Below are positions 1-36,579 of a stretch of DNA of 36,579 nucleotides, piece after piece (within the stretch, counting starts at the first letter, position 1; each line of letters begins with the position of its first letter). The stretch is from assembly GCA_023334545.1 (NCBI GenBank), contig JAADVB010000196.1:1-36579 (forward strand), in the 5' to 3' direction. The position numbers were made by a program, and so were the translations under genes. The stretch is from Salisapilia sapeloensis CBS 127946. Lineage: Eukaryota > Protista > Oomycota. A model generated the notes under the pieces. That model did not search any database and was not told the DNA's origin. It saw nothing but the letters and a program-made list of their open reading frames with translations.

Positions 1-141
1 GAAAAGCTAAAGGTAGCCACGCCTCGACTGTCCAGCCGACGTTCTCTACCTCCTCCGTTCCAACAGACCTACGTCGCCACCGTCGGCAGCATCCGACAGC
101 AATGGAACATCCGTCAGGATGCTAAACTCTGGTGCTCCCAC
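1..141 (+). repeat. Left copy of a perfect 141-bp terminal inverted repeat (partner 36439..36579)
   Basis: Bases 1-141 are the exact reverse complement of 36439-36579. The first mismatch is at 142, and partial similarity continues to the TAA at 151-153. Confidence 0.97.
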
Positions 142-153
142 CACTCTCTCTAA
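1..153 (+). CDS. Partial (3' end) ORF of unknown function, pointing into the window; duplicated at the other end
   Basis: Frame 1 is open: EKLKVATPRLSSRRSLPPPFQQTYVATVGSIRQQWNIRQDAKLWCSHHSL*. The other copy keeps the frame and the TAA, and 2 of its 3 differences are synonymous. Confidence 0.55.
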   Translation, partial: EKLKVATPRLSSRRSLPPPFQQTYVATVGSIRQQWNIRQDAKLWCSHHSL

Positions 154-208
154 GTACCAACTTGTTTTGCACTCTTTCATGTCATATCCTACTCTTGCAT
201 TAGACTAT

Positions 209-1528
209 CTAGGTAGAGAAGGCGGACGGAGGGATCCGGTAGGACTTTTGGAAAGCGATCGGGTGTGCCGTCAACGCATGGTCAATGTTCGAGAAGCGAT
301 GACCAAAGCGTTCGTACCACTTGACCGTTCGTGCCAGTCCTTCTTTCCACGAAACACTCTCCGTCCATCCTAACTCTCGCACTTTACTCGAATCGATCGT
401 GTACCGCAGGTCGTTAAACGCTCGGTCCTTGACATACTCCATATACTCGCCTTCCTTTTCTCCTGGCTTCATGATCTCAATCAAGTCTTTCGCGACTTGG
501 ACATTCGAAATCTCATTCGATCCACCAATGTTATACACCTCCCCACTCGTTCCTTTGTGAAGAACAATGTCAAACGCCTGCACGACGTCAGAGATGTATA
601 AGTAGTTTCGAGTATTGGATCCATCGCCATGAATCGTTACTTTACGTCCTTTAGACAGTTGATTGATGAACTTAGGAATGAGTTTCTCGGGGTACTGGTG
701 TGGACCATAGACGTTGTTGCTACGAGTGATGATAGTCGGCAGTTGGAAGGATCGATGGTACGCTTTGACGAGGAACTCTGCACCAGCCTTAGTCGCAGCG
801 TATGGATTCGTGGGCTCTAGTACGTGGCTTTCGTGCATCGCGACAGAATTCTCACGACCTTCGCCATACACTTCGTCCGTACTAACGTGGAGGAATTGTT
901 TGATTCCGCCGTGCATACGAGCAGCTTCCAATAACACATGCGTGCCAAGTAGATTGGTATGACTGAAGGAAATAGAGTTTCCGAAAGAATTGTCCACGTG
1001 AGATTGTGCTGCAAAGTGGAGAATGGTGTCTATACGTTCGGTCTTGAGCACATACTCGACGAGATCGGCAGTGGTGATGCTGCCTTTCACGAATTTATAG
1101 TTGGATGGAAGGCTACGCCCGTTGTCATCTGCACTGCTCCGACGTTCTGGTCGAGTGGTTTTATTCACTTCTGCCTCCGTAGCTTGAGGAGCAGTGGTGC
1201 CACCCCCAGCGGCTTGGTCCCAACCACGAAAGCTGCCTCGAAGTCGGTCAGCGAGCTCATCTACGTCCTCTACGTCATTGTCGTAGCCAACACTTTGGCC
1301 TGTCCGTTGCATCTGGTCTGCTTTGTGAGCTGAAATGTAGCTTGTGCTTATGGTCGCAGCCTCCTGACGCATGAACGAGTCCGTGACATTGCTCTCGTTC
1401 GAGCAATAATCAAGCGAATCGAGATTCACAATATAGTATTGAGGGTAATGCTTCACGAGGTGCACCACGACGTGGGAACCGATGAAACCGGCGCCTCCTG
1501 TGACTAGGATCCGCTTTTCAAAGGACAT
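209..1528 (-). CDS. TGDS: dTDP/UDP-glucose 4,6-dehydratase (extended SDR; RmlB/TGDS/RHM N-terminal type), about 439 aa
   Basis: Motifs ILVTGGAGFIGSH, HFAAQSHVDNSF, STDEVYG, PYAATKA (YxxxK), RSNNVYGPHQYPEKLIPKF and DRAFNDLRY. The first ATG before the Rossmann motif is at 1528; the GTG extension to 1681 was not used. Confidence 0.93.
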   Translation of the reverse strand: MSFEKRILVTGGAGFIGSHVVVHLVKHYPQYYIVNLDSLDYCSNESNVTDSFMRQEAATISTSYISAHKADQMQRTGQSVGYDNDVEDVDELADRLRGSFRGWDQAAGGGTTAPQATEAEVNKTTRPERRSSADDNGRSLPSNYKFVKGSITTADLVEYVLKTERIDTILHFAAQSHVDNSFGNSISFSHTNLLGTHVLLEAARMHGGIKQFLHVSTDEVYGEGRENSVAMHESHVLEPTNPYAATKAGAEFLVKAYHRSFQLPTIITRSNNVYGPHQYPEKLIPKFINQLSKGRKVTIHGDGSNTRNYLYISDVVQAFDIVLHKGTSGEVYNIGGSNEISNVQVAKDLIEIMKPGEKEGEYMEYVKDRAFNDLRYTIDSSKVRELGWTESVSWKEGLARTVKWYERFGHRFSNIDHALTAHPIAFQKSYRIPPSAFST

Positions 1529-2199
1529 GTCGAGGATGTGCACAGAATATGGTGAGTATCCCCCATATCCAGAGGTTAACCCAACATAACGGTTAAATAT
1601 GATTGTTGAAGTTATAACCAGATACATGTCAACTTTGACTACCGGAAAGCAGCTTATGATCATTTTGTTTAGACTGGTCACTTTGTGTATGGATGGAGGA
1701 CGATGGAAGGGTGAGCTTGTCGCGGATGCTGCTTCTCTTCAACGCTAGGAGCATAGTGGGTGATAACGCCACCGTTGACAATGTCAAATGGTCGACCTGC
1801 GCTGGCCTCGTTTCGTAGCTTTAGAGCTCTGAAATTTGACAAAGAGGATTAGCACTGCTTTCCATTAGTATATAAATGGGTTTGAAACTACCTCATTTCA
1901 TCAAAGATTGTCGGTGGAGCACAGAATAATCGCTCATGATTATTCAAATTAGGCGTTGCTCGATTTGATTTGCTTTGGTACTCTCGCTTCAGTGCTTTGA
2001 TCTTTGTCGGGTCATGACTACAAGGTGGAATTTATAGGAGTACATACGTATCACGGATGTATATATCCAATTGACTACCTTAAAAGATCGCGCTCAAACG
2101 GAAGTCCTCGCATCCTCGTCGCTTCATTTGGTCTCTCCTCCGTGCCCATCACATCGTTATTCACGTGCCGAGTAGTGCTGTAATATAAAACCCGATCAG

Positions 2200-2904
2200 C
2201 TACATGTCTATGATTCTTGTATGAGGGCAAAAGGCATGATACATGAGCTGCTTAAGGCGTCCAGCATTCTTATTTGCTCGTTGAATCGCATGCTGCGCCT
2301 GGTGATACTGTGTAATAAAATGCTGACGCTCTCTTCGCTCTTTCGGCGTCATGATACCTTCTTGAAGGTAAATCGAGCTAGGGACAGGTTTGTACTCAAT
2401 TTCTGGAGCCCGATTATACCCTTCTGAAGTTGCCAATACTGGAGCCATCTACTTGACAAAGTAAGCATATTTTACAAATGATTTCAACGAGGACGTCTAC
2501 GCACCATGTCTCTTGGACATTTTCCTCCTACATCGTTTGGAGAGTCCCTACAAAGTAGCCATATTTACACCAAGCCTATCTTCCGAGACTTGCCGAATCA
2601 TGATATATACTGACCTTACTCGGACATCCATTGTTTGCAGCCCACTGGCGCAGGTTGCATCAAGTGGTACAGCGCGTAAATCCTTCGTTACAACGGTTTT
2701 CGGTGTTGGTTCCAGTCGATAGAATGGTCTCTTATCACACTTTTGACGATCCCAAGACGTCATCTGCGTCTTCCGGTTCACCTGAGCTCGTGACAGGACC
2801 TGATCTGCATTCCGTGCTCCAGGTAAATCTATAAACTTGTTCAGTCGACTTGGCTCCACAGCCTTTCGCATCGTTGTTGCTTCCACCACATCCTGGTTGC
2901 GCAT
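2200..2904 (-). CDS. Hypothetical protein, about 193 aa, 3 exons (2904-2615, 2547-2505, 2448-2200)
   Basis: Manual splicing with GT-AG introns 2614-2548 (67 nt) and 2504-2449 (56 nt) joins ORF-track frames 2548..2979 and 2200..2448 into one open frame. No family recognised; start codon uncertain. Confidence 0.5.
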
Positions 2905-2994
2905 TCTCCCGATCACTTGACCTGCTACCAACAAACTACTGACTTTGGTGCAAGATATAAATAGTTTGAAGCAGAACAAGGAATATGAATTTGA

Positions 2995-4494
2995 TCATGT
3001 AGCTGCATTTGGATCATCTATAGTAAAAACTCTGAACACTCTTCTAGAAATGACTTTGCCTATGGATCCATCTGTGATATAGTCCAGCAGCAGCTCTTCC
3101 TTCTGTTTAGCACTCATACGCACATCTTCATACTTTTCCATCAGACTTGATACAGTCGGAAAGTGATTTACAATCAACTGCGCCTTGGCTTCACTCACTC
3201 CAGGTATCATCTGCAGCATATGCAGCCACGTATTGGCACTATCGTTGTCTACTGCACCGGACGGCATGATCCGGAATGACGTCAGCCGACGGATGCTGTC
3301 TAAAGCAGCTTCTTCAGTCGAAACGTCTGCGGCGGCAATGGAAATCTCACGTGTGATCAAGGCAACCTGTTCCCCAGTCTCCTTTGAGTCGTTTGTGAAG
3401 CAGAAATGGATACGTGTGTCTTTATGCAATTGGAAACAAAGACTTTGGACGTCTCGAAAGGTCATTGTCGAGGCGTCATTACGTCGATACTGAATCAACG
3501 CGTCATCTAAGCCCTGTAGAATGAAGAAAGCAATGGCTTGTTCATCTTTACTAGCTCCCCAACCTGCATCTTTCCATCGATTGACAGTATTTACAATGTC
3601 AGAATAGTTGTTGGATGAGATGAACGGAAGAAAGCGTTCGGCTGTCATGTGGATGCCGATCGATAAGGAGCTCTTCTTCTGTTTTCGAGAAGGTGACGCT
3701 TGGGACCACTTTCGTTGCCACCGAAGGAGACCAGGTGTAGCGTTTGAAAAGGATGAGAGTGTGTAGGAGAGCTTTTTGTTGTTGTAAATATGATTTTTCA
3801 ATCCTTCTTGGATGGCACTTCCGGTCGAGGATTTTAAAAATGTCGACTCGACAGATATGGAAACCGATGGACACGCTTTTAGTCGGCTTTTAGATGGAGA
3901 GTTGTACGTTTGAGGATGATAACTGGTGTTTGTATCGGCAGAGGTATATCGACAAATGGCAGTGGAAGAGGCACAAGCTGAAGTAGTAGTCGACGATGTA
4001 TCCGTTGCTCTGCTCGTATCGGTCGTACCGTCCGAGTCCGATATCACCACAGAGTCGTCATTTAAACGTTGCAGATTCTTTACACTGGTTGGATTAGGAC
4101 GACTGGATGGAACAGAGTGTTGGACGACTTGTTCTGGCGATTCCGTAAGGTCCACGATGCTCGTGTCATTGGCATTTTGAGATAATTCACGCTCAGGTTC
4201 AATTTCGAGATCACTCTTGTCGTTGGATATGTCGAGTATACTGATTGGTATCGATTGAGTGGTTCGAGAGATAGCTACTTGCTGTGCTTTGGGCGATGGA
4301 GTAGTAAGTTCTATAATCTCCGTCTGTAAAGTTGTCGACGCTGGTGCCTTGGGTCGGTTCTGAGGTATGCCGAGTTCAGCGAGCACTGTCTGAAGGTCAT
4401 GGTCATCATCCTCATCACTACTGTCGGAGTGCTTCATCCGAGGACGACGCGGTGCCCGTTCATCCGAGCCAAGTGGACGTCTCCTCTTGCTCAT
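2995..4494 (-). CDS. EME1: Crossover-junction endonuclease subunit EME1/MMS4-like (disordered N-terminus, ERCC4-like domain, C-terminal HhH)
   Basis: The C-terminus WLHMLQMIPGVSEAKAQLIVNHFPTVSSLMEKY...KEELL...IGKVISRRVFRVFT.DDP matches the EME1 HhH2 pattern. No ERKxxxD nuclease motif, so not MUS81/XPF. Single 499-aa ORF. Confidence 0.75.
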   Translation of the reverse strand: MSKRRRPLGSDERAPRRPRMKHSDSSDEDDDHDLQTVLAELGIPQNRPKAPASTTLQTEIIELTTPSPKAQQVAISRTTQSIPISILDISNDKSDLEIEPERELSQNANDTSIVDLTESPEQVVQHSVPSSRPNPTSVKNLQRLNDDSVVISDSDGTTDTSRATDTSSTTTSACASSTAICRYTSADTNTSYHPQTYNSPSKSRLKACPSVSISVESTFLKSSTGSAIQEGLKNHIYNNKKLSYTLSSFSNATPGLLRWQRKWSQASPSRKQKKSSLSIGIHMTAERFLPFISSNNYSDIVNTVNRWKDAGWGASKDEQAIAFFILQGLDDALIQYRRNDASTMTFRDVQSLCFQLHKDTRIHFCFTNDSKETGEQVALITREISIAAADVSTEEAALDSIRRLTSFRIMPSGAVDNDSANTWLHMLQMIPGVSEAKAQLIVNHFPTVSSLMEKYEDVRMSAKQKEELLLDYITDGSIGKVISRRVFRVFTIDDPNAAT

Positions 4495-6430
4495 TTTGCA
4501 CTGCGCGGGAGCTAACTTTTAAACTTGACAATACAAAAACCAAGATTATTTTGCTCGGTACATTGCGATGAGATTGTGCGTCTGTCACATAGTTTACTCG
4601 AACAAATTATACTGTGTAATTATCTTGATTATCGTATACAAAGAGGTTGACGATAAAAGTGAAGTCGGTTTGATGCTTTGACTTCAAGTGGTAACTTGGG
4701 CCTGCTGTGGAGGTACAATGTCCCATTACTACCTCACTACTTTAGCTTGACAATATATGATGTATTTATTTATCTCCTTTGCAGGATGACCGTTGTATGC
4801 CATCATTTTCTTCTGATCGAACGTTTATGCTCCAATTTCCCAATCTAATGCTACCTCTCTATTGCGAATGTTTCATTCTTTCGCATGCAAAACCTACATA
4901 CTTGTGGTCCTATGAGCGTGAGATGGAGCCTTTTTCGTTTATCTATTTTTCGCAAGTAGCGCAATCGAATCTTTAACTCTGCCATCTATTCATCTGAAAT
5001 AAGATCAAGGTTACTTTCCATTATACTTGAACTCTAGCAAATCTCACGACACACTTTGAAAAATCTTGGAAATTACTAGTTCTGTGCACGCTGTACAGAT
5101 TAGTCAATGGATGGAGATGCAAAGATCGCTGTCGCCTGTTGAAATGATGCTATGTCGTGCGTTCTGAGTTTGATGGAAGATAGAAAAGAGCAGACCGTCA
5201 AGAAGTTTAGAGGAAGTAGCAGCCCATTACTCGTTATTACCACATAACCTTTCATTTGGTTCGTGTCCAAAAGATACTCACTATGAAGTGCTAGGCCATT
5301 TCTACGCTCGCAGCTTGCATTGATGCAGATGTCTTTCGACATAAGAAGTTAAAGCATGTAGCAATGAAAAGCCGATCTCGCATTCTTCAATAAATACGGA
5401 AGCATCATAACGGAGATGAGTTTCAGCTACTTGCCAAGGAGCGTGTCTTTGAAGCGATACCGCTTCTGCGATACTTCTTGTACTCAGCATTCGCATCGCG
5501 TATGAACCCTCGAGCTAGCCGGTTTAATGATCATATAGAATGCATCTTCTTCGTAAAAGTAGGGTATCCTGTGCGTTGCGACTGCAAGTCTGACTACTTG
5601 ATGGAATGACTTTGTTAGAAGCAGGGTCAAGGCAGAACTATATTAATAGGTACAATGTTGAGGTGATTCTTCATTCAGAGACATCTTAAGGCAACATTGT
5701 ACACGATCATACTGTTATATACAATAACTGCATAGTACTCGAGTATTTTGTTGATTGTCAGATTTTAATTGAAAGTATGAAAAAGCTGAGGATGTTTATT
5801 AGGAAGGCTCAATGGGTCTCAGAAGAGTGTATCTTTGCATCTATCTCACAAACTCTTACATTAGGCTATTGAAGTCCTAGCATTATTCTACGGAGAAAAT
5901 GACATCAAAGCATACATTTGTAGAGAAATCCCAACAGCGATAACGAAATCGACTATTGTGACGAACCGTTGCTGCTATACTTCTACGCTTACAAATACGC
6001 TTTTCTGGCTTTCCCGATGAAGCTTCAGCACGTCACCATCGCTTAGTGTGCGATTATAGAAACAAAGTAGATGGTCTACAAATCTGTTCCTTCTTTTCCA
6101 TGATGCGTTTGTCTTCTAAGTTTCTTTATTGCGTGTCTACAGCAGTGCTTGCAGAAGGACATGTATTATGTAGATACATGGGCTGAACTGGATGACCTTT
6201 GACTTGGAATAGACTCGACCTACTTAATTTTCCTTCTATCTCTCTACTGCACTCAAAGCCATCATCGGCTTTTAGTAGAATATTGCGTACGGCCTGCCAT
6301 TCCTTCACACCCAAAGCTGTAGATACCGATCGTTTGAGCGAGCGCTTCTTGTCTCCATTTTGCAATTTGCATCCTGCGAAAGAGCTATCATCCCGCAACA
6401 AGGCGCTTTAAAGCGAAACAATAACCAACG

Positions 6431-7894
6431 ATGCCTCGAAAGCAAAACATGACAGCTTCGGCTTCCTATGGCCCTCGTGAACGTCATGATCGTTCGTTAC
6501 TTGATGAAAATAAGCGACGCAAGATGCTGCGCTGGATTAAAAAAGTCATTGGGATCGAAGAGGAAGAAGAAGGAAAGCGTTCCAGCGTCAATATGGATGA
6601 AGTCAAGTCACTTTCGGCTTCCTTTGGCTTGAAAGCAAGCCTATATCCCGTGTATCCGACCGGTATCCAGCATGTGCATGTGTTAATTGCTGGCGCTGGC
6701 ATCGGTGGACTGTGTCTTGCTCAGGGACTTCGCAAAGCTGGTATCCCCTTCACAGTATTTGAGCGAGATCCGACTCCAAACTACCGAACTCAAGGCTATC
6801 GTCTTCGCATCAACAGTTCTGGATACGAAGCACTGCAATCGTGCCTCTCTTCTACTGACTTTGAAGTATTTTCGACAGCCACTGGACATTTCCAACCAGG
6901 CTTGGAGTATCTCGATGCTGTAACTGGAAAACCCACTTCTCCGACAGCAAGCTTTGCCCATAAGAATAGCACCGTCGAAAATGTCTTTAGTGCTGATCGT
7001 GCAATGTTGCGGACACTACTCTTGTCCGGTCTCAATGATGGCGAAGTCCATTATGGCATGTCACTTAAAAGTTTCCAGACGCTACCGAATGGACGTGTGG
7101 AAGTATACTTTGACAATGGCAAGAGAATGGAAGGGAGTATTCTTATTGGCGCGGATGGGACGACTTCAAGAGTACGTCGTCAATACATACCTCGTGCCAC
7201 CACACTGCTCGACACGGATTGCGGTGCCATTTACGGCAAAACACCTCTCACACCAGAGCTCGAGGCCTTCTTCTCGAGCAATCGAACTACCTTGGTAACG
7301 TCACAATACCCAAAAATGGCTCTTGTATTGGAGCCTCGATGCTCCAGCCAGGTAAATTGGATGGACTACGAGCACATGACACCTTCCTCGGGGGACATTC
7401 CAGACCTTCAAAACTACATGTGCTGGGTCCTTATCGCTCGAGCGGAGTACTTTTACCATGACCAAACGACATCAGCTGGAGACCTTTTTGCCATGGAGCC
7501 ACAAGAAGTAGCTGTACTCTCGCGGTTAATGACATGCGACTGGTCACCGTCCATCCGAGCTGTGTTCGAGCATCAAGCACCGGAATGGTGCTCCTTCCTT
7601 CGCATCTCGACGACGTCTCCTAATATTAAGAAATGGACTCCGTCTCCGGTGACGTTGTTGGGAGATGCAGTTCATACGATGGCTCCAGCTGGTATTGGAT
7701 GCAATACCGCTCTTCAGGATGCACACATGCTCGTCAAATACTTTGACGAGTATGGTGCTGGTGTCGAAGCGATCGCTCAATATGAAAATGTCATGCGTGA
7801 GAATGGAAAGAAAGGCATTGAGCTGAGCATTGAAGCTGGAGCACAAATGTACGGACTTCCGCCTGTTAAGGACATGCGACCCGTCGTCTACTAG
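6431..7894 (+). CDS. Class A FAD-dependent monooxygenase (FAD_binding_3, aromatic hydroxylase-like), intronless
   Basis: All three class A FAD fingerprints are present: GAGIGG, LIGADG and VTLLGDAVH...GIGCNTALQDA. Also FERD...QGYRLRI. Confidence 0.9.
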   Translation: MPRKQNMTASASYGPRERHDRSLLDENKRRKMLRWIKKVIGIEEEEEGKRSSVNMDEVKSLSASFGLKASLYPVYPTGIQHVHVLIAGAGIGGLCLAQGLRKAGIPFTVFERDPTPNYRTQGYRLRINSSGYEALQSCLSSTDFEVFSTATGHFQPGLEYLDAVTGKPTSPTASFAHKNSTVENVFSADRAMLRTLLLSGLNDGEVHYGMSLKSFQTLPNGRVEVYFDNGKRMEGSILIGADGTTSRVRRQYIPRATTLLDTDCGAIYGKTPLTPELEAFFSSNRTTLVTSQYPKMALVLEPRCSSQVNWMDYEHMTPSSGDIPDLQNYMCWVLIARAEYFYHDQTTSAGDLFAMEPQEVAVLSRLMTCDWSPSIRAVFEHQAPEWCSFLRISTTSPNIKKWTPSPVTLLGDAVHTMAPAGIGCNTALQDAHMLVKYFDEYGAGVEAIAQYENVMRENGKKGIELSIEAGAQMYGLPPVKDMRPVVY

Positions 7895-8418
7895 ATCTCA
7901 CGTGGCACGAGAGTATCCAGAGTACCACTGTCAATGGAAACAGTATCTGATACCGCTCTTAAGGATCGCTTTTGTCCAGACATGTGGAAGATTGGCTCTA
8001 GGTTTCCATTGCACCGGAATGCAAAGTGAAGTGTCCTGTGTGCTCGTTCATATTTCTTAAGAAAGTACATTTGTCTTTATTACAATGTCCTTGTGCTCTC
8101 TTCTTTAAATTTCTCTTCCGGGCATTCTAGTTTTCCGTCTCGTCTTTCAGAAGCTGATCCTTGGCAAGTTTATTTATAGCCTAAGGTGGCGATATCTTTC
8201 TTACAATTACCTCTGAAGGAAATGAACACGAGGATAGATACGATGGAAGTAGAATTAAAGCGCATACGTTAAGCTGAATTAATAAAACATGAAAATAGAC
8301 GGTAAAATTCTTCGACGGGATACTATACACTAGCTGATGACAGCGTCATACATCGTACGGAAAGGTTATCACAACTTTATCTAATCTCTCCTGCGCATCA
8401 ATCCGTTCCCAATCTCTT

Positions 8419-8931
8419 CTACAGCGTACTCAGCATGTCCGGGTTCACATCGATCTGAGGCGCGTTCACTACACCGTCCATAAACGACACAACTTGTCCT
8501 CCGCACGTCACGAACATCTTGTCCGGAGGTGGGGATGCAGTTGATCCAGGATGGTTATTAGAGCGGTGACTGTACGAAGCGTACGGATTGTTGCTGCTCA
8601 TGGGCATGCGTGGTGGAGATCCGACGACGGAAGAGTTGGCGGAAGAGCAGGATGATGTCGCGCTGCAATAGCTAGCCGAGCTGCTACCGACAGCACCCCA
8701 TTGGTCTTTCGCATGCATGGATGATCGCTGAGGGGAGTTCATGGCTTGAGAGTCCCAATATTGCATCTGCTGCAGCATCGCCCGTTGGGCCGTCAACTGC
8801 TTGAGATCCTGGACGGACATGCCGCTTCGGATCTCACACATGTCGTACCCGTTGTTAGGTGCGGGCGCACCGTAGGGCGGATTGTAGACACATGACCGAA
8901 AGTGTGGCGGGATGACAGTTCCGGCAACCAT
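8419..8931 (-). CDS. Ser/Pro/Asn/Met-rich low-complexity hypothetical protein (last exon or whole CDS; 5' structure near 9000-9140 unresolved)
   Basis: 170-aa ATG-initiated ORF with biased, protein-like composition. An intron-like GTATGT...CTGAC...AG lies upstream near 9040-9090, but I could not splice it into this frame unambiguously. Confidence 0.5.
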   Translation of the reverse strand: MVAGTVIPPHFRSCVYNPPYGAPAPNNGYDMCEIRSGMSVQDLKQLTAQRAMLQQMQYWDSQAMNSPQRSSMHAKDQWGAVGSSSASYCSATSSCSSANSSVVGSPPRMPMSSNNPYASYSHRSNNHPGSTASPPPDKMFVTCGGQVVSFMDGVVNAPQIDVNPDMLSTL

Positions 8932-9332
8932 GGCTTCGAGTCGACTTGACGGGTGTGGATGAAGCAGATAAAGATGGAATGGGATGTCGACTCGATCCGG
9001 CAGATACCTTTATGAAAGTAGGGTAGCTTTGGAGCCTTTCGAAGTCAGTCAGCAGCACTTTCGAACAATTAGCCCAGGTCACATACCCTCCCAGTCTTTT
9101 TTCTCTGTTTTGCATGGGAGTTTCATCTTCGTGTCCATAGAAAGGAGGCCAAGTAGACAAACGATGGAAAGACTTGGATGAAACGGTTGAAGTCGATCAT
9201 TGCATCACTCGACCCACCGCTCATTTTCGCTTATCGCGCCTCTTCACCGCATGATCGAGTGGCCAAGGGGAAAACTTGAGTAACCGTTAAATGCGAGCTT
9301 GCTTCTCGCCGAATGTTTCACATTGACCTTAT

Positions 9333-9818
9333 CTACGTTTCCAATCGAATGCTCCCATAGAAATTATCTACTGCAAGGATACTGGCATAAACTTTCGATC
9401 TTGCTGTTCCAAGGCTTCTTTCCAATGCCACCATGGACAGCGTAGTAGAAGGGGTATCCTGGTGGCAACATTCAAGCACGCTTTCGCACGCACCCACGAT
9501 CGCATGCGTCTGGGATGAACGCGTCGGAAAAGAAGGATCAGAAAATCTGGTCATTGAACTAAGGATGCGTATTCTACTTTCGCCCTAAATCTTGTCGTAT
9601 TGTGACTCTTGTCGGCTTCAATCGTGCAAGGTACGACAAAGTTGACAAGCAACTGAGAGCCGGAGGAGATCGAAGCAGCAGACAGTTGCTCGAAGTTTCC
9701 ACAATTGTATCTGGAAAGATACGTCTCCAGATACAGGTCGAGGTGACTGTTTCGTTAGTATCTTGGCGTTAGAGTAGATAGGACGAAGCAGAAACAAGTA
9801 CAAAGACGGGATGCACAT
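9333..9818 (-). CDS. Candidate 120-aa hypothetical protein, 3 exons (9818-9802, 9746-9578, 9509-9333)
   Basis: Intron 9801-9747 (55 nt) has GT, a CTAAC branch point and AG. Intron 9577-9510 (68 nt) is GT-AG. The spliced frame is open: MCIPSFHLDLYLETYLSRYNCGNFEQL...SIRLET*. No homology recognised. Confidence 0.35.
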
Positions 9819-9844
9819 ATATCACATAGCAATAGAGATATATT

Positions 9845-11022
9845 CTAGGAAGGAAAAGAAGATGCTGCAATTCCTCCTGCTGCGATCGTAAACGAGACTT
9901 TGTTCGGTGCAAGATACGGTGACTTTTTCACCTCCAACCATCGTTTCGAGTCGTCATATCCGTCACGATAGAGCATGAATCTGGCATATAGAAGCATATA
10001 TGAGAAAATATTCTACACATATATGTTATTACTAGTAACCTTTGATTAATGCAATTCGCCCACGATAGACCCAATGCTGGTTTATACGGACTACTGCTTT
10101 GGAAGGCAGACGTCATATCAACGGTATTGTCTTGAACGTTGCCCGTGACTTGATTCGTGAGTACGAAAATGACGTTGTATTGATGTCCAAGGATACGCAT
10201 GCAGTTTGCAAGGTGAAACATGAGCTGTGACCGATCGGTGGCTTGCTACATGGTCAAGGATCAATGACAGTCCTTACTACGAGTGCAGTGGATGGCTACT
10301 TTGACAGTTGTCGTGGATTCTAGTCGAAGTACAGCGGCAATGCTGTCGATCACCACCAACTTTGTGTTCTGCTCTTCTAGTAGTGCTGGAAGGCGATTTT
10401 GCTAAATAAATATACCTCGATCACGTTAGACAATGCAACGTCACCAGAGCACTGTTGAGGAAACAAGTTATACCAAAACATTGATCAAGTCATCCGCTTC
10501 ATAGAGCTGTTCAATAAAAATGTTATCGAGTAAAGACTTTGCTCGGTCGGCGACTGAACGCTCTTGGGTAATGTCCTGATGCCGAACGCGTTTGCCAAGC
10601 ACCGAGTCAATGTGTCCGTATCTTGTAACGAACGTATGGGAAAGTTCACGAAGGCGCTTGACAGCACCCAGTCCTTCCGTGCAGATGTAACAAGCAGTTC
10701 CATCGAGCCCACCTAACTCTATCGGCAATGCACTTTGCAGCAATAGCTGTAGACATAGCTGGGTTTTGCCAGCGGAGGCTTCGCCGCAAATTTCCGACAC
10801 GAGCGCACTCCGAAGTCCACCTTGCAGCAGTTCATCGATTGTATCGACACCTGTGCTAAGAACCTTTGTGTCTGTACTACAGGACTGGAGTAGATCCAGC
10901 GCTGTCTTCATGGGCATCTCGATCGCTCCTCGGATCGATTCAAGATTTATTTGTGCATTTACCAACTAAGTATGGACAATTTATGTTTGTTTAGCGTAGT
11001 ACACGTCCTGTGTATATGCCAT
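9845..11022 (-). CDS. XRCC3: RAD51 paralog XRCC3-like; exons 10965-10474, 10401-10300, 10245-10040, 9980-9845 plus an unresolved 5' exon
   Basis: Walker A GEASAGKTQLCLQL...YICTEG, Walker B VVIDSIAAVLR (in the small exon missed by the ORF track), TNQVT and KPALGLSWANCINQR. Introns of 72, 54 and 59 nt are GT-AG and frame-consistent. The ATG at 11022 is one possible start, via a 39-nt intron. Confidence 0.85.
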
Positions 11023-11428
11023 ACGGATGACTGGTGTCTGTGTATCGTAGCTTTTGAGGTGTTACAGTAGCTCCATTTACGATTTGGACTGGCTGACCGG
11101 AAGTAGACGGTCAGAATGCTGAAAAGGAGGTGATGCCTATCCTGAGGGGCTGATTGCTGAAGTGATCGACAACTTTTAAAGTCCAGCAACGCTGGCCTGA
11201 TCCTTTTACGTGTATACTCTGCAGTACAATCTGCCACAGGAGGTGCTGTGAACCTAGTTCCGTTAGCACCTTACTGCTATTGGCTGCAAATATAAAGCGG
11301 TTGTTCATGATAGGAACCCTTCGCTTGAAAACTCATCTTGCAAGGAGCCAATTGCAACCCACATTCTCTTTTTCTTTTCTTTCGTAGTTGTATAAGATAA
11401 ATCGAAAAGTATGAGACGGAGGAATTTC

Positions 11429-11710
11429 TTAATGCCTACCGCTTGTGCGTGGCAGAGTAGTCTTGTGTCCGCCCTTCATCCGGATCGCAGCCACCGTTCG
11501 CGATATTGCTGCCTTGGACAAAGCATAGTCACATCTTATGATACCTTCTGCTCATCACATTGTCCCAGCCCCCATGTATCCGCGGCCACCTGTATTGCTA
11601 GCTACATGAATAATGAATCGTACTTGTATTGTAATCATGCCTTCCTCCTCGTTGCTCGCATCCACGCCCATCGTTTTTGCCTGGGACACCGTCGTCACCC
11701 TGCAAAGCAT
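11429..11710 (-). CDS. Candidate 71-aa small protein, 3 exons (11710-11624, 11589-11545, 11512-11429), possibly part of a longer gene
   Basis: Two phase-0 GT-AG introns of 34 and 32 nt give MLCRVTTVSQAKTMGVDASNEEEGMITIQ-VAADTWGLGQCDEQK-AAISRTVAAIRMKGGHKTTLPRTSGRH*. Confidence 0.3.
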
Positions 11711-12083
11711 ATTCGTCCGAAAAAACGACTAGCCAATACGCCCGTGTGCTTCCTGTCAAACAATTGCGCGAGCGACGGCATGACAATGCCCATCCATCTG
11801 TCCTCTGCCTGAATTGATGTCGTTTTCGCGTACTTAAACTGCTGTTCGCTAGCTAGAAGGGGTTCGCCATCTCCTTTCGGCCCATTTTCACTTTGGCCAG
11901 TTTTCCTCGAGCTTCAATCGATCTTTTCGTTCTTTCTATCAGTCGACCGTCTCTCGACGACACCTCTCCCTCGACGACTGTCTTGCCAATTTACGATCGT
12001 CCTACTCGAATAACTAGTTCGCATATACTTCGCCCACACAAAGGCACACGATAGTACTATTAACACGCGCGAGGAGAAAGAAC

Positions 12084-13871
12084 ATGGCTTCTCGACCACA
12101 AATGACGCTCGAACCGGAGGCGCCGCTCGCAGTCGACGTCACGGTCGCGCCGGCACGCACGGCTATCATCCGCATGACCGAACCCAGCGGTAGCGTCCTG
12201 CTTCACCTCACGCCGGACGTGTCGAGCGTCCCGGCACTCATCCAGCGCTTCCATGAACACGCCTTCTCCAGTCCGTACGCATCGTATGCCACGAAAGCCG
12301 TCCTGCTTCGCATCCAGGCGAGTCCCAAGGACGGCGCAGCTTATGAATCGCACCTCGAGGACCTCTCGACCCTCACGGACGGAGAGGTATTGCTGTACAA
12401 ACCTTGTCCAGAGCTGCGCCATCTCCTCGACCAAGGGTGCATCACCCCCATCCTGTCCTCCACTCGTCCGACCATGTCGCCATCCAACTCACCCAGTCTC
12501 AAACGCAAAGGGAGGGCATCGTCCGTCACGAGCAACGCCGAGCGCGTGCATCGGTACGACGCATTGCTAGCCAAGATCCCATTATCAACGCAAGAAAAGG
12601 AGCTCGTGGAGAGTCTATTGCTTATCGGGGATGAACAAATCGTGGATGCCATGGAACAGTACAGCGTCTCGATGGAAGTAGCCGACGTGAAGCGAGCTCT
12701 GCGTCGTCAAAAGACCCCGTTGGAGCATCTATCGCATGACTTTCAGTCGTTAGAGATGCATTCGAACGACAATCCGTTCATCTCGGCTGAGCCGATGGAG
12801 ACCAAAGACACGGGTGACTCGACGACGGCAGGGAGACCGTCGTTGAGTATGCGAAGGACGAGCTCGACTTCATCTTCTGGACCGCCATTGCAGTCGATCC
12901 AAGAGACGTCCGGTCGAGGCGCCTTGTCCTTGGACGGACTCGACACATCGTTCGACACGGCGACTCCGTCTTTCTTCTCCCTCAAGCAGCTCTTGGATCA
13001 AGTACCTGTCCAAGAAGATTTCTACGCTCGATATCAAGTCGGGAACGTCCTTGGTGCAGGTAAATTCAGTGTCGTAAAAGCTTGTACGCGCCTCTCGGAC
13101 AATTATGAATTGGCTGTAAAAGTCGTGGACAAAGCCAAAGTGATGGAACTACGTTTTTTAAAGCGCGAGTTGGAGATTCTGCATTCTCTACGACACGACG
13201 GAATCGTCCAACTCGTCGAAGTGTTGGAAGACGCGTATCAGCTATATATCGTACTGGAAAAGTGCCACAAGGAACTGTTTGAAGTGATTGACAAGGAAGG
13301 GCCATTGGACGAACAAGTCGCGAAGAAGATTGTACGAAACCTACTTATTACCGTCGCGTACTTGCATAAGCAGTTGATTGTCCATCGAGATGTGAAGCCT
13401 GAGAACATTCTCTTGTTCGGAGATGATGTGAGTGAAATTAAACTGACCGACTTTGGCATTGCCAGAAGGCTCGATGGCGCCGGGAACAACTGGACATTGA
13501 CGCCGCACGAAGGGCTGTCAAACAACGGGCACGACCCGAACCTGTCGTTCCAGGCCGTCCGCAATCGCGTCGCGAGAGCGCACACCAAGTGCGGTAGTCG
13601 AGACTACGTCGCGCCGGAAGTCATGAGTGGGAAAGGGTATGGGATGGAAGCAGACCTGTACAGTGTTGGTGTCGTCACGTATGTCCTTTTAAGTGGTTGC
13701 GCCCCCGTCTTCGTGCCGGATCAGGACGGCAGTCGGCGACTCTTCTTCGCCGAAGACCTGTGGGCCAGAGTGTCGGACGACGGGAAAGCATTTATTCAAG
13801 CCTTATTGGTCCATGATCCGGAAGAGCGGCTAGCGGCTGCCGACGCGCTGGAACATGCGTGGTTAGCATAA
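12084..13871 (+). CDS. CAMK-group Ser/Thr protein kinase with about 310-aa N-terminal extension, intronless
   Basis: Motifs LGAGKFSVV, AVK, RELEIL, HRDVKPEN, DFG, CGSRDYVAPE and DLYSVGVVTYVLLSG; ends ALEHAWL. Confidence 0.95.
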   Translation: MASRPQMTLEPEAPLAVDVTVAPARTAIIRMTEPSGSVLLHLTPDVSSVPALIQRFHEHAFSSPYASYATKAVLLRIQASPKDGAAYESHLEDLSTLTDGEVLLYKPCPELRHLLDQGCITPILSSTRPTMSPSNSPSLKRKGRASSVTSNAERVHRYDALLAKIPLSTQEKELVESLLLIGDEQIVDAMEQYSVSMEVADVKRALRRQKTPLEHLSHDFQSLEMHSNDNPFISAEPMETKDTGDSTTAGRPSLSMRRTSSTSSSGPPLQSIQETSGRGALSLDGLDTSFDTATPSFFSLKQLLDQVPVQEDFYARYQVGNVLGAGKFSVVKACTRLSDNYELAVKVVDKAKVMELRFLKRELEILHSLRHDGIVQLVEVLEDAYQLYIVLEKCHKELFEVIDKEGPLDEQVAKKIVRNLLITVAYLHKQLIVHRDVKPENILLFGDDVSEIKLTDFGIARRLDGAGNNWTLTPHEGLSNNGHDPNLSFQAVRNRVARAHTKCGSRDYVAPEVMSGKGYGMEADLYSVGVVTYVLLSGCAPVFVPDQDGSRRLFFAEDLWARVSDDGKAFIQALLVHDPEERLAAADALEHAWLA

Positions 13872-13949
13872 CACAAGAGTATGAACAAGACATCACTGGA
13901 TTGCCACAATCGTTCTTTATCGCATTTCTCTCTTTCTCTTTCTTTCGCC

Positions 13950-14537
13950 TTAGTGCGGCTTGTGCATAAACTGCGTCGGCACCCACTTGTCGCCCGGATT
14001 GTCCTCGTTCATAACGTCCATGACTCGGGTTCGGATTTCATCCGCGCGAGCACGATCCGTCGAACGTAGCCAGATTTCATACCGGAACTGGTTCCCAGGT
14101 TCCTTCCGATCGCGACGGTTCTTGTGGATCACACGAACGCCAGTGATCTCGTCACCAGGGTCGATCGTCTCCCCGATGGCTCCTAGCACTAGACGTAGCC
14201 AATATTCGTCCAACTGCTCGCCCTTGACCTCCTTCCGGACAGACCATTCGGCACCCTTCTTGTTCTCCTGGTCTTCCCACTCGGGTGTGATGCCGTCTTT
14301 GAAGATGGCGTACGACTCGACTGTGCGATCCGCCATCTTCTTGCGCGTATATCCGTCGAACAAGGCCTGACTTGGCGTCGGGATGTGCTGATAATAGGCC
14401 CAGAACTGCTCGACAGAACGGAATGTCCCGAGCTTCCGAAGCTTATCTGCGTAAGATTGACCTTTGCCTACTTCACGCAGTTCCCAGATCGACCACGCCG
14501 TCTGGAGAGCATGCTCCTCCTCTGCGCTCCCGACCAT
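13950..14537 (-). CDS. EIF4E: Cap-binding translation initiation factor eIF4E family
   Basis: H.LQTAWSIW, F.SVEQFWAYY, IFKDGITPEWED..NKKG.EW, W..LVLGAIGE and EITGVRV...EIW reproduce the eIF4E Trp pattern. Confidence 0.95.
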   Translation of the reverse strand: MVGSAEEEHALQTAWSIWELREVGKGQSYADKLRKLGTFRSVEQFWAYYQHIPTPSQALFDGYTRKKMADRTVESYAIFKDGITPEWEDQENKKGAEWSVRKEVKGEQLDEYWLRLVLGAIGETIDPGDEITGVRVIHKNRRDRKEPGNQFRYEIWLRSTDRARADEIRTRVMDVMNEDNPGDKWVPTQFMHKPH

Positions 14538-14653
14538 CTTCCGATTCGTGTTTTGTTGTCGGACGGTGCTTTTATGGATCAGCCTTTAATGTCTCGATTT
14601 AAAAACGCAAGTGAGCTCGTCAAGATGGTACCGAGGAGGTACCTTGAGTCGAG
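14538..14653. promoter_or_regulatory. Inferred bidirectional promoter (116 bp) between head-to-head eIF4E and the BtuF-like fusion
   Basis: Divergent ATGs at 14537 (-) and 14654 (+). Inferred from geometry only; no motif called. Confidence 0.5.
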
Positions 14654-16606
14654 ATGACTAGACGCGTGGTCTCTTTGCTCCCATCAGCGACAGAGAACGT
14701 GTGCAAGCTTATTAGTCTTGCTGGGCCAGCTTCAAGAGCGCAGTTTGTCGGCAGGTCGCACGAATGCGATTATCCTGATACGTTGGAGGTGCAAAGGCTG
14801 CCTGTATTGACAGCTCCACGAACGCAATTTAATGGCTCGCGTAGTACGCATGACCAAGTCCAGAAGGTTTTAGGCGAACAAGCGTCTTCTTTGTACTATC
14901 TAGATGCAGACAAACTGGTAGAATTGCAGCCGGACCTTATATTAACGCAGTCTTCATGTCGAGTTTGTTCCATCGACTTGGCCTCTGTTACCAAGGCTGC
15001 TGATTCCGTGCAGCATGACGGCAATACTGTTCATACGACTCCCATTCTAGCTCTGGACCCAAAATCACTGAACGATGTACTGTTCGATCAGTTCATCCAG
15101 ATCGGTCGAGCGCTTGAACTAGATAAAGAAGCAGAGAAGCTGGTGGGAGACCATCGACAGGAACTTGATCGCTTGAAAGCGCTTGCAGACAGTGTCGAAC
15201 GAAAGCGCAAGAAGCGTGTGTTGGTCGTCGATTGGCTTGATCCTCTGTTTGTTGGCTCAAGTCGGTGGGTACAGGAAATGCTGTTGCTTGCTGGAGCAGA
15301 TATAGTAACTCGAGATCAAGTCGGGAAGGATACGATAGACATCGTAGTCATTGCGTTATGTGGCCTGTCGTTAGAAGAGACACAAGATGAGATCCAGAGT
15401 GGTCGAATCGGAAACTGGTGGAATGAAATCTTGGATAAACAGTCCAATCGACCAGACGTTTATCTTGTCGATGGCACTGCCATGTTCACTCGACCAACGA
15501 GTCGTCTACTCATCGCTCTCGAGTGGCTGGTACATATCATAAACAACATACCTGGTGCATGTATAGAGGAAGGGAGTACCTTTCCATACGTGAGTATTCC
15601 AATGGACACTATTCGTGCTCAAGACAAGAAAAAATCGATGGAAGAAGAAATCGTAGAAATCGAACGACTGCATGAAGCTGCTTGTTCTAATCAAGAGGCA
15701 ATGTACACTGATCCAAAGACAGGCTATTCAGTTCTCACTGCCCACTTCCTCCGTGAACGACAAACATGTTGTGGCAATCGATGCCGGCATTGTCCCTATG
15801 GTCACGTGAATGTCAAAGACGCCTCCAAGCGAGCTAATTCATTGCAGACGAATGTGATAATTCATCCCGGCAAGGGCCGACAGAAACACAGTGGACGTAT
15901 TGGCGGTGAGAAGCTCTGGCCGGCAGATGTCACTGATAGGTCAGCAAACGATGACCTTCTCGTTGTCTTTTGGAGTGGTGGGAAAGACTCTTTCTTAGCG
16001 CTTCGTGCAATGTATGATCAGTATGCAGAAAAAGCAAGAGGGATGCCACAGGTAGTCTTGCTTTCGACAGTCAATCCGACGGATAGCGTTGTCCCAGTAC
16101 AGAACATACCACTTGAAACGTTGGTAGATCAAGCCACAGCAATGGAACTACCTCTCTATATTGTACCAGTCGGCATGGACACTACGTACGCTCCTAAAGT
16201 ACGCCAAGCACTTGCGGAGCTACCGGAAAAACTAGCGAAGAATAATAGGAAGAAAATTACTAGTCTTGTCTTTGGTGATCTACACTTGGCAGACATTCGA
16301 ACGTGGCGAGAGGATACGTTCAGCGCAGACTACAATCTCCTTTTCCCCTTATGGAAAAAAGAGTACAAGACAGAGCTACTTCCATCGTTCGAACGTCTCT
16401 GTGCTCAAGTCGATGCCAAAGTCAGTTTGTCTGCAATTGACAATGATTTGATGCGCGTAGAGGGATGGAAAGTTGGAGATGTGTACGACTGGAAACTCGT
16501 GCAAGAAATGAATAACGAGGTAGAAACACAAGTAGACATCATGGGGGAATGTGGCGAGTTCCATACGTGTATTCTCTTGCCAGGCATGAAAGACTATTCG
16601 ATTTAA
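14654..16606 (+). CDS. Three-domain fusion: BtuF/TroA-like cobalamin-binding fold + Cys-rich DUF5522-like domain + PP-loop adenine-nucleotide alpha-hydrolase (diphthine-ammonia-ligase superfamily, bacterial type)
   Basis: N-terminal domain: RVVSLLPSATE, VGRSHECDYP, PDLILTQ..C.VC, DWLDPLF, YLVDG..MFTRP..RL..LE. Middle (about 15659-15805): YTDPKTGYSVLT...RQTCCGNRCRHCPYGH. C-terminal domain (from about 15960): FWSGGKDS, FGDLHLADIRTWRE, PLW, GECGEFHT. One 650-aa ORF with no stop. Confidence 0.88.
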   Translation: MTRRVVSLLPSATENVCKLISLAGPASRAQFVGRSHECDYPDTLEVQRLPVLTAPRTQFNGSRSTHDQVQKVLGEQASSLYYLDADKLVELQPDLILTQSSCRVCSIDLASVTKAADSVQHDGNTVHTTPILALDPKSLNDVLFDQFIQIGRALELDKEAEKLVGDHRQELDRLKALADSVERKRKKRVLVVDWLDPLFVGSSRWVQEMLLLAGADIVTRDQVGKDTIDIVVIALCGLSLEETQDEIQSGRIGNWWNEILDKQSNRPDVYLVDGTAMFTRPTSRLLIALEWLVHIINNIPGACIEEGSTFPYVSIPMDTIRAQDKKKSMEEEIVEIERLHEAACSNQEAMYTDPKTGYSVLTAHFLRERQTCCGNRCRHCPYGHVNVKDASKRANSLQTNVIIHPGKGRQKHSGRIGGEKLWPADVTDRSANDDLLVVFWSGGKDSFLALRAMYDQYAEKARGMPQVVLLSTVNPTDSVVPVQNIPLETLVDQATAMELPLYIVPVGMDTTYAPKVRQALAELPEKLAKNNRKKITSLVFGDLHLADIRTWREDTFSADYNLLFPLWKKEYKTELLPSFERLCAQVDAKVSLSAIDNDLMRVEGWKVGDVYDWKLVQEMNNEVETQVDIMGECGEFHTCILLPGMKDYSI

Positions 16607-19600
16607 TGAATCCCTATTTCATTGTCCTTAAACATCATATGCTTGATTAAATTGCTAAACTGGTCTCGAATCTTGCTGCTATCGAATGTCTCGTCTTCTC
16701 GTGTGTCAGTCAATACCATTGCACTAACCCGATTGACATCTGGGAAGAGTAATGTAGGCAGCGCATTTCTCCTTTGGTAAAGTAATCGAGGCTGAAAAGG
16801 TGGGACAGCGTCCGTTTGAAGGTTACCATATCCTTCCCATGCCGATAGAATGCCATCTCCAGCAGCCGCGGCCTCGTAGAGCTGTCGCATGAGATGCCAG
16901 TATCGAGCCCAAACAAGTGATTCTGATGCAGGGTATGCTTTGGACGAATTAGCTTCATCAGTAGATGAATCGATCTTACAATAGCGCTCGCGCCGCATAC
17001 GCTGGAAACCGACGTACCCTTCTAAAATGCAATGAAGACAGCCACATCCAGCACCTTCACAAAACCGCAGGAAATGAGTCTCTGGGAGATCTCGTGCTAG
17101 TGCTTGAAGGGTGCCAAGGAAGAAGGACCTCATGTGCGATTTCCACGTATTATCTAGACTTGAGAGGTCATTGACGATATGACGTAGCTCGCCTTCATCA
17201 TTCCAACATGCGCTATCCAAGTCGTTTTCCAAAGCAATCTGATAGAAGGTTCCCGTGTCGATGGACGAGCAACCGGTTCGACGCAGTGTTTCAGTGTACA
17301 TGAGTAGAATGTCATCTGGGTCGCGTGTTTGATCGATGGACAAGACGATTTGTGCAAACTCGGCAGACGTAAGCTGTCCATCTCCATTGACATCTCCTGC
17401 TTGAAAAGCCTCGAGTAAATGAATTTCCCTACGCTTCTTTTCATTGTGCCACTCTTCGACGACAAGTCGGAGAAGATGATCTACATTGACCAACAGGCCG
17501 GCGTTTCCATTTTCTATGGGAACTGAAGACTGAGCATTTTGAGCAATTTCCACAAGATGATCGCAAAACGTAGCAATAGACTGCTTTCGCATCGATCGAA
17601 AACATTGTTGTGCAGCGTCGTGAGCTTTCTCCAACGGCACCAACCAGGTTTCTTTGTCAGGGACAGAAACCTTTGGAACATGCATTCGCTTTCCTCGTCG
17701 CTGGACAGGTGGATGAAACGTAGAAGCGGTGGTATCGGGTGCACTCCCGGATGACCCATTTGATATCTGCTGAGTCGTTACACCAGGTCCACTAGCAGCT
17801 TCATTGCTTACGAGGCATTCGAGAAACTCAAGGTAATGTACCAAGTCCGACTTGTTCACTTCTTCAAAGCAGAAGCGGGCAAAGTACTCCACACGAATAT
17901 GCTCTGACCGATAATGCTCTACTGCACATGAAAAGGCAAGTAAGTGCATGTCGGCGATTGAAGGCAATCCATAGCTGTGTAGATTAGATTGATACACGAT
18001 TTGGGCAATAGTCAATTCCCTTTTGCGAGAATGAGAGTTAGAAGTGGACGTCGTCGTTTCTGCATTTAAAGCTCGGCGTCGATTTGCAGTTAGCATGTCT
18101 GCATAAGCATCAGCAATGCTTTTTAAGATCGTCGCAAGAGACTTTTTGGAGAATTGCAGCAATTGTTCAGCGTTCATACGCCACGAAGTAATTAATGCAG
18201 CAATTGGTCGAGGCACATTCGAGCTACTGATCTTGTGGACCTTAGCTTCTTTCTTTAAAGCTGAAATTCCAGCTGCAGCGGTGGAGGTAGTACCTACAAT
18301 TGAAGTGCGACTAGCTAAAAGAGCATCCATTGTCAGTGGTTGATTTTTTTTCCGCCCGGAAATGGATGTTCGTGTATCCTTTCGATGGTCGCCAGTAGCG
18401 CTAGACTCGTCTGGGTGCATATACATTTCCCTTTCGACTGTTTCTATGTCTTCTCCATTTGTCTGAGAGCCAACATTAAAGTGTCCAGGTTTAACAAACT
18501 CTTGCCATTCCATCGAGTCGGAAATTGCTACAACAGCATTGACTTTATTCTTGAAGTCGCTCTTGGACAACGGTGATAAAACATCATCTTTCTCATCTAC
18601 GAAGGTGCTTTCATCGCCATTCTCCTTTAATTCCTTACCGCTTTTTATGGCACTCACTAATTCACGAATACGATTTAATAACTCGTCTTCACCTTCTTTC
18701 TCCAGCAGTGCCTCTAAATCGCCTAGCAAATCTTTACTCTGTCGCAACGCTGAAAGTACAAGCGAAGTCTCTATTGTGGTATCCTCGATCATACCTTCTT
18801 CTAACATGTTTGTATGTAATTTTGATTTCCACTCATTGCTTGCAGCGTCAGTTGACTCAATAACGATGCTTTCCGCCAATAGTTTTGATTTTGATTCTTC
18901 GAGTAACTCTTCTTCTAAGACAGTTTCTGTCACTGATGTCTCCATCCCGTTTGGAACAAACGGTGTTAAAGCATCCTTTAAAAGCACCATCGTGGCAGCG
19001 TTGTCAGTATTATCACACGTCAATGTTCCGAGCAAGCTTTTGATCCATTTAATTTTAGTTTCGATGGACATTTGTGCAATGTATGGGTCAGGATCTGAAA
19101 AGTCCAATGGCTCGGTCTGTATAGTAGCGGGCATAACGTCGACGTTGGCTACGCCGCTACTTCTTGATCTAGACTCCGCGTCGTTAGAAGGACCCACTGT
19201 ATTCTCTACCCATTCGTCACGGTCGAGTAAAGGAGTTGCATTCCATAGGAGGTTCAAAAGGTTTTTCATATTACTCCCCAAAGTACCTGTGGATGTGTCT
19301 TGTAGTAACCTCTCGATCAAACTTGAGATAGTGTCCCATTGCTGATTTTGGTCACCACATCCAACTAATTCTTCAAGAAGACGCTGCATATCACCAGAAT
19401 CCAATTGAGGACAGAGAATAAAAGATATCAAGTCGTACGCTAGCGCGCTGGGAGATTTGTTTTCTTGAATGTAGTCAGATAACAGTAATTTTAAGTTTTC
19501 ACTTGACAATGCAGCAAACATTGAAGCAGCACTCTGCTTAGCACCTAGGTTTCTCTTCGACTTAAACCTTCCTTGAGCTCCCCTCATTCCTGCTTTTGAA

Positions 19601-20944
19601 GCTGCAGAAAGCTCTCGATTGTCCGATTTGCCATTAGAAAAGAAGATTCGCTTTACTTTTTCCTCGCCCAAGTTGCTGATCAAGCTATCAACCAAAGTGT
19701 CAACGATATCCGTATCGAGTATTTTTGTAATAAATGCGTCAACTGCTTCGATAGGATTAGAAGTATGGTATAGTGCCATGACCATGTTGTAAGCGCACTG
19801 ATCTGGTGCCTCCAGTTTTGAAAGCGCATTCCCGAGCTCTACGGTAGAAACTTGGTCTGTGTTAGTCAACTCATGGAGGAACCAGGCCTTGGTGTAGTAT
19901 CTTGACTGAAGTAGAACCCTGGACATTGCGTCAAGCTCTAGAAATGCCATGACATGGTGCCAGATCTCCTCGCTTTCCACTGTCGTAAATGCCGAAGCAT
20001 AGTGTACCAAATTTCGACAGATTTCCTTCACAGCCACTTCCTTTGCCTCTTCCTCCGTAACAGGTTTAAGGGATGCATCGGTCTTCTTATTGTCTTCAAG
20101 TGACGCCCCAAGACACTCGAGTAGCGATTTTCGAAGTGTTGTCGAATCTTCACGATTAAATAGTTCCTGCAGAGCTTTTCGTAGACTGACGAACGGAATA
20201 TTACAAACAACGTGCTTGACCTCGTCATACGATAGCAATTTCACCTGCTCCGCTGAGGTGAGACCTCCTTTTGCTCCCATCATACGCTCCAGCTCTTGAG
20301 CACGGCCAAAGTAAGTCTTGCGTGAGTAAAAATTCTGAACTAAGGAGGACATAGAGCTATTTGGATCTGGAGCTGTATGGTCGTGGGGCAAGTAGATACA
20401 GCTCTGTATTCCATCGTAGAGTTTAGATAGCAATGAAGCATAGGCACCCAGTAACCCAGGCATCTTGTTCAGTGTGGCACATAAAGCGGCAGCCTCGACG
20501 GCGTTTGGACGACCCGCTAGAGTCGAGTAGGAGGTTTGAATTTCATTCAATTTGTGTTCCGTAAAGAGCGTAAAGGAAGCAAACTCCTGCTTATCATTTT
20601 CATACGTCTTCAACCACTTCATGACCACTTCATCACTATCTACTTCGGCACGTAGCTTTTCCACTTGTCTCAGATTGAGCTTTTGAAGTGTGCTGTATGC
20701 GCCGTCGTACTCATTGATTGATAAGAGCCGCTGGCGAAGATACTTTCGTTTCCGAAAACCCTACGATTAATGTCGATGAGAAGTATTGAAAATAGTACGA
20801 GTGGAAATTACACACTGGAACAGGCGACTGTGGTACATCCACTTTGGATGCAGTTATGCTGGGCTCGCGAAGCCAGTTCGACTTGGGCGTCGAAGGCTTT
20901 TGAGGATTAGATGGTGGATGCGATTTACCTGGCGGCACGGTCAT
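16603..20944 (-). CDS. Large (about 1430 aa) hypothetical protein with a C-terminal EF-hand; 2 exons (20944-20816, 20760-16603)
   Basis: The 1353-aa track ORF extends open upstream to an AG at 20761, and a 55-nt intron joins it in phase 0 to MTVPPGK...SPVP. EF-hand loop DVNGDGQLTSAE. The N-terminal helical region loosely resembles TSNAXIP1-N (low confidence). Confidence 0.8.
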
Positions 20945-21116
20945 TGCTACGTGGCTGTTCCTTTCATGAAACTGAAGAAAATGTGTCATGAACGTCATCA
21001 AAATGTTATTTTTGGCAGAGCAATAGGAACGCTGTAGATAATAAACGGCGGTTCTGTAGGATGTGTCGATCTGTATTTGGTGACTGCTTTCGCGCTAGAG
21101 ACGTTCGTATCCAAGT

Positions 21117-21678
21117 CTACTCTTTCACGTCTTCTGTGAAGTCTTCGTCAAACTCTTTAATCACATCTTCCGGAGCTTGCACAATCTCCACGAAGGCAGG
21201 AGCGTCACACAAATTGAACACTTCCATGCTCTTTTCGCTTGGAGGAACAACGAAAAGGTCATTGCCATCCGGGCCTTGCTCAATTTCGCCAATGGGGACG
21301 GAAGTATTCTGAGCGACGAGGAATTCACGCACTTGTGGCAGTCGGTCGACCCACAAACTGATAAAATTCGGTTCTTCAAAACGGTTGCGAAGAGACCTGT
21401 TCTTAAGATCCTTGCGCGGCAAGTCCTCTCGGTTTGGGTAGTCCCAATCAGACACTTCTACATCCCGAATGCCGACAATACGAAAAGGTTTATCCGATGC
21501 CTTCTACTCCAATTATGACTACGTATCCAAACTATGATTCGCAAGCAAGTCATACCTCTCCGTCCATAGACTCAAAGTAGATTTCACGCATGGCCTTGTC
21601 TTCTCCAGCTCCATTGGTAGAAGCGAAGCGACACAAGTTCGCGCGAGGTACGAGTCCTCTAACACTACGTCGAAGCAT
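21117..21678 (-). CDS. Hypothetical mitochondrial-targeted protein, 169 aa, 2 exons (21678-21556, 21503-21117)
   Basis: A 52-nt GTATGA...AG phase-0 intron. The N-terminus MLRRSVRGLVPRANLCRFAS is Arg-rich with no acidic residues, typical of a presequence with an R-2/R-3 cleavage site. Confidence 0.7.
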
Positions 21679-21797
21679 GGTTTTCTATGGCTGCTAGTCG
21701 ATGTGCATGTATTCGTTTTACAAAACGAATATAAGTTCAATGACTTTTGTGGAGGCGCTCTCCAGCGCATAAAAGTATCTCCAAGTGGTTAAAAACG
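21679..21797. promoter_or_regulatory. Inferred bidirectional promoter (119 bp) between the mitochondrial orphan gene and THOC5
   Basis: Divergent ATGs at 21678 (-) and 21798 (+). Geometry only. Confidence 0.45.
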
Positions 21798-23962
21798 ATG
21801 GAGGGAGGACCGCTCGAGCAAGTGCAGACGACTTGCGCGTCGTTACGCGAGCTACTGCAAGATAAAAAGACATCGACAGGGTCGGAAGAGAAGCGTTGGA
21901 AGGCGTTGACGCTGCTGACGAAGCTCAAGGGACAGCTTCGGCAGACGTACTTGGACGCAGATGAACGAAAGGAACAAGTCCAGGAGAAGAAAGATGTGGT
22001 GGAACGACACCAGTTGCAATTACAGAACCTCATGTACGAAAAGGACCATCTCTTGCGTGAAATTCGCCGCTGCCGTGGCTTCAGGTATTGTTCCTCTTGA
22101 CTTACCTACATGATTCTATCCTACTACTTATATTCTATCCTTTTCTCCATGAACATATACTGATAATAATAATAGTACAAAGGAGATGGACAAGATCGAA
22201 TTTGAGGACGCTCGCCAACCGATTGAAGTAGATGAAGCTGCTCATCGAAGACAATTGGATCAATTGACGAATGAACTCAAGGCACGAAAAGAGTACGTAG
22301 CAATGCTTTTGTACGTCTAAACTGTGCATCTCACGTATCAATAGCATGCGTGTCCAGTATCAGAAACTACAGGAAGATGTCCTTGCAGCTGACTCCTCTT
22401 CCACCAAGAAGCAGGCGTTCCTGGACAACCTTCGCAGCGAAATCGCTTCCATTGAAGAAGCGTCCAAGCCGCTGCAAAAGTATATGTCGATCCCCGCGAC
22501 AGACACGCTCACGCTCCAGAGGTCCGCCAATAAGCTCCCTGCGCCTCTCTATTCGCTCTACTGTGAGCTAGAAGGCTATCAGCTTGCTAGCAAAAGCGCC
22601 ATCAAGCTTTCCATCGTCGATGCAAAAGGTCTTAACCACTCAGCTACCGGTCGCAAACGCCACTTTCCACCTGCTCTATCAACTGCGACAAATCCGTCTC
22701 CGAAGCGTGCCAAAGCCATGTCCAGGTCTCCATCGGCAAACCCGGAGAAGACGGAGGAACGCGCCCCATCTCGCTCTCCATCGTCCCGTCGGTCTAAGAC
22801 TATAGAGGAAGGAGAAGAGAAGGCATCTCCAGCCAATACGCAAGAAGACGTGACGTCTGAAGTCGTCCAAGAGATACCAAAAGAAGATGTGACGGATATT
22901 CAGTCGGTCGAACTGTGGGAACCTAGTCCGAAGGCGCTGAAGATGAAACTTCCGCTGACTCTGAGCGATGCATTGGACACGACGAAGAAGCAAGAGCATT
23001 CCTTTAGTCTTATTTTCGAGTTCTTTCCAAATGTTCGCATCGTGACCGTGAACGTCCTTCCGTCTGGAAGCAAGAAAGATGAACTCCCTCGTCGAAACAT
23101 GCTCATGAACCTCTTCCCAGACGACACAGGCGACGTCGTTCCTCGTCTTGATGCCAACTATGAACTCTTGGACGACGGTGAGTTGGAATTTCCTTCAGAC
23201 GCTCTGCCTCGTCCGTACTACTGGGTCCAGTGGATTTGTGGACTGTACCCGATGAAGCGCTTGAAGCATAATGAAGACGCGAGACGACCAGAGCCGTCTG
23301 TGCGGAATGTTATAAGCCAATTGGTGGATAGACTGACTGCTCAGGTGCATCTGCATGCTCATTTAAATCACTTGAGTCAAAGCTCTAGCTCCGACCGTCC
23401 GTCGCGTTCGGATCCGGTTCTTGTCCATCCGCAAGCAGTGTCCTTCTTCCCATCCGCAAGTGATGCCAAGTTGGATCAATGGAAGGAAGTAACGCACCAA
23501 TCGGAAGAGAATCCGTTCGAGCCATCGGACGGTCATTGCCTGGAGCTCCCAACGACTGGATGTCGTCTCTTCCGGGCAGTGTTCAAGAACGACCACGCGA
23601 CCGTGTCTGCTACGGTGGAAGTGTCATGCGAATACCCAGCACGAGCTCCTCGTTTCTTGTTCCAGCCGAAGAAGGCGACACTGGTCGGGGATAGTGGGAG
23701 GCGACCGGCCTTTGAGAATGCGCTGAAGGAGGTGGAAGTAGAGGTGAACAGCCACTATGATGAGCTGGTCACGAAAGAGAGTGAACACTTTATGCTGATG
23801 CATCAACTGCGTAAAGTTCAGACGTGTCTGGATGTCTTGACGAAAGCGACGGAAGAAGAGTTGTCTGGAAACGCGCTTGGCTTTGGAAGAGATCGACGAG
23901 GCAAAGACCGTCGCCGACCAATTGTCACGAACGCGGGTAGCAATACGATGGAACATCGGTAG
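21798..23962 (+). CDS. THOC5: THO complex subunit 5; exons 21798-22084, 22176-22292, 22345-23962
   Basis: LQLQNLMYEKDHLLREIRRCRGF, H..QLDQLTNELKARKD, LPAPLYSLYCEL, RPYYWVQWICGL and V...YP...PRF match FMIP/THOC5. Introns of 91 and 52 nt are GT-AG and frame-consistent. Confidence 0.9.
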
Positions 23963-24396
23963 GAAATGTAATCGTGAATGGACGAGGATGCAGAATGACT
24001 AGATCTCTTTTTCAGACCGCTGTACTTGCGAACCTTCCGAACTTAGCCTTGAGGTTATACATTCATATTTGTCGCTTCCTTTGTAGTACCAAAGAAGGGT
24101 AAAGCCTATTTGCATCCTTACCAAAGCTCTGCGCGTAGTCAAAGACTGCTTCATGCGGTTTATTGCATTTGGCTTTTGTCACGTTAAATGGGAAGTGTTT
24201 TGGAGTAGATGCGACAGTTCTATGGCTAATCAGATCCTTCTCGGATTAGCTTGTAGCAAACGCAATCTAGTGCATGCAGACTGAGATAACGAAAAGAAAT
24301 GCTATACATATAGCTCATCAGCATGCTGTTTCTCTTTATTACACAGTAGATAAGAGCACAAGAACTTTTGATAATACAAGATGATTTTATCAATAT

Positions 24397-24869
24397 TTAC
24401 GAAGATGTTTGCTTCTTCTTTGTGAGTTGAACTGTTTCTCGCTTCAGTACATGCAATAAGGTTTGCGAGCTTTCGAGAATCTGCGAATATCGAATAGCAT
24501 TAATCAATGGCTCTCTACCAAGCTATGATACAGAGGTGATTTCGTCATACCTTCATGTACGCGCCCTCCGTTTCTTGAATAGTTCGATCATACTCATTTC
24601 TTGCCTGAGTTTTACGAGCAAGTGCTTCATTTATCTTACTCAACCTGTCCGTGAGTATAGTCAGATCCTGCTTGTTCAAAGGATATCGTGAGTTTCTTCT
24701 TGCAATTCAAGAATTACGTATCACCATTCTGTACCTTTTGAATTTTTGCTTTCTCCTCTTCATCTTTCAGCATCGCTCGATTCACTTCCTCTCGTTTCTC
24801 GCGGAGATCCTCAATGCACTTGACCAGCTCATTATTGTAGTTTTGCAACGTAGCACCTTGCTGGGCCAT
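24397..24869 (-). CDS. SSNA1: SSNA1/NA14/DIP13 centriole and microtubule coiled-coil protein, 111 aa; exons 24869-24735, 24667-24551, 24480-24397 (absent from the ORF track)
   Basis: Spliced product [111 protein letters not shown]. Phase-0 GT-AG introns of 67 and 70 nt. Confidence 0.95.
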
Positions 24870-24925
24870 AGTGTCCACGAATCGAGCAGGTGGAAACTTG
24901 GATTACGACTAGACTTAAACTACGA

Positions 24926-25553
24926 TCAAGTGGAGCTCGTTAGCAAAGTCGCGAATGATCGATGTGCAGTAGCACGCAAATAAGCACGGCTTGCTGTTAA
25001 GGCGCTTACAGACGCCTGTTCACGTTTCGCTTTCTTCTTCCAGCAATTGGTTTCATACGCCTAAAATTAGTTTTACACGGCGGGACTAAAATAGACGATT
25101 GAATACAATGGAAGTAGCAAACTTGCTTGATTCAAAACTTCACGTGTTTCAAGAAACAAAGATTTTGCCTAATTAGCAGTATGCCATTTGAGACTTTTCT
25201 GGCGTCGTCACGATAAGCACGTTAGACCTGCGTCGAATGTGTTGGAAGCTGGCTTGAGTCGCACCTTCGCCAAGCGCCTCAGTGCAAGCAGCAATCGGAA
25301 GACCTTGCTTGTTCTTGTCTCCTTTGTGCTTCAACAAGTCGGAGATTGGAGTAGTCACATGGTCTAGTTGGTCCCGTAACCACTCTAGAATTTTTCGCTT
25401 TCCGCGTGTATGTTGTGCTTTCATTTGGGTATTATGGAAGGATGTCAAAGCATTGTGAAGTTGCTGAACTTGTTCAGGGCAGAGTGGCATTAGAGGCGAT
25501 TCATCTTTAGATTGAGCTTTCACTTCATCAAAAGTGGTTTCTGAGCTTGCCAT
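24926..25553 (-). CDS. Hypothetical protein, probably 3 exons (25553-about 25212, 25168-25127, 25060-24926)
   Basis: The 126-aa ATG ORF can be spliced in frame to AKSLFLETREVLNQ and AYETNCWKKKAKREQ...SST*. The second intron would need a GC donor (GCAAGT). No family recognised. Confidence 0.35.
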
Positions 25554-27725
25554 CCTTTGTGTCTGATTAAAATGTCACTTGAGAACTTGGCTGACACTTG
25601 CTTAATGAGCCACAAGGTGCGCGTGGAGAAGTGGCATAATTGCCATGGAAAGGTAGTATCATGCCCGATTTTGTGTAAATAGAGCGTTATGGAGACGAGA
25701 TACGGAACCATTAGAACCAAAAGTTCCATCCGACCTTTGAAAAGTGGAATGCGGCGATCTTTACGCTGGGGTTGAGTATTAATGACGAAGGTTAGTCCAT
25801 ATTGCTCTACATTTAGCCCGAAAAGATCGACTTGAGACCGGATACTGCAGACACAAAATTTGTTAGCCTTCTCATTCGAACGTGAGGTCATCACGTGCGA
25901 TCAATTTGTGTCCAGGAGAAAGCGTGGTAAAAATGAATGATCGACAAAAATAAAGGCGAGCAACGAAACGCGATATACTTGCTTTTTCATGCGCTTCGAT
26001 GAAAGTGTGCACGGTAACACACCGTGATAAGCGACGGAACGACTTGCGCTATCGTTCTCGCGCTGATCTAGAAAATATCCTTCGAAATGGAAGGGTAAGT
26101 AACCGCGACTGTCCCAACAGTCAGCGATGATGCTTCGCTGTTCTGGCTCAATGCCAATACCTTTCTTTTCGATCCCTCAAAGACACTGAGCATACTAGCC
26201 AGAAAGACCTCATATAGTCACGGAGTATAAAGTCTCTTTAGTGAAGGTGGTAAAAGCTGATATGAATTAACTATATTATCGAAAATAAACTTTAACTATA
26301 TTTTCTTCTAAATTACCTGTACCGAGATACGTCCGGCGATTTTCCCTCGAAACTCAATCGCTGGGCTTTAAAAGGAGTTACTTTATGCACTGAACAGATA
26401 GCTTGGTGGATGCAGCTAGCTGATGCGACAATATATAACTGCACCTGCGCGCTTCCATGCGATCACCCACTATCTAGGTGTATCCGTGGATTGGTTTGAT
26501 ACAGTATCTTAATGGCTGGAAACATTTATCCATGCTTTGGTTTAGCAGTCGTCCGAAGGCACCATTTTCAATTCCGATCGGTGGATACCACAACTCACTT
26601 CCAGTTAGACCTACAAGTACCAGTCTCGATGTTTTCATCAAACTACCAAGATACGATCGCGCATCATATTGTGCCTATCAAAAGGAACCCTCTCATGCTC
26701 TTCCAGCTCTTCCACTTTCCAAGTATTTTCAGGCACGTGAGGAATTTGTTCTCACACCGACAAGTGCATACGCGACCGCCAATTCTTTCGTGCAGAAGGA
26801 TAGAAAGACAATCACGAATTTCAATAGCATGCTTGGAACGAGAATCCGATTTTGATCATCGTGGCTCCGAAATCGCAATTATTCTCGGGTTAGAGCCTTT
26901 TGGATTGTGCGCATACTGCTGAATAAAAAGCACCGAAGACTAAGCGCCTATTCATCTGATGGAAGGATGGTAGGTGATGAAAAATGAAGATTTATTAGCC
27001 TGCTGTCCCATGAGGAGCATCATGGGCAGAGTTGACGTTGCCGACAGCAATCAACGCGATCGCGGCCGTTTATACGTGAAAACACTTGCTCGAAGAAGAG
27101 CAACGCGTGGTATACAATGTATATAGTTTAACACTGCAAAGAAAACATTCATATGCACGAATTGGTTTTCATTGTGCCTTTTATAACGACTTATTTTATA
27201 TGCGGTTGACACGAGGATTAATGAACACAAAGTCGTCTTAGATAACAGTCGCGAGATCAGATAACAATAATATAGTTTGCTTTTTGATTACCTATGAAAG
27301 TCTAAAGCAGAAGGACCTTGAAGATCCTAGATGATGGCTTCATACGAAGCCTAGTGTTGAGTGCAAGTGAGGGTGTACACACTACACTTTCGTCTTTCTT
27401 TCAATTTGAGTTCAGTTCACAGCAACAGTAATCCACATTTTCGCATATCCGCCCCGTGCATGTCAGTTGCAACCGCTCATTAATAGAAGCATTCAAGTAA
27501 TAAGTTACTGTTCAAGTGTGTATTGATAGAGAAACAGCTTCTAGTGTTCGATACTCCATCTTCTTCTCCGTCGGAAGGGTAAGAAGGGTCGGTTCAAGAC
27601 GAGCGGTCATCACGTACACCATCAAACCTTTTGCAGAAAGAAATCAAGTCCTTCTCAATCAACGGCACGCTATCAACCATTCTCAAACTTTCAATCAGAC
27701 CACTGTACCCCATTCCGAATTTAAA

Positions 27726-28052
27726 ATGACTCGCAAGACTTCTGTTGTCGCAACTGACCGTATCGATCGCCTCTCCAGTGACGATGAAGATAAAGATGTG
27801 CAGAAGAGCAATTCGCCCTTTAGATGGCTTCGCCGAAGCTTTTCAAGAAAGTCGATATCGGGCTCAGCAAATGTCCCAGCCCGTCCAACTCTCCGTCGTC
27901 AATGTCGTACAGAGATAAACTTGGAAGAAAACGAGACACCTACTAGTATGAACCGGAGAAAGAGTACTGGATTCTTAGTGTTCACTGCTGGTACTAACAA
28001 GGAAGAGCTATATACTAGTTATAGCGAACTTGCCAAAGCAATGGACGAGTAG
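27726..28052 (+). CDS. Small hypothetical protein, 108 aa, Ser/Arg-rich with many RxxS motifs
   Basis: ATG at 27726 in an aaaATGa context: MTRKTSVV...WLRRSFSRKS...FLVFTAGTNKEELYTSYSELAKAMDE*. The track's GTG extension to 27516 looks non-coding. Confidence 0.55.
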   Translation: MTRKTSVVATDRIDRLSSDDEDKDVQKSNSPFRWLRRSFSRKSISGSANVPARPTLRRQCRTEINLEENETPTSMNRRKSTGFLVFTAGTNKEELYTSYSELAKAMDE

Positions 28053-31000
28053 ATATTAATTTACACAGAGTTTGTTCAAATGCAAGTATATACCATTCTA
28101 ACTCAAATAGCTTTGTAAGCTAATACATTTCTTTGAGTACTTTTAACTCATTAAAGGCGTATGCTGCACTAAGTCGAAAGATGGCAACTTTCGGTACATT
28201 TATGAAAATGACGTAGGATGAGAAATTGCCATTGGTACTCCTACATGATGTTGGGCAAATGACACCACAACCATGTATAATCAGGCTTACCTCTCTTCAT
28301 TCATGGATATGGCTGAAATTGGGTAGCAAACTTACCATCTTTGGCTACGTTCTTTATTTCGTAAGTGAACGACGAGCATGGTTGTGCTATACTCAATATC
28401 CTAAAGAAACCACACTTCGGCTAAAAGATATTATTCAAAAATAGTTTTTCTTGTTAAAGATGGCATGCATAACTAGTAGCGTCATGTAATAAACCAACTG
28501 ATTCAGTAGTGCTATAATCACATACGAGCATTGAACAATACCAAAACTATACAAATCTCAAGGAAATGTACGACACCGAATGTTTAAACTATCTGCCTGA
28601 GCTGCCCACAGGATATATATGTCTTAGACCCAACATCCATTAATTTATTACTCAGGTTTTTAAAGAGAAATGCCTTTATAGCTAATTTATCTTATTTTAA
28701 AATTAGTGGAGTGAAACAGGAAGACAGAAACCTGCACTTGGACAAATGGGTCGAGATTTAGGAAGATTTTTCACCTCCGCTGAATGGACCTACTTATCAG
28801 CCTTATTGTACTTCTACTACTGCTCGCTTGATTTTGATTTAATGCATTGCCAGTATGTACGCGACGTTTCATATTGATAGCCCAAATAAAACGAGAACGG
28901 ACGTAACAAGTTGATTTCTTTTTATATTGTATACGAAGCGATTTACTGTGAATAGAGTCACTCTAACTCTCCTATTCCATTAGCATCGAAGCAATAATAT
29001 GAATCATTCGCATGTATTCCGCCTTTAGGTTAAAAGGACTAAAGTTTATAGCCTAATACCAACAAAGGAGTTTGCCCCAACAACTATGAAGAATTATAAA
29101 TTACTAAAAATAATTAAAGTTCCAGATGGTTGATCAGGTAGATTTGGTGATATATAGTTTCCTTTTGGACAAGCTCATGCGTACCTGAACCAAGCGAATC
29201 CATTGTGCACTAAATTCGCTTTTGACATGACCGAAAGACATTGTACAATATCGTTCATGTTTGCAGGAAACTAAGACTGCATGAGTGCTAGTACTTATTC
29301 GTTGGAGCTAGTTGTAAGCAAAGGTTATTAATAATTTTGGGTTTGGGTAGAAAGATGGATCTATGACGTATCTGAAGTAGGATCATGCCGCATGAAAATT
29401 CTAGACATGGGCTTTCTGATGTCTTATGGCCCAACTGGGAGCGTCGACTACATATTCAACTATGTGTCTGCCAGAACGAAACAATGGACTATCTTGTTCA
29501 CCGATCTGTTTTATCGTCCTATTATAAGCATATGTTCTGGGCTCACTCCACTTCACGTGTCTATTTGGCAAGAAGACAAGAAACACTTCCTCTTACAAAA
29601 TCTTCAGTCAAGATTTACTGTGTACGATTGCTCACTTTCGTATTTCATAGCGCTATGCTTGCATCCTCGGATTGATGACCCAGTACTCTTATTCGGCATG
29701 CAAACCAGGATTACGCAAACGCTTATATCCAGCTCTGCTTTCCATCATCGACGACCTTATCAACTCATAAATGACGTGCAGGCCGAATCGTCCACTTTGC
29801 CCTACTATTGCCTTTTAATTTTTAGCATTCTTCGCTATTGAGAAAAGGAGTGGTGCGCTTGATAATTGCACAAAGCTATATTCTATGTATCGGAAAGAAG
29901 TGGTACGCGCATGCTGCATGAATGCAAACTATATATGTTAGGATAGCTAAGCTAGCGTTTACGTAAATACAAACATCCTTCCTATACAAAGCGAGTGCAT
30001 GTCCAGTCATACCAAGACGCGAAGATGAAGATGAAAAGAAGACAAGCACAGCAGGCTAAGGACTATCAAAAGCTTTTGCTCGGATACTTTCTAACGAGAA
30101 ACTTACATATAACATACGCTCACAAAAACATCACATCAAATGGTGGATTAAAGCATATTGAGAACCTTTCGAATCCCACGAGGCCTCCCCACTGATTTCA
30201 TACAAGTCAGCATTGCTTGCTTTGATCGCCGCGGTAAAATGTAAATTGACACTGCTTAAATATCAGTCAACGCCCAAAGATTTACAAGGCAGACAATATA
30301 TATCATGCTTTCGCTGCAGTGGTGTTCTTGAAACATCCATCCAAATCATTTTTCTAGTCTGAATGGAACAGTGATATATAGGTAAATGCTGTCACTGTCG
30401 CTCTTTTCATACCCAAAGTCGGGCTTGACATTTACTTGCGATATGCACAGCGAATGGACAGTCGCAATCCTCCAGCAAGTTTGAAGTTTCGTCATTTTGC
30501 AATCTATTTCCAGCACGTCTTCTAGCAGGGCTTCAACTTGGCAGAGCCACGCACCGATCTTCCTCTCACGAACACGACCATGCCAACGGATATATCATGA
30601 ATCCTCCAATAGCATCGCGGAATCCACGAAAGCGGGTCGTACCCAAAGCTTGCGTTACCATGAAACTACCATTTTTATGAGCTCGTAAAGGAAGCGTGGC
30701 CAATCGATAGGCAGAATTTTAAATCCTAGATTTCATAGGTATCCGTTGTAAGTTCAGCCCTGTCGCTTCAGCATATAAAAATGCTTTCCATTTATGGTCC
30801 ACTGGGTCGTTTCGGGCAAAGCTACCAAGGAGTTGGACAGGCTCACTTCTCAATCGTCCGTCCACTAAATACGTCTTAGGATCAAGAACGTATTCCGAAC
30901 ATCGTCATGGCTTGCACCACACTTTCGAACGCTTCGCTCTCTGAAACTAACGCCAAGGTTTCATTCGAGCAAGCAAGAGTAATTGCACCCGAGGTATTCA

Positions 31001-31513
31001 TCCCAAACACATCTCGCACACACACGGATCCGGTTTCGCCAGTGCTTAACAAAGTCTGTGAACGGAAGCGATATTGTCAAGTTCGTTTCCGCAACGCGGC
31101 TCTGCAGCACAAGTGTGAATCAAATATTGAGGCACTAGCATACACCGCATCGGCAGACACGCTAAGCAATAACGCACTCATCGCTAAGAAAGCACTTCGA
31201 TACCGCAAGCTTCTTCCTGCTTGCTAATTTTAATCGGCCCCATCGCCATTTAAGCACCAAGTCGAGCGAATTATAAATGCGAGCACGGTGCCTGAAGAGT
31301 ATGTCAAGTTGACGTAGTCTTTCCATGTAAATTATCCAAGTATAGAGTCAAAATGTTAAGTTCATATCGACTTCATCTCTTGCCTCATTTCTTCTGTATG
31401 GAAAACCTCTTGCGAGAATGTAGAGTTCGCTTTATCGGCATATCGACTTTTTGGATCGAAAAGAACAGAGAGTCGTTCGATCCATTTTTAAACTGTCTTC
31501 ATATTCTACAGGC

Positions 31514-33098
31514 ATGGCACCAACAGAGAATGCGAACGTGGTTATCCTCACTTTCAATGACGTCTACAAATTATTACCCCAAGGAAAACGTGGAGGTGCT
31601 TATCATGCTAAACTGTGTGCTTTGTTCAGATCGAATTACAATGCTTTATCGCGTGTAGGAGTTGCGGAGTTCGCTACTCAGTTGAGGCAGGTCAAGAAAT
31701 CTCTCTCTCCTCACGTCCCCATTATCGTAACTTTAAACGGGGATTTTCTATGGCGGAATGAACACGAATGCAAAGACAAAGGGTATGGAACTCGGTATCT
31801 ATTGATAGGAAGAATGAAGCTTATGATCTTTTTGTTTTCCAAGAGCTCTTATGATCGAATTATGCAACTACTTGGAGATTGATGTTGCCGTCGTTGGCAA
31901 CCAAGACTTCAATTTTGGAGTTAATGCATTGGAAGAGTTGCTATCGAAAGCTTCGTTCACGACTCTTGCTTCCAATATCCGAGTACGGTCGACTGGAAAT
32001 TTGATGGCGAACACCAAAGACACCTTCGTTCGACGTCTATCGAATGGTTTCACACTCGGTCTCTTTGGATTATGCACGACATCCACAGGCTGTACAGGTT
32101 TGGCAGGAAACAATGTATTTTTCGAAGATGAAACAGTTCATGCGAGACGATGTGTAGAATCACTTCGTCGTCAGAACGTCAATGCCATAATCTGCTTAAG
32201 CCATCTTCGCATTGCAGATGAAAGACGGATAGCTCGTCAGGTACCTGATATTGATGCCATCTTGAGTGGCCATGATCATGAGCCCGTGACTACTATCGAA
32301 AGTGGTACGTTCATCCACAAGTCAGGGCAAGATGCGCTATGGCTAGGACAGGTCGAACTACATTCTATTGCTCCTTCACATTGTACGTTTCCAAGGTTTC
32401 ATTTCCAATGGCGAATGCATAACAATATAAGCTACGAACCGAATGAAGACTGTCGTAAAATTATACAAACGTATTACGATAGGATTAGTGGAGAAGAAGA
32501 GCAGATACTAGGGTCGTGTGAGACTGACTTAGACTGTATGCAGTATGGGCTACGTGTACAGACGAGTACGATGGGCAGTTTGGTTGCCGATGCTATTCGA
32601 CAGACAGCTCAAGCCGATGTCGGGATCATGAATGGCGGAGGGATCGTGGGGGATACCGTATATCCGAGTGGGTTTCCATTGACTCCGACGTGGGTGTCGA
32701 CAACCATACCCTTTCAAGAAAACACTTGCGTCCATGTGCGCATGTCTGCTTCCGACCTAACCGACTTGTTGTTGTCACTATTACTAAAGTATCCGCTATC
32801 AAATACATGGCACCCTCATCTATCAGGTCTCTACGCGACGTACGAAACCTCTTGCTCTCCGACCAAGCTCTTCCTGTACCAGGACCCGAACCGATCGGTA
32901 CGAATAAACAGAAATGCGATCCTAAAGATAGCGATGCCGATGGCTTTGGCGAGGTACAAAGAAGTGGGAACGTATTTTGACAATGCGACCTACGAGGACA
33001 CTAGTATCGGTGTCCAGACTGCTTTGAGTACGTTCATCCGTCAACGATCACCCCTACGCTACTTTGCATCGGACAAACGGTTGACTTTTATTGAATAA
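31514..33098 (+). CDS. 5'-nucleotidase/2',3'-cyclic phosphodiesterase family (metallophosphoesterase + 5_nucleotid_C); exons 31514-31595, 31659-31782, 31844-33098; catalytic residues altered
   Basis: ILTFNDVY, GGVAEFAT, NGDFL, GNQDFNFG, CLSHL, LSGHDHEP, KSGQDALWLG, MGSLVADAIR and NGGGIVGD. Introns of 63 and 61 nt. No signal peptide seen. Confidence 0.85.
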
Positions 33099-33105
33099 GA
33101 ATGTA

Positions 33106-34706
33106 TTATTCATCCTCTTCAAGTTGCTTCCCATTCGTTCGACAGTGGATACCCAAAGCATCGGCTGCCCGACACACGTGCGGTAGTCCCCATCCGTAGA
33201 TATTATTTGGATACTTGTCATACGTCGTTGCCCCGCACGAACTTGGGACTAGAAAAGGTTTGTGCAGTCCGTGCCCTGCCGTTTTTATCAGGCTTTCCAC
33301 TATCTTCGTCCTGGACGATGCATCTAAAGATAGATTTCCACTGAGCAAGAGCGCGATGGCTCCAGAGACGTGTGGTGTCGCCATCGACGTTCCAGTTAGA
33401 CGTGCATAGTATGTGTCCGAGACGCTTAATGCCGATCGAATAGCAAATCCAGGCGTAACAAAGTCTGGTTTAATGACGCTGGAAGCAGCGTACGACGACA
33501 TGTTGATTGCAGGACCTTTCCCACTTCCACCCCATAAGGTCGACTGACCGATCAACGCACCCACAGCGATACTTTCTCGCCTCGCACCAGGGTAAAATAC
33601 ACTACTGCACTCGAAGCCGTTGGTATTGCCACTCGCAAAGACAGCGACAAGACCTGCTTTATCCCACACATCCAAGACTTCATCCAGCCACTTCCAGTCG
33701 TCGTATGCAGGCGACTGAGGACTCACGCCAAACGAGTTACTGATCACATGTGCGCCCAAGGTACAATTGGAATCGGATCCGTCACTTTTCGTGGGACACA
33801 AGACCCACTGGGCTGCATGTAGAAAGTCACTCTTGTTACATGCACCTTGGATATCGAACGCCTTGGCTGTAATCCACGTCGCGTCCGGTGCAACGCCAAT
33901 GCCCAATGATCCGACGGCTGTACCCATCGTGTGGGTACCATGCCCGACCACGTCGACGTTGTCTGGTGTCTTGTCACTCGGCTTGGTAGATGGTGTGAAC
34001 CAGAAGGAGTAGTCGAACGTATAGTTGGAGGAAGACGCACAAGGTGCCGTCGCATGGCGGCAGTTACCTAGAATGCTATGAACAATAGAAACACAAGTAG
34101 AGCTATGGGATCCGTACCTCGATAGGAGGACCAGAGTGCTTCATGCGTGTATCGGACACCAGAGTCGATGTTTGCGACGACGATGTTTCTACCTGTGATC
34201 CCAGCTTCCCACAGTCGCTCTGCACCGATCGCTCGGATGTTCGATTGCGCGTTGGATGTTAGTTTGAGCTCTTCACCCTGGAGACTACGCTGTCGAATGT
34301 CTTGCACTGGATGACTTAGATATAAAGCTTTCGAGTCCTGTTCCACAGCAGTAACCTCTGCAAGTTCGTGAAGAAAGTAGAAGAGGTCTGAGGACTCAAA
34401 ACCGTCCGGACGGGTGCGTAGTACAAGTGTATTGGAAATCCACAGCGGCTCAATTTGTACATCAGGATACGCTCTGAGTACATGCGCCTGGACAGTCTCT
34501 TGGGAAAGTTGAATCGACTCTTGGATGCTCGAATACAGCTCATGTCGCGAAACATGATCGATTTGACTTATGATTTCTCCAACGGACGGTTCTAAATGAA
34601 CCAAAAACACCGTTTCAACAGCTTCTGCATTCGAAATGGAAGCGAGTAGACTGCAGGACAATGCTAGAACGTACACGGAGCACGCACGCAGCATCCCACT
34701 TGCCAT
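33106..34706 (-). CDS. Secreted subtilisin-like serine protease (S8, bacillopeptidase F-like) with signal peptide and I9-type propeptide; exons 34706-34118, 34067-33106
   Basis: Catalytic triad IDSGVRYTH (Asp), GHGTHTMG (His) and GTSMATPHVSG (Ser); NIYGWG near the C-terminus. Hydrophobic N-terminus ending ...SNAEA. A 50-nt phase-1 GT-AG intron joins the two track ORFs. Confidence 0.93.
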
Positions 34707-35085
34707 GCTTCCGACTCAGATCTCACTCTAGATGGGCACCAATTAAGCATGAATTAATCTCGTCGCTCTAATCTATCCAATCACCCACCTCTGTTAAAGC
34801 CGTCGTCCACACACCCTCTGGTAAAAGTTCGATATCCTTCCGATCGGCCGATACTCGTGCGAGTGGCATGCTCGAGGTGCATTTAACGTTCCTCCAGCCG
34901 TCATTAGTTCACCAGCGACATCGCTGAGTACTCTCCACACGGCCCTTCCAACGTTCTATCCTTTTTTTCTCGGTTTCATTCGACCGACTCGATTTACCTA
35001 CTTTCGTTCTGGCCATTTGCCATCGATTCTTCCATCCCTCCATCCTCACTTTAACTCCTTTTCTTTCTCGTGAAACACAGTGTAC

Positions 35086-36355
35086 ATGGTACAACCGACA
35101 CTTGTCGTTGACACTTGTGCAAGTCCAGAACTCGTACCACTACTTGCACTCGAAAGTATTCTTGCTGCTATAATCGTCTGGCGAACAGCTCGACATATTT
35201 ATTGGCGCAGTCATGGTCGCCGCATCACCTTCCACCTCGTACGTACAGCTTCCTATGTACCTACGCTCTCTACTCTTATGATTTCATGTAATCTAGGTGC
35301 TATTAATTGCCTGTGCGCTCCGATGGTTCTCCTGGTACTCCCTCTGTGCCTCTTCCCTACTCGTCATCTTCACTCCCTTCCTGTGGTGGAGCCACTCGTT
35401 CCTCCTCCTCTGCGTTGCAGGCATCATCTTCCAGTGGTCCACAGCAGTCTCAGCTGGACACGCCTCCGCGAGAGACGTCCAGCGGACGAAACAGATCTCC
35501 TTCCATCACCCTCTCGTCTTTCTCCACACTGTCCACGTCCTCGTCTCTGCTGGCGGCAGCATCCACGCGCTCACCAATACTCTAACGACTACAGATAAAA
35601 TCTACTTGTTCCTATCTCTCCAAGACCCATTCATGTACGTCTTTCGTATACTGAACATGATCACGGCACTCGTGGACGGCTTGGTAGCGACGTTCATTGC
35701 TGTCCAGCTCTGGCGTCGACTCGTCGATGCCGCCATGTCGGACGAAATGAAGCGCAAGTCTCTCGTCCAAATGTTTCTCCTCGTAACTCCTCTCTGCCTC
35801 TCTCTCCTTCTCTACTTTGTCATGGACGCTTCTGTCGCCTTTGTTGGCTTTGACCGTACGTTTGGTCATGACATAAACATATTCGCCTTTTCTGTGCTGC
35901 AGTATTTCATTCCAAGTACTCTCATTAGCTATATCTTCCTCTACGTCATGCGACGAGTGGAAGCCAAGCACGTTACGCGGCTAGTTGTGATGCAAGACCA
36001 GTCGCTCGTGGAATTTGAAGAATGCTCCTCCCCTTGCGCATGGTGTACCCAGTACCAGCGCAATCCAGGGGAGTGCAACGCTTTCTTCCATCTGGACTGT
36101 GCTGAAGCACAAGGCATGAGGTACCCATCCCAACCTCGACCCAAGAACGATGGCTCTCCTCACACAATCGACTCAAGCTCCCACTCAAGTCCTTACAATC
36201 GAGATCGAGCACATACACCTCATGGGAGCATCCCGATGCTAGCACAAGAGAGGTACCCATTGACAGCAGCAGCAGACGAGAGACAGAGATACTTGTTATC
36301 ACAAGCAGCACGGAATAACGAGAGTTTTACGAGTCGCATCACCTTCTTTCGATGA
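35086..36355 (+). CDS. Multi-pass membrane protein, TOM1/THH1 (DUF1084)- or GPCR-like; exons 35086-35238, 35297-36355
   Basis: About 7 hydrophobic segments followed by a polar C-tail. RRITFHL|VLLIACALRW is joined by a 58-nt phase-0 GT-AG intron. The family assignment is tentative. Confidence 0.65.
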
Positions 36356-36426
36356 ACTGCTCTATCTTCTAGCTAGGCTGCTAGCAACCAACTACTAATA
36401 AAATCTTAAGTTGTTATACGTCAGTA

Positions 36427-36579
36427 TTAAAGCGAGTAGTGGGAGCACCAGAGTTTAGCATCCTGACGGATGTTCCATTGCTGTCGGATGCTGCCGACGG
36501 TGGCGACGTAGGTCTGTTGGAACGGAGGAGGTAGAGAACGTCGGCTGGACAGTCGAGGCGTGGCTACCTTTAGCTTTTC
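36427..36579 (-). CDS. Partial (3' end) ORF, paralog of 1..153
   Basis: The minus strand ends ...AKLWCSHYSL* with TAA at 36427-36429. Confidence 0.55.
   Translation of the reverse strand, partial: EKLKVATPRLSSRRSLPPPFQQTYVATVGSIRQQWNIRQDAKLWCSHYSL
36439..36579 (-). repeat. Right copy of the 141-bp terminal inverted repeat
   Basis: The reverse complement reads gaaaagctaaaggtagcc...ggtgctcccac, identical to 1-141. Confidence 0.97.

What the first reader, a model, noticed from the sequence alone, without database searches (positions are those of the whole stretch)
14654..16606. Candidate cytosolic cobalamin salvage/repair module: BtuF-like binder + Cys cluster + PP-loop amide ligase in one eukaryotic polypeptide
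Seen: one uninterrupted, intronless 650-aa ORF with three recognisable domains. It starts directly at RVVSLLPSATE, with no signal peptide or transmembrane segment. Known: the BtuF/TroA helical-backbone fold binds cobalamin or metal chelates in bacterial ABC uptake. PP-loop (SGGKDS) enzymes of the diphthine-ammonia-ligase superfamily adenylate a carboxylate and form an amide. Corrinoids carry several side-chain amides. Inference (Rosetta-stone): the binder presents a corrinoid to an ATP-dependent amidase/ligase that repairs or remodels it inside the cell, with the CCxxxCxxCPY domain as a metal or redox site. I recall bacterial homologs of these domains occurring near B12 uptake genes, but that must be verified. 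I know of no characterised pathway of this form.
Basis: partly seen in the sequence, partly recalled or inferred. Interest (0 to 1): 0.85.

Follow-up and report, generated by a model that had tools for sequence, protein, structure and literature searches.

The report
Cytosolic vitamin B12-handling fusion enzyme
This oomycete-like organism expresses one protein that joins a B12-binder-like domain, a small cysteine-rich module and an ATP-using enzyme domain; in bacteria the same parts are separate neighbouring genes switched by vitamin B12, so it very probably processes B12 inside the cell by a reaction nobody has yet measured.

Summary
Window 14654-16606 (+) is an intact, intronless, transcribed 650-aa gene with three domains above Pfam thresholds: a leaderless BtuF-like binder (PF01497), DUF5522 (CCGNRCRHCPYGH) and a PP-loop DUF71 domain (SGGKDS). 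The fusion is conserved in oomycetes, chytrids, diatoms, prasinophyte-like picoeukaryotes and some bacteria, so it is not a chimera.

The B12 reading is supported by new evidence. The C-domain has His637 where Dph6 has catalytic Glu188, which is the published signature of the prokaryotic "DUF71-B12" clade (de Crecy-Lagard 2012). In bacteria the three domains occur as adjacent genes, split in different ways. Eight of 19 candidate loci tested carry cobalamin riboswitches (6 of the 9 with a binder gene next to DUF71), against none in 8 control loci. TonB receptors and a DUF6580 membrane protein recur alongside them.

The reaction itself is unknown. Side-chain amide ligation or repair is plausible but untested. 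The binder cleft has lost BtuF's aromatic B12 contacts and gained four conserved cysteines. Green-algal copies have lost the PP-loop.

The eukaryotic fusion, the leaderless binder family and DUF5522 (also the core of human C1orf53) are undescribed in the literature I could search. I file it as a new variant of a predicted, uncharacterised kind.

The parts
14654..16606 (+). Complete intronless gene, 650 aa, three domains
   Evidence: ORF list. RNA-run contigs match its boundaries with no gaps. Over 100 homologues share the architecture.
14654..15583 (+). Leaderless BtuF-like (class III, helical-backbone) binder domain, residues 1-~310
   Evidence: Pfam PF01497. AF2 pLDDT about 90. Foldseek: BtuF 1n4a TM 0.79 and haem binders 0.72-0.73. 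29 of the top 30 Swiss-Prot model hits are BtuF or cobalamin-binding proteins. hhalign to E. coli BtuF: 97.6%, E 3e-12.
14759..14770 (+). HECD motif (H36 E37 C38 D39), in the loop that holds BtuF Tyr50
   Evidence: Invariant or near-invariant in 40 fusions and 19 binder-only proteins. Mapping to BtuF.
14957..14968 (+). C102-x-x-C105 (CRVC), inserted just after the position of BtuF Trp85 (here Q99)
   Evidence: Invariant Q99, C102 and C105. hhalign leaves this stretch as an insertion relative to BtuF.
15356..15364 (+). LCG with invariant C236-G237 (C-lobe cleft loop; CCG or PCG in most relatives)
15470..15496 (+). DGxxxFxRP loop; F278 and R280 correspond to BtuF F244 and R246
15671..15811 (+). 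DUF5522 module (helix, beta-hairpin, helix, Cys/His loop)
   Evidence: Pfam PF17653, E 1e-19. Domain model pLDDT 90. No solved relative. Same module in animal C1orf53 and others.
15767..15805 (+). CCGNRCRHCPYGH: invariant C372 C373 G374 C377 R378 H379 C380; H384 invariant among the 40 full-length fusions but not across the wider DUF5522 set
   Evidence: Alignments A1 and A4.
15962..16576 (+). DUF71 / PP-loop ATP pyrophosphatase domain
   Evidence: Pfam PF01902. Profile hits PF0828 (3RJZ) at E 2e-19. Foldseek hit to 2d13.
15974..15991 (+). PP-loop SGGKDS (441-446)
   Evidence: Invariant across 30 relatives. Aligns with the PF0828 SGGKDS.
16544..16567 (+). GECGEFHT; His637 replaces Dph6 catalytic Glu188 (the DUF71-B12 signature)
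   Evidence: Paper PMC3541065 section 13. Alignment to PF0828. GE.GEFHT conserved in all relatives.

Best explanation
The gene encodes a cytosolic corrinoid (vitamin B12 family) processing protein. The N-terminal domain derives from the bacterial B12 binder BtuF. It has lost its export signal and holds a corrinoid, or hands one over, in a cleft remodelled with four cysteines, a His and a Glu. The C-terminal PP-loop domain belongs to the His188-type lineage of DUF71, not to Dph6. It uses ATP (giving AMP + PPi) to adenylate a carboxylate on the bound corrinoid and couples it to ammonia or an amine. The likeliest substrate is a de-amidated or incompletely amidated side chain, so damaged or incomplete B12 analogues would be converted to usable cofactor. 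DUF5522 is a small Cys4/His metal-binding adaptor that couples the two halves. Shown here: the domain identities, the cytosolic and expressed status, and the genomic link of all three parts to B12-regulated operons. Inferred: corrinoid binding by this cleft, the adenylation chemistry (by family analogy) and the identity of the carboxylate.
For: (1) Rosetta-stone evidence with regulation. In Novosphingopyxis (L015) a cobalamin riboswitch (93 bits) precedes DUF6580, a leaderless binder with the same motifs, and DUF5522+DUF71, next to a riboswitch-controlled TonB receptor. In Isosphaeraceae (L088) the order is riboswitch, DUF71, DUF6580, binder+DUF5522 fusion. Riboswitch operons containing binder and DUF71 genes also occur in L032, L062, L072 and L076; L077 and L089 have riboswitch, TonB receptor, DUF71 and DUF6580 but no leaderless-binder-type gene. 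Riboswitches were found in 8 of 19 candidate loci against 0 of 8 control DUF71 loci. (2) In L032 a canonical leader-bearing BtuF-BtuD-BtuC set lies behind a second riboswitch, so the leaderless binder is a separate paralogue. (3) The C-domain has GECGEFHT, matching the DUF71-B12 signature ENGEF/YH188. 29 of 71 stand-alone relatives have BtuF/FecCD/ABC/TonB/IcmF neighbours, reproducing the published clustering. (4) The N-domain is closest to BtuF and to haem binders and is homologous to BtuF at 97.6% probability, retaining P31, F168, F244 and R246 equivalents. (5) PP-loop and GEFHT motifs are intact and the gene is transcribed. (6) The eukaryotes named in the search output as carrying it (oomycetes, chytrids, diatoms, green algae; also picoeukaryote contigs that I judged Mamiellales-like from gene content alone) are B12 users to my knowledge, and no land-plant or Dikarya name appears among the hits. 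Unchecked notes on the same genome list MetH, MCM, MMAA, MTRR, MMAB and LMBD1. (7) A reviewer of the 2012 paper argued that PP-loop enzymes act as ligases, not hydrolases.
Against: There is no biochemical evidence for any member of the clade. BtuF's aromatic B12 contacts Y50, W66, W85 and F162 are replaced by E37, L80, Q99 and D/E193, and four conserved Cys line the cleft. That could mean a metal or Fe-S site rather than a corrin pocket. Most bacterial DUF5522+DUF71 loci (8 of 9), the binder-only loci L007/L009 and the Polyangiaceae full fusion show no B12 context or riboswitch. The fusion's DUF71 clade is separated from the classic B12-context clade by a strongly supported branch. Three green-lineage members have lost SGGKDS and GEFHT but keep binder + DUF5522. 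Animals use B12 but lack the fusion. DUF5522 also occurs alone in phages and Actinomycetota, so it is not B12-specific. No ammonia-donating domain is present.
Confidence: 0.45

Rival explanations
1. Corrinoid remodelling enzyme in the sense proposed in 2012: it replaces CbiZ, removing or exchanging the nucleotide loop or lower ligand of pseudocobalamin-type analogues so the corrin ring can be reused.
For: Published anticorrelation of DUF71-B12 with bacterial CbiZ and its co-occurrence with CbiB. The Pedobacter operon contains a SIR2-family gene between binder and DUF71; from my own knowledge, the Sir2 homologue CobB can act in lower-ligand activation in Salmonella. Some algae do remodel pseudocobalamin, and I saw no enzyme named for removing the existing lower ligand in the passages I read.
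Against: A PP-loop ATPase is an unlikely hydrolase (reviewer comment). Whether this organism has the loop-assembly genes (CobT/CobS/CbiB) needed to finish remodelling could not be checked. Carriage of the fusion does not obviously track the algae reported able to remodel; that comparison rests on my memory and was not tested.
Confidence: 0.15
2. B12 chaperone, redox processor or sensor rather than a ligase. Binder + DUF5522 uses its thiols to ligate or reduce the cobalt (decyanation, dealkylation or hand-off, like BtuM or CblC/CblD). The DUF71 domain is regulatory or dispensable.
For: Four conserved Cys plus His and Glu sit in cleft loops. Binder + DUF5522 is retained where the PP-loop has decayed, and binder + DUF5522 exists as its own protein in L088. 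DUF5522 alone is conserved in animals as C1orf53. Cysteine ligation of cobalt in BtuM and in CblC-CblD is my own knowledge.
Against: In most lineages, including this window, the PP-loop and GEFHT motifs are strictly conserved, which argues for ATP-dependent catalysis. Unchecked notes report a CblC-like gene in this genome.
Confidence: 0.2
3. Not a corrinoid protein. The binder domain holds haem, another tetrapyrrole, or a metal or Fe-S cluster, and the PP-loop domain modifies that ligand or a protein.
For: Haem binders (BhuT, ShuT, PhuT, RhuT) score as well as BtuF in Foldseek. There is a weak NCBIfam hit to 'helical backbone metal receptor'. The cleft is Cys-rich. Many bacterial relatives lack B12 context.
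Against: Cobalamin riboswitches directly precede the binder/DUF71 genes in at least five independent lineages, with none in controls. No haem or siderophore genes recur among the neighbours.
Confidence: 0.1
4. A second diphthine-ammonia ligase (Dph6 paralogue) acting on EF-2, as UniProt's automatic names suggest.
For: Automatic names 'Diphthine--ammonia ligase'. Weak TIGR03679 hit of 27 bits.
Against: That score is far below the 197-bit cutoff. Catalytic E188 is His, and the EF-2-contact residues (S44, Y45, Y103, Q104) are not conserved. The closest relatives are bacterial, and bacteria have no diphthamide.
Confidence: 0.02

Closest known systems
DUF71-B12 subgroup of the DUF71/COG2102 PP-loop family (de Crecy-Lagard et al. 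2012, Biol Direct 7:32; NCBI 'Dph6-related ATP pyrophosphatase')
   Same: PP-loop SGGKDS. His in place of Dph6 Glu188 (E-x-G-E-F-H-T). Shared GDL.LE.IR..RE and FPLW motifs. Bacterial relatives sit beside B12 uptake genes and riboswitches.
   Different: It forms a separate, well-supported clade. It is fused to DUF5522 and to a leaderless binder, is eukaryotic, and lacks the roughly 25-residue C-terminal extension of the stand-alone proteins. The 2012 paper describes neither the fusion nor eukaryotic members. The clade's function is still unmeasured.
BtuF, periplasmic vitamin B12-binding protein of the BtuCD-F importer (PDB 1N4A/1N2Z)
   Same: Same two-lobe helical-backbone fold (TM 0.79). Homologous by profile (97.6%). 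P31, F168, F244 and R246 equivalents retained.
   Different: No signal peptide, and cytosolic. Y50, W66, W85 and F162 are replaced. There are four family-specific Cys in the cleft loops. It is never next to BtuCD as its sole binder, and in L032 a canonical BtuF coexists with it.
Dph6 diphthine-ammonia ligase (PF0828, PDB 3RJZ/3RK1; yeast YLR143W)
   Same: Same domain fold and ATP-binding PP-loop.
   Different: The catalytic Glu188 is His, the EF-2-binding residues are absent, and there are no RidA domains.
Human C1orf53 and other stand-alone DUF5522 proteins
   Same: The DUF5522 module is 46-55% identical with TM up to 0.86, with the same CCG..CRHC motif.
   Different: C1orf53 has no binder or ATPase domain and is itself uncharacterised.
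CBA1, algal cobalamin acquisition protein (Sayer et al. 2023, PMC10828217)
   Same: A eukaryotic protein with a BtuF-like fold implicated in B12 handling.
   Different: CBA1 has a signal peptide, is ER or secretory-pathway associated, acts in uptake and has no enzyme domain. It is a different family.

Membership tests
DUF71/COG2102 PP-loop ATP pyrophosphatase superfamily (PF01902) | PP-loop SGGKDS and the overall domain | tested here: met
   Pfam 30 bits against a cutoff of 23.2. Family profile to PF0828 at E 2e-19, with SGGKDS aligned. Foldseek hit to 2d13.
Dph6 (diphthine-ammonia ligase) | EGGE/DxE188 motif with catalytic Glu188 | tested here: not met
   GECGEFHT: His637 aligns with E188.
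Dph6 (diphthine-ammonia ligase) | EF-2/diphthine-contact residues S44, Y45, Y103, Q104 | tested here: not met
   Replaced by family-specific motifs (..VPVQ.., GDLHLADIRTWR) in the alignment to PF0828. TIGR03679 scores 27 bits against a cutoff of 197.
DUF71-B12 subgroup | ENGEF/YH188 signature (His at position 188) | tested here: met
   E-C-G-E-F-H-T. GE.GEFHT is invariant in the fusions and the bacterial relatives.
DUF71-B12 subgroup | Physical clustering with B12 transport or salvage genes in prokaryotes | tested here: inconclusive
   Met for the sister stand-alone clade (29 of 71 loci) and for L015 in the fusion's own clade. 8 of 9 DUF5522+DUF71 loci lack riboswitches, and 7 of 9 lack any transport-type neighbour within 4.5 kb (L024 has a TonB receptor). 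Not applicable to the eukaryotic gene itself.
DUF71-B12 subgroup | Phylogenetic placement inside the bacterial/archaeal cluster 2 of the 2012 tree | tested here: inconclusive
   It falls in a distinct clade, split from the stand-alone B12-context proteins at SH-aLRT 99. No Dph6 outgroup was included, so sister versus nested cannot be told.
BtuF-type cobalamin-binding protein | Class III helical-backbone two-lobe fold, homologous to BtuF | tested here: met
BtuF-type cobalamin-binding protein | Export signal and partnership with BtuCD | tested here: not met
   Leaderless in all 40 fusions and in all bacterial binder-only relatives. Fused to an ATP-dependent cytosolic enzyme.
BtuF-type cobalamin-binding protein | B12-contact residues (P31, Y50, W66, W85, F162, F168, D242, R246). 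The list is from my memory of Borths 2002; only the residue identities at those numbers were checked. | tested here: inconclusive
   P31, F168 and R246 equivalents are kept. Y50, W66, W85, F162 and D242 are not. The paper itself could not be read.
BtuF-type cobalamin-binding protein | Binds cobalamin | not testable with these tools
   Needs a binding assay. Riboswitch control of the bacterial orthologues is indirect support only.
DUF5522 (PF17653) | Match to the family model, with the CCG..CRHC motif | tested here: met
   70.6 bits against a cutoff of 25. The motif is invariant in 24 sequences.

The most novel reading that the evidence does not exclude
Eukaryotes that depend on scavenged B12 possess a dedicated cytosolic enzyme that repairs or completes corrinoids by ATP-dependent side-chain amidation. 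That would be a B12 'proofreading' step outside the known CblC/CblD/MMAB trafficking route. Its adaptor module DUF5522, which survives on its own as human C1orf53, would then be a previously unrecognised B12-handling domain conserved from bacteria to animals.
Probability: 0.2. Interest if true: 0.85.

Novelty: new variant of a known kind. Interest (0 to 1): 0.62.

Why it matters
Half of all algae, all oomycetes and the early-diverging fungi depend on B12 made by prokaryotes, and much of what they meet in nature is analogue or damaged cofactor. How eukaryotes other than animals process B12 after uptake is largely unknown. The DUF71-B12 family has remained a prediction, with no assay that I could find since 2012. 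This gene gives a single-polypeptide, soluble, intron-free and expressed version of the whole module (binder + adaptor + ATPase), which makes it an unusually convenient object for finding the reaction. The bacterial riboswitch operons found here also add two uncharacterised partners: the leaderless binder family and the DUF6580 membrane protein. They also tie DUF5522 to B12. DUF5522 is the only recognisable domain I found in the uncharacterised human protein C1orf53. In addition, database names calling these proteins 'diphthine--ammonia ligase' or 'ABC superfamily' appear to be wrong and could be corrected.

Tried and rejected
(1) Assembly chimera or contamination: rejected. RNA contigs match the ORF, the architecture is conserved and the neighbours are eukaryotic.

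(2) Dph6 orthology: rejected on signature residues.

(3) First context look-ups, which led nowhere: the Polyangiaceae full fusion, binder-only P0103 and P0107 and three DUF5522+DUF71 or DUF71 proteins showed no B12 genes, and no riboswitch was found in four of those loci. Only the systematic scan of species-representative genomes revealed the riboswitch operons.

(4) A greedy ORF caller lost targets in high-GC loci. I replaced it with all-ORF clustering.

(5) Matching DUF6580 to a solved B12 transporter by sequence gave no PDB hit and no NCBIfam hit.

(6) A DUF5522 fold match in the PDB: none. The word-index search with the 62-aa domain returned a single protein, on a virus- or picoeukaryote-like contig without informative context.

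(7) Literature searches for DUF5522 and DUF6580 returned no papers. Borths 2002 on BtuF is not held.

(8) I could not measure Cys-Cys distances or domain contacts, because model coordinates are not exposed. The claim that the four Cys line the cleft rests on homology mapping to BtuF loops only.

(9) The note that this genome also has a CblC-like domain fused to an Asn-synthetase-like PP-loop enzyme could not be checked, because that DNA is outside the window.
Full report
OBSERVATION. The window holds one open reading frame at 14654..16606 on the + strand. It is 650 codons long and begins MTRRVVSLLPSATE. Pfam finds three domains, all above their curated thresholds: Peripla_BP_2 (PF01497, residues 83-222, E 1.3e-11), DUF5522 (PF17653, residues 340-386, E 1.2e-19) and Diphthami_syn_2 (PF01902, residues 437-641, E 4.7e-7).

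Assembled contigs from three RNA runs cover 14644-16713, 14651-16617 and 14679-16622. They have no gaps and no differing letters. A zero-depth gap separates them from the eIF4E gene upstream, and their depth (29-41) differs from both neighbours (124-210 and 5-7). The gene is therefore expressed, unspliced, and has no upstream coding exon that could add a targeting peptide. The caveat is that contig ends are not mapped transcript ends. The neighbours are ordinary eukaryotic genes: eIF4E, a protein kinase, THOC5 and a large EF-hand protein.

IS THE FUSION REAL AND CONSERVED? Yes. A word-indexed search found 117 relatives, and an exhaustive HMMER search found 154 representatives below E 1e-30. 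Named carriers of the same three-domain architecture include:
- oomycetes (Phytophthora, Pythium, Globisporangium, Saprolegnia, Aphanomyces, Achlya), at no more than 50% identity to this protein;
- chytrid fungi (Chytriomyces, Rhizoclosmatium, Obelidium, Podochytrium);
- a diatom (Cyclotella), a pelagophyte and green algae;
- Polyangiaceae bacteria.

An abundant marine group of 711-770 aa lies on compact eukaryotic contigs with Brr2, Arf and mitochondrial-carrier genes. In a 40-sequence alignment every member starts within a few residues of RVVSLLPSATE and none has a signal peptide. A few have short N-terminal extensions that I judged by eye to look like presequences.

THE C-TERMINAL DOMAIN. 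De Crecy-Lagard et al. 2012 (PMC3541065) split DUF71/COG2102 into Dph6 and a bacterial/archaeal 'DUF71-B12' subgroup. In that subgroup 75 of 102 genes were adjacent to btuCDF-type genes, and the Dph6 motif EGGE/DxE188 is replaced by ENGEF/YH188. The window's protein reads GECGEFHT. In a profile alignment to the Dph6 structure PF0828 (3RJZ, E 2e-19), His637 falls on Glu188, the PP-loop aligns exactly, and the EF-2-contact segment is replaced by the family motif GDLHLxxIRxWR. It is therefore a DUF71 domain of the His188 type and not a Dph6 orthologue. The automatic names 'diphthine--ammonia ligase' look wrong.

I scanned one genome per prokaryotic species with an alignment of the DUF5522+DUF71 half and kept 80 loci. 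Nine encode DUF5522+DUF71 two-domain proteins and 71 encode stand-alone GEFHT-type DUF71. Clustering of all neighbouring ORFs, without relying on gene calls, showed that 29 of the 71 stand-alone loci have one of the following within 4.5 kb: Peripla_BP_2, FecCD, an ABC ATPase, a TonB-dependent receptor, or an IcmF-type B12-dependent mutase. This reproduces the published B12 link independently. A tree of the DUF71 domain separates the stand-alone proteins from a clade holding all fusions plus the DUF5522-linked bacterial proteins, with SH-aLRT 99. The window's domain is thus a sister or sub-lineage, not a typical member. The tree has no Dph6 outgroup.

THE N-TERMINAL DOMAIN. The AlphaFold model is confident (mean pLDDT 89.2). 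Foldseek against the PDB puts E. coli BtuF (1n4a, target-normalised TM 0.79) and the haem binders BhuT, ShuT, PhuT and RhuT (0.72-0.75) on top. Siderophore binders score lower. Against Swiss-Prot models, 29 of the top 30 hits are BtuF or cobalamin-binding proteins, although BtuF entries are numerous there. A profile of the domain aligns to E. coli BtuF with 97.6% probability.

I mapped BtuF's B12-contact residues, which I recalled from memory. Their residue identities match the sequence numbering, and W66 is confirmed by PDB entry titles. The mapping gives:
- retained: P31=P10, F168=F199, F244=F278, R246=R280;
- replaced: Y50 by E37, W66 by L80, W85 by Q99, F162 by D/E193.

The family's own invariant residues lie in the same cleft loops: H36-E37-C38, C102-x-x-C105 (an insertion right after the W85 position), W194, W205 and C236-G237. 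The cleft is therefore BtuF-derived but chemically remodelled with four cysteines. I could not inspect model coordinates, so whether the four Cys cluster together in space is not shown.

THE DECISIVE CONTEXT EVIDENCE. Early look-ups of individual bacterial relatives showed nothing B12-related. The systematic set did.

- L015, Novosphingopyxis baekryungensis, is the best bacterial match to the query (36% identity). A cobalamin riboswitch (RF00174, 93 bits) is followed on the same strand by a DUF6580 membrane protein. Next comes a 272-aa leaderless binder that begins MRIVSLLPSATD and carries HSC, C.VC, ACCG and FSRP. Overlapping its end is a DUF5522+DUF71 protein. A convergent TonB-dependent receptor has its own riboswitch.
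- tblastn with the window's N-domain then found leaderless binders of the same subfamily (E 1e-17 to 1e-36) immediately beside stand-alone DUF71 genes in L032, L050, L056, L062, L071, L072, L076 and L088. A DUF6580 gene often lies between them.
- Rfam found cobalamin riboswitches on the correct strand in seven of ten such loci. In L032 and L088 the riboswitch sits directly 5' of the DUF71 gene.
- In L088 (Isosphaeraceae) the binder ORF itself ends in a DUF5522 domain, confirmed by Pfam.

DUF5522 is thus fused to DUF71 in some bacteria, to the binder in another, and to both in the window's protein. That is a three-way Rosetta stone inside B12-regulated operons.

Three further points:
- L032 also has, behind a second riboswitch, a TonB receptor, a canonical leader-bearing BtuF, BtuD and BtuC. 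The leaderless binder is therefore a distinct paralogue, not the importer's subunit.
- The Pedobacter operon (L062) reads riboswitch, TonB receptor, DUF6580, binder, SIR2-family protein, DUF71.
- As a control, eight GEFHT-DUF71 loci without such neighbours (132 kb) had no riboswitch, and neither did the window.

Overall, 8 of 19 candidate loci carry riboswitches, against 0 of 8 controls. The weak side is that eight of the nine DUF5522+DUF71 loci, the binder-only loci L007/L009 and the Polyangiaceae fusion show no riboswitch. Apart from a TonB receptor next to the gene in L024, they also show no B12-type neighbour.

DUF5522. The domain model is confident (pLDDT 90): a helix, a beta-hairpin, a helix, then the Cys/His loop. 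Invariant residues are Y, DP, V, T, CCG and C-R-H-C. It has no solved relative; the best PDB hit has E 3.4. In AlphaFold DB clusters the same module, at 46-55% identity and TM up to 0.86, is the core of animal C1orf53. It is also found in Trypanosoma cruzi, Allomyces, Rhizophagus, nematodes and Chlamydomonas. Stand-alone 53-81-aa versions occur in Actinomycetota and in phages.

C1orf53 is an uncharacterised protein. A 2011 survey of diatom transporters lists the diatom homologues only as 'Uncharacterized protein C1orf53 / ABC / prokaryote origin'. I read DUF5522 as a small metal-binding adaptor. Its occurrence in phages says it is not B12-specific. That the eukaryotes carrying it are all B12 users is a lead I did not test.

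MECHANISM. What is shown: three domains that bacteria co-regulate by B12 are joined in one cytosolic, expressed eukaryotic protein. Its ATPase motifs are intact and its binder descends from BtuF.

What is inferred: the binder holds a corrinoid, and the PP-loop domain adenylates a corrinoid carboxylate and forms an amide. A reviewer of the 2012 paper made the general point that PP-loop enzymes are ligases, not hydrolases.

I favour side-chain amidation (repair or completion) over the CbiZ-like remodelling proposed in 2012. A self-contained reaction would be useful to an organism that lacks nucleotide-loop assembly genes. I could not check that this genome lacks them.

Against any purely catalytic reading, three green-lineage members keep binder + DUF5522 but have lost SGGKDS and GEFHT. 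The Cys-rich cleft also suggests thiol or metal chemistry on the cobalt. I put the B12 link at about 0.8 overall, and the specific amide-ligase mechanism within it at well under half.

CONTEXT IN THIS GENOME. Unchecked notes from the same scan report MetH and MCM in tandem, MMAA, MTRR, an adenosyltransferase, an LMBD1-like protein, and a CblC-like domain fused to an Asn-synthetase-like PP-loop enzyme. If correct, the organism is a B12 user and has a second 'B12 binder + adenylating amidoligase' fusion, which would be a striking parallel. None of this DNA was available to me.

NOVELTY. The DUF71-B12 idea is published (2012) for prokaryotes and remains untested. I found no paper describing the eukaryotic fusion, the leaderless binder family, DUF5522 or DUF6580. 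I file it as a new variant of a known, predicted kind. It matters as a convenient single-chain entry point to an unsolved B12 reaction.

Noticed in passing
L015:6670-7200, L062:5657-6247, L032:8960-9430, L088:8791-9240, L076:5035-5478, also L077, L089, L090: A DUF6580 (PF20221) membrane protein of about 170-196 aa recurs in cobalamin-riboswitch operons, between TonB receptors, DUF71 and the leaderless binder. It is a candidate inner-membrane corrinoid transporter. No paper mentions it, and it has no PDB or NCBIfam match.
   Followed up: partly
window 15671-15811; AFDB entries A0A3Q2GK09, A0A6J2APV1, Q4CKU6, A0A0L0S7T6, A0A2K3DP09: DUF5522 is the conserved core of the uncharacterised animal protein C1orf53. 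It also occurs in kinetoplastids, non-Dikarya fungi, nematodes and Chlamydomonas, all lineages that use B12. It is found in phages and Actinomycetota as well.
   Followed up: partly
L062:7322-8005: A SIR2-family gene sits between the leaderless binder and DUF71 in the Pedobacter riboswitch operon. From my own knowledge this recalls Salmonella CobB, the Sir2 homologue first found through B12 lower-ligand metabolism.
   Followed up: no
Alignment A1: P0082 (Chlamydomonas eustigma), P0072 (Botryococcus), P0071: Green-lineage copies keep the binder and DUF5522 but have lost the PP-loop and the GEFHT motif, so the ATPase domain is decaying there.
   Followed up: partly
window 16603-16606: The gene's TAA stop overlaps the stop of the convergent 1353-aa EF-hand gene within a shared TTAA. 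One RNA contig runs to 16713, so the 3' UTR overlaps the neighbour's coding region.
   Followed up: partly
window 14538-14653: Only 116 bp separate this gene's ATG from the divergently transcribed eIF4E gene (13950-14537, minus strand). RNA depth falls to zero in between and differs four- to five-fold between the two genes.
   Followed up: partly
L083:4455-7799, also L043, L052, L057, L066: IcmF-type fused B12-dependent mutase (B12-binding + MeaB + MCM) is a recurrent neighbour of stand-alone GEFHT-type DUF71 genes in 5 loci. From the passages I read, this link does not appear to be emphasised in the 2012 paper.
   Followed up: no
Alignment A1: P0033 (Saprolegnia), P0064 (Cyclotella), P0068: Some homologues carry 20-30-residue N-terminal extensions rich in Arg, Ser and Leu that look like mitochondrial presequences, which the window's protein lacks. 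Localisation may differ between lineages.
   Followed up: no
same genome, another piece (note s1-303233): An unchecked note reports a CblC/MMACHC-like domain fused to a glutaminase-less Asn-synthetase-like PP-loop enzyme in this genome. That would be a second B12-binder-plus-amidoligase fusion, if true.
   Followed up: no
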